Source of the DNA: a virus | Lineage: Duplodnaviria; Heunggongvirae; Uroviricota; Caudoviricetes | DNA length: 64,000 bases | Strand: one strand, 5' to 3' | IMG/VR virus record: IMGVR_UViG_3300031576_000015 | Location: 29,996-93,995 of that record | Shown here: positions 1-64,000 of the stretch, one piece after another | Layout: every line of letters starts with the position of its first letter | Numbering within the stretch: the first letter of the stretch is position 1 | The notes under the pieces: model-generated | Databases searched by the model: none | Seen by the model: the letters and a program-made list of their open reading frames with translations, nothing else | What the model was told of the DNA's origin: nothing | Made by a program: the position numbers and the translations under genes

Positions 1-213
1 CAAAGAGACGGTCCCGGAGAGCCCGTAGGATCTCGTTACTCGAAGCCATGTGCGCGGAGATCTGGTTCAGGGTCCCTTGGTCTTCTTTCATATGGTTAAC
101 CAATCCCTTATACAAGAGCTTCTGGTCGGAAAAAATACGCTTGATAATCCAGGTCAAGAGTCCGAGGACGCCGACGGCTAAATAGATGGCTAGAGCTTCT
201 ATATTAGTGGGCA
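1..213 (-). CDS. small membrane protein, partial because the ORF runs off the window edge
   Basis: ATG at 213 (MPTNIEALAIYLAVGVLGLLTWII...), N-terminal hydrophobic helix; no stop before position 1. Confidence 0.4.
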
Positions 214-831
214 TTAGTCTTTCCTCACAAGCACGGTGATCCATCGTGGCATAGCATCTTTGACAATTTCCACCCTACCGTACGGTCTAGCCCAGGCTTC
301 GAGGAGGACAGGGTTCCCGTAGTATTGGTGGGGATATGGATTGGGATGGGCGTGGGATTGTACGTTGAATCCGAACCCGCGCCGAGACGTCTCATCCATG
401 TCCTTCAGTACATCCCGAATGTGCTCCTCCCATTCCTCATAGGAAGAGGATTTTGGCATAGCACTGAAGATGGCGGCGGCAGTGGTGTAGTCGGCCGGGT
501 ATAGACAATGATTAGCCACAAAGAACCTGACATTGGGTGCCTGCCACCGTTTTTTAGCCACCTCGATTAGACGCGGAGCGATATCATAGCCATTGTAATA
601 GTCTAGGCGGCCGGCTATGAACCCGGCGAACTCACCAAACCCGCAACCCAGATCATTGACTGAGACTAGGCCCTCCTGTGGAAACAACTGGGCCAGATAG
701 CCAAACATTTCTAGCTGCTGTTCTCGGCTCTTCCAGCTCATGGCCCGGGCAGGGCCCTTCAGGTCTATGAGGCAGGCAGCACTGTCGAAGAAGTCAACTA
801 CTTCTTGTTCCTTATTGATTGGCAAGGGCAT
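214..831 (-). CDS. class I SAM-dependent methyltransferase
   Basis: 205-aa ORF with Rossmann motif I 'DLGCGFGEF'. Confidence 0.65.
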   Translation of the reverse strand: MPLPINKEQEVVDFFDSAACLIDLKGPARAMSWKSREQQLEMFGYLAQLFPQEGLVSVNDLGCGFGEFAGFIAGRLDYYNGYDIAPRLIEVAKKRWQAPNVRFFVANHCLYPADYTTAAAIFSAMPKSSSYEEWEEHIRDVLKDMDETSRRGFGFNVQSHAHPNPYPHQYYGNPVLLEAWARPYGRVEIVKDAMPRWITVLVRKD

Positions 832-1879
832 AAGCGGCCTTCCCTAGAGAGGTGTTGGGGCCCAGCGCCTCGGCGATATCCAGCCAGTCTTGTCTCAGAT
901 CGAGGGCACGGCGGCTTAATGGGGCTGGCCCACGCGTGTACTGGAAGGTGCAGGCTAGCTTCCCAAAGCCCATCATGTCATCTAGCAGTTCTGCCTCGGT
1001 GACCTTCTCATACACTGGCATTTTGTCTAGGACACCCAAAGCCTTGAATAGCATCATGCTACGTACGCACTTTTCACAGTGGGAGCAGTTGGCTAGTGAA
1101 CCCACATCTGTCTGCCCACAATGGCGCAGGGTTCCGGCGACTAGGGTCCATTGTTCATGCTTTGTCAGCCATTCAGCCTTCTTTAGGCGGCTGATGTGGC
1201 GCCCATACTGTTCTATCTGCAGCTTTTCATGCCCCCATAAGGCAAACTCTTCGTCAGAGAACGGACTGGTGATGCTATAGATGATTCGATCGAATCTGGG
1301 GGATAGGTGATGGGCCGTACTTATCATGGTCCCTATATGTATGAACTTGTGCGGTACGATGTTCATGTTATGTCGATCATCCCAGTTGTGGGAGATACTT
1401 ATGACAGGACGACCCAGTGCATGCCCAATGTCGCGTATGATCCCTGGAGAGCCGGTCTCCCGTTGGCTCAGGCTAGGACTATTGATGATGGCATCCACTC
1501 GATCCAAGTTCTCTAATAGGGCATGCCAGGAATCCAACCCTGCACTGAACATGACCCCGGTGTAACCTAGGGATTCGATAGGTGTGATAGGTATGGCTTC
1601 GATCTCAATGTGTCCGGTCTTTAGGTGTGGATAGATATGGGGATATACCTCGTCCTGCAGTCGATACAGGTTCTTTAGGAGACCGGCGGATATTAGCTCC
1701 TGCACCTCAATGTTCTGCCCGCTGATGAGACTGGGCGCGAACATGGATGCCAGGAAGGCGTCCGCTGTGTGGTTTACCAGGCCCCCATCCGAAACGGTGT
1801 AAAGTACCGTTTCCCGTATTGGAACCCCATCATGCAAAACCTTGGCCCTACCGTATGTTTGCAAGGAGATATGAATCAT
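812..1879 (-). CDS. hypothetical protein, possible PP-loop ATP-pyrophosphatase fold
   Basis: 355-aa ORF; 'FSAGLDSW' resembles the SGGxDS PP-loop; CxxC pair near C-terminus. Confidence 0.35.
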   Translation of the reverse strand: MIHISLQTYGRAKVLHDGVPIRETVLYTVSDGGLVNHTADAFLASMFAPSLISGQNIEVQELISAGLLKNLYRLQDEVYPHIYPHLKTGHIEIEAIPITPIESLGYTGVMFSAGLDSWHALLENLDRVDAIINSPSLSQRETGSPGIIRDIGHALGRPVISISHNWDDRHNMNIVPHKFIHIGTMISTAHHLSPRFDRIIYSITSPFSDEEFALWGHEKLQIEQYGRHISRLKKAEWLTKHEQWTLVAGTLRHCGQTDVGSLANCSHCEKCVRSMMLFKALGVLDKMPVYEKVTEAELLDDMMGFGKLACTFQYTRGPAPLSRRALDLRQDWLDIAEALGPNTSLGKAAYALANQ

Positions 1880-3630
1880 TAGGCAACCACAAAAGCGGCG
1901 TTTTTCTCTAGATTCTTGATACTACCAGTGTAAGTACCATCCCATTCGGATGGGGCCGGGCCCCGTTTCTTAACGGAGCCTCCGGGACCGCCCGAAGCAT
2001 CGAATGTACCGGAGATGACCCGGTTGCGGCTTCGCATTCGTAGGAGCATTCCACCCCCGCATCCTGCTCCACCCTGGCCTCCGTTTCCTCCTAGGCCGCC
2101 GTCAGTGTGAATGGATGTACCACCATCACCGCCACTACCCCCATCGCCATTAGCGGAGCCTGCCGCCCCACCACTACCCCCTGTGCCACCAGTCCTGGAT
2201 GGGTCTGAGACATCAGCTGTGCAACCTGCGGTTCCACCAACACCCCCAGAACCACCGGCACTACCGCCGAGGGCGCCTTTGATATTGACAGTACCGGTCA
2301 TTTTGAAGTTTATGGCACACAGGAAAACGGGTGCGCCGCCGTGGCCACCGCCTTCTCCACCCCCACCACCACCACCAGGACTTCCACAATATTCGACGTT
2401 CCCTGTTTCCTTGTCACCGTGGTCATGGGTATGGGATGCAGCACCAGCTCCAGAACCTCCGCCGGCACCTCCGCCACCACCCCCGGTTCGTAGGTGGTCA
2501 TCATCCGTAGTATCGTTGTTAACAGCCGGGTTGTTATAACCACCACCGCCGCCAGTTCCGCCTACACTACCCGCACCCCCGGTTGAAGTACCGCTCCCAG
2601 AACCCGTGCTGCCTGTTCCACCCGGGGATCCGCCTGCGCCACCACTGCCGCCGGTTCCGCCTGGGCCCCCCGTACCAGCATTTCCAACTACTCCAACAGC
2701 CCCATTATTGGCTGTACCGGGCAATCCGGCGTCTTTAGTGCCACCGGCGCCACCAGCGCCACCAGCGCCACCGGCCAGACCCTGGTAATTGCCATCTATG
2801 ATCCCAACTATCTCGATCTCGACGGCATCGATGGCCAGGAACTTCCCGTTAACCTGGCTATCAACAGTGATTGTTATACCCGAGTTAACCTTGAACTTGC
2901 GGACGTTATAGTCCAGGCCCCTACGTGTTTCGTTGGCCGAGATGGTTATGTCGGCATCGAGACCGTCGCGCCATGGGGCTTCCCGGATCTCAATGGCTAC
3001 GCCTACTATGTCGGCCGCTGCCACGACTGACGCATCGACTGTTGTGTCATTGGCTGCATTGAACTCAGCCATGTGACGCATGGCCGCCTCGGTAGCGAAA
3101 TCGGCCAGTTCAGTGAAGCCGACCCCTTCAGTGAAGATCTGGGAGTTGTTCTGACCGAAGAATCCTAGGGTGGCGTTGTTGGCATTTTCGAAGGCTGCAA
3201 GTGTGACAGTCAGGGAGGTGACGGACGCTGCTTGGTTGACTACGGCTTGTACCACGGCATCGGATGCCGCAAGCCCGGTGAAGCGCAGGCCCCGTAGTTC
3301 TACTACAATCCAGGAGGCCTGTATCTGGGTCTGTGCACTGAAGTCGATGGTAACTGCCCCTGGCGCGGGACGGGATCCCGACCAGGCTCGCAAGACGGTC
3401 AACTTCATAGTGCCCTGGAAGGCCTCACCCGGTGAGATCGGTTGCCAGCCCCCACCACTTTCTATCGGTCCTCCCGATAGGGTAGGGATATTGGGTACGC
3501 CAGAGGCTACACGGCTTAGGACTGCAATGAACAAGACAGACCAATTCCGCCCGACGAATGTTGCCGTCGTGAACGAGGTAGCGTCCGTACCACTCCCCGT
3601 GGCTACGATTGCGGTGGCAGTGACGGCCAT
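1879..3630 (-). CDS. glycine-rich tail-fibre-like structural protein
   Basis: 583-aa ORF with long GGxGG / collagen-like Gly runs, upstream of the tail-fibre gene. Confidence 0.5.
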   Translation of the reverse strand: MAVTATAIVATGSGTDATSFTTATFVGRNWSVLFIAVLSRVASGVPNIPTLSGGPIESGGGWQPISPGEAFQGTMKLTVLRAWSGSRPAPGAVTIDFSAQTQIQASWIVVELRGLRFTGLAASDAVVQAVVNQAASVTSLTVTLAAFENANNATLGFFGQNNSQIFTEGVGFTELADFATEAAMRHMAEFNAANDTTVDASVVAAADIVGVAIEIREAPWRDGLDADITISANETRRGLDYNVRKFKVNSGITITVDSQVNGKFLAIDAVEIEIVGIIDGNYQGLAGGAGGAGGAGGTKDAGLPGTANNGAVGVVGNAGTGGPGGTGGSGGAGGSPGGTGSTGSGSGTSTGGAGSVGGTGGGGGYNNPAVNNDTTDDDHLRTGGGGGGAGGGSGAGAASHTHDHGDKETGNVEYCGSPGGGGGGGEGGGHGGAPVFLCAINFKMTGTVNIKGALGGSAGGSGGVGGTAGCTADVSDPSRTGGTGGSGGAAGSANGDGGSGGDGGTSIHTDGGLGGNGGQGGAGCGGGMLLRMRSRNRVISGTFDASGGPGGSVKKRGPAPSEWDGTYTGSIKNLEKNAAFVVA

Positions 3631-3633
3631 GTC

Positions 3634-5058
3634 TTAGTTGTGCAAGGTGACCATCAAGTCGTTTCCTCCTGGTGTGGTGGATCCGACCTGGGTTATGTCA
3701 AGTGAGATTCGGTCTCCGGCCACTACTGCTATTGAGATGGACGAGGAAGCGGAGTTGCTGCCGGCTGTAATGCTGAATGTGCCTTGGGAGACACCGTTCT
3801 TGTTGATGCGGACTATCAAGTCGGCGCCGGCTGGAGCCGTGTCAGCGTATAGTCGGATGGTGGTAAAGGTAAGGGCTGCCCCAATCAGGGCCTGGGCCAA
3901 CTTGTTGGCGACCTGGGCGTTACCCTGCACGAAGAAACGCAGGTCCATGCCTGTTATGAGGTCATTGAAGGCCCCCGCATTCAGGGAGATCTTGACCTTG
4001 TCGGCCGTGCTGTCATAATAGATGCGCCCGGCGTCGACAGCCGAGACTGCCGGTGCGGCTATGCCAATAATATCTAGAAAGCTAGCCAGTCTGGCATTGG
4101 ACTGCATATCCAGATTGGTGACGCCCACATCAAAGCCGGAGGCCGGAGCCGAGGCGGCGCGGAGCCGTATGGAGGCGGAACCCGCACCAAGAATCAGCTG
4201 GTTCGTGGTGTTGACATCTACAGCCGTGATGTCGGAAACATCGGCCGCATTGCGAACCTTGATTGTCGAGGCGTTGGCCAGGCGAATGGTACCGTCCGAG
4301 GCCGGGCTGGTGCCAATCCTGATACCGGTACCAACATAGACACTACGCACACGAAGGGCACTGGTACCGATGTCAATGCTATTGTCCGGGCTGTAACTTT
4401 GGGCGCCTGTAATTGTGGCAGTGCCAATGGTCTTGTTGGTAAGAGTCTGGGTAGCTGTTAGCAGGACGAATGTATCTGCCGTACCGCCTGGGACTATATG
4501 GGCGCTCGAGCCGAGGACTACCTGGTCCGATGCGTTGACGGCGGCTATGATTATGTCAGCCGCGTCGGCAGCATTCCGTGCTGCTATGTTTTGGGCATTG
4601 GGTATACGTATGATCCCGGCTGAGGCCGGGGTAGCCCCAAGACGCAAAGCACCGGACTTCTCGAAGGAAGCCCGGTGAGCACCTCCGATGCGGTACTCGA
4701 CAAACTTCGAGGCGGCCGCTGAGGCGGTATCCGTTATATCGATCAGAGCGCCAATGAATGTAACAGCGCCAGCATTCCAGGTAGACGAGAAGTTCAGGAA
4801 CTTGGTATCAGCTGTGATGGCGCCCTGGGCGATCTCGATGGTTCGGGTGGCCCAGAAGTCACGCCACTTCTTGGTGGAACTGCCGATATCACGGTTGTCC
4901 GGTGTGGACTCCGGGATCAGATTGTGCTCCAGGCCGTTTATCAGGCCAGTTTCTATGGCATTGACTTCGTCCTGCAGGTCGTTGGCGTGGCTGGCCTGGA
5001 TGACATCGCCTGTATTCCTAGTTATGAAAGACTTTATAGAGGTTGGGTAGGACGCCAT
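3634..5058 (-). CDS. tail fibre protein
   Basis: 474-aa ORF; N-term 'HANDLQDEVNAIETGL' is typical of tail fibres; repeated 'IRLANASTIKVRNAADVSDI'-type beta-repeat units. Confidence 0.6.
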   Translation of the reverse strand: MASYPTSIKSFITRNTGDVIQASHANDLQDEVNAIETGLINGLEHNLIPESTPDNRDIGSSTKKWRDFWATRTIEIAQGAITADTKFLNFSSTWNAGAVTFIGALIDITDTASAAASKFVEYRIGGAHRASFEKSGALRLGATPASAGIIRIPNAQNIAARNAADAADIIIAAVNASDQVVLGSSAHIVPGGTADTFVLLTATQTLTNKTIGTATITGAQSYSPDNSIDIGTSALRVRSVYVGTGIRIGTSPASDGTIRLANASTIKVRNAADVSDITAVDVNTTNQLILGAGSASIRLRAASAPASGFDVGVTNLDMQSNARLASFLDIIGIAAPAVSAVDAGRIYYDSTADKVKISLNAGAFNDLITGMDLRFFVQGNAQVANKLAQALIGAALTFTTIRLYADTAPAGADLIVRINKNGVSQGTFSITAGSNSASSSISIAVVAGDRISLDITQVGSTTPGGNDLMVTLHN

Positions 5059-7121
5059 TAGCGAATCCTCAGGTTCGGCTGGACTCTATACGAGATCTCA
5101 ATACTGTAGATCTTAATGGGCTTGAGGGCGTTGCTTTCGATGGCTACCTCCAGATACCGTCCAAACATGCGATAGGCAAACGAGTTGGCCACTCGTACGA
5201 TACCAGGGCCTCCGTATACCGAGGTGCCGTAGATTCCGGTGCCGTAGGTGGGTAGGACTGAACTAGACGGAATGGTGAAGGATTGGGATGTGGAATCATC
5301 CAGCTCGACAGCCAGAGCGATGACATCCTCATTCGGGGAAGCCCAAAATAGAATGTGCCGCAGATACTTGGTGAAGTCTATGGTACCTAGTATGTACGCC
5401 TTAGAGGCCCACTTGCACAACATGGTGGCGCCATCGGCACTATTGCCGCTATCTTCCTGATATAAAAAGCCTGCGGTGGGGCTGGCGCTGAACAGCTCGC
5501 CTTTGTCCCCTGGCCCCTCGAGATGATGGTAGTACTCTATGGTGCGATCAGTTAGGAACCAGGCATTATTCCGTAGGTCGTAGCAGTACTCTCTGTTGGA
5601 TGTAGTGGCTCCCGCATCCACCGTTGTGTTGACAACAGCTAGGCGATAAACCTTACGTTTATCGTGATAACCGGCAGCCGCGTCGTCGAGATAGGCTGTG
5701 CCGATTTCCCTGATCAGTGGATCTATGTCGTCCGAGATCAAGCGGCTAACAGCCCCATCGAAGGCGTATACTCCGAATCGGGATAGATAGAGGTGGGCGT
5801 TCTCCACGACCTGTATAGTTCTGTCACTCTCGGTTCCTGTCTGGGCGAAGGACCGCTTGACTGTGAAGTCAAATGGCGTTTCGCCAATGACCAAGAAGGG
5901 TGTGTTATGGCCATAGACTATAAGCACGTCGCCCAAGACCTTCAGACCGGTGATTTCATCACCGGGGGTCATGGGGATGTCAACGAAGAAGGTGGCCGGC
6001 CAGGCTTCTGGCTCGAAGAACTCGCTGAAGAACAGGCGGCGGGGATTGGTTGTTTGCCCAGCCAACCAAAGGCGATTCTTGAAGTGCTCTATATACTTGG
6101 TGATGGGCGGCGGATCCTTGTCGATGGGGATATCCGCCCCTAAGCTGGCATCCGCCACATTGTCAGTAAATGTGGTATCTACATTGTTAGTGATATCGCC
6201 CACGAACTTCCAGTCCGACCCACTAGCCAGAGTGCGGTAAATCCTCCGTTTGGTGACGGATGGATTAGATGAGACAGTGATGCCGGTTAGGCTGGCCTGG
6301 CGGTTGGTGAGGGATAGGGACCCTGTGACTGGGGATCCGTTGGACTCTACAGTGGGAGTGACGTATGTGTATTTCCAGGTGTAGGCACCGTTCAGGTTAC
6401 CGACACCACCATCAACGGCCGTCAAGGCTGTTGTCGGTGCTACTATGCCCATGAGGGTCAAGTAGGACCATGTGGCAGTAAAGGTGGCACCGGTGCCAGT
6501 ACCGCCGGTTACACTGACCGGGTTGGTGGGCAGGGCTGTGTAGGAGCCCGGGGTCAGGATGACCACAGTAGCAACTGCACCGCCACCTCCCAAGGTTGCT
6601 ACCCTTACTTGAGCTGCCGTGGTGAACGTACCACCCACAAAAGTGAGCACGTCATTGACTAGATAGCCACTACCTCCCGCACTGACTGCAACGGTCGTCA
6701 GATAGGCCGCGCCGTCCCACTTGCGGTTGGAGTCCACATTGTTCAACATGAACAGAAAGTTGCGGTTGATCTTCATCCGCCACTTAGCTGTCGCGTCGAA
6801 GCCGGTACCTATCTCATCAAAGGTCTTGGGGCCATCATTGCCCTTGTAGATCTTGCCGTTGTGGGCTTCTACGAACTGTGGGGATGCGCCATCTTTATAG
6901 TAGCGTTCCCCACCTAGCATCTTTGAGGCACCCAACGAAGTGACATTCCACTTCGCGAACCCCGTCAGCTTGGTAAGGGCACCCCGCTCATCGAAAGTGA
7001 AATTGAAAATGTCCTGGCACTGGTCATCTGCTATCAGGAACTTGCTTACCCGACGATTGACGCCGGAGAAGCGGGCCAGCTGAAACAGCAGTAGCCCAGA
7101 CCCGGTTCGGTCCTCAGGCAT
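5058..7121 (-). CDS. large tail or baseplate structural protein
   Basis: 687-aa ORF in the structural block; Thr/Gly-rich beta-like segments. Confidence 0.45.
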   Translation of the reverse strand: MPEDRTGSGLLLFQLARFSGVNRRVSKFLIADDQCQDIFNFTFDERGALTKLTGFAKWNVTSLGASKMLGGERYYKDGASPQFVEAHNGKIYKGNDGPKTFDEIGTGFDATAKWRMKINRNFLFMLNNVDSNRKWDGAAYLTTVAVSAGGSGYLVNDVLTFVGGTFTTAAQVRVATLGGGGAVATVVILTPGSYTALPTNPVSVTGGTGTGATFTATWSYLTLMGIVAPTTALTAVDGGVGNLNGAYTWKYTYVTPTVESNGSPVTGSLSLTNRQASLTGITVSSNPSVTKRRIYRTLASGSDWKFVGDITNNVDTTFTDNVADASLGADIPIDKDPPPITKYIEHFKNRLWLAGQTTNPRRLFFSEFFEPEAWPATFFVDIPMTPGDEITGLKVLGDVLIVYGHNTPFLVIGETPFDFTVKRSFAQTGTESDRTIQVVENAHLYLSRFGVYAFDGAVSRLISDDIDPLIREIGTAYLDDAAAGYHDKRKVYRLAVVNTTVDAGATTSNREYCYDLRNNAWFLTDRTIEYYHHLEGPGDKGELFSASPTAGFLYQEDSGNSADGATMLCKWASKAYILGTIDFTKYLRHILFWASPNEDVIALAVELDDSTSQSFTIPSSSVLPTYGTGIYGTSVYGGPGIVRVANSFAYRMFGRYLEVAIESNALKPIKIYSIEISYRVQPNLRIR

Positions 7122-7130
7122 GTCGGCCTC

Positions 7131-7751
7131 TTAGGCTAGGCGTCGTGTTCGAATTTCTTCCAGGATGCCTGCGTAGTTTGGATCCGTCAGAACGCCTGGG
7201 GCGTTGAAGGGACCCCTATCTATGTTGAAGGTTGGGCTGCCGTTGTCCGTACCTATAGATTCCGGCCCACCGGGCATATCAAGCAGAGAAGGGCCTGCAA
7301 CTGGCGGTAGTGCTTCCGTTGGAGATAGGGGCAAAGGTGGTGCTGGCTGCTGGGCCAGGCCAAATTGTGGTGTTTGTGGTGGTGCAGGTGGGCCGAATGA
7401 ACCTACCGGCTCGTTTGTACCCAAAAGAGCGCTGGCTAGGCCGGCTAGGGCCCCACGCTGGGCAGTACGGCCCTCAGGCCCTGCCAGGAGCGGTGTGGGC
7501 TTGGGTAGGACACCGCCGGTCCTTGGAGCTGGTAGTCGGATGCTCTGTCCGAAAGGCGCCACGGCCCTGGCCTGCTGCAGGAGGCGTTGTTCATCCTCCG
7601 GGGCGGCCCCGATGGGGCTAAATGTCTTACCTGGAATTCCTGGTATAGCCATAGGTCTGTCCTCTCGACGGGGTTCTAGTTGCCCGGGGCCGCGTTGCGC
7701 CATAAGCGCACTAAGGACGGCTTCCCGGATTTCAGGTGGTAGGTACGGCAT
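7131..7751 (-). CDS. proline-rich hypothetical protein
   Basis: 206-aa ORF in the structural block. Confidence 0.4.
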   Translation of the reverse strand: MPYLPPEIREAVLSALMAQRGPGQLEPRREDRPMAIPGIPGKTFSPIGAAPEDEQRLLQQARAVAPFGQSIRLPAPRTGGVLPKPTPLLAGPEGRTAQRGALAGLASALLGTNEPVGSFGPPAPPQTPQFGLAQQPAPPLPLSPTEALPPVAGPSLLDMPGGPESIGTDNGSPTFNIDRGPFNAPGVLTDPNYAGILEEIRTRRLA

Positions 7752-7998
7752 CTGATTCCTCTATCGTTTTGGTGTGTTCCCGTTCAGGTAATCTTTGCAC
7801 CCAACTGTCTACTGGGAGTGCATATGGCTCCTTCACATCGATGATCATTTTGGCAGCCATCTCTCCCCCAGCCGGGTCTATGCGGGCATACTTGCACCCG
7901 CAGAATGGGCATTGGATGTCCACTGCCGCGACCGCCACCTCGAAAGGGTGTAGAAATTCGTTGCAGAGCATCCAAACTGTATCGCCGTAGCGGGCCAT
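7732..7998 (-). CDS. small Cys-containing hypothetical protein
   Basis: 88-aa ORF with CxxC ('CPFCGC'). Confidence 0.35.
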   Translation of the reverse strand: MARYGDTVWMLCNEFLHPFEVAVAAVDIQCPFCGCKYARIDPAGGEMAAKMIIDVKEPYALPVDSWVQRLPEREHTKTIEESDAVPTT

Positions 7999-8057
7999 TA
8001 TAACGTCTCCAATAATGCTTGGATTTGTTCTTTGCGACGTCCTATCGAATGAGGCAC

Positions 8058-8351
8058 TTAGTCCTCCTCGGGCTTGTGGGCTTGTGCCAGATGCTGCCGC
8101 AGGCTGTAACCCGGGCGTTCCTTGTCCGAGAAGTCCTTACCACAGAGATCGCAGACCACGGACGGCTTGACTTCCTTGGGCTGTGCAGCCCTGACCGGTC
8201 CGCTATTTACGACCTCAAGGATGGACTTCTTGGCTAGGTGACGTACCACGTCCTCCGGAAGCTCGCGATATTCATCGGCTTCGAAGGCGTAGACCTGCCC
8301 GGCGTACATACCCTCGACACGTTCCTTGGCATGTATCCAAAGCGTTGCCAT
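8058..8351 (-). CDS. hypothetical protein
   Basis: ATG at 8351 preceded by GAAGGAGGGGAG RBS; the listed upstream extension overlaps the neighbouring gene. Confidence 0.45.
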   Translation of the reverse strand: MATLWIHAKERVEGMYAGQVYAFEADEYRELPEDVVRHLAKKSILEVVNSGPVRAAQPKEVKPSVVCDLCGKDFSDKERPGYSLRQHLAQAHKPEED

Positions 8352-8368
8352 GTTTAGCTCCCCTCCTT

Positions 8369-9031
8369 CTATTCGTCTACGTAATGCACGTACTGGGGTC
8401 CACCACTCTTGCCACGAGTGACGAACGACAGTGCGTTTGTCAGGCGGAAGTTGAATTCTACCTGCCATGCAGATTCGGGGCGCTGGTCGGCACGCAGTGC
8501 CAGGATGGTGGCCCACAAAATGACCAACTCCTGGTATTCTTGTGGTAAGTCCGATGTGTCCGTATCGATGGATAGGATCCTTGGCCGCGAGACGTAATGC
8601 ACTTTGACATTGTTGGTTGCAGAACGGTGGGGCTTGGGCAACAGACCGATCTCGAGTATTGGGTCTGCGCCTGTATAGTCCATATTCCAGTAGTAGAACG
8701 CGGGCTCCCCCGAGAACGGGTAGTCATTGCGGCGACTCTTATCGATCTCCCCCAGATAGAACGGGGATCCAAGATCGGTGATCTCTACCTGCCGGATCTC
8801 GAACGGGTTCACGGAGGCTAGACTGTACTCCTCCTGGTCCAGTACGTACGAGAGCAGTGCGGTCTTCACTCCGATGAAGTCGGGGTTTGCCGCCATGATC
8901 TTCAGGAAGACGATCTCTGAGCCAGCGTTGAGCCAATTGTTGACGGCTGTTGGGGTGAACCAGCCCGTGGACACAATGGGCTCGGCAATATTATCCTGTA
9001 CGCGGTTACGAAGGGTTAGTAGGGTGGACAT
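8369..9031 (-). CDS. hypothetical structural protein
   Basis: 220-aa ORF; its stop sits 18 nt upstream of the next RBS. Confidence 0.45.
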   Translation of the reverse strand: MSTLLTLRNRVQDNIAEPIVSTGWFTPTAVNNWLNAGSEIVFLKIMAANPDFIGVKTALLSYVLDQEEYSLASVNPFEIRQVEITDLGSPFYLGEIDKSRRNDYPFSGEPAFYYWNMDYTGADPILEIGLLPKPHRSATNNVKVHYVSRPRILSIDTDTSDLPQEYQELVILWATILALRADQRPESAWQVEFNFRLTNALSFVTRGKSGGPQYVHYVDE

Positions 9032-9470
9032 CGGGTTTCTCTATCTGTATGGTGTATTTGCGGAACCCTAGCTCACCACGTAGTTCGTCTCGTAGGTGGT
9101 TCCAGTTCTCTTTAGACTGGTAATCGATACGGTCCCGATGCTCCTCATCGAGCTCCTCAGACCGCTTTTGGTTTCGCTCGTCCATCTCTCGGACATATTG
9201 CCGGAAATTTATCCTACGGGTGTCTTTCTCACGCAGGTAATTCAGCAGCCAACCGGATGGGGACATGGGGTGCCCTTCATCGTTCTGGCAGACCAGGATC
9301 TCCATGAGATTGCCGGCCGACACCCGACGCTGTATCTCTGCATCTGTATACTCCACGGCCGGGGTTCCGTATTTTTCTGGCATGCGCAGAAGTACCCAGC
9401 GCCCTCGCCCGGGATCGAAATGAAGCACTAACTGCCGGTCATATTGTCGTATCTGTTTGTAGATCCTCAT
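9006..9470 (-). CDS. hypothetical protein
   Basis: 154-aa ORF. Confidence 0.4.
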   Translation of the reverse strand: MRIYKQIRQYDRQLVLHFDPGRGRWVLLRMPEKYGTPAVEYTDAEIQRRVSAGNLMEILVCQNDEGHPMSPSGWLLNYLREKDTRRINFRQYVREMDERNQKRSEELDEEHRDRIDYQSKENWNHLRDELRGELGFRKYTIQIEKPDVHPTNPS

Positions 9471-9856
9471 TAACGGCGCCGTCCCGCCCTTCGATAGTAG
9501 AGTCCCAGGTATCCGACACCGCCTGCTGTATAGATCAGCTCGGCATTGAATCCAGTTATTGTGTAGGCGCCAGATCCGGCATTGAGTAAACGGGTGGCCA
9601 GGAGTGTAGCGGCCGAACCACTCAAAACATATGTACCTGGACTTGCGACCATCAAGAAATCATGTGTAAGTGTGGCCGCAGACCCACTGATTATATATGC
9701 CCCGGCTCCGGCATTGATCACACGACCCGTAAGAAGTGTAGCGGCAGCGCCACTAATGCTGTAGGAACCTGGCTCCGCATTGAGCTCGACAGCACCGGCA
9801 GCCAAATTGTACGGGATGCGCGAACGTCGGACGTTGGTGGCGAGGCCACGGGGCAT
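9470..9856 (-). CDS. hypothetical structural protein with internal repeats
   Basis: 128-aa ORF with repeated ~22-aa 'SGSAATL...AGAGAY' units. Confidence 0.4.
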   Translation of the reverse strand: MPRGLATNVRRSRIPYNLAAGAVELNAEPGSYSISGAAATLLTGRVINAGAGAYIISGSAATLTHDFLMVASPGTYVLSGSAATLLATRLLNAGSGAYTITGFNAELIYTAGGVGYLGLYYRRAGRRR

Positions 9857-9871
9857 CTTGCTTTCCTACGG

Positions 9872-10360
9872 CTAGGCCGGTTCCGCCCAGATGACCCAGG
9901 GAATTGCGTTTACGTCCGCCGCAAATAACGCCCTGATTCGCAGGAAACGAGAAGCCTTCACTTTTGGACGCACGATTTCGGGGAACCAGATGCTGTAACC
10001 CGTCTGCGGATGGACCTCCCCGCCGTCGAGAATCCGCGAGCCTGTGATTGTCCCCTCCACGGTGGCATTGTAGCCTGTCGCTGCGGTCCCGCCGATGCAG
10101 AGGGACGCCTGGCTGTCGTCAGACCCCCACTCCTCGGGTGTCAACGTCGTCACGGTCGCCGCGACGTCAACGTCGATCAGCGTGAGTTGTCCAGGTGCTG
10201 CCGTGGGTGAAACCCCGTCGAAAGAAACGCCCCAGGCTACGACCCGAAGGTCAGTTGTCGAAGGCGTTGCGACCTGTAGAAGCGTTTTGATTACCGTCCC
10301 CGTCGCGACCTCGACCAGGGCGTGGGAGGCTTTCGGAATAGCTAGGTATAATGCGCCCAT
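9872..10360 (-). CDS. hypothetical structural protein
   Basis: 162-aa ORF. Confidence 0.4.
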   Translation of the reverse strand: MGALYLAIPKASHALVEVATGTVIKTLLQVATPSTTDLRVVAWGVSFDGVSPTAAPGQLTLIDVDVAATVTTLTPEEWGSDDSQASLCIGGTAATGYNATVEGTITGSRILDGGEVHPQTGYSIWFPEIVRPKVKASRFLRIRALFAADVNAIPWVIWAEPA

Positions 10361-10372
10361 TTCAGTCTTCCT

Positions 10373-10693
10373 TTACCATGTAGTGTACGATGCTCGTGTG
10401 GGTGGTCTCTCGGGCATCCTGCGGCGTAGTATCTTGATGAGGGCAACCATCTTCTTAACCGGCCAGGGGATCTTCTTGTCCGTTCCGCCAGTCCAGTTTC
10501 GGGTGAACTGGTTGTCCGCGCCGTCATTATTTGGGCGGAAACGGCCCATGGGCCGATGAGAGTTCCAAGACATTAGCCCCAACATCACCGCGCCATTAGT
10601 ATGAGTATGAGTTATGCCAAGCACATTCTGCCGGATAGCCTGGGTCTCTCTTTGTTCGGTAGTAGCACTAGCGACACTGTGCAACAACAACAT
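10373..10693 (-). CDS. hypothetical protein
   Basis: 106-aa ORF. Confidence 0.3.
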   Translation of the reverse strand: MLLLHSVASATTEQRETQAIRQNVLGITHTHTNGAVMLGLMSWNSHRPMGRFRPNNDGADNQFTRNWTGGTDKKIPWPVKKMVALIKILRRRMPERPPTRASYTTW

Positions 10694-11877
10694 TACCCGT
10701 CACATGTGCGAAGGAAGTAGGTGCCTGTACCACTCGAAGTACCGTTGGCGAAACAGTACGCGGTGAGACACCCCAGTACACCACCAGCTGTCAGTACCAA
10801 CTCCGTAATTCCGTCAATTTGGACCGTGCTATCGCGCTCGACGTAGATATTTGATGCGACCCCGGGGACAAATGCAAGCGGAAAATAGAGATTGAGCGCA
10901 ACGACCCCGGCACCCATTGCGGAGGAAAAGGCGAGCGTCTCCACCGACCGGACCCCGAAGTCCCCAGACGCCAGCTCCATGAACGGACCCAGTGCCGTTG
11001 GCTGGAGGCGGTTGGCGATAGCCGAAGTGGTCATAGCCACGGCAGGTGTCGTCTGCGCCGCAGTTCCGCCCTGGTCTGTGTAGGAGTTTACCGTCAAGTT
11101 CGACGCGGTAGCACCCAGCGCCGTCGTGACGTCGAAGGTCATCATGACGCCATTACCGTTGGTATAGCGTGTCAGTGCCACACTGTTTATGGTCTGGTTA
11201 CCGGTCACGTTGGCATTGATGTTCCCAGCCGCCACGAGCAGGTCGACGAGAACAATCATGTTCACTGTCGAGCCGTGCGCGTATCCTAGCGAGAGCAGGT
11301 ACTTCTTGTCCGGGCTTGTCGGGTTCACCAGACCGAAGGACCACGCGCCCGTCGACGCCCGAGTGTGCTCCGCTCCACCCGGGATGTTCGTGTATGTTCC
11401 TGCGACAGGAAAACCGCCGGCCCGAAAGAGAGTCGAGTAGGCGGTAGCGACGGTAGTGATGGACGCCTTAGATAGGCTCACGTCGAAGCCCTTCCCCCCA
11501 CCACGCGCATTGATGATGCCGTCGTAGGTCGTAATGGCTCCCCGTTCAGCCCACTCGAGCGGTAACTTATGACCTATGAAACGTTCGATTAGCCTTTGAA
11601 TTGGACTACGTGGGAAAACATGTGCGGGGAAATGCGTCATTCCAAGCTCCTTGGGGTCCATGTTCAGATACAGCCCCTTGCCTGGAAGCACGCGACCTAT
11701 ATACTCCCCTCCAGGTCCGCAGTAGGGATGTGAGATGTGCGCCCCAATCCATGACGGTGGCATCGACCGCGCCATGGCCCCGGCGTAGGCTAGGTTCCTA
11801 GCCACCTGATCGGGATCAGAGCTAGGTGGAATCCAGATATGAGCCATTGTTAGGTCTGCTCCAGCATCGTATGCCAT
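10693..11877 (-). CDS. hypothetical virion structural protein
   Basis: 394-aa ORF in the structural block. Confidence 0.45.
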   Translation of the reverse strand: MAYDAGADLTMAHIWIPPSSDPDQVARNLAYAGAMARSMPPSWIGAHISHPYCGPGGEYIGRVLPGKGLYLNMDPKELGMTHFPAHVFPRSPIQRLIERFIGHKLPLEWAERGAITTYDGIINARGGGKGFDVSLSKASITTVATAYSTLFRAGGFPVAGTYTNIPGGAEHTRASTGAWSFGLVNPTSPDKKYLLSLGYAHGSTVNMIVLVDLLVAAGNINANVTGNQTINSVALTRYTNGNGVMMTFDVTTALGATASNLTVNSYTDQGGTAAQTTPAVAMTTSAIANRLQPTALGPFMELASGDFGVRSVETLAFSSAMGAGVVALNLYFPLAFVPGVASNIYVERDSTVQIDGITELVLTAGGVLGCLTAYCFANGTSSGTGTYFLRTCDG

Positions 11878-12104
11878 GTGTTACTCTTAGCCTCAATCAC
11901 CATTAAATACCCACCCCTACGATGCCTAAATATCCAGGGTCGAGAGATAACTCAAAATGCCGTGCTTCGCAGATTCGGCAAATACGTACAACTAAATCAG
12001 GACGTGCATCTGGGTGACCAATGATAACGGGAACATTCCCGGGCATCCGGCAGCATTTGTGTGGTGCCCTTGTCACGTAATCCTGGTCGTTCATATGCAG
12101 CCTC

Positions 12105-12563
12105 CTAAGTAAGTGTAAAGATAGTTCCATCTGTTACAACGTTGTTAAATTTAACTGTAAACGTCTCGCCATCAAGTAGCGTAAGAGCCGAACCGTAATC
12201 CCACCACGAGACTAACGGGTCGGCAGGGGTGACGGGTGTGTCATTATATAGCACGGCGTAACGAAATGGTCCAATGCTTCCTCCGGCGGCAGTCCAGACA
12301 ATCTGGTCCCCGTCAAGAGTAACTGTACCAGTTGCCCTCGTTCCATTAGAGGAGACGGTGTTGCCGCCGGCTGTATATCCATTGCCGGCCGCGATTTCGG
12401 TCAGGTCAGCCTTGACGCTGTTGGTGGCTACCGGGGCTGGCGAGTTCACCAGCATTAACTTAAGGATATCACCAGTTGGGGATCCAAAGAGGTCGTGGAT
12501 CTTGTTCGCTAAGTCCTCCACGAAGACATTGAACTTGTTGTAGACGACAGCAAGGTTAATCAT
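12105..12563 (-). CDS. hypothetical structural protein
   Basis: 152-aa ORF. Confidence 0.4.
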   Translation of the reverse strand: MINLAVVYNKFNVFVEDLANKIHDLFGSPTGDILKLMLVNSPAPVATNSVKADLTEIAAGNGYTAGGNTVSSNGTRATGTVTLDGDQIVWTAAGGSIGPFRYAVLYNDTPVTPADPLVSWWDYGSALTLLDGETFTVKFNNVVTDGTIFTLT

Positions 12564-12873
12564 GTTATTTCCTCGGTTCTAGGGGCTCCTGCCCGGTGGC
12601 AGAAGTCGGCCTAGACCTCTTGGCGTTTGCCTTGGAGGGCTTGTCGCTACCAACGAGCAGGCGCTCCTTGCGCAGGTGCTCAAGAAAGGCCTTGAGATCA
12701 ATCTCTACGTGGACGTCGATGGTCTTTCCCATTACGTTGTCCTATCCTGGTGCGGACAATAGCCGAAATGGCCTAGAGCAAAGTTACAGTTCATACAGAG
12801 AACCCGATAGCCGGGCGGAAAGCCCTGCTTACGGAGTAGGCCGCTGTCTTGGCTGCCTTATCCTTAAACGGCA

Positions 12874-13239
12874 TTAGGACCCTTCCGATACTGAGAAGCC
12901 CATCAGGGTGACCGTACCTATGATACCAACGCCCCCGGATGCCAACTCGGCCGAGACAGCCTCGTTAACATTCTCGGCGTCCAGTCCCTCGGACGCAAAG
13001 TCGAAAGCCCCTGAACCGTGGATGTACTTCTCGGCGATCAACGCGGCTCCGGACTTGAGTTGTAACAGTCCCGAAGTGCTGGAAGTGCTATAAGAGGCAT
13101 CTACCTGTAGGACGTAGTGTCGCGTGCCCGCCTGGGCAGCCTGGGTTGCCGTCGCCAAGGCAGCTGTCTGCTTGTCCTTGACAATGAACCCGTTCTGTAT
13201 TCGGGCCTTCGCAAAGTCGGCGGGGGAAGGGCGTGGCAT
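12874..13239 (-). CDS. hypothetical small structural protein
   Basis: 121-aa ORF. Confidence 0.4.
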   Translation of the reverse strand: MPRPSPADFAKARIQNGFIVKDKQTAALATATQAAQAGTRHYVLQVDASYSTSSTSGLLQLKSGAALIAEKYIHGSGAFDFASEGLDAENVNEAVSAELASGGVGIIGTVTLMGFSVSEGS

Positions 13240-13242
13240 GGA

Positions 13243-13623
13243 TTAGTGGAACCTAATGGCTACGACAATGTCGCGGGTGGCGCCCTGAGCGACGACTGCG
13301 CCCGAAGTCCCACTACGGACCTTCATGTAGCGGTAGCCATGGGCCAGGGCATCCGGGAAATCAGCTGGAATTACGGCGTGGAACGTATCGGCTTGTACCG
13401 GAGTGGCAACGGCGCCTATGACAACTTCAGTCGGTGCGCCAACACCGGCACTCTTGAACAGGTTAAAGTAGTCAATGCCATTGACGCTAACCTGGAATGT
13501 GACGGCAGCAGCTGTCCAGGCCGCCTTGATGATGAAGCCGCCAAAGACGCCACCGGCTAGGTCTATGACCCCGCTCAGGGAGGCGCCACTTAGGATCTGT
13601 ACTGCTGCGGTTGATACACCCAT
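13243..13623 (-). CDS. hypothetical small structural protein
   Basis: 126-aa ORF. Confidence 0.4.
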   Translation of the reverse strand: MGVSTAAVQILSGASLSGVIDLAGGVFGGFIIKAAWTAAAVTFQVSVNGIDYFNLFKSAGVGAPTEVVIGAVATPVQADTFHAVIPADFPDALAHGYRYMKVRSGTSGAVVAQGATRDIVVAIRFH

Positions 13624-13688
13624 AGGTGTCCTCTGATTACAGAAGTGATAGTACTAAGGGCGGGGCCAGTTAGACCCCGCCCTATGGA

Positions 13689-14135
13689 TTACAAGTCAAT
13701 GCCAGGCTGGATGTCGTCACCCGATACTCGCAGGGTGAAGACAACCTGCACGCCACGGAAGGCCGGGGTCGTGCCACCAAAGGCACCTGTGTTGAATGCC
13801 AGGATGTCGTTTGGCACCAGGCTAAAGGCTCCCGTCGGAACTGCCTCGACCAGGTTTGGCGCAGCAACACCGGTAACAGCTAGTGCGCCACCGGTGATAG
13901 CCGTGCCATTGATTGTGGGTGTGATTGTGACGGTGTTGTCGGCGTTTGCCTTGGCTCGAACACGTATCTGGCATCGAACAACCTTACCCGGGCCGGGGCC
14001 GTAATACTTGACCCCTTCGTGGCCGGTTGTCGAGGCTATGAGGGCTTCGTTTGCGACGGCCCCCATAGCGGTTATGACTATATATTCGTGAGCAGCATTG
14101 GATAACTTGCTAATGCTACGGTCATGTACGGGCAT
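13689..14135 (-). CDS. hypothetical protein, possibly a head decoration or auxiliary protein
   Basis: 148-aa ORF immediately downstream of the capsid gene. Confidence 0.4.
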   Translation of the reverse strand: MPVHDRSISKLSNAAHEYIVITAMGAVANEALIASTTGHEGVKYYGPGPGKVVRCQIRVRAKANADNTVTITPTINGTAITGGALAVTGVAAPNLVEAVPTGAFSLVPNDILAFNTGAFGGTTPAFRGVQVVFTLRVSGDDIQPGIDL

Positions 14136-14276
14136 GATATGGCCTCCTTGTTTATTAACGAGTCATGAGGAACGACTCGATGGATTGTTCCTCCCGGGAT
14201 ACTGCTGCCGGTGTGGACCCACACTCCCGGGAGGAAGATGTAGGCCCGCACCTTAATAACCGTTATAGGCTATTGG

Positions 14277-15434
14277 CTAATAACCTGTTGGCTCGTTCAG
14301 GTTTCGAAGGACTACGTGGCGGTCTGGCTGGTACGTGCCGAACTCCATGTGGCCTTCCAGCGTTGCGCTGTAGACAAGCTTGGAGGAGTCTCGGGCCAGG
14401 ATTGCGCCGTCGTCGTCCATCCAGTCAATGTCGGCCAGCATGAAGAAGCGGAGCACGCTCTCGTCGAGGCCGAAGACAACCTTCTTTTCGGCGTCTCGGT
14501 CGACGAACCAGGGCTTGCCATTGTACTCCAGAGCCTCGAAACCGGCGTCAAACTTCAGTGTGTTCACGTAGCGCCTGTCGGCGGTTACGATCTGCACATA
14601 GTTGGATCGCTGGCCCAGGTTGGAGTAGAAGGCGGAGAGCTTACCGCCACCCTTGATGTAGGCCTTGTCCTCCATCTGCTGCAGAAGTACCTGCGTCAGA
14701 TCTCGGTCCGTAGCGTTCTCAAGGGCTGTAGACTTCCAGTACTCGTTGGTTGCCCGTGCAATGTTCTGCAGGGTGCCAACGAAGTCGCCGTCGTCGACGA
14801 CGCCTAGTAGACCCATAACATTAATGCCGCGACCGGTGCTCTTGAAGATGAAGTCGTTGTTGGACCCATCGGACCAAGCAGTGTCGATCGTGATGACATG
14901 GGTGTCGTAGTTAACGTCTGTGACGGTCTTGGCGGCGCCACCACCCGTTCGCTGTGTACCACCCGTTCGCGCAGACCACATGTTTAGGACCATGTTCTTG
15001 CGGACGTTGAGGGAGTTGTCAGCGGTTAGGGAGGTTGTTGTAGCGCCTGCTGTGATCTTTGCAAGGGCACCAGACCCGTCGCTGTTAAGCATCCAGTTCA
15101 GGTCCTTGCGTAGGTTGTCGCCTACGTTCTTCAGCTTGAAGTCCACTGCCTGAACGAAGGCTCCCCGGTCATTCTTAGTGGCGGCGATGACCTTGGTGGT
15201 TACTTCGAACTTACCGAAGACCGTTCGGACTGGTCCGGACGATTCGGCCGTGGACTCTGTTCCCGGAGCGGGAATGGCAGAGTCTTCGCCGATAGCACCA
15301 GAGGTTTCACCCCATGCGGAGTGGACCGGGAAGTAAAACTTCTTACCTACCACATTCTCTCTATCCCGCTTGATGCGGTTATAGAGCACGATCTCCTTGT
15401 TGAACTGCTGCTGTAGTACTGGCAGGTAGTCCAA
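14277..15434 (-). CDS. major capsid protein (HK97-fold candidate)
   Basis: 385-aa ORF following the scaffold-like gene; size and position fit a major capsid protein. Confidence 0.6.
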   Translation of the reverse strand: MDYLPVLQQQFNKEIVLYNRIKRDRENVVGKKFYFPVHSAWGETSGAIGEDSAIPAPGTESTAESSGPVRTVFGKFEVTTKVIAATKNDRGAFVQAVDFKLKNVGDNLRKDLNWMLNSDGSGALAKITAGATTTSLTADNSLNVRKNMVLNMWSARTGGTQRTGGGAAKTVTDVNYDTHVITIDTAWSDGSNNDFIFKSTGRGINVMGLLGVVDDGDFVGTLQNIARATNEYWKSTALENATDRDLTQVLLQQMEDKAYIKGGGKLSAFYSNLGQRSNYVQIVTADRRYVNTLKFDAGFEALEYNGKPWFVDRDAEKKVVFGLDESVLRFFMLADIDWMDDDGAILARDSSKLVYSATLEGHMEFGTYQPDRHVVLRNLNEPTGY

Positions 15435-15451
15435 CTTCAGGACCGCGTCGA

Positions 15452-15949
15452 CTATTGGACTTTATCTTCATCCTTCTTGGCGGAAGGAGCAACCCGTAAA
15501 GTCTCTGAGGTACCCTTTCGAAGCGCGGCCAATTCGGCCCGCACCCTTTGCCCGAGGTCATCGGCATTTGTGTGGAAGGACCGTTCAAGCCGTTCACTGG
15601 TAAATTCCAGTAACTTCTCAGCTTGGTCCTTCTTGCCGACTAAAGCCGGGGCAATTTTGGGTAGGAAAGCGTGAACACGCTTAACACCCCGAATTGCAAG
15701 TCGTTTAATAGGCTTGTGCCGTGGGTTGTGCTTGGTCTGTGTCCAGACATACACACCAACATCCAGCCTATGAATGATATCAACAGCACGTTCAACAATG
15801 CGTTGATCGGTGTTGGTTATCGTAATTCGGGGGGTCCATTGGTGGCCGTGCTGTAAATCGAACGAGCCTTCGCCGTCGATTAGTCCGGCCAGCCATCCCA
15901 CTTCGATATCGGTTACCTGCTGATTGTCCCTTCCCTTGGTTTCTCGCAT
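15452..15949 (-). CDS. free-standing LAGLIDADG homing endonuclease
   Basis: Canonical 'WLAGLIDGEGSF' motif; ATG at 15949 with GAGGTG RBS (GTG alternative at 15958); sits between scaffold and capsid genes. Confidence 0.8.
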   Translation of the reverse strand: MRETKGRDNQQVTDIEVGWLAGLIDGEGSFDLQHGHQWTPRITITNTDQRIVERAVDIIHRLDVGVYVWTQTKHNPRHKPIKRLAIRGVKRVHAFLPKIAPALVGKKDQAEKLLEFTSERLERSFHTNADDLGQRVRAELAALRKGTSETLRVAPSAKKDEDKVQ

Positions 15950-16005
15950 TGTCAGCACCTCGGTTCAGCGGGAGTTTCCAGCATATGGGATTGTTGATCT
16001 TGCCA

Positions 16006-16078
16006 CTACAGAAACCCACCTGTATTACTACAGGGCCACTCTCGACATTGTTGTTAAAGTGGTCATGGTTTCTGTAGC
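16006..16078. repeat. 11-bp inverted repeat (ctacagaaacc / ggtttctgtag) with a 51-nt loop
   Basis: Perfect inverted repeat directly upstream of the homing endonuclease start; an extra 'actacag' copy at 16027. Confidence 0.6.
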
Positions 16079-16126
16079 CATGACTAGTTCACCTCTCGGT
16101 TAGGATGTTGAGTTGGTTTGGTTGGC

Positions 16127-17107
16127 TTACACGCCTTTACGGATGCTGATTGGGCTTCCACCCATAGCAGCCTTCATGCGTTCAAGAGCCGACGCTCGAG
16201 CGTCATCCCAGTCCTTCGGCTCCTTAGTAGATACAGCCGGAGCACCAGTTCGACCACCTGTCTCTACCCGCGCGTTGGCGTTGGCCTTGCGCTTCTCGAG
16301 ATTGGTGCGTTCTCGCTGGCTTACGAAAGCCTGCCAGTGGTCATTGCTGAGCTTGGCAAGCTCCTCGAGGTTAGCCTCCGGATTGTCCCGGAAGGCCTGG
16401 ATAACCTCATCGGGGAACAAGTATGGGTACTTGTCCTGCAAGGACGTGACTTGTCCCTGGGCATAGGCCTCGCGACCTGCGAAGTACTGATCCCAGGCAT
16501 ATTGGTTGTACTCCTGGAACCGTTTGTCGTAGGCCGTCAAGATCTGGGCTACCTGGCCGCGCATGGTGTCTATATCAGTGCGCCAAGGCTCCACTTCTGC
16601 TCCCGAAAAACCTTCCGGGGTAGCCGTTGGTTGGCCTTCGAAACCAGGCTGTGCCGCTGGTTCACCCTGCAGAACCCTTGCGATCTCGCGACCCAGGGTC
16701 TGCATCAGGTCTGGATATTGCTGGAGCGTGTTCCAGGCTTCGGCAGCCTGTCGATGCTCTGCGATCTGGCGTCGTTCCTCGGCTATCTCACTGGTCTTCT
16801 GCCGGTAGTCTTTCTCCAGCATCCCACCCTTGATGTAGCCTCGGAGGTCCGACGTCTTGTACTCTTTACCGTCAATGGTAAAGGGCTGATCGCTTTCTCC
16901 GCCTTCCAACTCGGCTCCTTCGGCGCCTTCAAGTTCGGTTGGCTCAAAGTTGAGCTCTGAACCCTCACCACCTATTGGTTGGCCGGTCTGAGCGAATCCG
17001 TCCATGTTACTCACCGTGTTTGTAGCACCGCTTGGCTTAGTAGGCTCCCCAAAGGGCTGGCCTCTACGAGCTGCAGTCGTGCCGTCTATGGGGCAGTGGA
17101 CAACCAC
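16127..17107 (-). CDS. scaffolding-like protein
   Basis: 326-aa acidic, Glu/Gln-rich coiled-coil-like ORF between portal and capsid. Confidence 0.5.
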   Translation of the reverse strand: MVVHCPIDGTTAARRGQPFGEPTKPSGATNTVSNMDGFAQTGQPIGGEGSELNFEPTELEGAEGAELEGGESDQPFTIDGKEYKTSDLRGYIKGGMLEKDYRQKTSEIAEERRQIAEHRQAAEAWNTLQQYPDLMQTLGREIARVLQGEPAAQPGFEGQPTATPEGFSGAEVEPWRTDIDTMRGQVAQILTAYDKRFQEYNQYAWDQYFAGREAYAQGQVTSLQDKYPYLFPDEVIQAFRDNPEANLEELAKLSNDHWQAFVSQRERTNLEKRKANANARVETGGRTGAPAVSTKEPKDWDDARASALERMKAAMGGSPISIRKGV

Positions 17108-17132
17108 CCCATGCTTTTATGGGTAGTGGATA

Positions 17133-17285
17133 CTACCCACGCTTTTTGTTGAAGAAACGAATCTGTGAGAGGCGCTTTCGCGCCTGAGCTAGGGACATGC
17201 CGGCCTTGCTAAGTTTCTTGCCGGTCTTGTGTGAGTACACCGTGTAACCACCTTCGGTCTTACGAATGACCGCCAGCCCCAGCAT
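17133..17285 (-). CDS. small Lys/Arg-rich protein (50 aa)
   Basis: ATG at 17285 preceded by TAAGGAGTAAAC RBS; not in the supplied ORF track because it is under 60 aa. Confidence 0.45.
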   Translation of the reverse strand: MLGLAVIRKTEGGYTVYSHKTGKKLSKAGMSLAQARKRLSQIRFFNKKRG

Positions 17286-17295
17286 GGTTTACTCC

Positions 17296-17751
17296 TTATG
17301 GCAACCTTCTTATGACAGCTTTCTTCTTAGGGGGAAGTCCGTAGTTCGGGCTTTCCATTTCGATGATACGACCACCTAGGCTATTGGGATTCTTGATAGC
17401 ATTCGGATTTGGGACAGGACCACCAAACGGCCCCTGACCACCCTCAACCCTCTCGATGACCTTGGCCGGGTTGTAGCTATCTTTTTCCTCTTCTGGCATT
17501 CCCATCTCTGGCCCCTCCATCCATCGCTCGTGAATTGCCGAGGCATTTTCCGCCAGCCCTTTTAGGGCGGCAATTGACATACGGTCGTCATAGACTCCAG
17601 CATCCTGGGCATCAGCGATGATGTCGTTCACGTCCTGAATGACCTTCTGGATCCGCTCGTTCAATTCAGCAGCCGAACCGCCACTCTCTGCGGCGGGGTT
17701 TATACCCCCCGGGACGGCTGCTAGTGGGTTCTCAAATGGGAGCTTAGGCAT
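17296..17751 (-). CDS. hypothetical protein
   Basis: 151-aa ORF. Confidence 0.4.
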   Translation of the reverse strand: MPKLPFENPLAAVPGGINPAAESGGSAAELNERIQKVIQDVNDIIADAQDAGVYDDRMSIAALKGLAENASAIHERWMEGPEMGMPEEEKDSYNPAKVIERVEGGQGPFGGPVPNPNAIKNPNSLGGRIIEMESPNYGLPPKKKAVIRRLP

Positions 17752-18114
17752 GTTACTTCCTCATCAGTTTCTTACGCCCGAGTTGGTAGCGAGCCTTCTC
17801 TAGGGCGTAGCGGTTGATCAAATTGTCGGACTCCGGCTTTACCCCGGCCGGGCCGCCACTCTCCCCATGCCCGGATTCGCGGGCCGGGTGGGCCTCTTCT
17901 TCGGAATGGGCTCCTACACCGACCTTCTTCTCGTGACTCATTGTCTCCTCCTACTTCACCATACGGGTGGGACTTTGTGCTCGTTCAGTTTTAATCCGTT
18001 CCTCCACCAACCGGCGACGACGCAACCGCTGCAATGCTGTCTCTCCCTTAGATGGCTTGCCCAGGTAGCCAATCTTCAGAACGGCATCCATGGTATTAAG
18101 AGTTTCTGTGGCCA

Positions 18115-18630
18115 TTAGGGTTTGGGCTTCTTGATTGCCGGAGCGAGCGGGTTGTGGACGCTGCGCTTGTATTCCTGTAGACGGCGCCACATGTCAGGAT
18201 GTCGGCGGTACAGCTCTAGATCAGCACGGTTCAGGCCCAGTGCCTTTGAGCGGGCCTCAACTTCGGCTTCTGCTCGTGCCCGTGCCCGATTTTGCATGGC
18301 ATAGGCGTCCTTTTCGTACTGGATGTCTTGCAAAGGGTTCTTGCCCTGTAGTAGGGTTGCGATTATGGCGCCCGTCAGCTTGGCACGATCACGGAATCTA
18401 CGCACCTGGCCTATATGGGTCATTTCGTGGACTATCAGTTGCTCAATGGGAATTTCTGAGTCGGGGTCGATTGCTATGTAGGGCTTTGTGAATGGCAGTG
18501 GGATGAGGCCAAGGTTCCAGCCTCGGACCTGACCGGCTAGTGGCGGGGGCAGCTCCTGCTGCCGCACGTCCACCCCTAACCGACTCGTCCACGGTGGTAG
18601 GTTAGCTTTGACTCGCTTAGCGTCCGCCAC
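18115..18630 (-). CDS. hypothetical protein with HExxH motif (possible zinc metallopeptidase)
   Basis: 171-aa ORF containing 'IVHEMTHIGQ'. Confidence 0.4.
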   Translation of the reverse strand: MADAKRVKANLPPWTSRLGVDVRQQELPPPLAGQVRGWNLGLIPLPFTKPYIAIDPDSEIPIEQLIVHEMTHIGQVRRFRDRAKLTGAIIATLLQGKNPLQDIQYEKDAYAMQNRARARAEAEVEARSKALGLNRADLELYRRHPDMWRRLQEYKRSVHNPLAPAIKKPKP

Positions 18631-18940
18631 GTCGCAGCCTCAGCCGGGCCATCAGTTGCCTGATCGCCCCGCCTAGACCGCCGGGCATGTCCCATGGAAC
18701 CGTCTTGTCGGGCAGTTCTTTCTCATACAGTTCCTGTAGTGTGCCCGGGCTGGCTTGACCAGATGGCCGTCGCCCCAATGGTACTATCTGCGGTTCCTCG
18801 AACTTTGGTGTCTGCCCTGTACCTGATGTCCCTGGCGCCGGCTTGCGGCCACGGCGTATGAGCTTGAACTGGGGTGGGTAGGATGGGAGCATGAACCACT
18901 CATCCTCCTCACCCGGGCGATCGACTAGGTCATTGAGCAT
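18617..18940 (-). CDS. hypothetical protein
   Basis: 107-aa ORF. Confidence 0.3.
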   Translation of the reverse strand: MLNDLVDRPGEEDEWFMLPSYPPQFKLIRRGRKPAPGTSGTGQTPKFEEPQIVPLGRRPSGQASPGTLQELYEKELPDKTVPWDMPGGLGGAIRQLMARLRLRRGGR

Positions 18941-19030
18941 GCCTGGAAACTGCCTGAAGATGTCGAGGAAGATTCTGGCCCATGCCAGCTAGTAGTCTGG
19001 CCAGTGGATTGTTAGGCTGGGGTGCTGGCA

Positions 19031-19501
19031 CTAGCGTGGCCCCCACGGATATGGTGCAAACGGATTAAACTCTGGCAGAGCTGGTTCAGGTGCGGCTGAT
19101 CTCTTTGGTCCGATCGGGGCTGCGGCCAAAGACTCTAGTAGCTCTGGTAGACCTTCTAGATCCGATACGGCCTTGCCTGTGTCATAGTCGTATCCATACT
19201 GCTTCCAGGTGTCCCGCATCTGGTTTTTGACCTGGTTCAGGTATTGCTCGAACTTCGGGTTGTAGTAGGACGGCTTTAGTTCGCGGCCTATCTCTCCCGC
19301 TTTATAACGTTCCATCGTCCGGCCACCCGGCTTGGCCTTTGACTTCGAGGCCATCTTACGGGCTCGCTCTTCGGCCGATCGGCGCTGGGTTTTCTGTCTG
19401 GATTGCTTGCGGCGCTTCGCCTCGGCCACGGCAGTTTCTGGATATCCCTGCTGATGGGTCATGCCAAAGGGTGGTTTTCTGGATTCCGAGTCGTATGCCA
19501 T
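19031..19501 (-). CDS. hypothetical basic protein
   Basis: 156-aa ORF. Confidence 0.4.
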   Translation of the reverse strand: MAYDSESRKPPFGMTHQQGYPETAVAEAKRRKQSRQKTQRRSAEERARKMASKSKAKPGGRTMERYKAGEIGRELKPSYYNPKFEQYLNQVKNQMRDTWKQYGYDYDTGKAVSDLEGLPELLESLAAAPIGPKRSAAPEPALPEFNPFAPYPWGPR

Positions 19502-19510
19502 AGTGCTCCT

Positions 19511-21607
19511 TTAGGCCTCAGCCCCGGGTGGTGGGCCTCCAGGCCCCTCGGACCCTGGCGGGGGACCAGCTTGTGCTGGTGGGGCTGCTGGAGCGCTTGG
19601 CGGGGCTCCTGGTGGTGGTTGTGGGAGTGCGGGCGGTCCTGGAGGGCCGCCCGGGGCGCCTGGTTGTGGTGGAACCATAGCCATTTGCAGCTGTTGAATG
19701 CCCTGCTGGATGGACAGTTTCTCTTCTTCCTGCTTGAGAATAATCTGCCGCATGCGTAGCTCGTGCCCACGAATGTGGTTGGTCATGATCTCAATTACGG
19801 TCTGGGCGGCCTCCTCATCCCCATGCTCGAGGGCATATTCCTTGAGGAAACGGACGTGCTGGTTCATGTGAACCATGTGATTGTCGTATTCGCCCGGCTC
19901 AAACTGGGATTGTCGATCTCGCATCTCTACGTTCTCGGTACGGGCCACCCGTAGGTCGATGCTCTCGTCCTGTCGGAAGACATCCACGGCGGATTGCATC
20001 TCTAGGAACTCGAAGAACTTGGCTTCATCCGGTTGGTTACGTTCGTTACGGAAGAAGCCCCGGTCAAGCATTTCCAGAGCGAACTGCATACGTGCCGCCT
20101 TGGACATAGGCAGGGATGAACCTATGTCTACCAGAACCCGGAATCGGCCCTGCAGCTTCTCCCGGGTAAACTCCACAACGGCCGCCTCGGTACCCAGGCC
20201 CATGTAGACGATGCGGGCCTCGGTATAGAACTGCTTGGCCAACTCAAGGATATGCTCTCCGACCTTACGGAAGCTATTCTCATTCCATTGCAGTACGGGG
20301 CCAAATGGAGTGTCATCGGCCTCCTGCAACATAGCCATGCCTGCGGCGGTACGAACACCCGGAGCGTTCATGCCCCGGCTGATGTAGTGATGGGAGCTGG
20401 TCTCCATCATGTCCTGCTCAGTGCGGTCTAGCTCCTGCAATACGTAGCCAGGGATCGGCGGCGGAACCCAAGGTTCCGGCCTTCCTCCCAAGGGGCTGAA
20501 GTAGACCTTCTCGCCCGGTTCACTTGTCCAGGCATCCGCGCTGATCTCAGCTGATGTTGGTATGAGCAGCTTTGGCTTCGACATCAGGTTCTTGTTCTCG
20601 ATGATCTGGCTACGGGTTCGGTTATACTCCCTTTGAAGCGGGATCAGCTGCTCGATGATACCGCCACCCCACCAACGTCCAGGGTATACGATGTAATCAA
20701 ATTTAATTAAGGGGAGTTCGCCGTGTTCATAGGGGAGTTCCTCTTCGTATTTTACAAAGACGTCCCCCACCAGTACGGCGTGCCGTCCCTTAGGATACTT
20801 CTTTGAGGGTCGTTCGAAGTACTCTTTCAGACGGGCCATGTCCTTGGCAACCGGGGGTGTTTCCCGGATGCCAAATTGTGGTCCCTGCATGATCGGGTCA
20901 AACGGGTAGATGATAGCTTCCAGCCCCGACTCGGGATGAATCTCATCCTTCATGTCTGGGTATCGTTCTTTAAGTGTTGCGACGGGTAGGGCTTTAGACC
21001 TCCAAACCCATTGCATGTCATCCCAATTCGTCGCTATAGGATCGGGGTAGACCTCGAACGGTGATACCACATCCAGGACGACGTCGCCCATCTTTTCCAG
21101 ACCTGCGTCCTTGTCCGTCAGGAGAGCATCCGGCTCGGCCATCTCCGGCATCTCGATAGCATCCCCGACCGAGTGGTCCCACCACGGCATCACAAAGCCG
21201 GTGCCGCAAGCTAAGATCCAACCGTACAACTCAATGGACTTGCGTCCATCGAAGTCCTGTGTGTTCCAAATATGCTTGACGAGTCTGTCACCAACTTTAG
21301 CAGTTTGCACGTCCTGCTCATCGCCGGAGGCTGGAATTACGTCCGGCATGGGGCGGGTCTTGAGAAGCCGTCCTAGGCTGGATCGCCAGATAGGCAGAAT
21401 GCGGTTGGCTACCAGACGTACGCGCCATGATGGCGCTGGCATCTCGATGATCTTACGCTGAAGACGGTGCCATGCGGTGTACTGGCGACCGATGAGCCAG
21501 GCCAGATTAAGGCGCCACTGAGTCTCGAATGGATTCCGTGCCACCTCGGCATCGTGGAACCGCTCGTTTATCGTACCCTTGACCTTGGAATCGAGTTTTA
21601 GGGCCAT
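19511..21607 (-). CDS. portal protein
   Basis: 698-aa ORF next to the terminase; Pro/Gly-rich C-terminal tail; size and synteny fit a portal. Confidence 0.7.
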   Translation of the reverse strand: MALKLDSKVKGTINERFHDAEVARNPFETQWRLNLAWLIGRQYTAWHRLQRKIIEMPAPSWRVRLVANRILPIWRSSLGRLLKTRPMPDVIPASGDEQDVQTAKVGDRLVKHIWNTQDFDGRKSIELYGWILACGTGFVMPWWDHSVGDAIEMPEMAEPDALLTDKDAGLEKMGDVVLDVVSPFEVYPDPIATNWDDMQWVWRSKALPVATLKERYPDMKDEIHPESGLEAIIYPFDPIMQGPQFGIRETPPVAKDMARLKEYFERPSKKYPKGRHAVLVGDVFVKYEEELPYEHGELPLIKFDYIVYPGRWWGGGIIEQLIPLQREYNRTRSQIIENKNLMSKPKLLIPTSAEISADAWTSEPGEKVYFSPLGGRPEPWVPPPIPGYVLQELDRTEQDMMETSSHHYISRGMNAPGVRTAAGMAMLQEADDTPFGPVLQWNENSFRKVGEHILELAKQFYTEARIVYMGLGTEAAVVEFTREKLQGRFRVLVDIGSSLPMSKAARMQFALEMLDRGFFRNERNQPDEAKFFEFLEMQSAVDVFRQDESIDLRVARTENVEMRDRQSQFEPGEYDNHMVHMNQHVRFLKEYALEHGDEEAAQTVIEIMTNHIRGHELRMRQIILKQEEEKLSIQQGIQQLQMAMVPPQPGAPGGPPGPPALPQPPPGAPPSAPAAPPAQAGPPPGSEGPGGPPPGAEA

Positions 21608-21610
21608 GCG

Positions 21611-21919
21611 TTACGTTTCCTCCACCCATTCGTTCATCAGGTCGCGGTTGCGAGCCCGGCGCCGTCCCTCTACTAGCGATTCCCACTCGTCGTCCTGCAT
21701 GGGGTTGTCAGTGCTTGGGTGTGGGGTAAGCTGGCCTTCTTGCTGGGCTTGTGCCAGGAGGAAGTTCCGTGCGCCCCTGCTCGAGGCGGAGGTAGCGGAT
21801 AGGAGGATTACTTGTCGTGCGAGGTCTTTGCGACTATCCTCAATACGACGGATCGCGTATCCGGCTACGTATGCCAGGGCTGCGATTGCGACGCTCGTTA
21901 TGGTGACGATCTCCCACAT
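21611..21919 (-). CDS. hypothetical protein
   Basis: 102-aa ORF. Confidence 0.3.
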   Translation of the reverse strand: MWEIVTITSVAIAALAYVAGYAIRRIEDSRKDLARQVILLSATSASSRGARNFLLAQAQQEGQLTPHPSTDNPMQDDEWESLVEGRRRARNRDLMNEWVEET

Positions 21920-21927
21920 AATGGCTC

Positions 21928-22206
21928 CTAGTCATCGAGATCCCCTCGCTTGGTGCGCCGAAGGATTTCGTTGCGCATGACGGACTCGTTCACTTTCAGA
22001 GCGTCGCAGATGAGAGTGAAGAAATCCGAATTGACGAACTCTAACGCGTCTGCTGCGTTGAGGACTTTCTGAGTGAGTGAGTCTTCGGTCTGTTCTGTCA
22101 GTACTCGGATGTCGAGGGCTGCCTGGCGAAGGATTCCTGTAATCAGTGATTTGAGGTGTTCTTCATGTCGCTGTTCCCGCAGGGCCTTACGAATTTCGGT
22201 ATCCAT
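21928..22206 (-). CDS. hypothetical protein
   Basis: 92-aa ORF. Confidence 0.3.
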   Translation of the reverse strand: MDTEIRKALREQRHEEHLKSLITGILRQAALDIRVLTEQTEDSLTQKVLNAADALEFVNSDFFTLICDALKVNESVMRNEILRRTKRGDLDD

Positions 22207-22319
22207 TGGGTCCCACCTCCAGACCCATCATAGCATACCTGTCAAGTTATCCGGAACAGGATGGTCACTTTAATCCAGGATAGTCAATAATCTGGACTAT
22301 GCGAATATCTTAGTCCAGA

Positions 22320-24536
22320 TTAGATCTCCCAGGTGGCCTGGAACATCTCCTCTTCCTTCATGCCCCGTGCCCAAGTTGTTACCTGCTTAGGCGTACGGTC
22401 AGGAGACGCTGTTGGCCGGCTTACCAATAGATAGCGTAGGGCGTCTAGTGCATGATCGTTGATCTTACGAGGCCTTTCCGGCTCGTTACGCCGGGACCGC
22501 CTAAGTGTGCTCAACTCGTCCCAGACATACTCCTTGAACTCCCGGATTAGGTTGGGTGCCATTCCAGATAGGATCTGGAGTTTGGGCCGGCCTGTGGTCG
22601 GGTCGAGCACGTTCAGGTACTTCTGGACAACGGCAATACCCGATCCTACGTCTCGTAAGGACTCGGCGACCGGAGCTTTCACGACAGGAACCCCGACCTC
22701 ATAGTACTGCTGGGCCGGGCTTTCTCCGGAGGTACCTTCCTTGTTGAACGCCGATGGGTCAATAAGGGAGTATTGGAACCGTTCTAGCGGTATCAGTTCC
22801 CCTGTCTTGTGATCCCTCATTGTGCGGCGCTTGCGAATCTCCTTGGCATGATCCATAGCCAAGGGGCCGGGCTGATAATACTCGTCGTAGATATAGACAG
22901 TACCGGTTGGGCTTATCGTTGCCCACAAGCAGACGGTAGGATTGCGGGTTCCATGATCGATAGTCCGATACCGGTGCCAGTATTCTGGTATCTCTCTTGT
23001 GAACTGACCATTGACCAGGACACCTGGGGAGAGATGCGTAGGAAGCAAATTGTAGACAAGACCGCCGGCTTCTTCCCAGGACCCGTAGTAGTGGCGTCTC
23101 TTCCACTCCTCCGGCATTGCCTCCATGTCAGCAATATAGTCCTCCGGCAGATTCTCTATGTTGTCTAAGGTGCTACCTTCGACCAGGACGTAGTCAGTGG
23201 GATCGAAGCCTGGTATCTTTCGGCGTCCAGAAGCTTCTTGCCCCTCCTGGGTGAAGAGCTGCCAGTACCAGTTGTGTCCTCGGTAGTTGGCTTCCAGAAA
23301 GGCGTATTGCCGGGGCAACGGGCCCCAGCGTCCCGACTGGCGGCGCAGGCGCTTCGTGAGCTCCTGCCAGTGTTCCTCAGTTATTCCGTCGTCATCTGCC
23401 TGGCTGATCCCGAAGAAGTTGAGGTTCTCACTGTTCTTGCTAGCATAGCCCCAGACCACATAATTGCCGGTTGTGGTCTCTAGAGCATAGACATCTTCTT
23501 CTCCATCTGGAGTAACCGAGACAATTTCTTCCTTACTCAGTGCTAACTTGCCCCGGCCGTCCAGAACTTCACGCAATCGTCCAGCTTTCGCGGGTCGGCA
23601 CAGTAATAGAAATCTGTGGATTCCGGCTATTCCGTCAGTAATTAAGTATTTGGTGCCTTCATCGCTATCCGACTTACTCCAGGAAAAGCCTAGCATGGCG
23701 AGGGCCAATTCGATTCGATCACAAACTTCGGGATTCGTCTTCCTATTCTGGAACAGTGATAGGGTAGTACCGTCCACATCCCGACGGACATTTCCCTCGC
23801 CGTCGAAGATTCCACCCAACCAAAGAGCAAGTTCATTCTGTTCTTCGGTAAGTGGAGTAATCAGTTTGGATACACGAGCCAAAACCAATCCGACTCGTGT
23901 TCTTCGATAATATGGGTCCTGGTCCATAGAGGGGGAATAGAGGGCTTTGAACCAGCGATGATCCGCTGTACAACGAATTATTTCGCCCGAGGTCAGTTGA
24001 ACCTTGACTATCGGCGCCCGAAGTTTGGCAACTGCTAGGATTGTTGCTGTGGTTGGTCTCCGGGTCTGCCCTTGGTTGCCTATATCAAAACCTATGATAT
24101 GGTCGCCGACCACTATCTGGTTGATTGGTTTATAGGACCAATCCGCCATAAGAATAGGGGCCTCCCCCGGATTACAACGGTACTTCCTGGGGTCTTCCAG
24201 GTTGCGGAAGAGGATGGTAGATGTCCCTTCCAACGTTGGGCCCGACCGTAGCTCTAGCACTCCCTCGCTTCTTCGCCACTTACGGATCAGACCCTGCGGC
24301 AGTATCTCAAAGAACTGCGGCACTAAGGTGTTGTTTAGTTCTGGATAGGTGTAACGGGCGAGGATCCCACGGGAGTCAGGGTACTTTGTTGCGATGGCGA
24401 TTGCGCGTCGACAGAAGGCGGACGTCTTTCCGCATCCCATTGTACCCACGTAGGCGGCATATCGCTTGCTAGTAGCGATGAATGCAGATTGCTTGGGATT
24501 CCACTTACGTTCGAACGTCTCAGTTTGTCGAGCCAT
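22320..24536 (-). CDS. terL: terminase large subunit carrying an intein
   Basis: 738-aa ORF; Walker A 'GTMGCGKTSA'; intein blocks A (C121), B 'GEIIRCTADHRWF', F 'DVYALETTTGNYVV', LAGLIDADG-like 'LWLGGIFDGEGNV'. Confidence 0.75.
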   Translation of the reverse strand: MARQTETFERKWNPKQSAFIATSKRYAAYVGTMGCGKTSAFCRRAIAIATKYPDSRGILARYTYPELNNTLVPQFFEILPQGLIRKWRRSEGVLELRSGPTLEGTSTILFRNLEDPRKYRCNPGEAPILMADWSYKPINQIVVGDHIIGFDIGNQGQTRRPTTATILAVAKLRAPIVKVQLTSGEIIRCTADHRWFKALYSPSMDQDPYYRRTRVGLVLARVSKLITPLTEEQNELALWLGGIFDGEGNVRRDVDGTTLSLFQNRKTNPEVCDRIELALAMLGFSWSKSDSDEGTKYLITDGIAGIHRFLLLCRPAKAGRLREVLDGRGKLALSKEEIVSVTPDGEEDVYALETTTGNYVVWGYASKNSENLNFFGISQADDDGITEEHWQELTKRLRRQSGRWGPLPRQYAFLEANYRGHNWYWQLFTQEGQEASGRRKIPGFDPTDYVLVEGSTLDNIENLPEDYIADMEAMPEEWKRRHYYGSWEEAGGLVYNLLPTHLSPGVLVNGQFTREIPEYWHRYRTIDHGTRNPTVCLWATISPTGTVYIYDEYYQPGPLAMDHAKEIRKRRTMRDHKTGELIPLERFQYSLIDPSAFNKEGTSGESPAQQYYEVGVPVVKAPVAESLRDVGSGIAVVQKYLNVLDPTTGRPKLQILSGMAPNLIREFKEYVWDELSTLRRSRRNEPERPRKINDHALDALRYLLVSRPTASPDRTPKQVTTWARGMKEEEMFQATWEI
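23433..24176 (-). mobile_element. intein with LAGLIDADG-type endonuclease domain inside terL (approximate boundaries, ~aa 121-368)
   Basis: Hint-domain blocks plus 'LGGIFDGEG'; terminase is ~250 aa longer than usual. Confidence 0.55.
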
Positions 24537-24539
24537 GCG

Positions 24540-24836
24540 TTACCGTCCCTGGTCAGGGTCCATGGGCTGCTGGCCCAGGGCTGTAACCGGACGCATGCGT
24601 TGTGGATCGGATTGCCGACCACTGTACTGCCGATCCCAGGCATCCAGGGCCATTTGATCCTTAAACTGCCCTAGGGCCTGGATCAACTCATAGACAGTAT
24701 CCCGTAGCTCGTCTATGGCTACGCGTAGATCCCGGCGGTCATCCTCGTACTGCCGCTCTTTCCGATGTAGGGGCCCTGGGGCCTCCTGCTCGTTAGGCGG
24801 CAGGTTCAGGTTGCTTCTCGGATCCTGCGCTGGCAT
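24540..24836 (-). CDS. hypothetical protein
   Basis: 98-aa ORF. Confidence 0.3.
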   Translation of the reverse strand: MPAQDPRSNLNLPPNEQEAPGPLHRKERQYEDDRRDLRVAIDELRDTVYELIQALGQFKDQMALDAWDRQYSGRQSDPQRMRPVTALGQQPMDPDQGR

Positions 24837-25044
24837 CTTGGGCTCGTTTTGTCAGTTCTTCCCGTAGTTCGGGGTTTTCGGCCATCTCTCGGGTAAACAT
24901 GGCCTGGGCCCCGGTAATGATCAGCAGTGTGGCCGCCTCACCTACCCCAACGCCGCTGGCCGTTGCGGTGTCCTCAAGGTCCTTATACAGTTCCTCGGGA
25001 ATATACACCGCCTTCCAGCGGGTAGGGTTACTTGAATTGGCCAT
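24793..25044 (-). CDS. hypothetical protein
   Basis: 83-aa ORF. Confidence 0.3.
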   Translation of the reverse strand: MANSSNPTRWKAVYIPEELYKDLEDTATASGVGVGEAATLLIITGAQAMFTREMAENPELREELTKRAQDASAGSEKQPEPAA

Positions 25045-25540
25045 AGAGGACCTCGGTATCCATGCCGAGACGTTTCATGATCCCCTCGATAAGCTTGTAC
25101 CGCGTGAGATCATGATGCATTAACTGAGAACGCCATACACCAGCGCGGAGTTTCTTATGGCACCAATATGCCACGAAATCCCCGGCCCAGCCTTCTTGGA
25201 CGTTCTCTTTCTGGTAATCGTTGAGCAGGTAACCTTGGGCTCGAGCCGCCTTCCATAGTGGGTGGTACTGACCCCATTTTTCCTGTGGGGTGAGGAGTAA
25301 GGACCAAACCGCATGCCCCAACTCATGGAGGTGACCCGGGTAGGAACGATACGCGGACAAACCTTTCTCATTCAAGTACATTCGCTTCTCGAACGGGATG
25401 TAGGTAGCGGCCCGTCCTCCGAAGACGGCATCTCGCCAATCGCCGAATTCTAGGTTACCACTTTCCTCCGTACGGTACTCAATGATCATCCCCCGCTCGA
25501 GGCACAACTCCACTAGGGAGCTCAGACCTTCCCAAGCCAT
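25028..25540 (-). CDS. putative zinc metallopeptidase
   Basis: 170-aa ORF with 'HLHELGHAVW' HExxH motif. Confidence 0.45.
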   Translation of the reverse strand: MAWEGLSSLVELCLERGMIIEYRTEESGNLEFGDWRDAVFGGRAATYIPFEKRMYLNEKGLSAYRSYPGHLHELGHAVWSLLLTPQEKWGQYHPLWKAARAQGYLLNDYQKENVQEGWAGDFVAYWCHKKLRAGVWRSQLMHHDLTRYKLIEGIMKRLGMDTEVLYGQFK

Positions 25541-25802
25541 CAGTCTGCACCTTCCTGATCACTCGGTGGCATTTGGCACACCGAATGATGTAACTGTGTA
25601 TCATTTGTCTTACTTCAAACTCCATACCGCCGCAGGTTATGCAGCGACCGGAGCCGGTCCAGGTCAATATACGAGGCTTGGGGTTAGATGCGGTGGCGGA
25701 AGGTACCTTCCGTGGTACCTGTGCCTTTCTTATGAAGTTGCGGATCCGGTCGAGGACCCACATGGGGCACCTCGACAACTGGAGGCAATGGGTGCATGAC
25801 AC
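25479..25802 (-). CDS. zinc-ribbon hypothetical protein
   Basis: 107-aa ORF with Cys pairs (CITCGG ... CAKCHRV). Confidence 0.3.
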   Translation of the reverse strand: MSCTHCLQLSRCPMWVLDRIRNFIRKAQVPRKVPSATASNPKPRILTWTGSGRCITCGGMEFEVRQMIHSYIIRCAKCHRVIRKVQTDGLGRSELPSGVVPRAGDDH

Positions 25803-26017
25803 ACCTCCACGTTAGGGTAGGCCTATCGTTTCTCCCGTACCTATGCGGACGAGGGCGGCGGCCAGCTTCTCAACGCCGGCCTCGCCGCCCACCGTCTCAT
25901 AGACTTGCTTGATCTTCCCGTGCGTGAACATAGAATCAAACATGCCACGAGCAAAGAACGGCAGCTCTTTCCTGAACGGATCAAACGCCTGCTTGATGAT
26001 GTCCAGATCGGTAGCCA

Positions 26018-26443
26018 TTATCTGCTACTATCCCTGCCGTGGCCAGCTACTGCCTCTGCGACCTCGTCCAGGTCATCAGAAACCCTGTCTGGCTGGTCCC
26101 CGATGACAGATTGGTAATCGCCGGCTCCACGAGCGTCGTGGTTTCCCCGCTCGTCCTCAGCCGTTTCTTCGGCCGACGGCTGGGCATTGAACTTGTCAAG
26201 AGCTCTCTTGAAGAGTTCCTCGAACTTGCGCTCGGCGACGAAGTAATCTTCGTCTGCGTTCTCTCGGTCTTCTGGAATCAGGCTCTGCCAGTGCTCTAGC
26301 AGCAGCCCCGTTCGTAGAATCTCGCGGGCTACAGCAAAACGGCCGCGAAGGACAGCTTCCAGCCAGACGGCAAGGCAGACATCTTCGGTGTCAGTAAAGA
26401 TCTTGACCTTATCGAGGAGTTGATCGAACTTTACTAGGTCCAT
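26018..26443 (-). CDS. hypothetical acidic protein
   Basis: 141-aa ORF. Confidence 0.35.
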   Translation of the reverse strand: MDLVKFDQLLDKVKIFTDTEDVCLAVWLEAVLRGRFAVAREILRTGLLLEHWQSLIPEDRENADEDYFVAERKFEELFKRALDKFNAQPSAEETAEDERGNHDARGAGDYQSVIGDQPDRVSDDLDEVAEAVAGHGRDSSR

Positions 26444-26945
26444 GGTTAACCTCCTTTTCCGTATTATAGTAGTATCGGGCCTTACCTATCAAGCGCTTCC
26501 AATGGACTAGGAAATGCCGTCCAGGGCACGCCGTTTGTGACACGACACAATGTGGCACAACTCCCTGTCCGGCCTTTAAGGCTTCCTGGCTGTCGTATGG
26601 GTGAATGTTCCATTCCGCACATAGTTGACCGATCAGGGCCGCGCCACGCTCTATCTGCCGGCCACTTGGCTCAAATGGTGGCTTCTCGTCGTCGAAATTG
26701 CCCTCGAACGCCACGCCTATCGCTGAACTGTTGTTGACGTGCTTGGCCCATACATAGTCCGGTACTATATGGGCGCCCTTCTTTGCCAGCGATCTGCCCT
26801 TAACTAGATCACCGGAGGGGTATTCCAGCCAAAAGTCGTAGGGCGCATCTGTAAAGGGCGAACGAATATGATCCCGGAGTGTCTTGTCGATATTGTCGTC
26901 CGCCGGGTGATGCACCACAATATAGTGTATCTGGCGGGCCCCCAT
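26409..26945 (-). CDS. endolysin, N-acetylmuramoyl-L-alanine amidase (Amidase_2/PGRP fold)
   Basis: 178-aa ORF with 'IVVHH', 'GVAFEGNF' and 'HC..TACPG' Zn-amidase motifs; downstream of holin-like genes. Confidence 0.75.
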   Translation of the reverse strand: MGARQIHYIVVHHPADDNIDKTLRDHIRSPFTDAPYDFWLEYPSGDLVKGRSLAKKGAHIVPDYVWAKHVNNSSAIGVAFEGNFDDEKPPFEPSGRQIERGAALIGQLCAEWNIHPYDSQEALKAGQGVVPHCVVSQTACPGRHFLVHWKRLIGKARYYYNTEKEVNHGPSKVRSTPR

Positions 26946-26947
26946 GG

Positions 26948-27184
26948 TTAGACTGGGTATTTGGCCTCAAACGCCGCTACCAGGGCGGTTATCAGGCCGC
27001 GCAGCTGGTTGAGCTGACCTGGCGGTAGTTCATTTGAGTATTCTACAGTCTTGCCGCCAAAATCATCTATGACGTTACCGTCCTCTTTCACTATCGAGCG
27101 CCAGTGTAATACGATTCTGCCACTTTCTGGCTCGATAGAGATGAGACCAAGCTTGGCTTCTATCGTTTTAACTATCGTCTTCAT
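26948..27184 (-). CDS. hypothetical protein
   Basis: 78-aa ORF. Confidence 0.35.
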   Translation of the reverse strand: MKTIVKTIEAKLGLISIEPESGRIVLHWRSIVKEDGNVIDDFGGKTVEYSNELPPGQLNQLRGLITALVAAFEAKYPV

Positions 27185-27462
27185 TAACCGTACCTGCCAA
27201 GGACGCTAGGACCACCGCTTTGGCTGGTGATAAGCAGGTCGATGTTGTCGGCCAGCCTTTCGAGTATGGCAATGAGAACGTAGTTCATGGGCTGGCCCGG
27301 TATAGGGGCCGGCAGGCCTAGGCGGAGACTCAGGAAGCGTATGCGCCGTACAGCGTCTTCTGCCTCACCAATGAAGTCGGGACTCAGCTCTACCCCGGCA
27401 TCTTCGCCCTTCACCACAACACGCTCGAACTCCTTAACCTGTTTTGGGTAACCGTCTTCCAT
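27184..27462 (-). CDS. hypothetical protein
   Basis: 92-aa ORF. Confidence 0.35.
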   Translation of the reverse strand: MEDGYPKQVKEFERVVVKGEDAGVELSPDFIGEAEDAVRRIRFLSLRLGLPAPIPGQPMNYVLIAILERLADNIDLLITSQSGGPSVLGRYG

Positions 27463-27839
27463 TAGAGCTCCTCCAGGTTCAGGTTCTCGCGGTAGACGAT
27501 CTGTACGTTACCCTTGTGTTCAATCTCGGAGCGTTCGCGGTATGTCGGGTCAAGTTTGCCAAGTAGGAATTTGATGAGTTGGTCGCTGCGTGTGACGGCT
27601 CTCTTTAGGGCTACCGCCTCTAGCTCTTCTTTGGTCTCAAGCTCTAGCTCTTCTAGAATGTCATCGAACTGCGCAGCAAATGCCTCGTCTTCCTCCATCC
27701 ACGCCTTCAGTTGCTTCAGGGTCAGGTCCGCGTCTGTAAGGGCCTTGGACTGCATACCCCATTTGCGGAACGATATCAGAAATCGTTCCTTGTGTGGGAG
27801 GGACTTATCGGTTGGGATGCGTGGTCGCCTACGTGGCAT
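27462..27839 (-). CDS. hypothetical helix-turn-helix-like protein
   Basis: 125-aa ORF; 'ERFLISFRKWGMQSKALTDADLTLKQLKAWM' looks like an HTH. Confidence 0.35.
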   Translation of the reverse strand: MPRRRPRIPTDKSLPHKERFLISFRKWGMQSKALTDADLTLKQLKAWMEEDEAFAAQFDDILEELELETKEELEAVALKRAVTRSDQLIKFLLGKLDPTYRERSEIEHKGNVQIVYRENLNLEEL

Positions 27840-27877
27840 ATTGGCCCTATAAAGAAAGAAGGCCCGGTTGCCCGAGC

Positions 27878-28048
27878 CTTACCTGCGTCTAACGACCGCG
27901 ACCTCGATATCGAAGTCCCGGCCGTCTACACCATTAAAGTTGATGGCTGGTAGGTTCACCCGACCGCCGACCACTTCTATGGCGGCCGCATAGACCAAGA
28001 TCTGGCCTATGATTGCAAGTCCTCTAGCTAGTTTTGTCCAGAATCCCA
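27878..28048 (-). CDS. small membrane protein, holin or antiholin candidate (56 aa)
   Basis: ATG at 28048 with AAAGAGGTAAC RBS; hydrophobic 'LARGLAIIGQILVYAAAIEVVGG'; under 60 aa so absent from the ORF track. Confidence 0.45.
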
Positions 28049-28061
28049 TGTGGTTACCTCT

Positions 28062-28253
28062 TTATACGGGCAACTTGTCCAGCCCGAAGTAATCCCTGAC
28101 ATACTTAGCTGCGGCAGTTATAGCAGCTCCGATTAGCGGAACGAGTCGTGGGTCGACCTCTGCAATGCCGAGATTCTCGGCGGCCCACGCTAAACCAAAA
28201 GCAAGGGCCTGGCCTACCGCAACACGAACAAAACGCCAAAGTGATGACTTCAT
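28062..28253 (-). CDS. holin-like small membrane protein
   Basis: 63-aa ORF with AGGAGG RBS, two hydrophobic segments, upstream of the endolysin. Confidence 0.5.
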   Translation of the reverse strand: MKSSLWRFVRVAVGQALAFGLAWAAENLGIAEVDPRLVPLIGAAITAAAKYVRDYFGLDKLPV

Positions 28254-28309
28254 GTGTCCTCCTAGGTTTACTACGGAGCCGGGATTGTCCGTTTAGGACC
28301 CACCCAGCA

Positions 28310-28387
28310 TGGAGGGCCGTGAGGGACTCGAACCCTCAACCTGCTGATTAAAAGTCAGCTGCGCGTGCCTGTTGCGCCTCCGGCCCG
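28310..28387 (-). tRNA. tRNA-Lys (anticodon TTT), CCA encoded
   Basis: Cloverleaf: T-arm GAGGG-TTCGAGT-CCCTC, anticodon loop CTTTTAA. Confidence 0.8.
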
Positions 28388-28560
28388 TGTCGTTTGATGT
28401 GGCAGGGTTTACACCGAAGCATACACTTGTGTATCTCATTTTGGAACGCCTGCTCTGTGGCGCTCCATAACTTGCCAATCACAAAGAGCTTAGTATTTGA
28501 GTCCCTATGATCGAATTCAAGGTTTTCTGCCGATCGGCAATCCACACACTGCCCGCCCAA
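28348..28560 (-). CDS. HNH endonuclease
   Basis: 70-aa ORF with 'CxxC..EFDHRD..N..CKPCH'; C-terminal tail overlaps tRNA-Lys. Confidence 0.7.
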   Translation of the reverse strand: MGGQCVDCRSAENLEFDHRDSNTKLFVIGKLWSATEQAFQNEIHKCMLRCKPCHIKRHGPEAQQARAADF

Positions 28561-28675
28561 TGACTGAACTGCGGCCGCCCGGCGCTTGTGATATCGAGCT
28601 AACTGATATCGCCGATGGTACTTGTTGTGTTGTGTTCGGACCTCAATTTATGTGGCATTTACCACTCCTTGAGGA

Positions 28676-28750
28676 TGGCCCGCCCGGCAGGAATCGAACC
28701 TGCGCATCAGCCTTCGCAGGGCCGTGGTCTATCCACTAGCCTACGGGCGG
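28676..28750 (-). tRNA. tRNA-Arg (anticodon GCG)
   Basis: T-arm GCAGG-TTCGATT-CCTGC; anticodon loop CTGCGAA; perfect 7-bp acceptor starting C1-G72; D-stem has one mismatch. Confidence 0.6.
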
Positions 28751-29023
28751 TTTGGTGGAGGCGACGGGGTATGGCCCCGTGTCCGGGCGACCGTTGTAGA
28801 ACACCGTTCACACCGGCGGGCTCAAGTCGGTTGTACTCGCCCGCTTGGTTCACTTACGGCCTCTCCGTACCGACGGCCGCCGTAAGCCGGTCAACTGGTT
28901 CCCGTCGATCAACACGCCCCCGGGTTTCTGCGGAAGAGGAGTTACCTCTTCCGTGGCCGCAGTCGATGCTTCAGTTCGCGGAATAACCATCCTTACACGA
29001 ACCTTTGCGACTCCGCATATTAT
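28751..29023 (-). other. structured GC-rich non-coding spacer of unknown nature, ending ...GCCTCCACCA
   Basis: 273 nt between two tRNA genes; perfect hairpin GGAAGAGG-TAAC-CCTCTTCC; 3' end is acceptor/CCA-like but no T-loop. Confidence 0.3.
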
Positions 29024-29100
29024 TGGAGGATCCGGGGAGATTCGGACTCCCGACCTAAGCGTTAGGACCGCCTCGCTCTAGTCCACTGAGCTACGGACCC
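29024..29100 (-). tRNA. tRNA-Arg (anticodon CCT)
   Basis: T-arm GGGAG-TCCGAAT-CTCCC; anticodon loop GTCCTAA; CCA encoded. Confidence 0.7.
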
Positions 29101-29104
29101 TCGA

Positions 29105-29445
29105 TAGTGTGGAGGAGTAGACTGATACGCCGGGTTCTGTGTAGGCCCATCATCTGTCTGGGCCGACCGTTACCGTATCGGCTCACTGCGTCCAACCCGG
29201 GGATCAGCGGGCAGCCTCATCTCCCTCAGTTAGGACTTGCACCAGGTAGAGTTTACCGCGTTTCACTCCCCACTTAAGGGGCTCGTCTCTGTGGCACTTG
29301 TCGTCGCGTCACCGCGCCAGGCCGTTAGCCTGTACCCTGCCCTATGGAGCCCGGACGTTCCTCTGTCAGTTGGGTGGTGTCTGTAGCGCCGCCGAGGCGG
29401 CTCCCACTACTGTCCAGCGATGGGCTTGTCTACTCCTCCACCCTC
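29105..29445 (-). ncRNA. rnpB: RNase P RNA (bacterial type A-like)
   Basis: Exact P4 strands: rc(29337-29356)=GTCCGGGCTCCATAGGGCAG with rc(29346-29361)=GGAACGTCCGGGCTCC, and rc(29129-29140)=ACAGAACCCGGC; 14-bp P1 pairs 29428-29441 with 29109-29122. Confidence 0.85.
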
Positions 29446-29456
29446 TATTGTACCAT

Positions 29457-29484
29457 ATAAAGCTGGTTTTGCAAGTACCTAGGA
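29457..29484 (-). promoter_or_regulatory. sigma70-like promoter for rnpB (TTGCAA-N16-TACAAT)
   Basis: -35 at 29484-29479 and -10 at 29462-29457 on the minus strand; predicted start site falls at the P1 5' end. Confidence 0.55.
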
Positions 29485-29640
29485 ACCAACATAGTGCATA
29501 ACGACATGCGAGTCCGCTGCAAGTAGGTTTATCAGTACCAAGTGTTAGTGCTTGATTCGAGGATCGTTTTACACGGACGGGGGGCTGTAGACTAAGTACG
29601 GAACCGGCTAGAATCTTACTGTCTTTTATCATTTCACACA

Positions 29641-29859
29641 CTAAAAAACGAGCAAAGACTGATCTTCATCGTCTGCCCGTCTCTGATCATTCCCTTGGTC
29701 CTCAAGACGGGCGTACCAGCGTTCAAGCTTTCCCACGAGTGTAGACAGGTCTCCTGCTCCCCACCGTGAGACAACTCTGCTCCAGGTATTCGCCTTCCAG
29801 AGGCGCTCTACCTGGTCCCACCAGATAAACAATTCTATCTCAGTTGCCCGCATTGTCAA
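29641..29859 (-). CDS. hypothetical small protein
   Basis: 72-aa ORF; its start codon lies inside a promoter-like element, so its reality is doubtful. Confidence 0.3.
   Translation of the reverse strand: MTMRATEIELFIWWDQVERLWKANTWSRVVSRWGAGDLSTLVGKLERWYARLEDQGNDQRRADDEDQSLLVF
29832..29859 (-). promoter_or_regulatory. candidate promoter TTGACA-N16-TAGAAT
   Basis: On the minus strand directly downstream of tRNA-Arg(TCT); overlaps the ATG of ORF 29641-29859. Confidence 0.35.
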
Positions 29860-29862
29860 GTT

Positions 29863-29938
29863 TGGCCCGCCCAGGAGGATTCGAACCCCCGACTTACCGG
29901 GTAGAAACCGGTTGTTCTGTCCACTGAACTATGGGCGG
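29863..29938 (-). tRNA. tRNA-Arg (anticodon TCT)
   Basis: Full cloverleaf; anticodon loop TTTCTAC; CCA encoded. Confidence 0.8.
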
Positions 29939-29939
29939 A

Positions 29940-30015
29940 TGGTACCCGCAGGTGGAGTTGAACCACCAATCAACGGTTTATAAGACCGTCCCGATCACCG
30001 TATCGGCTTGCGGGT
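29940..30015 (-). tRNA. tRNA-Ile (anticodon TAT)
   Basis: T-loop TTCAACT; anticodon loop CTTATAA; perfect acceptor; CCA encoded. Confidence 0.7.
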
Positions 30016-30016
30016 A

Positions 30017-30104
30017 GAGTCCCGGTCGAGGGATTGAACCTCAGTGGCCACCGTACGAACGGCCGTCCCGCTGCTTGCGCACTTGGCGGGCATTACCCCG
30101 GGTA
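30017..30104 (-). tRNA. tRNA-like element, identity unresolved (possibly type II)
   Basis: Good T-arm TGAGG-TTCAATC-CCTCG, but the acceptor and anticodon arm could not be paired canonically. Confidence 0.3.
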
Positions 30105-30190
30105 TGGCGGAGAGTGTGGGATTCGAACCCACGGGGCTTGCGCCCACGCGCTTTCCAGACGCGCCCACTAGGCCGCTATGGGAACTCTCC
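30105..30190 (-). tRNA. tRNA-Ser (anticodon GGA), type II
   Basis: Anticodon loop CTGGAAA; long variable arm GGGCGCAAGCCC; CCA encoded. Confidence 0.75.
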
Positions 30191-30191
30191 A

Positions 30192-30265
30192 TGGTAGGCG
30201 ACCAGGGACTCGAACCCCGCCGAGCGGTGTGTAGGACCGCTGCACTACCCCTATGCTAGTCGCCT
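30192..30265 (-). tRNA. tRNA-Val (anticodon TAC)
   Basis: Anticodon stem GCGGT/ACCGC, loop CCTACAC; CCA encoded. Confidence 0.75.
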
Positions 30266-30266
30266 T

Positions 30267-30351
30267 TGGTACCGAAGGAGAGATTCGAACTCTCACGGGA
30301 CAAGCCCACCGGGTTTTGAGGCCGACGCGTCTGCCATTCCGCCACTTCGGC
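30267..30351 (-). tRNA. tRNA-Leu (anticodon CAA), type II
   Basis: Anticodon loop CTCAAAA; long variable arm; CCA encoded. Confidence 0.65.
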
Positions 30352-30352
30352 A

Positions 30353-30436
30353 TGGTGCTGACGGTGGGACTCGAACCCACACGGTATAACCACGGGCTTC
30401 TAAGGCCCGCGTGTCTGCCAATTCCACCACGTCAGC
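30353..30436 (-). tRNA. tRNA-Leu (anticodon TAG), type II
   Basis: Anticodon stem CGGGC/GCCCG, loop CTTAGAA; CCA encoded. Confidence 0.75.
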
Positions 30437-30511
30437 TGGTTGGGGAAGTGGGATTCGAACCCACGACCTCTGGCTTCCGACGCCAGCATGCTTCCTCTGC
30501 ACCATCCCCCA
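30437..30511 (-). tRNA. tRNA-Pro (anticodon CGG)
   Basis: Anticodon stem CTGGC/GCCAG, loop GTCGGAA; CCA encoded. Confidence 0.75.
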
Positions 30512-30512
30512 T

Positions 30513-30561
30513 TGGTGGACCGACTGGGACTCGAACCAAGGACTTCCTGACTGCCTAGTTA
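30513..30561 (-). tRNA. half-tRNA-like fragment (CCA, acceptor 3' strand and T-arm only)
   Basis: 49 nt 'tggtggaccga-ctggg-actcgaa-ccaag...' with no D or anticodon arm; same 'tggtggaccg' start as the adjacent tRNA-Ala. Confidence 0.3.
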
Positions 30562-30635
30562 TGGTGGACCGGATAGGAGTCGAACCTACATTCTTCGCCA
30601 TGCCATGGCGCTGCGTTCCCATTACGCCACCGGCC
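30562..30635 (-). tRNA. tRNA-Ala (anticodon GGC)
   Basis: Anticodon loop ATGGCAT; D-stem GCGT/ACGC; CCA encoded. Confidence 0.7.
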
Positions 30636-30878
30636 CACTCTTACAGACGATTTACCTATGATACTTTCAGCCGGTATGAGATAATCTTCCCCACCGGCTG
30701 TAAGAATATAAAGCAGATCAAAGTCTCCCGCCTGATATATTCTATGAGTATTTCTGCCGTAGGTCCGTAGTGGTACTTCGTAGCACCTGCCTACTTTATG
30801 AGACGTGTATTTGCATTGCACACGTTTCAAACGGCCATCCTGCTCAATCACTAAATCATATTTTGATCCATATAGCAT
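30636..30878 (-). CDS. hypothetical protein in an AT-rich island (possible small nuclease)
   Basis: ORF 30555-30878; 'GDFDLLYIL...GEDYLIP' is PD-(D/E)xK-like; composition differs from the flanks; the listed C-terminus reads through tRNA-Ala. Confidence 0.3.
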
Positions 30879-30952
30879 GACCTACAGCTATATTTCCTTT
30901 CGTGTTGCTATTCATGATGCTCTCCTTTTGGAGAGCCTGGCTGGCAGCTTCT

Positions 30953-31022
30953 ATGGCCTACAGAGATTCGAACTCTGCTTTCCAGCCGAACGGCTGGCGT
31001 TCTCCCACTGAACTATCGGCCC
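30953..31022 (-). tRNA. aberrant tRNA-like gene (possible pseudo-tRNA; Glu or Asn-like loop)
   Basis: Clean T-arm CAGAG-TTCGAAT-CTCTG and D-arm, but a 6-nt anticodon loop (CCAGC-CGTTCG-GCTGG) and two acceptor mismatches. Confidence 0.35.
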
Positions 31023-31023
31023 T

Positions 31024-31098
31024 TGGCTCCAAGGGTAGGATTCGAACCTACAACCAACCGGTTAACAGCCGGCCGCTCTACCGTTGAGCTACCTTGGA
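31024..31098 (-). tRNA. tRNA-Asn (anticodon GTT)
   Basis: Anticodon loop CTGTTAA; perfect acceptor; CCA encoded. Confidence 0.8.
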
Positions 31099-31099
31099 A

Positions 31100-31174
31100 T
31101 GGAGCGGAGAACGGGACTCGAACCCGCGACCTCGTCCTTGGCAAAGACGCGTTCTACCACTGAACTATCTCCGC
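31100..31174 (-). tRNA. tRNA-Gly (anticodon GCC)
   Basis: Anticodon loop TTGCCAA; perfect acceptor; CCA encoded. Confidence 0.8.
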
Positions 31175-31180
31175 ATGTTT

Positions 31181-31317
31181 GGTCTTCGCTGGACTCGAAC
31201 CAGCGTCTCCAGCTCTTGGGTGCTATTGCTCCGGCGTTACTAATAAATTGTTGCAACAATTCAATAGTGCTCCGGCATGACACCAGCTGGCGTCCTCGCC
31301 ATCTAGACGAGAAGACC
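31181..31317 (-). tRNA. tRNA gene interrupted by a ~64-nt insertion or intron in the anticodon arm; anticodon unresolved
   Basis: Perfect acceptor GGTCTTC/GAAGACC, D-arm, T-arm GCTGG-TTCGAGT-CCAGC and anticodon stem CCAGC/GCTGG separated by 71 nt containing the palindrome AATTGTTGCAACAATT. Confidence 0.5.
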
Positions 31318-31318
31318 T

Positions 31319-31394
31319 TGGTGAGCCCGAGAGGAATCGAACCTCCACTGAACCGTGTTTAAGACGGCTCCCTCTGCCCTTGGGGTACGGACTC
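31319..31394 (-). tRNA. tRNA with anticodon TAA (Leu UUA/UUG) but a short variable arm (type I)
   Basis: Anticodon loop CTTAAAC with stem GCCGT/ACGGT; 5-nt variable region; A73; CCA encoded. Confidence 0.55.
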
Positions 31395-31396
31395 AT

Positions 31397-31471
31397 GGTG
31401 GGCCAGGTAGGACTCGAACCTACGACCTCCTGCGTGTCGAGCAGGCGCCCTAACCACTGGGCGACTGGCCC
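31397..31471 (-). tRNA. tRNA-Val (anticodon GAC)
   Basis: Anticodon stem CCTGC/GCAGG, loop TCGACAC; perfect acceptor; CCA encoded. Confidence 0.8.
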
Positions 31472-31472
31472 T

Positions 31473-31546
31473 TGGAGCGGGTACCGAGACTCGAACCCGG
31501 TCCTCTTGCTTGGAAGGCAAGGGCACAACCCTTATGCAATACCCGC
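31473..31546 (-). tRNA. tRNA-Gly (anticodon TCC)
   Basis: Anticodon stem CTTGC/GCAAG, loop CTTCCAA; CCA encoded. Confidence 0.75.
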
Positions 31547-31547
31547 A

Positions 31548-31633
31548 TGGTGTCCGGAGAGGGACTCGAACCCTCACGATGATTAGTCACAGGCTTCTGA
31601 GGCCTGCGCGTCTGCCAATTCCGCCATCCAGAC
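31548..31633 (-). tRNA. tRNA-Leu (anticodon CAG), type II
   Basis: Anticodon stem CAGGC/GCCTG, loop CTCAGAA; long variable arm. Confidence 0.75.
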
Positions 31634-31711
31634 TGGGGTGACCGATGGGATTTGAACCCACGTTTACCTGGTTCACAGCCAGGCGCCTTAGACCACTAGG
31701 CCACGGCCACC
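31634..31711 (-). tRNA. tRNA-His (anticodon GTG) with encoded G-1
   Basis: Anticodon loop CTGTGAA; extra 5' G pairing with C73; CCA encoded. Confidence 0.8.
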
Positions 31712-31712
31712 A

Positions 31713-31797
31713 TGGTGTCGTCGGGGGGACTCGAACCCCCACGTCTGTTCAACACAAGGCTCTCGACCTTGCGCGTCTGCCATTTCGCCACGACGAC
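31713..31797 (-). tRNA. tRNA-Leu (anticodon GAG), type II
   Basis: Anticodon stem CAAGG/CCTTG, loop TCGAGAG; long variable arm. Confidence 0.65.
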
Positions 31798-31799
31798 AC

Positions 31800-32054
31800 T
31801 TACCTCTTATCGGTTGGACGATAGATTCCTTGCTTGATGTAACCCTGTACCATACTCTCGAGCCGCGAGATCAGCTCGCTGGGCTTCGATCCATGGATCA
31901 TGGCCGGCATCCAACCCGGTGATCGCTCGACAGTCCCACTGGGACGCTTGCGCACATTCCAGATTGGTATGACGACCTTGGTGATGAATCCGTAGATTCC
32001 GTATCCACTGTTGTACTGCGGGGTGATCTTGATCTCATGCCGAATCTTCGGCTT
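31800..32054 (-). CDS. hypothetical protein (84 aa)
   Basis: ATG at 32054 with GGAGGG RBS; the longer listed ORF start runs through tRNA genes. Confidence 0.45.
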   Translation of the reverse strand, partial: KPKIRHEIKITPQYNSGYGIYGFITKVVIPIWNVRKRPSGTVERSPGWMPAMIHGSKPSELISRLESMVQGYIKQGIYRPTDKR

Positions 32055-32075
32055 GCGCTCCATGATCACCCTCCG

Positions 32076-32127
32076 ATAAGGAGATGGTGGAGGCTCGGGA
32101 ATCGGACCCGATTCTTGGCGACCACGC
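32076..32127 (-). tRNA. half-tRNA-like element (CCA, acceptor and T-arm plus a short hairpin)
   Basis: 52 nt; T-arm TCGGG-TCCGATT-CCCGA; ends CCTCCACCA directly upstream of the RBS of gene 31800-32054. Confidence 0.3.
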
Positions 32128-32202
32128 TGCCCCCCCATGGTCGGGCCGGGCGGGATCGAACCGCCGACTTCATGCACCCCATGCATGCGTGCTACCGCTG
32201 CA
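32128..32202 (-). tRNA. tRNA-Pro (anticodon GGG)
   Basis: Anticodon stem CATGC/GCATG, loop ATGGGGT; perfect acceptor; CCA encoded. Confidence 0.8.
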
Positions 32203-32203
32203 C

Positions 32204-32277
32204 TACGGCCCGATGGTCAGGGAACGGGGATTCGAACCCCGGACACTAGCTCCCAAAGCTAGCGTGTTACCTCTACA
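32204..32277 (-). tRNA. tRNA-Pro (anticodon TGG)
   Basis: Anticodon stem CTAGC/GCTAG, loop TTTGGGA; perfect acceptor; CCA encoded. Confidence 0.8.
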
Positions 32278-32278
32278 C

Positions 32279-32354
32279 TATTCCCTGTTGGTACTGAGGG
32301 GTGGATTCGAACCACCGATCTTCCGGGTATGAACCGGTTGCTCTGACCACTGAG
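32279..32354 (-). tRNA. tRNA-Met elongator or tRNA-Ile2 (anticodon CAT)
   Basis: Anticodon loop TTCATAC; G1-U72; no initiator features. Confidence 0.65.
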
Positions 32355-32356
32355 CT

Positions 32357-32442
32357 ACCCCAGCATTGGCGGAAGGGAGGAGAGTCGAACTCCTATGCCC
32401 TTTCGGGCGCCCGTTTTCAAGACGGGACCGATACCGTTCCGG
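32357..32442 (-). tRNA. tRNA-Ser (anticodon TGA), type II
   Basis: Anticodon stem CCCGT/ACGGG, loop CTTGAAA; variable arm GCCCGAAAGGGC. Confidence 0.75.
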
Positions 32443-32443
32443 T

Positions 32444-32518
32444 CACCCTTCCATGGTAGCCCCAAGGGGAGTCGAACCCCTCTTCGCAGTTTGAAAGGCT
32501 GCTGTCCTCACCGATAGA
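32444..32518 (-). tRNA. tRNA-Glu (anticodon TTC)
   Basis: Anticodon loop CTTTCAA; one mismatch at 31:39; CCA encoded. Confidence 0.65.
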
Positions 32519-32519
32519 C

Positions 32520-32595
32520 GATGGGGCTGTGGTGGACCAGGTTGGAATCGAACCAACAACCTCCTGTTTATCAGACAGGCTGTCTTACCATTGGC
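32520..32595 (-). tRNA. tRNA-Ile (anticodon GAT)
   Basis: Anticodon stem CCTGT/ACAGG, loop CTGATAA; perfect acceptor; CCA encoded. Confidence 0.8.
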
Positions 32596-32596
32596 A

Positions 32597-32673
32597 TACT
32601 GGTCCATGGAGGGCCTCTGGGGACTCGAACCCCAAACCTGCTGTTTAAGAGACAGCTGCTCTAGCCTGTTGAG
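32597..32673 (-). tRNA. tRNA-Lys (anticodon CTT)
   Basis: Anticodon stem GCTGT/ACAGC, loop CTCTTAA; perfect acceptor; CCA encoded. Confidence 0.8.
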
Positions 32674-32675
32674 CT

Positions 32676-32745
32676 AGAGGCCCGATGGCAGATTGCCGAC
32701 GAATCGAACGCCGCTGCGTGGTTTTGGAGACCTCGCTGATCCCAG
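32676..32745 (-). tRNA. aberrant 70-nt tRNA-like gene (non-canonical D and anticodon arms)
   Basis: T-arm CGGCG-TTCGATT-CGTCG and 7-bp acceptor present, but the internal 35 nt fold as GATC-TGG-GATC plus an irregular arm. Confidence 0.3.
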
Positions 32746-32746
32746 A

Positions 32747-32820
32747 TCGCAACCTATGGCGGTCCCAAGGAGGATCGAACTCCCGACTCAGCCGTGACAG
32801 GGCCGTGTTTTGCCACTAAA
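32747..32820 (-). tRNA. tRNA-Asp (anticodon GTC)
   Basis: Anticodon loop CTGTCAC; D-stem GTTT/AAAC; perfect acceptor; CCA encoded. Confidence 0.75.
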
Positions 32821-32821
32821 C

Positions 32822-32897
32822 TATGGGACCATGGAACACCCGGAGGGAATCGAACCCCCGACCACTGCGTTCGAAGCGCAGCACTCTGTCCACTGAG
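32822..32897 (-). tRNA. tRNA-Arg (anticodon TCG)
   Basis: Anticodon stem CTGCG/CGCAG, loop CTTCGAA; CCA encoded. Confidence 0.8.
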
Positions 32898-32898
32898 T

Positions 32899-32973
32899 TA
32901 CGGGTGCATGGAGGCGGCGGAGGGATTCGAACCCCCGGATAGATGGTTTGCAGCCATCTGCCTTTCCTCTTGG
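32899..32973 (-). tRNA. tRNA-Cys (anticodon GCA)
   Basis: Anticodon stem GATGG/CCATC, loop CTGCAAA; CCA encoded. Confidence 0.8.
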
Positions 32974-32974
32974 C

Positions 32975-33049
32975 TACGCCGTCTTGGTGACCCTACGGAG
33001 AGTCGAACTCCGCTTTCCGCCTTGAGAGGGCGGTGTCCTGACCGATAGA
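32975..33049 (-). tRNA. tRNA-Glu (anticodon CTC)
   Basis: Anticodon stem CCGCC/GGCGG, loop CTCTCAA; CCA encoded. Confidence 0.75.
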
Positions 33050-33051
33050 CG

Positions 33052-33125
33052 ACAGGGTCGATGGTGGAGGGACGGGGAATCGAACCCCGAAGTCCTGCGT
33101 GCAAAGCAGGCAGTTGCCCATTAGC
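33052..33125 (-). tRNA. tRNA-Ala (anticodon TGC)
   Basis: Anticodon stem CCTGC/GCAGG, loop TTTGCAC; CCA encoded. Confidence 0.75.
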
Positions 33126-33126
33126 T

Positions 33127-33201
33127 TATCCCCCCATGGTGGATAGGGACGGAATCGAACCGCCGACGCCGGGCTCTTCAGACCCGCGCTCTACCCCTGA
33201 G
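33127..33201 (-). tRNA. tRNA-Phe (anticodon GAA)
   Basis: Anticodon loop CTGAAGA; perfect acceptor and D-stem; CCA encoded. Confidence 0.8.
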
Positions 33202-33292
33202 CTACCTATCCATGGAATGGCGACAGCGGGGCAACCAGCCCCACCCGCTTCACCGTCAGTCGGTCGTTACGCAACGCGGCTCAGTCGGCCCG

Positions 33293-33484
33293 TCAGCCAA
33301 CCTCAACGCCACGGCGGGCTTTTACCCGCACCCGGCCATCCACTGGTTTGTAGGGACCGAGACGTGCCACCCCGGTGGGGCAGCCGACCCTGCACCGGTA
33401 GCACTGCGGTACCTTCCGACAGTTAGCGACCTTCCCAGGCTTAGGAAGTGCCTTCCCCGCGTGAACAACGGGGGCCTCGGCCAT
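33293..33484 (-). CDS. possible leaderless small Cys-rich protein (CX5CX2CX3CP); may instead be a structured ncRNA
   Basis: ATG at 33484 sits ~+1 of a consensus promoter; 63 codons, GC-rich with many hairpins; no RBS. Confidence 0.3.
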   Translation of the reverse strand: MAEAPVVHAGKALPKPGKVANCRKVPQCYRCRVGCPTGVARLGPYKPVDGRVRVKARRGVEVG

Positions 33485-33487
33485 GCC

Positions 33488-33515
33488 GCCACATTTCATT
33501 ATAGCACACTACCAG
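33488..33515 (-). promoter_or_regulatory. near-consensus sigma70 promoter TTGACA-N16-TATAAT with extended TG
   Basis: -35 at 33515-33510 and -10 at 33493-33488 on the minus strand; drives the downstream tRNA run. Confidence 0.7.
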
Positions 33516-33532
33516 ATCTTGTCAAGTACCGC

Positions 33533-33620
33533 AGACTAAATTTGGCGGAGGGCCGGAGATTCGAACTCCGACGGGCAGACGCCCGACTACCGGCTTCGAA
33601 CCGGATACGTTGCCGTTCCG
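33533..33620 (-). tRNA. tRNA-Ser (anticodon CGA), type II
   Basis: Anticodon loop TTCGAAG; variable arm GGGCGTCTGCCC; CCA encoded. Confidence 0.7.
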
Positions 33621-33621
33621 T

Positions 33622-33716
33622 CAACCCTCCATGGCGATGAGAGTGGGATTCGAACCCACGGGCCAGGCTCATTGCCCAGCCACCCGCTTAGCAGGCGGGT
33701 GCTTTCGACCACTCAG
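33622..33716 (-). tRNA. tRNA-Ser (anticodon GCT), type II with 22-nt variable arm
   Basis: Anticodon stem CCCGC/GCGGG, loop CTGCTAA; CCA encoded. Confidence 0.75.
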
Positions 33717-33791
33717 CCATCTCACCTGGAGCCCTTGACGAGGATCGAACTCGTGACCTCCGCCTTACCAAGGCGACGCACTACCACTATG
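33717..33791 (-). tRNA. tRNA-Thr (anticodon GGT)
   Basis: Anticodon loop TTGGTAA; perfect acceptor; CCA encoded. Confidence 0.75.
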
Positions 33792-33792
33792 C

Positions 33793-33867
33793 TACAAGGG
33801 CCTGGAGCCGAAGAGCGGATTCGAACCGCCAACCTACACTTTACGAAAGTGCCGCGCTACCGTTGCG
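33793..33867 (-). tRNA. tRNA-Thr (anticodon CGT)
   Basis: Anticodon loop TTCGTAA; D-stem GCGC/GCGC; CCA encoded. Confidence 0.75.
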
Positions 33868-33868
33868 C

Positions 33869-33943
33869 CACTCCGGCATGGTTGCGGGGGCAGGAATCGC
33901 ACCTGCGACCTGCTGGGTATGAGCCAGCCGAGCTGCTACTGCT
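33869..33943 (-). tRNA. initiator tRNA-fMet (anticodon CAT)
   Basis: Acceptor CGCGGGG...CCCCGCA-A-CCA with C1:A72 mismatch, identical to the E. coli initiator acceptor; anticodon loop CTCATAC; T-loop TGCGATT. Confidence 0.7.
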
Positions 33944-33958
33944 CCACCCCGCGTGATG

Positions 33959-34045
33959 GTGTAGAGAATGGTGGGCAGGGTAGGACTCGAACCTACGAAG
34001 GCCCGAAGGCCGTGTGGTCTACAGCCACATGCAATAGCCGCTATG
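33959..34045 (-). tRNA. tRNA-Tyr (anticodon GTA), type II
   Basis: Anticodon stem TGTGG/CCACA, loop CTGTAGA; long variable arm; CCA encoded. Confidence 0.75.
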
Positions 34046-34430
34046 CGACCTGCCCTTTACGTTTCCGAGCTAAATCTAGAGAGTATTTTGCTGGGTCTTC
34101 TCGGCGCCGGCGCATTCGCATACGACGCCCTTCTTTCTCCGAAGACCATTTCTTCCACGGTTTACTAGACGCGCTTATATTACACTTAATGTGACTGTAA
34201 CTGATATTTTTTACATCAAAGAAGGCCGCTCTTGGGTCGTCCGCACCCTGCCACGGCGTCATGTGCTCTATAGAAAAATCTTCAATAGCATTTATTGGAT
34301 TTCCGCATTGGAAACATCGGTTCTCTCCAAGGCGACAAATCAAAGAGAACAGAATAGCCTTTCTCAATTTATTTGTGGCAGTACCATACGGCATGCCAAG
34401 CTGGTTTGCCTTTTTTGCATTATTACCCAT
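34041..34430 (-). CDS. HNH endonuclease
   Basis: 129-aa ORF with 'CFQCG..IEHMTPW..N..SHIKCN'; Lys/Arg-rich C-tail. Confidence 0.7.
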   Translation of the reverse strand: MGNNAKKANQLGMPYGTATNKLRKAILFSLICRLGENRCFQCGNPINAIEDFSIEHMTPWQGADDPRAAFFDVKNISYSHIKCNISASSKPWKKWSSEKEGRRMRMRRRREDPAKYSLDLARKRKGQVA

Positions 34431-34452
34431 CTCTGGCCTCCGCCATTGACGT

Positions 34453-34529
34453 GGAGCCGAGTACAGGATTCGAACCTGCTACCTGCCGCTTACAAGGCGG
34501 CCGCTCTACCCAGTTGAGCTAACCCGGCA
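34453..34529 (-). tRNA. tRNA-Thr (anticodon TGT)
   Basis: Anticodon stem GCCGC/GCGGC, loop CTTGTAA; CCA encoded. Confidence 0.8.
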
Positions 34530-34543
34530 AGTTTTACAACACA

Positions 34544-34825
34544 TTACGCAGTTGGTGCGTCACTCCGGCGGGAGGCTTTCTCACGCCTCCGGTGGCACGC
34601 CTCGCAGAGAACCACACACTTGTCTATCTCTGCTTGCAGCCTCTTCGAACCTACAAAATGCCGCTCGTGGGACGCGTTCCCGATAGTAAAGGACTTCTCC
34701 GTCCGGTCCAGGTGATGGAAGGTCAGGTTCGTCGTAGCCCCGCAGTCCTTACAGAAGACCCGGTTCTCGACAATCTGTGCCATCGCCTGGCGTTCCTTGA
34801 GACGGTTACGAGCCGCACCCTTCAT
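34544..34825 (-). CDS. HNH endonuclease
   Basis: 'CKDCG..FHHLD..N..CEACHRR'; start moved to M13 (34825) because the listed N-terminus overlaps tRNA-Gln. Confidence 0.7.
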   Translation of the reverse strand: MKGAARNRLKERQAMAQIVENRVFCKDCGATTNLTFHHLDRTEKSFTIGNASHERHFVGSKRLQAEIDKCVVLCEACHRRREKASRRSDAPTA

Positions 34826-34832
34826 ATCAGTT

Positions 34833-34906
34833 GGTTGGGGAGGAAGGAGTCGAACCCTCATTCACAGGTTCAAAGCCTGTTGTCCTGCCGTTAAACGACT
34901 CCCCAA
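34833..34906 (-). tRNA. tRNA-Gln (anticodon TTG)
   Basis: Anticodon stem ACAGG/CCTGT, loop CTTTGAA; perfect acceptor; CCA encoded. Confidence 0.75.
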
Positions 34907-34907
34907 T

Positions 34908-34980
34908 GGCTGCGAGACAAGGATTCGAACCTCGGCTTCAGGGTTCAGAGCCCTGCGTCCTACCACTAGACGATCCCGCA
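34908..34980 (-). tRNA. tRNA-Gln (anticodon CTG)
   Basis: Anticodon stem CAGGG/CCCTG, loop CTCTGAA; CCA encoded. Confidence 0.75.
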
Positions 34981-35015
34981 ATGACGGGAAGAGCGCAACT
35001 CCCCCATCTACTCCT

Positions 35016-35043
35016 ATTATACCACACTTTTGGCGTTTGTCAA
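35016..35043 (-). promoter_or_regulatory. near-consensus sigma70 promoter TTGACA-N16-TATAAT with extended TG
   Basis: -35 at 35043-35038; -10 at 35021-35016, overlapping the def stop codon; preceded by a CCCCGAAAGGG hairpin. Confidence 0.7.
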
Positions 35044-35496
35044 GTCCCTTTCGGGGTCCGTGATCAGGATCCCGTCTAGATGGTCCACCTCGTGCTGGAG
35101 GACCCTCGCCAGGAGCCCCTGAGCCCTAATGCGGACTCCCTTGCCCCGCCTGTTCTTGCCCTCCGCCGTCAGGCAGTAGGCTCGAGCTACGGGCACCGCC
35201 ACATCCGGGATGGACAGGCAGCTTTCCACAGCTACCTCAGTCCCGGAGGCCATCCGCAGCACAGGGTCTACCAGAACGTGTGTTTGTCCCTCTAGCTCGA
35301 CTACCAGAATGCGCTTGCTGACCCCAACTTGGGGGGCGGCCAAACCAAGCCCGCCAACCTCCTGTAGAGTGGCGATCATATCTTCGATCAGGTCATAGTC
35401 CTCTGTGCCCAGCCGGCCGACCGCCTTGGCCTTCCGGCGGAGCACCGCCTCCCCTGGCCAACCTACAGTAACTATCGTTCTAGTACCTACCCGCAT
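35017..35496 (-). CDS. def: peptide deformylase
   Basis: 159-aa ORF with the three PDF motifs 'GLGLAAPQ', 'ESCLS', 'HEVDHL'; GGAG RBS. Confidence 0.85.
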   Translation of the reverse strand: MRVGTRTIVTVGWPGEAVLRRKAKAVGRLGTEDYDLIEDMIATLQEVGGLGLAAPQVGVSKRILVVELEGQTHVLVDPVLRMASGTEVAVESCLSIPDVAVPVARAYCLTAEGKNRRGKGVRIRAQGLLARVLQHEVDHLDGILITDPERDLTNAKSVV

Positions 35497-35636
35497 ATTT
35501 TGACTCCAGCCATTTTATAAGGGTCTCCAAAGTATACACCGTATTATTCCTCTGGTACTCGTTTAGGTGCAGGGTCCACGTCGCCGCCCGGGGGCGCTTG
35601 ATCCATGGCGTGGACGAGGCGGGCATCGCCGTCGTG

Positions 35637-35942
35637 TTAGTCAGTCTTCGCCGCAGTGCCATCACCGTCCCCTATCTGGGCAGCCCGTAAGAGCAACTGC
35701 CTGACCCTGAATGCACGTAGGGCCTCCCTGGCCACAGGTGTCTGCTCTAGCGCTCGATGGACATGTTCTAAAACCTCCACAGCCTCAATGCCGGAATCTG
35801 TGTAGGCTTCTTTGGCAACGATCGTCTGGGCCTTCTCCAGAGCCTCACGCAGGATCACCAGTTCGGCCGTCAGCCGGGCTATAGTCGTATTCTTGCTCTG
35901 CCTAACGGCGTCTAGCCGCTGGGCCGGTGTTCGCTTTGCCAC
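35637..35942 (-). CDS. hypothetical coiled-coil protein
   Basis: 101-aa ORF, first gene downstream of promoter 36355-36382. Confidence 0.4.
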   Translation of the reverse strand: MAKRTPAQRLDAVRQSKNTTIARLTAELVILREALEKAQTIVAKEAYTDSGIEAVEVLEHVHRALEQTPVAREALRAFRVRQLLLRAAQIGDGDGTAAKTD

Positions 35943-36354
35943 GTTTCCTCATCCTCCTAGGTTGTTTCTTGCGTCTCTTTGGTTCGTGAACAAGATTATG
36001 GAACATGTTACCACTCTCGAGTAAAAGTGTCAACGTGCTCAATTCCGTAATGATTGTATCCTGATTCCACTCCTCCACCCTCACATGATAGACTAGTGTG
36101 GGTGATATGGATGACGACATCCGGCCCGGTGGTAAGTTCAGTGGCGTAATAGTAAGGGTTAGTTCCATCTTTACCTTTCACCGACAATCCACCTCGAATG
36201 CCTGGATGCATAGAAACGGGCCGAATGTAAGAATTCAAGGTACTGAACTACCTCTGCCAGAGTGCGTTTGCTTGCCTACCCTAGCCCCGGCAAAGCCTCC
36301 GGCTAGGGCCTTCCTGATACGTGCTCGAAAGGGTACCATTCTGCCCTCAATCTC

Positions 36355-36382
36355 ATTATATCATAGGCTTTTCATTTGTCAA
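36355..36382 (-). promoter_or_regulatory. consensus sigma70 promoter TTGACA-N16-TATAAT
   Basis: -35 at 36382-36377 and -10 at 36360-36355 on the minus strand, in the divergent intergenic hub. Confidence 0.7.
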
Positions 36383-36394
36383 GCCCTAAATTGA

Positions 36395-36420
36395 GGGCTC
36401 TCCGATTTCGGGCTCTCCGA
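36395..36420. repeat. direct repeat GGGCTCTCCGA x2 (iteron- or operator-like)
   Basis: Two 11-nt copies 4 nt apart, immediately upstream of the -35. Confidence 0.5.
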
Positions 36421-36710
36421 GCCCTACCCTAAAGGTCCCAAACCCTATTAAAACCTGGCCAAAAGCCCTCCCGAAAGGGTCGGGAATGGCCCTCGATGGG
36501 TATGGCTAGGGTACAGACACATAGCAACCCGTTCTTGTATTTAGTCCCGTTCGAATCATTGCCGGTACCACTAGAAATTGACCCTAAAGTGATCTATCTT
36601 GGCGCCAAAGTGATACCCTAAGTACCTAAATTTGGTTGTTTGGGACTCCAGTACCCTTCCCGGGGTGGCCCGGGGTGTCATATAGGGGGGTAGTATGGCC
36701 TCGATGGCCT

Positions 36711-36758
36711 GGGGTAGTGGGTAGGGTGGGATATGCAAGAATGGTGGGTGGGAGGGTG
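36711..36758 (+). repeat. G-quadruplex-forming G-run cluster
   Basis: GGGGTAGTGGGTAGGGTGGGATATGCAAGAATGGTGGGTGGGAGGGTG; eight G3+ tracts. Confidence 0.5.
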
Positions 36759-36912
36759 CGTATACCACTAGGGGTCGTGGTCGCGTCAAGCCCATACTAC
36801 CAGGGGTGGTAGTCCGTAGGGTGTCGCCGGGGTGTTTCTGCGGAAATGCAGGCGGGCCGGGTACACACCGCCACGCGCGTAGTGCCTCTTACCTAGAACT
36901 GCACTACCAAGA

Positions 36913-36962
36913 TATAGCCCCCTACCCCCCCAGGTTCAGGGTCGTGAAAAGAGGGTGAAGGG
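36913..36962 (+). repeat. conserved ~50-nt upstream element, copy 1 (...CCCCC..GGGTCGTGAAAAGAGGGTGAAGG)
   Basis: About 80% identical to the 37339-37387 copy; each lies 40-60 nt upstream of a plus-strand gene start. Confidence 0.55.
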
Positions 36963-37000
36963 TTGGGGAACGTACCTGGCCCTTCGTGGAGGATAGTTCG

Positions 37001-37249
37001 ATGGCGAAGGACTACGAGAAGGCGCAGGTGGTCGCGTTCGTGCAGTTGCGGGCTGTCGAGTTACGTGCGTTGGCAACGGCGGAGCCGGGGACGGCGACGG
37101 CCGTGCAGGCGGAGTTGGCCCGACGCAAGCGCAACCGGGACAAGCGGCTTGCCGCATGGCAGGCGCGTCAGCCGGTCAAGGCACCACAGCCGGCGACGGT
37201 GGACCTAGACGCCCTGGTGCAAGCCGTACGGAAGGCACTAGGACGCTAG
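37001..37249 (+). CDS. hypothetical protein
   Basis: ATG at 37001 with GGAGG RBS (the listed ORF starts at 36986). Confidence 0.4.
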   Translation: MAKDYEKAQVVAFVQLRAVELRALATAEPGTATAVQAELARRKRNRDKRLAAWQARQPVKAPQPATVDLDALVQAVRKALGR

Positions 37250-37338
37250 GCCCGTAGGGCCGGGCAGGGAACGGGAAACCTGCCCGGCTTCACGTCTTTC
37301 ACGCGCGTAGTACTTCGGATCTAGTTCTAGGTAACTAG

Positions 37339-37387
37339 ATACAGCCCCCATCCCCCAAGCCGGGGGTTCGTGAAAAGGGGTGAAGGT
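37339..37387 (+). repeat. conserved ~50-nt upstream element, copy 2
   Basis: ATACAGCCCCCATCCCCC...GTTCGTGAAAAGGGGTGAAGG; preceded by inverted repeat ATCTAGTT/AACTAGAT. Confidence 0.55.
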
Positions 37388-37446
37388 CGGCGGTATTGGC
37401 CCTACTGTCCGGGGCTAGCATCTGTGGCCGGAGGGAGGTGAATCAC

Positions 37447-37767
37447 ATGGCGACGAAGAATCTGCCGGCGTTCTCCAGCGGTGCTGTCGTGAACGCCTAC
37501 CAGGGCGAAGGGAGCATCACCCTGCGATTCCCGAAGGGTGCCTACCCCATCGTGCGGGGGGCGTTGAACGCGCTAGGGTATGCCCTGCCGGAGCAGCCCA
37601 CGACAGACCGCAAGTCGGCGGCCGCGTGGCTGATGGCCGATGGGAGCCAATCCTTCGCGGCACCCCAGCCTGCGGTCGTGGGCAGGCAGGGCCGGAAGGC
37701 GAAGGTCAGCAACGAGCAGGTGCTCGCGGCTGTCACGCAGGCCATTCGGGAGAAGTTGGGCCTGTGA
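37447..37767 (+). CDS. hypothetical protein
   Basis: ATG at 37447 with GGAGGGAGG RBS. Confidence 0.4.
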   Translation: MATKNLPAFSSGAVVNAYQGEGSITLRFPKGAYPIVRGALNALGYALPEQPTTDRKSAAAWLMADGSQSFAAPQPAVVGRQGRKAKVSNEQVLAAVTQAIREKLGL

Positions 37768-37832
37768 CCAACACAGGCGGGGGTGGTGCGACCTATGTAG
37801 GTGCCGCCCCCGCTTGACTTGGGGGCAGAACA

Positions 37833-38159
37833 ATGGGTATCGGCGCTCTACTGCTATGTTGGGATTGTAAGCGGCCGGACGTGTTCCCCTGCTCGGAAGA
37901 GGATTGGATTCACATGGGCCGTAGATACGGAACCCATGTCTGCCGTCACTGTGGTGCCAGGGGCGACCGTACCGACTTTTCCGCCAGGTTTTGGTTCGTA
38001 GGTGTGGACCTGCACGGGACCGCCTTCGTAATTCCCCGTGAGCCGACCCGTGGGGACGGGTATCGCTTCGGTCTTGGCCCATTCGAGTATGAGGACGCAG
38101 AACAACGGGCCTACCTATGGAACACAACGGAGGTAACCCATGAGCCAGGAGGAATCTAG
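37833..38159 (+). CDS. Cys-rich zinc-binding hypothetical protein
   Basis: 108-aa ORF with CxxC ... CxxC. Confidence 0.4.
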   Translation: MGIGALLLCWDCKRPDVFPCSEEDWIHMGRRYGTHVCRHCGARGDRTDFSARFWFVGVDLHGTAFVIPREPTRGDGYRFGLGPFEYEDAEQRAYLWNTTEVTHEPGGI

Positions 38160-38523
38160 CCTTGCACGCCACATCCAGAGGTCGCAGGAGGCACAGGCAA
38201 TGTTCCGGTCTATAAATGGGCCTGCGGCCGAGTTCCTACTCACGGTCCCAGGCTACGCTCTTGGTAGGTGCCGCGTCGAATCCGAAGGGCTTGTGGATTA
38301 CCTCCACGTCGTTGGAATCCCTGCGGAACTCATCTTACTGTCGCATGGCATGGGCAATTGGATCAATCACTACGCCGTGCGCGTAGGCTACTACATCATC
38401 GACCTGACGACAGCACAGTTCCCCTGCTACGAAGAACTCGGCGATAGGCCGGTGGTATTCCCATACACCGACCTTGCCCGGTGGAACTACGCTGAAGTAA
38501 GGCCGGTAGTGAACAAGCCATGA
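38140..38523 (+). CDS. hypothetical protein
   Basis: 127-aa ORF. Confidence 0.4.
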   Translation: MSQEESSLARHIQRSQEAQAMFRSINGPAAEFLLTVPGYALGRCRVESEGLVDYLHVVGIPAELILLSHGMGNWINHYAVRVGYYIIDLTTAQFPCYEELGDRPVVFPYTDLARWNYAEVRPVVNKP

Positions 38524-38969
38524 GGCGTATTGGCATCGTTGGCAACGGGCAGGACAAGTTCACCCCACCCCAGGTGCAGATCGTAGGTGCCCTGATACGG
38601 CAACTCTTGCGGGGTATCCCTGGGGCTGTCGTGATTTCTGGACACTCCCCTGTGGGTGGGGTGGACATTTGGGCAGAAGAGGCAGCCAACGAACTTGGTC
38701 TGCCTGTTGACATCAAAACCCCGCGCCAGCACTCATGGCATGGAGAATACGGCTACCGCGCCCGAAACCTGGACATCGCCAGGGATTCTGACGAAGTTCA
38801 CGTCATCGTTGCACAATCGTACCCGCCCGGTTACAATGGACGTAAGTTCAAGGTCTGCTACCACTGTCAGAACCACGCCCAGCCGCCCCATGTGAAGTCG
38901 GGTGCCTGCTGGACGGCTTGGCAAGCGGCAAAGATGGGCAAGGCCGTGTTCTGGCACATCATTCCATAG
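38520..38969 (+). CDS. SLOG/DprA-like Rossmann-fold protein with C-terminal Zn-ribbon
   Basis: 'IGIVGNG...VVISGHSPVGGVDIWAEEAA' resembles the DprA/SLOG core; 'CYHCQNH...C'. Confidence 0.35.
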   Translation: MRRIGIVGNGQDKFTPPQVQIVGALIRQLLRGIPGAVVISGHSPVGGVDIWAEEAANELGLPVDIKTPRQHSWHGEYGYRARNLDIARDSDEVHVIVAQSYPPGYNGRKFKVCYHCQNHAQPPHVKSGACWTAWQAAKMGKAVFWHIIP

Positions 38970-38986
38970 GGGAAGGAGCGAGTCAC

Positions 38987-39352
38987 ATGGAAAGCACCAA
39001 GTTCACGGATAAAGAGCGGCGTCAAGTAAACTCCGCCGCCAACGGAATTGAAGATGCCATCATGGAGGTCATCAAGGAAGCCCTGCCCGACTTGAACCTG
39101 GTAGGCGGGCAGGTCATGTATGCTATTGGTCTAGCCTTGTCGCACAGTCTCCTGCGGGCGGCAGACGAGTATGTGTCCGACGACATGAGGGTCGAGTGGG
39201 TTGGGATCGTCTGCGAACTGGCAATCGAGATCGTTCGCACTATGTCCAAGTCAGGCGGACCGCTTCACCGACGCCGGAATCTGGGAAGGTTGCCACACGG
39301 CCCAGACGACGAAGATGACGGCGAAGGCGAAGACGACGACACCACACACTAG
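38987..39352 (+). CDS. hypothetical acidic protein
   Basis: ATG at 38987 with GGAAGGAG RBS; Asp/Glu-rich C-terminus. Confidence 0.4.
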   Translation: MESTKFTDKERRQVNSAANGIEDAIMEVIKEALPDLNLVGGQVMYAIGLALSHSLLRAADEYVSDDMRVEWVGIVCELAIEIVRTMSKSGGPLHRRRNLGRLPHGPDDEDDGEGEDDDTTH

Positions 39353-39364
39353 GAGTGATGCAAG

Positions 39365-39559
39365 ATGCCCAAATTGTTCGGTTTAGTCACACACCTTATG
39401 CGGTGGGCATCGTGGCGACCACCCCGTATCGGTAGTGTGCTGGATGCGTATGTCTCACACCGCATGGTCTGCCCAGCACACGGAGAGTACGAAGGTGCCG
39501 ATTGCCCCATGTGCGACTTTGAAGTGGAGTATTTCGAGCAGACAGGGAAGTGGCCGTGA
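39365..39559 (+). CDS. small zinc-finger protein
   Basis: 64-aa ORF with CPxHG...CPMC. Confidence 0.35.
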   Translation: MPKLFGLVTHLMRWASWRPPRIGSVLDAYVSHRMVCPAHGEYEGADCPMCDFEVEYFEQTGKWP

Positions 39560-39609
39560 CCTTCTGCCCAGCAAGTCTACTTTGCAGTGAGAAGAGGAGG
39601 AGATAAGCC

Positions 39610-39933
39610 GTGGCGAGAACAGAGGCTAGACAGGTGGCAGAGATGATTGACATTGTGAAGAAGGACGCACGGGGGAGAGGGGCTTTGATTGACGATAAAG
39701 GTCAGCCGTGCGCGCTCGGGGCCTTGTTCCAGGCTGCTGGGGAGCAGCGCCTGGGGGTGCCCGGTGTTCGCCCGAAGTTGTTTAGGTTGTTTCGGCGGTT
39801 CCCCGTCCTGCGCTACGGCTGCCGTGTGAGGGAGGTGTGGGTGACGAACGACACCTACATTGACGTAAGGTCCCGGCGGAAGGCCCTGATCGCTCTGTTC
39901 AAGTCGTGGCTCCCCGTAGGGCGATGGACTTGA
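39610..39933 (+). CDS. hypothetical protein
   Basis: 107-aa ORF. Confidence 0.35.
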   Translation: MARTEARQVAEMIDIVKKDARGRGALIDDKGQPCALGALFQAAGEQRLGVPGVRPKLFRLFRRFPVLRYGCRVREVWVTNDTYIDVRSRRKALIALFKSWLPVGRWT

Positions 39934-40274
39934 ACTGTTCTCTTGAGCAAGTAGTACTGTCCGACGACGAGATGGCTAGAGAGCGAACCTATGCCGTAGA
40001 CCAGGAGACAAGTGGGTGGACATCGTTTGGGCTGTCGTTGGTGCAGTTGCTCTGTTGTACCTCTATACATTCCTCACAGAAAGGAAGGAGCCATGAGCAA
40101 GTGTTGGTAGCGGCTATCGAGTCCTTCGGCAAGGAAGATGGACGACCAGCCAGATGAACCGCGCCCGGCTTTGGATTGCTTTCGGGATCACCCGTTTGGC
40201 CCATTGGCTCTGCGACCTCATCGCAGGCACGGCCGCAAGCCTAGCGGAGTTCATCGCACCAGGAGGGCAGGAAA

Positions 40275-40634
40275 ATGAACCATAGGCCGCTTGATGTGCT
40301 CGACCTGTTTCTCCTACCTGTAGCATGGCTGATGCTGAACTTGAGCCTTATATGCATCAGGGCGTCCCGCCTCTTCCTGAAGGTGGCGAACGTCGTGGAC
40401 AGTGCTGCTCTACGGGTGGCACGGACCACTAGGGAGGAAGCGGAAAGAGGTTCAGCAGACACAGCCTCCCTACTTGCCATCGCCGGGCTTCTTACCCTGA
40501 TTGGAGCCTGGAAGTTGTTCAATACCCTTACTGTGCCACCATCCGTCCTCTTCGGCCTTGCGGTAATCACTTTAGTGGTACTCGGTGCCACGTTGGCCTT
40601 GATGGCATGGACAAGGATGCTAGACGATGGCTAA
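40275..40634 (+). CDS. integral membrane protein
   Basis: 119-aa ORF with three or more hydrophobic helices. Confidence 0.4.
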   Translation: MNHRPLDVLDLFLLPVAWLMLNLSLICIRASRLFLKVANVVDSAALRVARTTREEAERGSADTASLLAIAGLLTLIGAWKLFNTLTVPPSVLFGLAVITLVVLGATLALMAWTRMLDDG

Positions 40635-41469
40635 ACTCGAAGGCGCACAACTTGCCGAACAGTACCACGGTGAACCTCTGCCCTATCCGCATCTGCTCGA
40701 ACCGAAACTCGACGGGCTGCGCGGGATTGCCCTCATCAGCGATGATGAGATACGGTTTGTCAGCCGGAACGGCAAACCGTATCACAACACAGAGGCAGTA
40801 GCCAACAACATCCGTGACCTGGGCCTAACAGGAGAATGGGTGCTGGACGGGGAACTATTTGTGGATGACTGGAACACCACAGCCCACACCGTCCGGTCAG
40901 AGAAGCGCGTCATCGAATACGACAGGCTCATGTTCATCATCTTCGACATCATGGAGAGGGAGGATTGGGACGCCGGGCGAAGCAAGTCCACGCTCCAACA
41001 GAGGTGGGACGCCCTGGTATACCTCATCGGGACTGATGAGTTCTCAAACATCAGACTCTCCCCGCACCGCATGGTGTCCACGCCAGAGGAAGTCTACGTC
41101 GCCGCCCGTGAGTTTGTTGCCCGGGGGTACGAAGGGGCCATGCTGAAGGACCCAAGGGCTATCTATCAGCGGCGTAGGTGGTCGGCGTGGCGCAAGGTAA
41201 AGTTCGCGAACGACTACGACGTTGTGGTCGTGGGCGTCCAGCCGGGCGAAGGCCGGCACAAGGGCAGGCTCGGTGCCATCGTATTCGAGCATAACGGGAT
41301 TCGCTCGGAGGTGGGCACGGGCCTGACTGACACCCAACGTGACGAACTGTGGACGTTGTATCAGCAGGGTGGGCTGGTAGGCAAGACCATCGAGATAACA
41401 TCACAGGAGATTACAGGCGGCGGCCACCATCGCTTCCCGGTCTTTGTGCGATTGAGGGAGGATAAGTAG
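40627..41469 (+). CDS. ATP-dependent DNA ligase (minimal type)
   Basis: 280-aa ORF with adenylation motif I 'EPKLDGLR' (KxDG) and a downstream nucleotidyltransferase core. Confidence 0.7.
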   Translation: MAKLEGAQLAEQYHGEPLPYPHLLEPKLDGLRGIALISDDEIRFVSRNGKPYHNTEAVANNIRDLGLTGEWVLDGELFVDDWNTTAHTVRSEKRVIEYDRLMFIIFDIMEREDWDAGRSKSTLQQRWDALVYLIGTDEFSNIRLSPHRMVSTPEEVYVAAREFVARGYEGAMLKDPRAIYQRRRWSAWRKVKFANDYDVVVVGVQPGEGRHKGRLGAIVFEHNGIRSEVGTGLTDTQRDELWTLYQQGGLVGKTIEITSQEITGGGHHRFPVFVRLREDK

Positions 41470-41647
41470 TGTCATCCTGTAGTGTCATCTTGAGGAGGAG
41501 GAAGTAATGCTGGACGTTGACAGGGGGAGCGGTTGGGACGCCACCCAGCCCGACGTAGCGGAGCCGAGGGGTGATGAGGCTACGGCGCCGGCAGGCTATA
41601 GCCGGCCCCCACTGTGAACGTGTCATCCTGGGGAGGAGGTGATGACT

Positions 41648-41785
41648 AATGGGCCGGTACTTGGGCATCGAACTCGTCTTTGCGTTCATCCTGGCGGGGC
41701 TGGTAATCTACCTGTTCTACGTCCGACTCCGGCGTGTCAAGCGGTACGACCCTGACGACGGCGTGAACCACACCGACAAACCCTA
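41648..41785 (+). CDS. small membrane protein (45 aa), possible NfeD-like partner of the SPFH protein
   Basis: GGAGGAGG RBS; 'LGIELVFAFILAGLVIYLFYV'; under 60 aa so absent from the ORF track. Confidence 0.4.
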
Positions 41786-41813
41786 AACGGGCTATCCAAA
41801 GAGGAGGTAACAC

Positions 41814-42842
41814 ATGGCATCACTTGCAAAGTTCGTGCTCGTCTTGATTGCCCTGGGCGTAGGTGCGCTACTAACCCTGCGCCTTCGCGCTGTCAAGGAT
41901 TCCCGCACTGGACAGACCGAGAGTGTGCTCGGCTACAGCATCGGCGGAGCCGTCGTTTCGATGTTCCTGCTCATCGGCGCCTTCGCTCTTACGCCCGCTT
42001 TCGGGTACATCCCCGTCGGCCACCGTGGGCTGGTCGTTGGCCCAAGCGGCGTCGTCATGATTGACACCAACAGCGACGGCAGGACTGACACAGGTAAGGT
42101 ACTTGGGGAGGGGTTCTACTTCGTGACTCCGTTCCTCTACAACGTCGAAGTTCTATCTGTCAGGACGGAAGCATTTACTGCGGAGGCAGAGGCCGCATCC
42201 AGTGATTTGCAGGATGTGAAGGCCACAGTCACCATCAACTACCGTATCGAGCCGAACAATGTCTGGCGCATCTATCAGCAACTCGGCACCGACTGGCAGG
42301 CCAAGGTGTTCACCCCTGCCGTGCAGGAGGCTGTAAAAGCCAGCACGGCCCAGTTCAACGCCGAAGACCTCATTCAGCAGCGACCCAAAGTAGCGTCTGC
42401 CATCCGGTCGGTGCTGGAACACCGTGGGCAACTCTTCGGATTCGAGATTCAGGCCGTGTCCATCGTGAACTTCAACTTCGGTGCGGAGTTCAATAAGGCT
42501 GTCGAAGCGAAGGCCAGGGCCACCCAGGAAGCCCAGACCGCCGAGCGTAACGTGCAGCGAGTAAGGGCGGAGCAGCAGCAGAAGATCCTGGAGTACCAAG
42601 CCGATGCCACCCGGCGACAACTGGAACTTGAAGCCCAGGCCGCAGGGCAGAAGGCGCAGTTGCAAAGCATCACACCGATGCTGATTCAACTACGGTACGC
42701 TGACGCTGCCCTTGAGATGTCCAAGCGGTGGGATGGCAAGACCCCACTCTGGATGACCGGCACCGGCGGGCTATCTACGCTGTTACAGGTGGCACCGCCA
42801 ACGGAACGGCCACCGGGCGCGCCTGCAGGCGTTGGCCGGTAA
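41814..42842 (+). CDS. SPFH/band-7 (prohibitin/HflK-like) membrane protein
   Basis: 342-aa ORF with N-terminal TM helix, SPFH core, and a Gln/Ala-rich coiled-coil C-terminus; AGGAGG RBS. Confidence 0.7.
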   Translation: MASLAKFVLVLIALGVGALLTLRLRAVKDSRTGQTESVLGYSIGGAVVSMFLLIGAFALTPAFGYIPVGHRGLVVGPSGVVMIDTNSDGRTDTGKVLGEGFYFVTPFLYNVEVLSVRTEAFTAEAEAASSDLQDVKATVTINYRIEPNNVWRIYQQLGTDWQAKVFTPAVQEAVKASTAQFNAEDLIQQRPKVASAIRSVLEHRGQLFGFEIQAVSIVNFNFGAEFNKAVEAKARATQEAQTAERNVQRVRAEQQQKILEYQADATRRQLELEAQAAGQKAQLQSITPMLIQLRYADAALEMSKRWDGKTPLWMTGTGGLSTLLQVAPPTERPPGAPAGVGR

Positions 42843-43058
42843 GAAAGTCGTGCGTCCCTAGAGGCGCACGGGTGCAGAGCCTACTTTAGCGGCTCGTGGC
42901 GGCCATAAAACCGTCGGTTGCAGCCGGTTGGGACCCAAGGGGTAGGCTGGCCGGGAGCGGGAGGAGCGACCCGGCACCAAAGAGGGGGGCAGGCCACGTC
43001 CAGACCGTTTCTTCTTGCCAGTGTAGGACGGGACCCCAAAGGGAGGGAGCAGGGAGCC

Positions 43059-43154
43059 ATGAAAGAAGTGAATGAACTGGTCATCGTGTTTTGGGTTGTC
43101 ATCATTGCCGTCATTCTGCTGCCGTTCTGGCCGACAAGGAAGAGGGAGCCATGA
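43059..43154 (+). CDS. small membrane peptide (31 aa)
   Basis: GGAG RBS; 'LVIVFWVVIIAVILLPFW'; ATGA overlap with the next gene. Confidence 0.35.
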   Translation: MKEVNELVIVFWVVIIAVILLPFWPTRKREP

Positions 43155-43579
43155 ACGACGACACTCACCCCATTTTGAAACTCTACCAGTGGCTGGAGCA
43201 ATACAACCGGGAAGAGGAGGAATGTAATAAAAAGGCACGACAAGCCATGACCTTCTATCTGCCCGTACTCCGAGCAATGGGCGTAAGCCGAGTCCTAGTC
43301 TACTTCGATGGAAGTGGGGACAGCGGATCTATCGACCGCCTGGAGATTCGTAGTTCAGCCACAGCGGAGGGTGTCATCAGCGCACTTGCCCGATGGGAAA
43401 TACCTAGCCACATCACCGAAGCCTTGGGCGAAGCGGCATACACCGTACTACCAGGCGGGTGGGAAATCAACGAAGGTTCATCAGGGTACGTTGAACTTGA
43501 CGTAAGAACCGGGGAAATGAGCGTCCACATCCAATGGAATCCACCGGACACTGATGAGGGGGAGGGTGAGGACGAATGA
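43151..43579 (+). CDS. hypothetical acidic protein
   Basis: ATG at 43151 translationally coupled to the upstream peptide (the listed ORF starts at 43091). Confidence 0.4.
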   Translation: MNDDTHPILKLYQWLEQYNREEEECNKKARQAMTFYLPVLRAMGVSRVLVYFDGSGDSGSIDRLEIRSSATAEGVISALARWEIPSHITEALGEAAYTVLPGGWEINEGSSGYVELDVRTGEMSVHIQWNPPDTDEGEGEDE

Positions 43580-43815
43580 GGCCCGTCAAGTGTAGTGCCT
43601 GCGGTGGGTATGGCACACGGCTTCGGAGGACGGGATTCGAGCCAGAGGATGCGATCATAAGCGAACCGTGTGAGCACTGTGAGGGGACAGGACTCGACAT
43701 CCTGGCGACGGCGGAGAGTCTCGGGCCGTTATTCATTGGTCTCTCGGCGGTCCCTGGTCCCGACATGAATGAGCGGGATGCACTCATTGACGGCGGCCGT
43801 CCGGTACGGAGATAA
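43576..43815 (+). CDS. zinc-ribbon protein
   Basis: 79-aa ORF with CSACGG...CEHCEGTG. Confidence 0.4.
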   Translation: MRPVKCSACGGYGTRLRRTGFEPEDAIISEPCEHCEGTGLDILATAESLGPLFIGLSAVPGPDMNERDALIDGGRPVRR

Positions 43816-43836
43816 TGGGAGAGGGAGTGCAACCAA

Positions 43837-44223
43837 GTGAACAGGCTGACGCACAACCGTATAAAGTCGTACTATGCTCAGGTGCCGGGCGTCCGTCCGG
43901 CATACAAAGACTTTGGCGCCGGGAACTTCATTACCAATCCCAACTCCGATTGTTCGTGCGCCGTCCCTGTAGCCCTGCAAGTCGAAGGCGTGGGCGACGA
44001 ACTACGGATGGCATTCAGCGGGGCACATATCCCTGTCGTGGAGTGGTATCGGATTGCTTCCGATGCCCTGGGGGTCACAAAGGGCTACCTTGTGGGATGG
44101 GTCAAGGGGCTTGAGGCCCACCAGGACCGAGAGTTTGGGCCTCCAACCGGAGTTGACCAGTACATGGGCTTTGAAGATGCCACGGCTTTCTGCCAGTGGG
44201 TAGATTCTCTGGAGGGTAAGTGA
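43837..44223 (+). CDS. hypothetical protein
   Basis: 128-aa ORF. Confidence 0.4.
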   Translation: MNRLTHNRIKSYYAQVPGVRPAYKDFGAGNFITNPNSDCSCAVPVALQVEGVGDELRMAFSGAHIPVVEWYRIASDALGVTKGYLVGWVKGLEAHQDREFGPPTGVDQYMGFEDATAFCQWVDSLEGK

Positions 44224-44693
44224 TGCATCCACGGGAGCACGCGCAATCATCGGCTCGTAAGTGGGGCGGCAGGCTGGAGGATTACCTGCCCATCCACGAC
44301 TGGTTCGACGAGAGCAAGAGCCACCTGCCCGACATCAGGCATCGTGCCCTACGACACCACGCCCAAGGAATCTTCTGGGCCGAAGAGGTCTTTGGGCACA
44401 CTATCGCCAACAGCGCCGGCAAAGAGATTCCTGTGCGATATGTCGGGGAACAGCACGTCAAGGAGGACTTGGGCCGCATCCCTATCATCGCCGACTGGTT
44501 CAGGAACCTTACGCTCGAGCCGTGGATGCTAAAGGGCGGCCGCGACCCCGAGATTTCGGTGGTCTTCGATGGAGCCGAACTGCTCCACGGTTTTATCCCG
44601 TCCGACCAGGATGATCCAGACATGTGTGAGGTATGCGGGCGGGACCGGGGATACACACACCACATACGGCCGCTTGGTGTAACCCGTGACTAA
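44220..44693 (+). CDS. hypothetical protein
   Basis: 157-aa ORF. Confidence 0.4.
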   Translation: MMHPREHAQSSARKWGGRLEDYLPIHDWFDESKSHLPDIRHRALRHHAQGIFWAEEVFGHTIANSAGKEIPVRYVGEQHVKEDLGRIPIIADWFRNLTLEPWMLKGGRDPEISVVFDGAELLHGFIPSDQDDPDMCEVCGRDRGYTHHIRPLGVTRD

Positions 44694-45060
44694 AACATAC
44701 GATGTGGTAGCAACGTACGAAGAAAATTCACTCCGGCCTGTGGAATGGCCCAACCCACACGACATTATGGCCCTAGAGTCCTATGGGGTGCTCCAGGTGC
44801 TGATAATCTTCCATCTGTCGTGGGATGGTGCCATCAGCAAGTATTTCCAGGTCCTTGGTTCGCACTTCGGTCAAGACGAAGGACTGGTCATGGCCCGCCT
44901 TGGAAGGGAAGGTTTCTCCGCCGCCCTGTCAGGTCTAAAAGAAACTACTGAAGAGGTACTCGCCAAACGCTACAGCAAGGAGTACGAAGGGAACTACGAA
45001 GGCACTATCGTTGTGGACGTGAAGCATGGCACCTATCTCATGGGCACAGGAGGGACGTAA
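44686..45060 (+). CDS. hypothetical protein
   Basis: 124-aa ORF. Confidence 0.4.
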   Translation: MTKTYDVVATYEENSLRPVEWPNPHDIMALESYGVLQVLIIFHLSWDGAISKYFQVLGSHFGQDEGLVMARLGREGFSAALSGLKETTEEVLAKRYSKEYEGNYEGTIVVDVKHGTYLMGTGGT

Positions 45061-45175
45061 TGGGGGGGGCCTGACGGACGACTCATTACCTGAAACATGG
45101 CTCCCGTCACTAGTGCTTCACCTTGAGGACTTCCTCAAGACAAGGACAAGGATGACGTGAGAGAGCGGGTGAAAC

Positions 45176-45496
45176 GTGCCAAGGAAGCCGAAGAATCCTG
45201 GTGATGCCAGAGAGCCAATCGAAGAGGCCGGCCCATCACGTACAGGCGATATCGTGAACGGCGAATGGTGGATGTTCGTCCGATGGCTCAAGCACAATAA
45301 CACAATCGAGCAGGTTCATCCCCTACTACAAGAGGTCCAACGGACTCTCGGTTCTGCCCACCTGACCTATGCCACCATCCGCCGATTTCTTGACTCGAAG
45401 GACCCACAGTTCACATTGCGGCAGATGCAAGAGCAGCATGGTGCTGCACCAGCCGCCAGAGAGGCGGCAGAGGGAGGGGAAGATGGAAAGGGATAG
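45176..45496 (+). CDS. hypothetical protein
   Basis: 106-aa ORF. Confidence 0.35.
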   Translation: MPRKPKNPGDAREPIEEAGPSRTGDIVNGEWWMFVRWLKHNNTIEQVHPLLQEVQRTLGSAHLTYATIRRFLDSKDPQFTLRQMQEQHGAAPAAREAAEGGEDGKG

Positions 45497-45782
45497 GGCA
45501 GTTCTGGCTTTGAAGTCCGCCGTGCGCCACACTCTCCTAGTGTGGGATGCCACTCACGACCTAGAGACGGCACTCGACGCTAAAGAGGTTGGAGAGGAGG
45601 AAAGATACGACCTCCTTGCGTTCATCGAGCAGGTTGCTGTGGGATTTGACACCTCAGAACAGGTTACAACCGAAGCCATGAGCAACGCACTCGACAATTA
45701 CCTAACCTACCTAGGTGCCATCTCCGCCGGGATGGCAGCCGGGGACGAAGAAAAGGGGGACGATGATGGCGAACCCAACTGA
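45483..45782 (+). CDS. hypothetical acidic protein
   Basis: ATG at 45483 with GGAGGGGGAAG RBS. Confidence 0.4.
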   Translation: MERDRAVLALKSAVRHTLLVWDATHDLETALDAKEVGEEERYDLLAFIEQVAVGFDTSEQVTTEAMSNALDNYLTYLGAISAGMAAGDEEKGDDDGEPN

Positions 45783-46021
45783 CGTCTGCGGTCATCCAAA
45801 AGTTGCGGTCGGTGTCACGCTCAACGAGCCGCCCCTGAAGTTACGCGGCTTCTTCAACGCTGAAACCGGAAAGGCGATTCGGCTCCTGGCACCACGTACG
45901 TCCGCTGACTCAGTCCCATCCTGCTTGCCATGACACAAAAGGAGTGCCAAGACCTGGGCATCCCATTCGAGATTCTGCCTGACAACGAATACAAGGCTAT
46001 CGCGCCGGAAGGGGAGGACTA

Positions 46022-47227
46022 ATGCAGATTGCCCGTGTGCTCTCGATCCCAATCCAAATCCATATGCCAGTCCTAGTCATCGGGGAGCCAGGTGTCGGTA
46101 AGACCGCCACCATGTATAGCATCTCCCGTGCTCTTGGCTGGCACCTGGAGGTAGTCATCGCTTCCATTCGTGAGCCGGTGGACTTCTCTGGCTTCCCGTC
46201 CTTCAAGGACGTGCAGGTGGGGAACCGCATCCTCAGGGGCACCAGCCTTGCTGCACCCGACTGGGCACTCCGGTGCCTGGACACCAGTGGGACCTGCACT
46301 AGCCCACACTGCCCGTTCTACGACCGGGAACACCCTGTTGCGGGGCCGAGCATCATCCTGTTCGACGAGATCACTACAGCCGCGCCTGCCGTACAGGCCG
46401 CCCTGCTCCGCCCGGTGTTTGAGGGTGTGGTCGGGGAAGTAGCCTTGCCCAAGATTGCGGCACGGGTGGCTGCTGCCAACCCGGCGGAGATGGCTGCCGG
46501 TGGGTGGGACCTCACCGCCCCTCTCGCCAACCGCTTCATCCATCTGCCCTGGAAGTCCGAGACGGATGAATGGATTGAAGGCTCGTTGGCCGGGTGGCCG
46601 GAGCCGAAGTTGCCCATGCTCCCCGCCAAATGGATGGACCACTACCCGGACGCCATCACCAAGGTCGTTTCTTTCATCCGGGCCAAGCGCCAGTTGATTC
46701 AGATAGTCCCGGAGACAGAGGAACAGAAGGGCCGGGCATGGCCAAGCCGGCGCACCTGGACTATGGCCGCCCGCGTTTTGGCTGCCTGCAACAGCATCAA
46801 CGCCGACGATGGCATCCGCATCCCACTCATTGCCGGGTGTGTAGGCGTAGGACCTGGACAGGAGTTCGTGAACTGGCTCAAGCACCTGGACCTGCCCGAC
46901 CCGGCAGACCTCATCAAGAACCCGGAGTCGTTCAAGTTGCCCAAGACGGGCGACCAGCAATTCACCATCCTAGCGTCAGTGGCTACCTATACTGCCGGCA
47001 AGATCGAGAGTGACACCCTCACCAACAAGTCGAAAGAAGCCATCTGGCGGGCCGCCTGGAAGGTCATGGGAATGGCCGCCGAGCAGAACGCCAAGGACAT
47101 CGCCGCTGCGGCAGCGAAAACCCTGGCCAACCTGAAAGCCAAGCATCTGTGGCTACCCCTGCCAAAGGAGGATATCAAGCAGTTCGTGCCGCTCATGAAG
47201 CAGGCTGGCATGCTTGATGACGACTGA
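46022..47227 (+). CDS. MoxR-family AAA+ ATPase
   Basis: 401-aa ORF; Walker A 'GEPGVGKT', Walker B 'ILFDEI'; GGAGG RBS. Confidence 0.75.
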   Translation: MQIARVLSIPIQIHMPVLVIGEPGVGKTATMYSISRALGWHLEVVIASIREPVDFSGFPSFKDVQVGNRILRGTSLAAPDWALRCLDTSGTCTSPHCPFYDREHPVAGPSIILFDEITTAAPAVQAALLRPVFEGVVGEVALPKIAARVAAANPAEMAAGGWDLTAPLANRFIHLPWKSETDEWIEGSLAGWPEPKLPMLPAKWMDHYPDAITKVVSFIRAKRQLIQIVPETEEQKGRAWPSRRTWTMAARVLAACNSINADDGIRIPLIAGCVGVGPGQEFVNWLKHLDLPDPADLIKNPESFKLPKTGDQQFTILASVATYTAGKIESDTLTNKSKEAIWRAAWKVMGMAAEQNAKDIAAAAAKTLANLKAKHLWLPLPKEDIKQFVPLMKQAGMLDDD

Positions 47228-47478
47228 TGCCCAACAGCGACGACGCTGTCACCTTGAAGGCTGGCTTCACCGAAGATGGGAAGGTAGAGGTCCTGAAGGT
47301 GAAGTGCAACAACGGTGAGTTGCACCGCCTACAAATCAAGGATGGTAGAGTGCTCCTGCTTGACCACCCGCAGGACGAGATTGAGGCTGAGCAGGTGATG
47401 ACCAAACTCGGTGGCCGCCCTTGCGAATGTGTCCGTTTTCTCATGTGGGAACGCCAGAACATGAAGAGAAACCGATGA
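47227..47478 (+). CDS. hypothetical protein
   Basis: 83-aa ORF between the ATPase and the VWA gene; ATGA overlap at its end. Confidence 0.4.
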   Translation: MPNSDDAVTLKAGFTEDGKVEVLKVKCNNGELHRLQIKDGRVLLLDHPQDEIEAEQVMTKLGGRPCECVRFLMWERQNMKRNR

Positions 47479-48926
47479 GATGGCCGATGAGATGGCCAAG
47501 GTGGCCACGCTTCCAGCCTGTCGCTGTAATTGGGAAGTCGGGCGCCGAGACAATGCCGTTCGAACTCCAGGCAGCCCGTCTCGCCCTGGGTGACAAAAGA
47601 CCCTACCTCCAGACACTTCTCTACAGCCTCATCCCGCTTGAGAGAGCAACAGGAACTATGGGGCCACTTCCAACTCTGGCCGTAGACAAGTTCCACCGAC
47701 TTTACTATAATCCAGAAGTGGGCACAAAGTGGAATCAAGAACAACTCATGGCGGTGCTTTACCATGAGGTCCAGCATCTGCTTAGGGAGCATCCGGGTCG
47801 GGGGGAGGACAACCACGCCGACCCGACAATTTTCAACATCGCCGGGGACCTGGAAATCAACGACGACATTCAGGATGAAGAGGGCGGTACGTTCAAGTTG
47901 CCCAAGCCCTATCTTCACCCGAAGAACTTCGAGATGAACGGTAAGAAGTTCGAATGGCCTACTGGGCTAATGGCGGAGGAGTATTACGCCAAAATCCTGA
48001 AGGAAATCCCACCAGAACTCAAGCAAGGCGGTAAAGGCGGTAAACAGGAAGGTGGTGGCGGCCAGCCCCAGCCCGGCCAGGGAGCAGGCAAGGACCAACG
48101 AGTCAAGCAGGGTCAAGTCCAGCCCGGTGCGGGGTCCTGCGGCTCGGCATCCCACGGTCAGAAGGAGGAATGGGAGGAGGAAGGGCCTGGAGGCGCTGGA
48201 AAAGACGGCAAGCCAGCCCCTAACGGCGTTAGCCGGGCCGAGTCCGAACTCATCCAGCGCAAGGTGGCAGAGGACGTCAGGGACTACGACCCAAACGCAG
48301 AAGGGAACAAAGGCCGGGGTGACGCGCCAGCCTGGATGAAGCGATGGGCCAAGGACAAACTGAACCCAAAGGTCCCTTGGCAGAGGGTTCTGGCGGGTGT
48401 GTTCCGCAGGGCCATCGCGGATGTAAGTGGCATGGTGGACTTCACCTACCGCAAGCCGTCCAGGCGCATGGGTGCCAACCCCGACTTCGTGCTTCCGGCG
48501 TTCCGCCGGCCCATGCCACGCATCGTCTTCGTCGTGGATACCAGTGGTTCTATTTCCGATGCTATGCTGGCCCAAGACTTGGCGGAGGTCGCCCAGGTGC
48601 TGAAGACAGTGGGTGTATACGGCGGGATTACCGTAATGTCTGTGGACCACGCCGTCGGAACCTGCAAGAAGGTCATGTCCGTCAAGCAGGTGGACCTCAT
48701 TGGCGGCGGTGGTACGGACATGGGCATTGGGTTGGCCCACGCCGAAACCCTGAGGCCCAAGCCGGACATTGTGTGCGTCTTGACCGATGGTATCACACCC
48801 TGGCCAGGAAAAGCACCCAAGGGGTTCAAGGTTATCATCATTATCATGGGCAAGAACGCAATGCCAACTCCACCCTGGGGACGGGTGTTGTACATTGACG
48901 ACCCTATGAAGGGAGTGAGGGACTGA
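47475..48926 (+). CDS. VWA-domain protein with N-terminal HExxH metallopeptidase-like domain (DUF2201-like MoxR partner)
   Basis: 'YHEVQHLLREH' HExxH; MIDAS 'VVDTSGSIS'; start ambiguous (47475 ATGA-coupled, or 47553). Confidence 0.65.
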   Translation: MRWPMRWPRWPRFQPVAVIGKSGAETMPFELQAARLALGDKRPYLQTLLYSLIPLERATGTMGPLPTLAVDKFHRLYYNPEVGTKWNQEQLMAVLYHEVQHLLREHPGRGEDNHADPTIFNIAGDLEINDDIQDEEGGTFKLPKPYLHPKNFEMNGKKFEWPTGLMAEEYYAKILKEIPPELKQGGKGGKQEGGGGQPQPGQGAGKDQRVKQGQVQPGAGSCGSASHGQKEEWEEEGPGGAGKDGKPAPNGVSRAESELIQRKVAEDVRDYDPNAEGNKGRGDAPAWMKRWAKDKLNPKVPWQRVLAGVFRRAIADVSGMVDFTYRKPSRRMGANPDFVLPAFRRPMPRIVFVVDTSGSISDAMLAQDLAEVAQVLKTVGVYGGITVMSVDHAVGTCKKVMSVKQVDLIGGGGTDMGIGLAHAETLRPKPDIVCVLTDGITPWPGKAPKGFKVIIIIMGKNAMPTPPWGRVLYIDDPMKGVRD

Positions 48927-49291
48927 TGAATTCTACGAAGATGCCTGTCGAGCGCAACGCCATAATCGAAAGTGCAGACATCAGCAATGACGACCACGGG
49001 GTTCTCTCGGCCTGGATTCATTTGGACTACGGCGGGAGTGGTCAGGGGTTTGGCGGCTACGTCCTATACCTGCCGGGTAACTTCAGGCACAGCACCAACC
49101 AAAAGAACTATGCCGGCCTGTTCATTTGGCGTGTGATGGAAATTGTAGGTGTCGAGCAGTGGTCTGAACTGAAAGGCAAAACAGTTCGAATTCGGCACAC
49201 TGACGACAAAGTCCACGCCATCGGGCACATCGTCAACAATGACTGGTTCGATCCGTCCGTCGAGTTTGCGCGACTGAGGGAGAACACATGA
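48926..49291 (+). CDS. hypothetical protein
   Basis: 121-aa ORF. Confidence 0.4.
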   Translation: MNSTKMPVERNAIIESADISNDDHGVLSAWIHLDYGGSGQGFGGYVLYLPGNFRHSTNQKNYAGLFIWRVMEIVGVEQWSELKGKTVRIRHTDDKVHAIGHIVNNDWFDPSVEFARLRENT

Positions 49292-49542
49292 GTTACCGCT
49301 GTCAGAACTGCGGCGCCAGGATTCCTCCGAACAATCCGGCCTTCCGAAAGGTGGTGGAAACCCGTGCCAAGACCTATCCGCGCCGCCCGAAGACAAATCG
49401 TTTCGTCCGCCAGGAGCGTCGTATCCCCTGGCCGGAGAAGTGGCAAAAGGAAGGCGGGTTCATCCTCACAGACGACTCTGGCGGAGTGGGCCAAGAGGTC
49501 GTCAAAGAGGTCTTGGTCTGTGCCAGGTGCCACCGTGGTTGA
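49288..49542 (+). CDS. zinc-ribbon protein
   Basis: 84-aa ORF with CQNCGAR...CARCHRG. Confidence 0.4.
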   Translation: MSYRCQNCGARIPPNNPAFRKVVETRAKTYPRRPKTNRFVRQERRIPWPEKWQKEGGFILTDDSGGVGQEVVKEVLVCARCHRG

Positions 49543-49754
49543 AGGGAAGCCGGACACTTTCGGAGGCCCACGTCCAAGAAGTGATAGCGGCAGGCTGGGT
49601 CGTAGTGGAGTACCTAGAACCGACCCGGGGCATGAGAAACCACGCTATCATTATAACCTCTGGCCGAAGTCCTCCGATCAGCACTGGGACGTAGCCCGTA
49701 ACCTGGAACAGTTGTACCGCTTGTTCAAGAAATGGGTCTATTGGGAGGGGTAGC

Positions 49755-50681
49755 ATGGCCTGGAGAAAGGACCCGTCTACCGGAGCCTGGAAGCGGTATC
49801 GCCGGACCTACAACAAGGAAACGCAACAGTGGGACTACAAAGAAATCAAAGGGCGAAGAAAGTACACCACCACAGATTCGGTAACCATTCAAGTCCGGTG
49901 CTCCGGGCATCTGCACACTATTTCGTTTACACCCCATAAGACTGTACCAGGGCGCAAGATACGCCACGGCGGGCGTCTAACTCTGCATCACCACGATATC
50001 CACGAAGACTTGCCGCTGGAAAAGGCTATGGTACGGCTCGGACAGGGTAAACTGAGCCGGTGTTTCCATGTCTTCGATGCTTTCGTGGACTTGCAGAAGA
50101 GGACTGGTCGCTACGGCAGTGCCTACGTTAGCCGCCGAAGACTTCCTCCAGAGTTGCAGTACCTCCTTCAAGACGTCATCATCCCGGCACTCCGTCACAG
50201 GGAGAACATCAAATGGCGCAGGAGTCAGAAGATGATAAACCCAGATCTCCTGGCAATGCCATTGTCTGAACGCCTGCCGTATATTGTGAGCATGGCTGCC
50301 AAAACGGCCCTACGGCTGACACGGTACTTTTCTCTGGTGAAGCGCAATCCAGAGACAGACGATTACGAAACAATCGTCGTGCGAGACGATGAATACGGAA
50401 GTATTCATGGCTACGCGAACTCATGGCGCGGGGGAATCAGCCTCAAGGCCAAAATCCACCTGTCCCGCTGGTGGAAACTACGTCGGATTGGAGCCGCACT
50501 TGTCGAAGGGTTGTTCATCGCAGACTTGGCCCACGAGAAACTACAGGAAAAGTACCCGGTTGGCGAAAACGAGTTGCTGGTGATAGCAGGAAAGCCAATC
50601 CAAAACGATATGGTGACAGACGGTCTAGCCGTCATCCAACTGGAGGGCGCGGAGTGGAAACTCGTCAGATGGGTACCCTAA
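49755..50681 (+). CDS. hypothetical protein
   Basis: 308-aa ORF. Confidence 0.4.
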   Translation: MAWRKDPSTGAWKRYRRTYNKETQQWDYKEIKGRRKYTTTDSVTIQVRCSGHLHTISFTPHKTVPGRKIRHGGRLTLHHHDIHEDLPLEKAMVRLGQGKLSRCFHVFDAFVDLQKRTGRYGSAYVSRRRLPPELQYLLQDVIIPALRHRENIKWRRSQKMINPDLLAMPLSERLPYIVSMAAKTALRLTRYFSLVKRNPETDDYETIVVRDDEYGSIHGYANSWRGGISLKAKIHLSRWWKLRRIGAALVEGLFIADLAHEKLQEKYPVGENELLVIAGKPIQNDMVTDGLAVIQLEGAEWKLVRWVP

Positions 50682-51376
50682 CGGCGGCGCTTCTGGTATG
50701 GGAAATTGGCGCACGCATGATTGGGTATCCAGTCCTAGTGCCGCCGTCGTTGGTAGTGCCACACCTGGTAGGTGTAGGGCTGTCCCACATCTGGGCTAGT
50801 ATGCAAGTCGTTCTCCTGGGCTTCGCTCTGGCCGGCACAACAGGTACGGCCGCCGGAATCCTGTCAGTACGTTATCATCTGGCCCACGACCTAGTTGTAC
50901 CAGTGGCCGACGCCATGCGGAACGTGTCCGCCCTAGCCCTGTTTCCACCACTCATCATTTTCCTAGGTCTGGGACTGTGGAGCAAGGGCTTTGTCATCTT
51001 GTGGGCGGCATGGCCAGCCGTGCTCCTATCCACCATCTTCGGATTGACAGCCGTAGACCGGGACGTTGTAGACGCCGCCCAACTTGACGGGGCCGGCCCT
51101 TGGATCGTGCTGTGGCACATCACCCTACCACTGTCGATGGGTGTCGTGCTTACAGGCTTGCGAATTGGCATGGGCGCTGGATGGGTAGCCTTGGTGGCCG
51201 CCGAGATGCTTGGGGCTAGCCGGGGCCTGGGCTGGCTGGTATTGTCCTATGCCCACACCTTTCAGTTCCCGGAGATGTACGCGGCCATCGTAGTCATAGC
51301 GGCCATAGGGTTCTGCATGAACACGGCTCTGCTTTGGCTGCAGGGTACTATCGAGAGGAGGTTATACGATGCGTAG
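50669..51376 (+). CDS. ABC transporter permease (SsuC/TauC/NrtB-like)
   Basis: Multiple TM helices plus the EAA-loop region 'AAQLDGAGPWIVLWHITLP'; start chosen at 50669, the first Met after the upstream stop. Confidence 0.6.
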   Translation: MGTLTAALLVWEIGARMIGYPVLVPPSLVVPHLVGVGLSHIWASMQVVLLGFALAGTTGTAAGILSVRYHLAHDLVVPVADAMRNVSALALFPPLIIFLGLGLWSKGFVILWAAWPAVLLSTIFGLTAVDRDVVDAAQLDGAGPWIVLWHITLPLSMGVVLTGLRIGMGAGWVALVAAEMLGASRGLGWLVLSYAHTFQFPEMYAAIVVIAAIGFCMNTALLWLQGTIERRLYDA

Positions 51377-52271
51377 ACTGGTGTTGATTCTGGCCGGCTT
51401 GCTCTTGCTAATGGCCGCTATCGTGGGGATTGCCCGGTCAGCAGTTCCGCCCAAGGTGCGTTACCTCTCCATCAAGTTCTACGACCCATTCTACATCGCC
51501 TACGAGCGGGGGCTGTTTGCCAAGCATGGCATCCGGGTGACCCTGGAGTTCACGCACGCAGGCGGTCCCACCGTGGTTGCCGCCATCGCAGGTGGCTCGG
51601 CTGACGTGGGCACTGTAGCCATCCCGGCACTAATCAATGCCACCGTCGCCGGCTTGCCCGTCGTTGGTTTCGCCGACGTACAAAGCATCCTGCCGGGCCA
51701 GCCGTTACTGGCATTTTTCGTTAGGAATGATTCGCTAGTGAAAACTCCAGCCGACGCCTATGGCCGAATCTGGGCAGTAAACACGTCTGGCGCGGCGTTC
51801 CACTACCTGGCCATACTAGCCCTCAAGCAGTGGAATGTGGACCCGGCCGAGGTGAACTTCGTGACCCTGCCTTTCGATGCACAGGTACTCGCCTTGGAGC
51901 ACGGCACAGTAGACATCATCGGCCTGCCAGAGCCCTTTGCTACCTACGCCGGGCAGCGTGGATTCCGCCGACTCATCACAGCCCTAGACATCGTCGGCCC
52001 CAAACAAGTGACCTTATACGCGGCTAGGCCAGACTTCGATAAGAAGACACTAGCCAAGTTCGTCGGGGCTGTGAACGAGGCCGTCTTGTGGTCCTACAAG
52101 AATCCGCAGGAGGCCGCCAAGATAGTCAGCAAGTACACAGGAGTACGGGCAGAGGACATAGTGATTGTGCGGTTCCAGCCTGCCATGCGGGTAATGGTAG
52201 ACGATTGCCTATGGTGGGCCAACCTCCTGGGCAAGAAGGTCCTGCCCTGCACAGACCGGGTACGCCCTTGA
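51369..52271 (+). CDS. ABC transporter substrate-binding protein (NMT1/SsuA-like)
   Basis: 300-aa ORF with signal-anchor N-terminus; overlaps the permease by 8 nt. Confidence 0.55.
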   Translation: MRRLVLILAGLLLLMAAIVGIARSAVPPKVRYLSIKFYDPFYIAYERGLFAKHGIRVTLEFTHAGGPTVVAAIAGGSADVGTVAIPALINATVAGLPVVGFADVQSILPGQPLLAFFVRNDSLVKTPADAYGRIWAVNTSGAAFHYLAILALKQWNVDPAEVNFVTLPFDAQVLALEHGTVDIIGLPEPFATYAGQRGFRRLITALDIVGPKQVTLYAARPDFDKKTLAKFVGAVNEAVLWSYKNPQEAAKIVSKYTGVRAEDIVIVRFQPAMRVMVDDCLWWANLLGKKVLPCTDRVRP

Positions 52272-52384
52272 GTGGAATAGTGAGTAGAATAGGGCTAGAG
52301 GCACCGATACGTCGCATTTCTGAGAGAGAGAATACCAGAAATGCTTGGCGCCGGGTTCGAAACAGGCGCAAGAAACTGAAGTCA

Positions 52385-53215
52385 ATGACAGTGATAGGAA
52401 AGTCCCACGTTATTTGCCTGAAGAAACATCGGCATAACGTGCAGTTTGTGCGGGGTAGTCTTATCGTCCCACACGCGCCCGATGAGTTCCTTATAGACAA
52501 AGTCTTTCGTCGACTCGGGCCACGCCAGATGAAGGCGTTCCGGTGCCACAACTTGGTGTTGGAATGGCGCGGCAAACGAAACAAATGGGGCGGCACGAAG
52601 ACGGATTACAGGAGCATCCCGGAGGACCTACGACATATACGCGAAACAGGGTGGCAAATCACCCGGGCGCGGGCAACCTTTCACCGGTGCCTAAGCCAAC
52701 TGAACGACTGGACCGGGAATGGTGACATACTGACCGCCCAAAAAGAGAAACGGGCACAACTCCGCATGGTGAGCACGGCCCGGGTACTGCTGGAGCGATA
52801 CACGAAGCAGGTGAACCTTGGCTCTCGCCCTGCTAAACGCGGTAAGCGAACTGTCCAGGAGTTCAAAGTCAGTTGGGACCCACAGGAAAGAGGACATGTG
52901 TACAATCACCTCTCTCTCTGGCGTAAGGCGGCCACGATCATATTCCAGGCCAGTCTATTCTGGGATGTTCACAAAGCCGGCATTGCCATTGCCACTCACT
53001 CCACGGAAGGCAAGGTGCTAGTCTTGGAAATCAAATCCAGAAAGGACAAGGTCTTCAAGGTTGAGGCCCTTTACCAATGGATGAAGGAGGAATATGGATG
53101 GGACTCGACAGGAAGTTACAGCCCAACCGGAAAGAAGCGCCTAGACCTAGAGTTCCGGGCGGCAACAGTCACCCTGGAGAACGGAACGCCGATGCTGAAG
53201 TGGACGACGAAGTGA
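52385..53215 (+). CDS. hypothetical basic protein
   Basis: Listed ORF 52088-53215 overlaps the SBP gene; first plausible start is ATG 52385 (GTG at 52280 also possible). Confidence 0.4.
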   Translation: MTVIGKSHVICLKKHRHNVQFVRGSLIVPHAPDEFLIDKVFRRLGPRQMKAFRCHNLVLEWRGKRNKWGGTKTDYRSIPEDLRHIRETGWQITRARATFHRCLSQLNDWTGNGDILTAQKEKRAQLRMVSTARVLLERYTKQVNLGSRPAKRGKRTVQEFKVSWDPQERGHVYNHLSLWRKAATIIFQASLFWDVHKAGIAIATHSTEGKVLVLEIKSRKDKVFKVEALYQWMKEEYGWDSTGSYSPTGKKRLDLEFRAATVTLENGTPMLKWTTK

Positions 53216-53243
53216 CTTCCAGGATCACAAGGGAGGTGATACG

Positions 53244-53561
53244 ATGAAGGCGGCCCGGCTAAGCAAGGATGATAAGCAGTACCGTTGCGGACTGTGCCTA
53301 TCATTCGTTCGGGTGGGTGAGTATTACCACGATGGTCACGGCCGCCTGATTGTGAACCATTCAGGTTCTAACCTGGCGTACCATCCCAGGTGCATCAAGA
53401 AGGCAGGCAAGAAAACTCAGGAGGTGGTTAGAAATGAGGTCGTACTGGAGCAGCCTAACGGAGAAGGAGAAACTCCTTTGGGCAGCGGGTTTCCTAGAGG
53501 GCGAGGGGAACTTCCAGTGGAACAAGACCCCGACAGCCCAGGCGAACCAGACTCAGCCTAG
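53244..53561 (+). CDS. small zinc-binding protein
   Basis: AAGGGAGGTGA RBS; 'CGLC...H..H...C'; low-complexity tail overlaps the endonuclease remnant. Confidence 0.4.
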   Translation: MKAARLSKDDKQYRCGLCLSFVRVGEYYHDGHGRLIVNHSGSNLAYHPRCIKKAGKKTQEVVRNEVVLEQPNGEGETPLGSGFPRGRGELPVEQDPDSPGEPDSA

Positions 53562-53700
53562 GACCGCTCCGTAGACTCCGGTCTATCTTCGGTGGTAATA
53601 TCTATCGCCTAAGCCTAGCCGGGGAAAGGGCGAAGGGACGTAAGACCAGGGACGCCCACCGATGGGCCGTACACGGCTTCAAGGCACGTTCCGCGATGGA
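53434..53700 (+). pseudogene. frameshifted LAGLIDADG homing endonuclease remnant sharing Ku's MRSYWS start
   Basis: Frame 1: MRSYWSSLTEKEKLLWAAGFLEGEGNF...stop at 53572; frame 2 continues ...SIFGGNIYRLSLAGERAKG...(HE C-terminal 'GGxIY' region). Confidence 0.55.
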
Positions 53701-53769
53701 CCGGCTATATCCGCACCTAAGCACACGACGCCAGAAACAAATCCAAGTTGCAAAGGGGAGTGGATTCTG

Positions 53770-54546
53770 ATGCGGAGTTACTGGTCAGGAACCTTGACCA
53801 TCGGATTGCTGTCGATACCCGTAAAACTCTACGGGGCGGTGAAGAGCCACGACAGTTCGTTCAAGAGGGTTCACAAAAACTGCATGAGCCCAGTGAAACA
53901 GGTGAACCGGTGCCCGGAGTGTGAACGGGATGTTCTCCACACAGAACTGACACGGGGTCATGAGTTCACCAAAGGTCGTTTCGTAGAGGTAACGGACACC
54001 GACCTGGATAACCTCCCCCTCCCATCGGCAGGGACTATTCTGCTCGATGGCTTTGCTCCCTCCGGCATATTGCCGGACATGCGCCGGGAGAAGTCAGTCT
54101 ACTTGGGACCGGACAAGGGCGGCGGCAAGGCATATGCCGTGCTGGCAAGGGCCATGCGGGACCAGGGCGTATCGGCTGTGGGCAAGGTGGCTATCAGGGA
54201 CCGTGAGCACCTGGTGGCTATCGAGTCGCCCGACGGACGGGCACTGACGCTCACCCAAGTCTACTACGCCGATGAAGTGGCGCCGGCTTCCGAGATCCCA
54301 GACCTACCGGACACTGACGCCGCCTCCCCCAAGGAGGTTGACATGGCAAAGCAAGTCATCGGCATCCTGCCCTTGGATGGGGCACTGGATAACTACACCG
54401 ACGGGGCACAGGAAGCCCTGGGCAAGATTCTGGAAGCCAAGGCTACCGGCCAGCCCTTGCCAGAGGTCAGGGTTCGCCCAGCCACCGCACCGGACGATCT
54501 GCTCACAGCCTTGAAGAAGACACTGGAGGCCAAGAGGGGGGCATAG
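53770..54546 (+). CDS. ku: Ku (NHEJ DNA end-binding protein)
   Basis: Canonical bacterial Ku N-terminus 'MRSYWSGTLTIGLLSIPVKLY'; the listed ORF start at 53662 is an upstream extension. Confidence 0.8.
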   Translation: MRSYWSGTLTIGLLSIPVKLYGAVKSHDSSFKRVHKNCMSPVKQVNRCPECERDVLHTELTRGHEFTKGRFVEVTDTDLDNLPLPSAGTILLDGFAPSGILPDMRREKSVYLGPDKGGGKAYAVLARAMRDQGVSAVGKVAIRDREHLVAIESPDGRALTLTQVYYADEVAPASEIPDLPDTDAASPKEVDMAKQVIGILPLDGALDNYTDGAQEALGKILEAKATGQPLPEVRVRPATAPDDLLTALKKTLEAKRGA

Positions 54547-54549
54547 GCC

Positions 54550-54738
54550 ATGCATGAGTTCTGGCACTTGCTGACGGATCCTGCCCACTGGGGCCTGGAG
54601 ATTGTGGCCAATCTAGTCATCGACGGCTTACTCCTGGCCCTGCTCTGGCCCCGACTCCGCTCGAGCGTCTTTCGGCATTTGCATCGTTACATTCAGGACG
54701 CCAAAGAGGGTCGGCCTCTTGACAAGGAGGGAGGATAA
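54550..54738 (+). CDS. small membrane protein
   Basis: 62-aa ORF with a hydrophobic helix. Confidence 0.35.
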   Translation: MHEFWHLLTDPAHWGLEIVANLVIDGLLLALLWPRLRSSVFRHLHRYIQDAKEGRPLDKEGG

Positions 54739-55037
54739 TGATTCCGTTTGTGACATGGCAGTGGGAAGTTGAATGGTACCTAAGTGTTACAATCCTCCTC
54801 TGGGCCACCGCGTTTATCTTTGCGGGATACCGGGGCTTCGATGAAGTTATTGAAGGCGTCTCAGCGGACACGAACGTCGCCGTAGTCTTCTTCGTGCCAC
54901 TATTCTGGCCAGTGATACTTGGCATCGCTGGCCTTATTGTGCCATTCTATTGCTTATGGTGGTTGGGCCGTTGGGTACGCCGTAAGATAGAGTTCTGGCC
55001 CAAGGTCATACGCCGGCTTGGGGGTGACAGATCATGA
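54738..55037 (+). CDS. membrane protein
   Basis: 99-aa ORF with three TM helices. Confidence 0.4.
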   Translation: MIPFVTWQWEVEWYLSVTILLWATAFIFAGYRGFDEVIEGVSADTNVAVVFFVPLFWPVILGIAGLIVPFYCLWWLGRWVRRKIEFWPKVIRRLGGDRS

Positions 55038-55939
55038 GAGCACCACTCATCGCAATCCTGAAGGTCGCCATGAAGTCGAAGAATAGAAAGACGGGTGAGG
55101 TAGTGGCTACCTACCGCACACAGGACTCCTGCCCACTCTCCTGCCCATTCCTCAAGAACGGGTGCTACGCCGAGCATGGGTTCCCGTCATCCTTTGACAT
55201 CGCCGAGAAGTGGGGCAAGACGGAGGTGGAGACTGTTCAGGAAATCATCGACGCCGCGCCTTTTGGCGGGCTCGTCCGACATCATGTTTCTGGAGATATT
55301 GGGCGGCTCGCCGCAGCCACACTGGGTCATCCCGGGTATTCCCCAGGGCAAGATTACAGCGCCAACAAAGAAGACCCCGGGCAGCGCAGTCCTTCTTCTG
55401 GCACAGTGCACAACACCCACGGACTTGCGCCTCATACCACTCCTCCGACAGACCATACTTCCATTTCAAGTCAGCACGCCGACGTGCCTGCCGCCATTTC
55501 TGTCCTCGACGATACCGAGATATTGCTTCGCGGTCGTACACGGGACACCTCCATCGATTGGACTTACCTAGACCTACTCAAGAGTATAGCACAGAAGCGA
55601 CCGGACCTCAAGCATATCCTTTACACACATTACTGGAGGGAAGTCACTCCAGACCAGTTCGCCTGGCCCGTGAACGCATCCTGTGAAACGGAAGGGGAGA
55701 TTCAGGAGGCCCTGGATCGTGGGTTTGAGGCAGTTGTCACAGTGGGCCATCCAACAGATCCGCTAGTGGGTAAGGTAATCGGCGGGAAGAAGGTCATCAT
55801 CTGCCCGGAGGAGACACATGAGAACGTTACCTGCGCCTCCTGCAAACTCTGCGCCCGGAACCGAAAGTCCATCGTCGCCTTCGTCGCCCATGGGGCTGGA
55901 CAGAGGAAAGTCAGAGCCGCGCTCAATGCTAAGCGGTGA
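55034..55939 (+). CDS. Gp37/Gp68-like (DUF5131) protein with a low-complexity central insert
   Basis: N-terminal 'SCPLSCPFLKNGCYA'; central Pro/Ser/Thr-rich ~80 aa exactly where an antisense EndoVII-like ORF lies. Confidence 0.4.
   Translation: MRAPLIAILKVAMKSKNRKTGEVVATYRTQDSCPLSCPFLKNGCYAEHGFPSSFDIAEKWGKTEVETVQEIIDAAPFGGLVRHHVSGDIGRLAAATLGHPGYSPGQDYSANKEDPGQRSPSSGTVHNTHGLAPHTTPPTDHTSISSQHADVPAAISVLDDTEILLRGRTRDTSIDWTYLDLLKSIAQKRPDLKHILYTHYWREVTPDQFAWPVNASCETEGEIQEALDRGFEAVVTVGHPTDPLVGKVIGGKKVIICPEETHENVTCASCKLCARNRKSIVAFVAHGAGQRKVRAALNAKR
55245..55541 (-). CDS. endonuclease VII-like (HNH-related) protein, antisense within 55034-55939
   Basis: 'KYGLSEEWYEAQVRGCCALC...RGLLCWRCNLALG' matches the Endonuclease_7 family; DHDH segment absent. 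Confidence 0.5.
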   Translation of the reverse strand: MYDREAISRYRRGQKWRQARRRADLKWKYGLSEEWYEAQVRGCCALCQKKDCAARGLLCWRCNLALGNTRDDPVWLRRAAQYLQKHDVGRARQKARRR

Positions 55940-55952
55940 CCTGGAATTCCAG

Positions 55953-56129
55953 ATGTTGGGCACAAGCATAGCCATCATCGAAGACGGCATGGCATACCCG
56001 TTCAGGTGGACGAACGGTGCGGATATTATCCACATCTTGGAGGAGTTCCGTAGTTCTCCCACTACTTTTACGTTACCGTGGGCAAAGGTTCTCGTACAGT
56101 GGCGGGGTCCGTCTCGCCCCCGCTCCTAA
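55953..56129 (+). CDS. hypothetical small protein
   Basis: First Met after the upstream stop, within listed ORF 55818-56129. Confidence 0.3.
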   Translation: MLGTSIAIIEDGMAYPFRWTNGADIIHILEEFRSSPTTFTLPWAKVLVQWRGPSRPRS

Positions 56130-56149
56130 CAGGAAGGGGATACCGACAT

Positions 56150-56584
56150 ATGAACGCAGAGAACGAAAGGAAACTGTATGCCAACTTCCCGTTCTACACC
56201 CGTCCCGGCTGGAAAGAAGGACTCATGGTCTTCGGATTCGAGTGTGGCGACGGCTGGTTCCCAATCCTGTGGGATTTGAGCCGGGACATTGAGAGCATCC
56301 TACAACGAGGGCCGGAGGAACTACGAGAGCGATTTCAGGTAGTGCAGGTGAAGGAGAAATACGGTACCCTCCGGGTCTACACCAAGTGGTCCACAGAAGA
56401 GATAGAGGACTGTATTGACAGAGCCGAAGCCAGGTCGGCAAAAACCTGCGAGATGTGTAGCCGGCCCGGGGAGACCACTACTAGCAACGGTGGGTGGGTA
56501 CGGACCGAATGCGACGAATGCCGCTACCATCGGTGGAACAAGAACGGAGCGATCAAACTGGAGCCTCTCGATGAGAACCCCTAA
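56150..56584 (+). CDS. hypothetical Cys-rich protein
   Basis: ATG at 56150 with GGAAGGGGA RBS; 'CEMCS...CDECRYH'. Confidence 0.4.
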   Translation: MNAENERKLYANFPFYTRPGWKEGLMVFGFECGDGWFPILWDLSRDIESILQRGPEELRERFQVVQVKEKYGTLRVYTKWSTEEIEDCIDRAEARSAKTCEMCSRPGETTTSNGGWVRTECDECRYHRWNKNGAIKLEPLDENP

Positions 56585-56676
56585 GCCAGCAGTAATTGAC
56601 AACTCCCAAATCGGGGTGGTCATCATAGCCCTACTCATTTTGTACCTACACGCGATGTCCAGAGGAGGGTGGAGAG

Positions 56677-57129
56677 ATGACTGATGCAACACGCCTGGCA
56701 CTCATGATTGGGGCCGGGCAAATCCTGATGTACATACTCCTGAGTCTGCCTGGCATCCTGCGACGGGAGAAGCCGGAGCCCATCGCTGCCAGCCCGGCAT
56801 GGGGTATAGTCATCGGACCCAGTTTAGAGGAACTCCTCTTTCGCGGGATCCCACTGTTCCTCTACATCCGATGGCCCACCTTGGGATTACTGGCTGCCGG
56901 GGTATCTCTGTTTCTCTTCGTTGTGGGCCATATTTACCAATGGAAGTCGGGTGACATGGCTACAAACGTGGTGAACCTGCTCTGGAAGTTGATTGTGGGG
57001 GGCTGCTGGATGTGGGTAACGTTGGCCAGCGGGTCTATCGCCTGGGCTATCCTGCTCCATGCTTTCAACAATACTGCCGGATATGCCATCTGGTATATCA
57101 TGAGGAGACGCCACGATGTCGGAGTATAA
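56677..57129 (+). CDS. CPBP (CAAX-protease/Abi-like) intramembrane metalloprotease
   Basis: 'EELLFRG' motif 1, 'FVVGH' motif 2, 'HAFNN' motif 3, and TM helices. Confidence 0.6.
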   Translation: MTDATRLALMIGAGQILMYILLSLPGILRREKPEPIAASPAWGIVIGPSLEELLFRGIPLFLYIRWPTLGLLAAGVSLFLFVVGHIYQWKSGDMATNVVNLLWKLIVGGCWMWVTLASGSIAWAILLHAFNNTAGYAIWYIMRRRHDVGV

Positions 57130-57412
57130 CGACAGGAAACTAGCAGACCAGTGGCGGGAGTTTCCCGAGTCGTGGAAGGGTGCAGCCTTTGAGAAGGTAC
57201 TGGACGACGTACGCCGCAAGGACCGACGCCGAAAATGGGGCCTCCCGGAGGGGAAACCTGGGTGTAACGATGAAGGCAAGTTATGTGATGAGGGCCTGCG
57301 CCTGCTAATGGAAATCGTCGGGGCTTATGCCCGCAAGGAGGACATAACAGCCACTGTGGACCGCTATCTGGAGCACATCACCCTAGAGAGGACGGTGCGC
57401 CGGCTACGATGA
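57116..57412 (+). CDS. hypothetical protein
   Basis: 98-aa ORF. Confidence 0.4.
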   Translation: MSEYNDRKLADQWREFPESWKGAAFEKVLDDVRRKDRRRKWGLPEGKPGCNDEGKLCDEGLRLLMEIVGAYARKEDITATVDRYLEHITLERTVRRLR

Positions 57413-57576
57413 GTGACCCGTACAACAATCCAGAAGCCCTGGGACTGGATGACGTCATCCGATACATGGAGGGGATTTACGAACTATGGGCAATACGAGC
57501 AAGGGGGGAGGACAAAAGTGGGACCGAAGAGAAAGCAAACGCCGCCGAAAGCGGGAGCACTACCCCGGCAATCTAG
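57409..57576 (+). CDS. small acidic protein (55 aa)
   Basis: ATGA-coupled start at 57409; MSDPYNNPEALGLDDVIRYMEGIYELWAIRARG...; competes with the frames of listed ORFs 57413-57775 and 57486-58043. Confidence 0.35.
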   Translation: MSDPYNNPEALGLDDVIRYMEGIYELWAIRARGEDKSGTEEKANAAESGSTTPAI

Positions 57577-57746
57577 CGGCGTCTCTAAGAAAGGTAGGAC
57601 CAGCACGCCTGAAGAACAGGGCCGTGAAGGCATTGTCAAAGAAGAGGCCGAAAAGGGCCTCCGGGCACCAGGGGCAACCCTCTCCTGGGTACTGCCCGAC
57701 GTACGGACTGCGGACACCTGTGGACGCAGAGAGCGGGGCCTACAAA

Positions 57747-58043
57747 ATGCGGACGGTGCGGCCACCTATACTTGACATGGTTGGACCACCCTTTGAATAT
57801 GAGGTAACTATCAAACAAACATGGGCAGGTTTCCGGGTCTGCCTACGGGTGCCTTGGGTGGTACCGTGGTCTTTGTGGAAGAACTACCACCACGGTTGGA
57901 GTGAAGAGTCCCTGGACATCAGGGGCCTGTTCGACCTGAACGAAGGACTGGTCCGGCTACGGCGCTACCTGGACCCGAATCCGAATACCGCCGCCCGAAT
58001 CCGAATACCGCCGCCCGTTGGGATGAAAGCGTGGCCCAAATAA
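57747..58043 (+). CDS. hypothetical protein whose C-terminal tail is altered by a 20-nt tandem duplication
   Basis: Protein-like sequence starts at M88 of listed ORF 57486-58043. Confidence 0.35.
   Translation: MRTVRPPILDMVGPPFEYEVTIKQTWAGFRVCLRVPWVVPWSLWKNYHHGWSEESLDIRGLFDLNEGLVRLRRYLDPNPNTAARIRIPPPVGMKAWPK
57975..58014 (+). repeat. perfect 20-nt tandem duplication (ccgaatccgaataccgccgc x2)
   Basis: Direct read; not a multiple of 3, so it shifts the frame ('DPNPNTAA' then 'RIRIPPP'). Confidence 0.8.
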
Positions 58044-58049
58044 CGGAAC

Positions 58050-58095
58050 CAGGGGCCGGCCCCGACGGATGGCCGGGCTACTCGGCCCCGGGGTA
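58050..58095. terminator. bidirectional hairpin cluster between convergent transcription units
   Basis: GGGGCCGGCCCC palindrome and CCGGGCTACTCGGCCCCGG hairpin in the 120-nt convergent gap. Confidence 0.45.
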
Positions 58096-58163
58096 TTATC
58101 GGAGTATCCATATGACGATCGTACGCGGCTATTATTAGAAACATTTCCGTCTAAGCCGCGTCC

Positions 58164-59471
58164 CTAGTAGTCATCGTCATAATACCCTTCGAACGAATCC
58201 CCGAACTTCTGGAATCCTACAGTCCGCCGCTTCTCCATCCCAACCTGCGCCGCTTTGATAATCTCCTTCAGTTCCGCCACACCTACCTTTATGTTCCCTT
58301 GTGTAACCCGGCTCATGTGCCGGCGGAGAACCTCCGTCGCCACAAAGCGTAACTGGGCATACGACAGAGCAGAATCCCCGCAGGCCTTGATCAATGATTG
58401 GGGTGGTTTCAGGCCAGACGGGGAGAAGTAACCCTTAAATGCGGCCTGGGCCATCTCCGTCGACGGCACCTCGAAAGACCAAACCTCATCAAATCGGCCG
58501 GGTCGTTTGAAGGCAGGATCCAGTTGGTCCATAAAGTTCGTTGTGGCAATGATGACAACCTGATTCAAGGGTACCACTGCCCCATCCATTATATCTAACA
58601 GAGCCTGCACCGTTGGGTTATCGATGAGCGTCTCACGGCTACGCGCCAGGAGCTCGATGTCCTCGAGCACCAAGACCAGAGGGGAATACTTATGAAGGAA
58701 TGAGAAAACAGCCCTGATGGCCCCATGACGAGAAAAGAACTGGTCAGCCGAAAGATGGGCCACTGTGACCTTGCCAGCAAAGTGCCTGATAAGGGTCTTG
58801 ATGAGGTAGGTCTTACCAGTGCCAGTGCCACCATGCAGGAGGAGCCCAAGCTTGGGTGCGATCCCCACCTTCTGGAACTCCTCGGCCCTGTCGAAGAACG
58901 GCAGGACCACCTGCTCTACTCGGTCAGCAAGGTCGGGGTCCACCGTCTCCCGTACCTCAGCCCATTCCGGGCCCAGAGCCGTAATCTCCGCAGCCTTCAG
59001 GATCTTCACCTCGTCGTGTACAACCAGGACCTTGTTCTTGAACTGCCGATCCACCATCCGTGTGAAGACTCGCATGACAGTCTGGGATGTAATCTCATCC
59101 TTTGCTATGATCTCATAGGACAGACCCTGTTCACCTCCTCGCTCATCAATGTTGAAGATGTAGTTCCCATCCCCACTGAGCCAACGCCCGTCGGAATAGA
59201 AAGACTCAGCCCCAATACCCTTACGGGATGGAAGCCGAGTCACAAGAAAAGGCTTATAATCATACCGTTTCAGAAACCCACGAACAGCGTGGTCCACCAC
59301 CGGGGCCAATCTCAGTGGATAGTGCACTCGTTCCTCATGCGGCACAGCCCCAAAACGCTCATGGAAGTACGTGAGCTGGACACGATAGACGGATGCCTGG
59401 ATGTCTTCCGCGCCTACGAGTTCCGGAAGGAGTTTCTCAAACTCCTCGTTATCGAGGAAGAACCGACCCAT
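58164..59471 (-). CDS. AAA+ ATPase (classic AAA clade)
   Basis: 435-aa ORF; Walker A 'GGTGTGKT', Walker B 'LVLEDIE'; N-terminal substrate-domain-like region. Confidence 0.7.
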   Translation of the reverse strand: MGRFFLDNEEFEKLLPELVGAEDIQASVYRVQLTYFHERFGAVPHEERVHYPLRLAPVVDHAVRGFLKRYDYKPFLVTRLPSRKGIGAESFYSDGRWLSGDGNYIFNIDERGGEQGLSYEIIAKDEITSQTVMRVFTRMVDRQFKNKVLVVHDEVKILKAAEITALGPEWAEVRETVDPDLADRVEQVVLPFFDRAEEFQKVGIAPKLGLLLHGGTGTGKTYLIKTLIRHFAGKVTVAHLSADQFFSRHGAIRAVFSFLHKYSPLVLVLEDIELLARSRETLIDNPTVQALLDIMDGAVVPLNQVVIIATTNFMDQLDPAFKRPGRFDEVWSFEVPSTEMAQAAFKGYFSPSGLKPPQSLIKACGDSALSYAQLRFVATEVLRRHMSRVTQGNIKVGVAELKEIIKAAQVGMEKRRTVGFQKFGDSFEGYYDDDY

Positions 59472-60081
59472 TTGGTCTCCCTATCGAATGGGGGCATTTC
59501 TGATTCTGCAACGGTATCGCGTAGACGTGTTCACCATCGTACGCGCTTATCGACGCAATCGCCATTCCCCTGTAGATCACTGGTCCTCCTGACATGCCAT
59601 CCGCTCGGCCCCTAAACGTCAGCATTACCACCGGGCCAATAAATACAGGTGGCTGCCGATTAAACGTCACATACCGAACATATCCGTGTACAAACGCCGT
59701 CCGCTCGACCAGCACGTATGCGTTTCCGGCCATGCGCCATCCTAGCAAGGACACTTTATCGCCGAGAAACGGAGGCGCGCCAATCCCATAGCCTCTCAAG
59801 GGTACATCGCTCTCAATCGTCACACTATCCGTTTCGCTATCACTACATACCACCTGCGCCACACTCATCTGTCCCGGCCAGCCAACCGTTTGCAGCACTC
59901 TCGTATTAAATACATGATGCGCCGTCCTCACTATTCCATTCGCGCGAAAGGCTGACCCGGTGAATCCCCGATCAGTCCATACCATCGCTACACGATCATC
60001 GAACGGTTGAGGAGCAGCCGTCACCCAGACCGCCCCATGCGTTACCGCAAGGAGCAGCAGGACCCAAGCAACGTATGTCAC
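59449..60081 (-). CDS. secreted trypsin-like (S1) serine protease
   Basis: Signal peptide; catalytic triad contexts 'TAHHV', 'DSVTIESD', 'GMSGGPV'. Confidence 0.6.
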   Translation of the reverse strand: MTYVAWVLLLLAVTHGAVWVTAAPQPFDDRVAMVWTDRGFTGSAFRANGIVRTAHHVFNTRVLQTVGWPGQMSVAQVVCSDSETDSVTIESDVPLRGYGIGAPPFLGDKVSLLGWRMAGNAYVLVERTAFVHGYVRYVTFNRQPPVFIGPVVMLTFRGRADGMSGGPVIYRGMAIASISAYDGEHVYAIPLQNQKCPHSIGRPNGSVLPR

Positions 60082-60086
60082 GGCTT

Positions 60087-60545
60087 TTACGGCTTTTTAT
60101 TTGCAAGATAGTGCATGAGTGCGTCACACGGATGTCCACCGAACACATCGTCAAACACGACACCTACGATATCGGCGTACCCGTTCAGATCAAGGTCCAT
60201 CAGCAGACGATCAACCGTATCGTAATCCGGCGCACGCCAGTACACGGCCATGAATGGCTTCTTCTCAGGCTTCAGAAAGTACAGTGCAGTATCAGCCGCC
60301 GGAATCCCTTTTACACCATCACCGCGCGTATTGTAAAATTTCACCGTGTACGAAACGGCAAATGCGCACTCACGCTCGAGCTCGCCAACAAGCACGGAAC
60401 GCGATATATCCGGCATTCTTTCCCGTAGCGGAACCGACGCCGGAGCCGCATATACAGGTAAAATCACCGGCGCGAAGACCTCCAGGGGCGATATCAACCC
60501 GCCACACAGCATCGCGATTACTGTAAAGATGGCTACACGCTTCAT
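60087..60545 (-). CDS. secreted hypothetical protein
   Basis: 152-aa ORF with an N-terminal signal peptide. Confidence 0.4.
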   Translation of the reverse strand: MKRVAIFTVIAMLCGGLISPLEVFAPVILPVYAAPASVPLRERMPDISRSVLVGELERECAFAVSYTVKFYNTRGDGVKGIPAADTALYFLKPEKKPFMAVYWRAPDYDTVDRLLMDLDLNGYADIVGVVFDDVFGGHPCDALMHYLANKKP

Positions 60546-60561
60546 GACGACATGCTGCCTC

Positions 60562-60849
60562 CTATTGACGCCGGGCTATCACTAAACCCGGCGTTTCTAC
60601 TAGCGGCCGTTCTTGCACCCGAACCATGGGCTTACGACATTCTGGGTTAGGGCACAGCATTGGCGTGAACACGAGGGGCGTAGGCACTTCAGTGAGCTCT
60701 CCTCGCAGGGTGATGCGGAGGAGCGGAACCACAGTGACTAGGCACTTATCGCCGAAGTCGAGTCCACAAGCCGTGCAATGTGCCCCAGATAGGGCCTTGC
60801 CAAGATCTACCATGTGGCCTCCCATAGAATGTAGGGTGGCCAGAACCAA
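60562..60849 (-). CDS. zinc-ribbon hypothetical protein
   Basis: 95-aa ORF with CTACG...CPNPEC. Confidence 0.35.
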   Translation of the reverse strand: MVLATLHSMGGHMVDLGKALSGAHCTACGLDFGDKCLVTVVPLLRITLRGELTEVPTPLVFTPMLCPNPECRKPMVRVQERPLVETPGLVIARRQ

Positions 60850-60925
60850 ATACTAACGGTCCAGCGCCCAATCTTACGTACTAAATCTGGCTCTTTGGCC
60901 CGAGATCCCATGGACTATTCTCCGA

Positions 60926-61207
60926 CTACCGAATACGTGTAGACACCTCTTGTGTCGCGGACAACTCTCCACCAGTCAATTCTTCTAGCCGGTCAGCCAA
61001 CTCTCCCGCAAGGCTACCTGCAACGTGCAGGGCATCATACAGATCGATGAACAATGCATTATGGGACGGCATGGCTTCTGATGCACTAGGACGAGACCCT
61101 AAAACACGGTCTACCACTGTTGCTATCCTGTTCAAGGCCTTATTGATCTCACGAACACGCCCGTCCACACGACTGAACCACGGTTCTTGTTCTGGCACTT
61201 CCATCAT
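60926..61207 (-). CDS. hypothetical protein
   Basis: 93-aa ORF. Confidence 0.35.
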   Translation of the reverse strand: MMEVPEQEPWFSRVDGRVREINKALNRIATVVDRVLGSRPSASEAMPSHNALFIDLYDALHVAGSLAGELADRLEELTGGELSATQEVSTRIR

Positions 61208-61212
61208 CCTCC

Positions 61213-61875
61213 CTAGATTGATCTACGTACGACTGACTTCATATAGGGTTCTAGGCGCACATGCACTTTTTCAAGAACACGTACATCCTCAATGTTGTGG
61301 TGCAAGATGTAGCTAAGCGCCTCTTTATCACCCAGTGAAGCCTTCACCCACACCTCGCCCCGTAGAGGAGTCTTGCCTTCGATACCGAGAAACTCGGCCA
61401 CGGCCTGCAACCGATTCGAATGCATCTTCATCCGGCCTCGGGCGACGTAATACAAATCAACGTGGATTGCCATGCCATAGCCGGGGAATGGCAACCTATG
61501 GTACATGCACCTGGTACGCAGGAACTTCACATCAAACCCCGTGCCATAGTATGTGATCCAGCAGTTGAAGGGTTTGACATCCTCAAGGAATTGCTCCAAC
61601 AGTTCCTTCTCGCCAGCCAGAGATCGTTGCTTGATGGCCCGAGCGATAACCCGGGTTTGGCCCTGCGGCTTCAGTGCATACGAATGGAGCTGGCCGAAGC
61701 TAGCATCCAGATTCGAAGTCTCGATATCCAAATATGCAGGCGTCAGGTCATCCTCGATGACCACTGGGTGGCGCCATCGACAACGAAACTCACCCTCCTG
61801 TACGACGTGACGGTAACTACATCTCTTGGAAACCTTCACTTCTGTGATCGGTAGCTTGCGTCGGGGCTTTGCCAT
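61213..61875 (-). CDS. DEDD-family 3'-5' exonuclease (PolB-exo/RNase H-like fold)
   Basis: Exo I 'YLDIETSNL', Exo II 'YYGTGFDVKFL', Exo III 'HHNIEDV'. Confidence 0.65.
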   Translation of the reverse strand: MAKPRRKLPITEVKVSKRCSYRHVVQEGEFRCRWRHPVVIEDDLTPAYLDIETSNLDASFGQLHSYALKPQGQTRVIARAIKQRSLAGEKELLEQFLEDVKPFNCWITYYGTGFDVKFLRTRCMYHRLPFPGYGMAIHVDLYYVARGRMKMHSNRLQAVAEFLGIEGKTPLRGEVWVKASLGDKEALSYILHHNIEDVRVLEKVHVRLEPYMKSVVRRSI

Positions 61876-61883
61876 TAGTCCTC

Positions 61884-62360
61884 CTATGGTTTTGCCCGTA
61901 TGATACGCCGCACCCGACGGGCATCTATGTGAAGATGGGCGGCTACTTCCTTGATCGGATAGCCTTCCCCATACAGCCCTATTACCTTTTCCACGAACTC
62001 GCCATCGCGCCGCTTCTGCAGCAGGGATCGCATCTGTTGGGCCGTGTAAGTCATGAAGCCGGCCCGGCGTATAGCCAAGGCAATGGCCCCTCGATCATGG
62101 CTGGTCGCTTTGGCTAGTTCCCGCAGACTCTTGTGCTCATGCTGGTGCGCCCTAACCAGGTCCTTCACCTCTTGCTTGGTGACCTGAAGATGGCGACCCG
62201 GTGGTCTACGGTCTATATCGCGGGAGGCCAGCCACTTACGTAGACCCGAGTAAGAGACACTGGTAGTGTGGGCCGCCTGCCGCAGGGATGCCCCCTTTTG
62301 GTAGAGTGCCCCAGCCCGCTCCATACGGGTCTGCTTCTCTAGGCTCGGATCGAACTTCAT
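61884..62360 (-). CDS. tandem helix-turn-helix DNA-binding protein
   Basis: 158-aa ORF with two HTH-like segments (ASLRQAAHTTSVSYSGLRKW; SLRELAKATSHDRGAI). Confidence 0.45.
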   Translation of the reverse strand: MKFDPSLEKQTRMERAGALYQKGASLRQAAHTTSVSYSGLRKWLASRDIDRRPPGRHLQVTKQEVKDLVRAHQHEHKSLRELAKATSHDRGAIALAIRRAGFMTYTAQQMRSLLQKRRDGEFVEKVIGLYGEGYPIKEVAAHLHIDARRVRRIIRAKP

Positions 62361-62366
62361 TTGTGA

Positions 62367-62729
62367 CTATTTCCTCTTAGGCCCGGAGCCCGGAGCCCAT
62401 GCGCTCCAGGACGTTGGTGTAAAACTTGTTCTGCCGGAGCCCATGCGCTCCAGGACGTTGGTGTAAAACTTGTTCTGCTTAGTGACTACACGATCCCCGA
62501 TTAGAAAGGATATGACGGCTGCGACGGCGAAGACAAAGAAGCCACCCACTGCGAGCCCAAAGGGAATCGCAGTATATGCGGCTATCGCTACCGGCAGCCC
62601 CACAAAAACGCCCAGGAATGCGGTAACTATACCGCCACCAACACGGAGACTCTCGAAAACATGCGCCCGGGTCAACTTCCGTGGCTCCTTCTTCTTTGTC
62701 GCTGGTTCTGGGGTGGGTGCATTGTACAT
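62367..62729 (-). CDS. membrane protein with a C-terminus rewritten by a 44-nt tandem duplication
   Basis: Three TM helices; the last ~22 aa are read from the second repeat copy in a shifted frame. Confidence 0.45.
   Translation of the reverse strand: MYNAPTPEPATKKKEPRKLTRAHVFESLRVGGGIVTAFLGVFVGLPVAIAAYTAIPFGLAVGGFFVFAVAAVISFLIGDRVVTKQNKFYTNVLERMGSGRTSFTPTSWSAWAPGSGPKRK
62391..62478. repeat. perfect 44-nt tandem duplication
   Basis: cggagcccatgcgctccaggacgttggtgtaaaacttgttctgc x2 (62391-62434 and 62435-62478). Confidence 0.85.
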
Positions 62730-63532
62730 TATTTCTTCCTCCCTCGGGCAGCCTGCGCGAAGATGGGCAGGGATCCCGGCTCATTGAGCAGATGATTGTA
62801 GCAGGACTCGTAGACCGGGCAGAAGCCGCACATCCAGAGTAGTAGGTCGGCCGGCACGTCCCGGTACAACGGCATCCGTTTGTTCTTGAGAGCCTCGGCT
62901 AGGGGGACGAACCGTTTGTTGAGAAAAGCCTCAACCTGCGTATCCGACCAATAGTCGCGCGCCTTAACAGCACGCTCCGCAACCTCAGCCCCGTTGAGGT
63001 CGAAGTAGATCACAGACATGTCCGTCCCCTTTGCCGGGAGCTCGTACAACCATCGATAGAGGTTGACCTGTTGAACGTGATTGGACCACGGGCTGTAGAG
63101 GGGCACGCGCTTGGTGCTCTTAAAGTCCCGCAGTTTGTATCGACCATTTACACGGGTGGTAATGATCGAGTCGGCGGTGCCGTATAGGGTGTGACCAGCA
63201 TAATCCCGCGACGTTCGAGTTTCTACAGTGGCCTCCTCCTCTGCGTAGTTGGCCAATATTTGGTGCAGAAGGGTACCCCGGAAGGCAGCCATCATGTCCT
63301 CTGGCCTTTCAGCGTACTCCTCGTTGGTCTTCAGATACTTAGCCCGAGGGCAGCCAATGACATCGGTGACTGAGACTTGGTCCTCGGGAATAGCGGCTTG
63401 CCGGTCAGTGATACCGGACACAACAGCCTTGATGAAGGGATATGGAAGGTTTGTCTCCCCGATCTTGGCCAGCTTCAAGGCCGTATCGAAGTCTACCTTC
63501 TCCCCATTGATGATCAATTTTGAGAGGGGCAC
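62729..63532 (-). CDS. PD-(D/E)XK nuclease, Cas4/RecB-like, with a predicted Fe-S Cys cluster
   Basis: N-terminal Cys 'IGCPRAKY', C-terminal 'CGFCPVYESC' (CX2CX5C), and an internal D/E-K core. Confidence 0.6.
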   Translation of the reverse strand: MPLSKLIINGEKVDFDTALKLAKIGETNLPYPFIKAVVSGITDRQAAIPEDQVSVTDVIGCPRAKYLKTNEEYAERPEDMMAAFRGTLLHQILANYAEEEATVETRTSRDYAGHTLYGTADSIITTRVNGRYKLRDFKSTKRVPLYSPWSNHVQQVNLYRWLYELPAKGTDMSVIYFDLNGAEVAERAVKARDYWSDTQVEAFLNKRFVPLAEALKNKRMPLYRDVPADLLLWMCGFCPVYESCYNHLLNEPGSLPIFAQAARGRKK

Positions 63533-63562
63533 TATCTGGCTCCGCCTCGGCCCCTGTGCCGC

Positions 63563-63937
63563 TTAGCCATTATTTCCCTCCTCTGACGGAAGTCCTCGAT
63601 GATAGGATCGTGCGATAGAAAAATTGGCCTTGATTAGATCCAAATCAGCCGTGTCAAATCCCGAAACAACCTCGCCCCATGGCTCCACATCGACGGATCG
63701 GGGGTTCGCTCTATTTAGAAGTCCCCATTGAAATAGGGTATCAAATAGGTATTCCCGACATATGGAGACATTATAAATTGATGACTTTACTCCTCGAGAA
63801 AAGATTATGGTATTAGGTACGGGAATCAGGGCCAGCCCTCGGGGAAGCAGTAACGACACAACCGATCCCCGTCCTGGGAGGGAACCCAATCGTCCAACGG
63901 CTCGCGAAACTTCCTCGGCACTTGATCGACGTTGCAA
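63563..63937 (-). CDS. hypothetical protein
   Basis: 124-aa ORF. Confidence 0.35.
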   Translation of the reverse strand: MQRRSSAEEVSRAVGRLGSLPGRGSVVSLLLPRGLALIPVPNTIIFSRGVKSSIYNVSICREYLFDTLFQWGLLNRANPRSVDVEPWGEVVSGFDTADLDLIKANFSIARSYHRGLPSEEGNNG

Positions 63938-64000
63938 CCCTCACGTGTCGGCTGCTTGTGAATAACGCCAGTGCGCCGATTGCGGATATAGGGCTTCCGT

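Follow-up and report, generated by a model that had tools for sequence, protein, structure and literature searches.

The interval directly 5' of ku in this phage is best read as what is left of a LAGLIDADG homing endonuclease gene (HEG) that was free-standing and of the single-motif (homodimer) type, a reading to which we give a probability of roughly three in four. The gene is broken by one extra nucleotide at about 53550-53563, and it is much more probably a pseudogene than an artefact or a case of programmed frameshifting. Positions refer to the window, the whole 64,000-nucleotide stretch of DNA that was analysed, which comes from a tailed phage genome of roughly 94 kb. The features of the locus are as follows.

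53244..53561, plus strand: upstream ORF of 105 codons with a Cys/His-rich N-terminal part, a gene in both public assemblies
53419..53426, plus strand: Shine-Dalgarno-like AGGAGGTG, read from the sequence, with 7 nt between its end and the ATG at 53434
53434..53451, plus strand: upstream copy of ku codons 1-6, ATG AGG TCG TAC TGG AGC (MRSYWS)
53434..53574, plus strand: frame-1 part of the endonuclease pseudogene, 46 codons and TAG
53479-53514, plus strand: LAGLIDADG-type helix WAAGFLEGEGNF inside the frame-1 part, with Glu24 as the predicted catalytic residue
53550..53563, plus strand: site of the extra nucleotide, ...CAG ACT CAG CCT A GGA CCG...
53561..53770, plus strand: frame-2 (+1) part of the endonuclease pseudogene, GPLRRLRSIFGG ... 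RRQKQIQVAKGSGF
53755..53760, plus strand: ku ribosome-binding site (RBS) GGGGAG, within the 3' end of the endonuclease ORF and 9 nt before the ATG at 53770
53770..54546, plus strand: intact ku gene of 258 aa (Pfam Ku, 4e-34; PHROG 4873, 3.5e-39)
53770-53787, plus strand: second, recoded MRSYWS copy, ATG CGG AGT TAC TGG TCA, which forms ku codons 1-6

The frame-1 ORF from the ATG at 53434 reads MRSYWSSLTEKEKLLWAAGFLEGEGNFQWNKTPTAQANQTQPRTAP and ends at the TAG at 53572-53574. MRSYWSS opens it and leads into the WAAGFLEGEG helix. In the +1 frame the sequence is ...LSLGPLRRLRSIFGGNIYRLSLAGERAKGRKTRDAHRWAVHGFKARSAMDRLYPHLSTRRQKQIQVAKGSGF, up to the TGA at 53768-53770, which shares one base with the ATG of ku (TGATG). 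The frame-2 part, which makes up the other two thirds of the gene, lacks a start codon, and no ORF of at least 25 aa is listed in the +1 frame. Because of the frameshift, translation from the strong RBS and the ATG at 53434 stops after 46 codons. A family HMM built with the pseudogene sequence left out matches frame 1 at positions 4-37 (E 1.4e-11) and frame 2 at positions 37-97 (E 2.3e-16), so that the two matches abut exactly with nothing missing between them. Deletion of any one base in 53550-53563 regains a single ORF of 111 codons, and the repaired ORF scores 96.8-99.6 bits over HMM positions 4-97 (E 4e-31 to 3e-30). As the halves abut in the HMM and removal of any one base restores the ORF, the lesion is a single-base insertion. 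At the lesion, the spacing A-x-Q-V-x-x-E-P-L is gapless in 30 homologues, and the repaired 111-aa ORF has the same end as many intact homologues. Aside from the one extra nucleotide, no other stop or lesion is present in the endonuclease gene. The sequence-only reading had described a gene split by a +1 frameshift and decayed by deletion. The split is confirmed by HMM halves that lie in two frames; the deletion is not, since positions 4-37 and 37-97 are complete and one base was gained instead.

The ku gene downstream is intact. Its protein starts MRSYWSGTLTIGLL... from the ATG at 53770, the same start as in public gene calls (P0038), and the Pfam Ku match is complete (profile positions 2-190 of 190). 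The upstream ORF at 53244..53561 closes with a TAG (53559-53561) at the frameshift site, its 3' part overlapping the endonuclease N-terminus in the third frame. It has no Pfam match and a sole, non-significant PHROG match (E 0.22). We treat it as a neighbour of the element. Scans of 52800-54800 gave no promoter-like site; the single terminator-like site, which is on the minus strand, is no more than chance predicts. A 6-bp inverted repeat, TGGTCA-N7-TGACCA (53782-53800), lies at the ku junction; considered as a pair of target half-sites it was rejected, being statistically unremarkable and still intact in the phage genome.

Assignment to the LAGLIDADG superfamily draws on family profiles, the motif, a predicted fold and matches in the PDB. 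Each half alone matches PHROG 5046 (frame 1, 1.5e-3; frame 2, 5.5e-6), and the fused protein does so at 7.8e-12 over profile positions 4-106 of 161. Alignments of 37 homologues cover about 85% of the fused protein, and WAAGFLEGEGxF, Q, and PL..L...FGG are the invariant motifs of the family. The LAGLIDADG-type motif is invariant in 31 family sequences, including Glu24-Gly25; its AAGFLEGEG (residues 17-25) lines up with GFVDGDG of the I-CreI type, and PDB alignments put it on the motif of OnuI-type enzymes. In a profile search of the PDB, LAGLIDADG enzymes made up 56 of 57 matches (best E 5e-5). The AlphaFold model of the repaired protein is confident (pLDDT 91.2). Its elements are helices at residues 10-24, 44-54, and 83-96 and strands at 26-29, 35-41, 57-61, and 76-82, giving a predicted alpha-beta-beta-alpha-beta-beta-alpha core, also described as alpha-beta-beta-alpha-beta-beta-alpha-alpha. 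Searched against the PDB with Foldseek, the model has LAGLIDADG enzymes as all of its top 42 matches (probability 0.98-1.00, TMq up to 0.64), with I-CvuI first (5.6e-4), followed by I-CeuI, I-MsoI, and I-CreI. Hence the helix motif and, as far as the model predicts it, the core fold are those of the superfamily. These results uphold the original identification of a frameshifted LAGLIDADG endonuclease directly upstream of ku, including the expected similarity of either half to the family.

The Pfam models capture this family poorly. LAGLIDADG_1 scores 13.3 bits, below its gathering cut-off of 23.1, and covers the motif only; LAGLIDADG_3 does not reach its gathering score either, and the lowest E-value of any Pfam LAGLIDADG model among 31 family members is 0.0016. 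A Pfam DUF7026 match on residues 1-22 (E 0.047) was judged noise. By sequence comparison, the family is a divergent LAGLIDADG subfamily beyond current Pfam models. It is large (21,157 clusters at 50% identity, E up to 1e-3), mostly unannotated, and found chiefly in phage contigs, where its members are free-standing genes in varied contexts. One homologue from a cultured phage carries the annotation "LAGLIDADG endonuclease", and the other homologous cultured-phage genes have generic annotations only. We found no biochemically characterised member, and the site-specific double-strand DNA cleavage with 4-nt 3' overhangs that marks LAGLIDADG homing endonucleases is putative for all of them. The label "HNH endonuclease" of PHROG 5046 looks wrong for the core domain, which is LAGLIDADG-like; it probably derives from the Cys/His-rich C-terminal extension of some members.

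The upstream MRSYWS codons (53434-53451) are in frame with the endonuclease ORF and fused to it, and all six residues match those of ku, as the sequence-only reading had stated. Its further proposal of a duplicated ku start stands in part: the six residues are common to both genes, but a simple duplication is not seen, as only 12 of the 21 nucleotides in the first seven codons are identical and the codons have been changed synonymously. Both Ser codons differ in class between the copies (TCG/AGT and AGC/TCA). It follows from the synonymous recoding that this is not a recent DNA duplication. The duplicate comprises six residues only. If the six MRSYWS codons are taken away, 9 residues precede the Trp of the motif, the commonest number among family members. 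MRSYWS at the head of the endonuclease fits an old invasion of the 5' end of ku.

We compared other loci of the family for similar traces. In one of them, L001, the last 16 aa of the endonuclease ORF are a recoded duplicate of the conserved C-terminus of the PC4-like host gene upstream. Fifteen of the 16 residues match while codons are changed at 10 of 16 positions, and the terminal duplication scores 69 against a null maximum of 30. L001 is an independent mirror image of the ku case within the same family. The site between the PC4-like gene and the GKLGGQY gene is also polymorphic at the family level, as L084 and L001 have an endonuclease gene there and L085 does not. A whole-flank test for terminal duplications at the 81 other family loci gave a clear case in L001 only, with L004 (YERER) marginal. 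The flank match of L057 was rejected as a duplication because it reflects a paralogous Zn-ribbon domain, and the remaining matches were low-complexity noise. With one clear case in 81, the footprint is not a general property of the family.

The MRSYWS match might instead be coincidental or convergent, with a free-standing endonuclease gene lying upstream of ku that was never inserted into it. The match is short, 6 of the 12 identical nucleotides are forced by Met and Trp, no Ku-like N-terminus occurs in any other of 173 family members, and no ku gene lies within 3 kb of any other member. Yet the RSYWS run after Met is longer than in all 810 control pairs, which were mismatched combinations of a family ORF start with an unrelated downstream gene start; their maximum is 3, and none had a run of 4. 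The run includes the rare residues Trp and Tyr, is located precisely at the start codon of each gene, and agrees with the N-terminal signature conserved in Ku, MRxxWxG (MR[PSA]xW[KRST]G in Ku homologues). Its six residues are surplus to the modal family N-terminus, and L001 displays a recoded terminal duplication beyond doubt. We therefore regard a chance match as improbable.

A sequencing or assembly indel in a gene that is really intact has a similarly small chance. The locus is one nucleotide away from a perfect 111-aa ORF, all records may come from one sample, and Logan contigs break at 53172/53178, which could reflect population variation. Against an error, the ENA MEGAHIT contig ERZ27247320 is identical to the window over the site, with 0 mismatches in 6443 nt, and so is the Logan contig SRR8536157_1332936, with 0 mismatches in 3384 nt. 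The frameshift is thus the same in two assemblies from different assemblers, although both may stem from the same reads. Moreover, Illumina and assembler indels tend to cluster in homopolymers, and the site, CAGCCTAGGACC, is not of that kind. The assembly error raised at the outset is accordingly unlikely, the two assemblies being base-for-base identical.

Programmed +1 frameshifting near CCU-AGG-A, by which little full-length product would be made and a toxic enzyme kept scarce, is less probable still. The frame-2 part is otherwise undamaged, and its stop overlaps the start of ku. Shifts of +1 at rare AGG codons are known, as in the CUU-AGG-C of Ty1, and AGG ranks with the less frequent Arg codons here; at 12% of Arg codons, however, it is not especially rare. 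The sequence G ACT CAG CCT AGG A holds no slippery motif, and tRNA-Pro on CCU cannot re-pair on CUA. Neither an upstream SD-like stimulator nor a homopolymer for transcriptional slippage is present. The core is in a single frame at 80 of 81 homologous loci, with HMM positions of about 2-100 in one ORF, and the exception, L063, is a C-terminal truncation; a programmed shift is therefore not conserved. These points also make unlikely the programmed frameshift that had been offered as the alternative to decay. A group I intron or an intein within ku, with Ku spliced from the first MRSYWS, has next to no chance, as an Rfam scan of 52800-54400 gave no group I or II match even at E up to 10 (its three matches were weak and irrelevant), the 336-nt interval is ORF throughout and leaves no space for a ribozyme core, no Hint or intein domain was found, ku has its own RBS and a complete start downstream, and the homologues are free-standing in varied contexts.

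The preferred reading, a decayed HEG at the 5' end of ku, allows a history to be proposed. The element would have inserted into the 5' end of ku after codon 6, at a HEG-free site reconstructed as ...ATGAGGTCGTACTGGAGC joined to GGAACCTTGACC..., with the insertion point at the junction. By capturing the translation start of ku, the endonuclease ORF would have come to begin with MRSYWS. The 3' end of the element would have brought a new RBS, the TGATG stop/start overlap, and synonymously recoded codons 1-6, so that Ku would still be made in full. A split and recoded site may keep the enzyme from cutting the genome that carries it, and recoding would remove the DNA repeats able to delete the element. 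After fixation, the endonuclease would be superfluous and decay, as in the usual life cycle of homing endonucleases. The locus today has an intact ku with its own RBS downstream of the pseudogene. We infer the invasion of ku by the endonuclease gene. In the databases searched, no HEG-free relative of the phage or of ku was found, and the closest Ku shares 44% identity; the insertion, the direction in which it took place, and the choice of the native MRSYWS copy are accordingly putative. A nucleotide search with 52500-55500 gave no match in 50,697 phage records, and a Ku-based locus search of IMG/VR gave no relatives. Patterns of the frameshift site with 0-3 nt variation had no match in IMG/VR and JGI metagenome contigs, so neither HEG-intact nor HEG-free variants were recovered.

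More broadly, and with somewhat less than even odds, this LAGLIDADG-like family may be able to invade the ends of coding genes without an intron or intein by carrying a recoded "patch". The patch would be N-terminal with an RBS at ku and C-terminal at the PC4-like gene in L001. It would keep the host gene functional, destroy the element's own target, and remove repeats by which the element could be excised. By analogy, such a mechanism could be the bacteriophage counterpart of the one that makes mORF hybrid genes in fungal mitochondria.

For annotation, 53434-53770 should be given as a frameshifted LAGLIDADG-type homing endonuclease pseudogene rather than split into two small ORFs or added to the gene upstream, and the "HNH endonuclease" label of PHROG 5046 is misleading where the core domain is concerned. 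The ku locus and the clearer L001 are phage examples of an endonuclease gene that has probably moved into the end of a coding gene, with a recoded copy of that end as the trace, a behaviour so far recorded chiefly in fungal mitochondria. For meganuclease engineering, homodimeric LAGLIDADG scaffolds as compact as about 100 aa may be of interest. The locus is nonetheless a mobile gene in ordinary decay that bears a tidy trace of its probable insertion, and current understanding is not overturned.

Among known enzymes, I-CreI, I-CeuI, I-MsoI, and I-CvuI resemble the phage enzyme in having one LAGLIDADG-type helix with an acidic end (AAGFLEGEG in the phage) and the same predicted core fold, and they are its best structural and sequence matches in the PDB. 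The phage core is smaller, about 100 aa with short beta hairpins compared with 150-210 aa, and its gene is free-standing in phage genomes, whereas I-CreI-type genes are intron-encoded. Free-standing HEGs beside or within genes that are essential or serve DNA metabolism are familiar in phages. MobA splits gene 39/60 (PMC5009743), and ICP1 has HEGs, with frameshifted HEGs common in phages (PMC10448857). Like T4 seg/mob and ICP1 HEGs, the phage gene is a putative selfish nuclease gene that abuts a conserved DNA-metabolism gene. Presence or absence among relatives and decay by frameshift, typical of such genes, are seen in the endonuclease family and at this locus, respectively. The T4 and ICP1 enzymes differ in belonging to the GIY-YIG, HNH, or T5orf172 types, and phage LAGLIDADG enzymes are mostly encoded within inteins or introns. 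Unlike gene 39/60 with MobA, ku is not split or interrupted but patched with a recoded start.

There is also a likeness to the mORF elements of fungal mitochondria, which make hybrid genes in Allomyces atp6 (Paquin et al., 1994) and in Glomus atp6, atp9, cox2, and nad3 (PMC3630166); free GIY-YIG genes duplicated with the atp9 N-terminus have also been described (PMC7487136). In these systems, as at ku, the endonuclease ORF is in phase at the end of a host gene that is kept intact, and the host terminus is duplicated, conserved as protein and diverged as DNA. At ku the ORF is in phase with the displaced host terminus beside a complete host gene, and the copies are conserved as protein and diverged as DNA, a pattern repeated in L001. 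The ku case differs in being in a bacteriophage and in involving an N-terminus of six codons, whereas classical mORF duplicates are C-termini of tens of codons, for which L001 is the C-terminal analogue.

The endonuclease locus upstream of ku starts with a 46-codon ORF (MRSYWSSLTEKEKLLWAAGFLEGEGNFQWNKTPTAQANQTQPRTAP), which is preceded by AGGAGGTG, opens at ATG 53434, and closes at a TAG stop (53572-53574). The +1 frame lacks a start codon of its own and runs on as ...GPLRRLRSIFGGNIYRLSLAGERAKGRKTRDAHRWAVHGFKARSAMDRLYPHLSTRRQKQIQVAKGSGF to TGA 53768-53770, which overlaps the ATG of ku by one base. The N-terminus of Ku is MRSYWSG, a start shared by public gene calls (P0038). The sequence-only reading had described this arrangement of frame-1 ORF, stop, +1 continuation, and Ku start accurately. 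A 105-codon ORF upstream (53244-53561) has an N-terminal CxxC...HxxC-like part and overlaps the endonuclease ORF by 128 nt in a different frame; its TAG falls exactly at the inferred inserted base, and its true C-terminus is uncertain.

Against PHROG 5046, frame 1 and frame 2 alone gave E-values of 1.5e-3 and 5.5e-6, and their conceptual fusion gave 7.8e-12 over profile positions 4-106. The homologue search suggested with that earlier reading returned 37 homologues of the fusion, with identities of 33-45% over approximately 85% of its length. Their alignment has an invariant WAAGFLEGEGxF, one invariant Gln, and one invariant Pro-Leu, and shows the pattern L...FGG...W..G.RA....LY.L.S.RRQ.QI. 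A core HMM was built from 30 homologues only, with the window sequence left out; it matched frame 1 at positions 4-37 (E 1.4e-11) and frame 2 at positions 37-97 (E 2.3e-16). Removal of any one base in 53550-53563 yields a 111-aa ORF covering HMM positions 4-97 with 96.8-99.6 bits (best E 4e-31), within the range of intact homologues. The ungapped family spacing A-x-Q-V-x-x-E-P-L then reads A-N-Q-T-Q-P-G-P-L, and hence the damage is one inserted nucleotide. The two halves belong to a single gene, damaged by this one lesion. The proposed +1 frameshift is thereby borne out, as the frames adjoin at HMM position 37 and one-base removal restores a single ORF, but the deletion claimed along with it is not: nothing is missing, and many intact homologues share the end point of the repaired ORF.

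Pfam LAGLIDADG_1 stayed below threshold (13.3 bits versus 23.1); weak matches to it occur in 21 of 31 aligned family members. A profile search of PDB sequences gave 57 matches, 56 of which are LAGLIDADG enzymes (best E 5e-5), with alignments spanning the motif to the FG.G turn. The AlphaFold2 model of the repaired protein (mean pLDDT 91.2, pTM 0.81) has a predicted alpha-beta-beta-alpha-beta-beta-alpha-alpha topology, and each of its first 42 Foldseek matches in the PDB is a LAGLIDADG enzyme; the homodimeric I-CvuI ranks first (5.6e-4, TMq 0.64), followed by I-CeuI, I-MsoI, and I-CreI. Both sets of matches support the LAGLIDADG identity. According to the motif alignment, Glu24-Gly25 would take the place of the catalytic Asp-Gly of I-CreI.

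The family is very large; it comprises 21,157 clusters at 50% identity (E ≤1e-3), or 7,382 at E ≤1e-10, and includes two-domain tandem forms. Its top-scoring representatives (proteins P0168-P0183, 216-434 aa) hold two core-domain copies and are probably monomeric double-motif versions of the mini-LAGLIDADG family. Family genes are free-standing; they lie in the early regions of phage contigs, where their surroundings vary. Annotation of homologues in cultured phages is inconsistent: the Streptomyces phages Coruscant and Tribute have the label "HNH endonuclease" (in Tribute, a gene named "Ro-like RNA binding protein" is overlapped by the match as well), Sollertia has "LAGLIDADG endonuclease", and the homologues of BoomerJR, Genie2, Stanimal, and the Pelagibacter phages HTVC103P and HTVC104P are each called "hypothetical protein". 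Several IMG/VR loci have the core within much longer stop-free frames, which may be in-phase host-gene fusions or multi-domain forms:

L056:37-3297, stop-free frame of 1087 codons with the core at its extreme C-terminus
L043:2311-3462, stop-free frame holding the core
L009:2932-3795, stop-free frame holding the core
L026:2719-3621, stop-free frame holding the core
L065:2935-3774, stop-free frame holding the core

The endonuclease ORF and Ku both start with MRSYWS. In 810 control pairs, which matched family ORF starts with downstream-gene starts from mismatched loci, the longest identical run was 3 residues; here it is 5 after Met. The conserved Ku N-terminus is MRxxWxG. In 83 of 173 family proteins the motif Trp is found 5-9 residues from the start, its most common placement; in the window copy it lies at 15, or at 9 without the six Ku residues, so these residues look as if they had been added onto an otherwise typical N-terminus of the endonuclease. 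The two copies are identical at 12 of 21 nt, of which Met and Trp dictate six, and both Ser codons change class. The duplicated Ku start proposed earlier therefore stands as shared residues, and not as a recent DNA duplication. A 6-bp inverted repeat, TGGTCA-N7-TGACCA (53782-53800), lies across the junction of the duplicated codons with the remainder of ku; statistically it is unremarkable, but it is a possible candidate half-site pair.

We propose that the element inserted into a ku gene after codon 6, and that the endonuclease ORF would have been driven from the original RBS and first six codons of ku. The 3' end of the element would bring GGGGAG, the TGATG stop/start overlap, and recoded codons 1-6, allowing full-length Ku to be made. 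With its site split and recoded, the carrier would be immune to the enzyme, and no DNA repeat would be left for excision; decay by one inserted base would have followed fixation. Alternatively, the Ku-like N-terminus may have been gained in a previous host, with the cassette now placed directly ahead of ku. A relative free of the homing endonuclease gene (HEG) was looked for and not found, and for this reason we infer, rather than observe, the invasion of ku.

An independent mirror image of the ku case occurs in locus L001, a related phage contig, where the family gene closes with ...EEALVIALFPDDIQLILKEG and the PC4-like gene immediately preceding it with ...LRLVIALFPDDIQLIPKE. This terminal match has a score of 69 (null maximum 30), and the copies differ in 10 of 16 codons, nine synonymously:

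L001:2948-2998 and L001:3430-3483, 16-aa duplicate LVIALFPDDIQLI[P/L]KE, synonymously recoded

All 10 PC4-like homologues end FLRLV[IV]ALFP..[VI]QL[IV], and the piece that was duplicated is thus the host gene's conserved C-terminal end. In the related contig L085, the PC4-like gene is followed directly by the next conserved gene without an endonuclease, and L084 has a family member at the same position without the duplication; the three loci thus reveal a presence/absence polymorphism at a syntenic site. At least once, then, a family member was joined in frame with a recoded duplicate of a host-gene end. No other clear terminal duplication was found in 81 loci, and the family as a whole does not share the footprint.

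The window comes from a tailed phage, with ku (53770-54546; Pfam Ku 4e-34, PHROG 4873 3.5e-39) in a plus-strand early region and PHROG matches to the following genes:

14277-15434, minus strand, major head protein
19511-21607, minus strand, portal protein
22320-24536, minus strand, large terminase

Two separate parts of the terminase (738 aa), residues 13-103 and 385-711, match terminase profiles; the gap of about 280 aa between them, with no intein domain by Pfam, may be an insertion or mere divergence. At 46022-48926, an AAA-type ATPase gene is paired with one for a DUF2201 metallopeptidase/VWA-like protein, whose Pfam domains disagree with its PHROG 1314 name, "HNH endonuclease". Unusual cargo for a phage lies at 50654-52271, where a gene for an ABC-transporter permease (BPD_transp_1, 6.5e-25) is accompanied by one for an NMT1/THI5-like substrate-binding protein (5.5e-20); both resemble auxiliary metabolic genes for transporters of the nitrate/sulfonate/taurine type. 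Public records of this DNA are a 94,014-bp MEGAHIT contig (ENA ERZ27247320, k141_3047314) and two Logan contigs of run SRR8536157. The ENA contig begins at 51104, where the window and one Logan contig are continuous, so the genome is probably circular or circularly permuted. One Logan contig ends and the other begins 5 nt apart at 53172-53178, some 260 nt before the endonuclease start; the window has no repeat that would account for this break, which might reflect low coverage or population variation.

Programmed frameshifting, the alternative offered by the sequence-only reading, is improbable because the core lies in a single frame in 80 of 81 homologous loci, the interval 53550-53563 contains neither a slippery motif nor a stimulator, and AGG has a 12% share among the Arg codons. 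An assembler artefact is unlikely, since the site CAGCCTAGGACC is no homopolymer and both the MEGAHIT contig (0 mismatches in 6443 nt) and Logan contig SRR8536157_1332936 (0 mismatches in 3384 nt) match the window across it. Phage HEGs often decay through frameshifts (PMC10448857). The element is a genuine LAGLIDADG-type homing endonuclease gene in decay, and it bears an insertion footprint at ku.

No group I intron signal was found at the locus. Phage HEGs beside or splitting DNA-metabolism genes are well known, as in T4 gene 39/60 (PMC5009743) and ICP1 (PMC10448857). The closest described behaviour is that of the fungal mitochondrial mORF elements. As summarized in PMC3630166 from Paquin et al. 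(1994), these bring in an endonuclease ORF and, along with it, a foreign copy of the C-terminus of atp6, atp9, cox2, or nad3, and the duplicates are similar as protein and 64-81% identical as DNA; duplication with the atp9 N-terminus has been reported too (PMC7487136).
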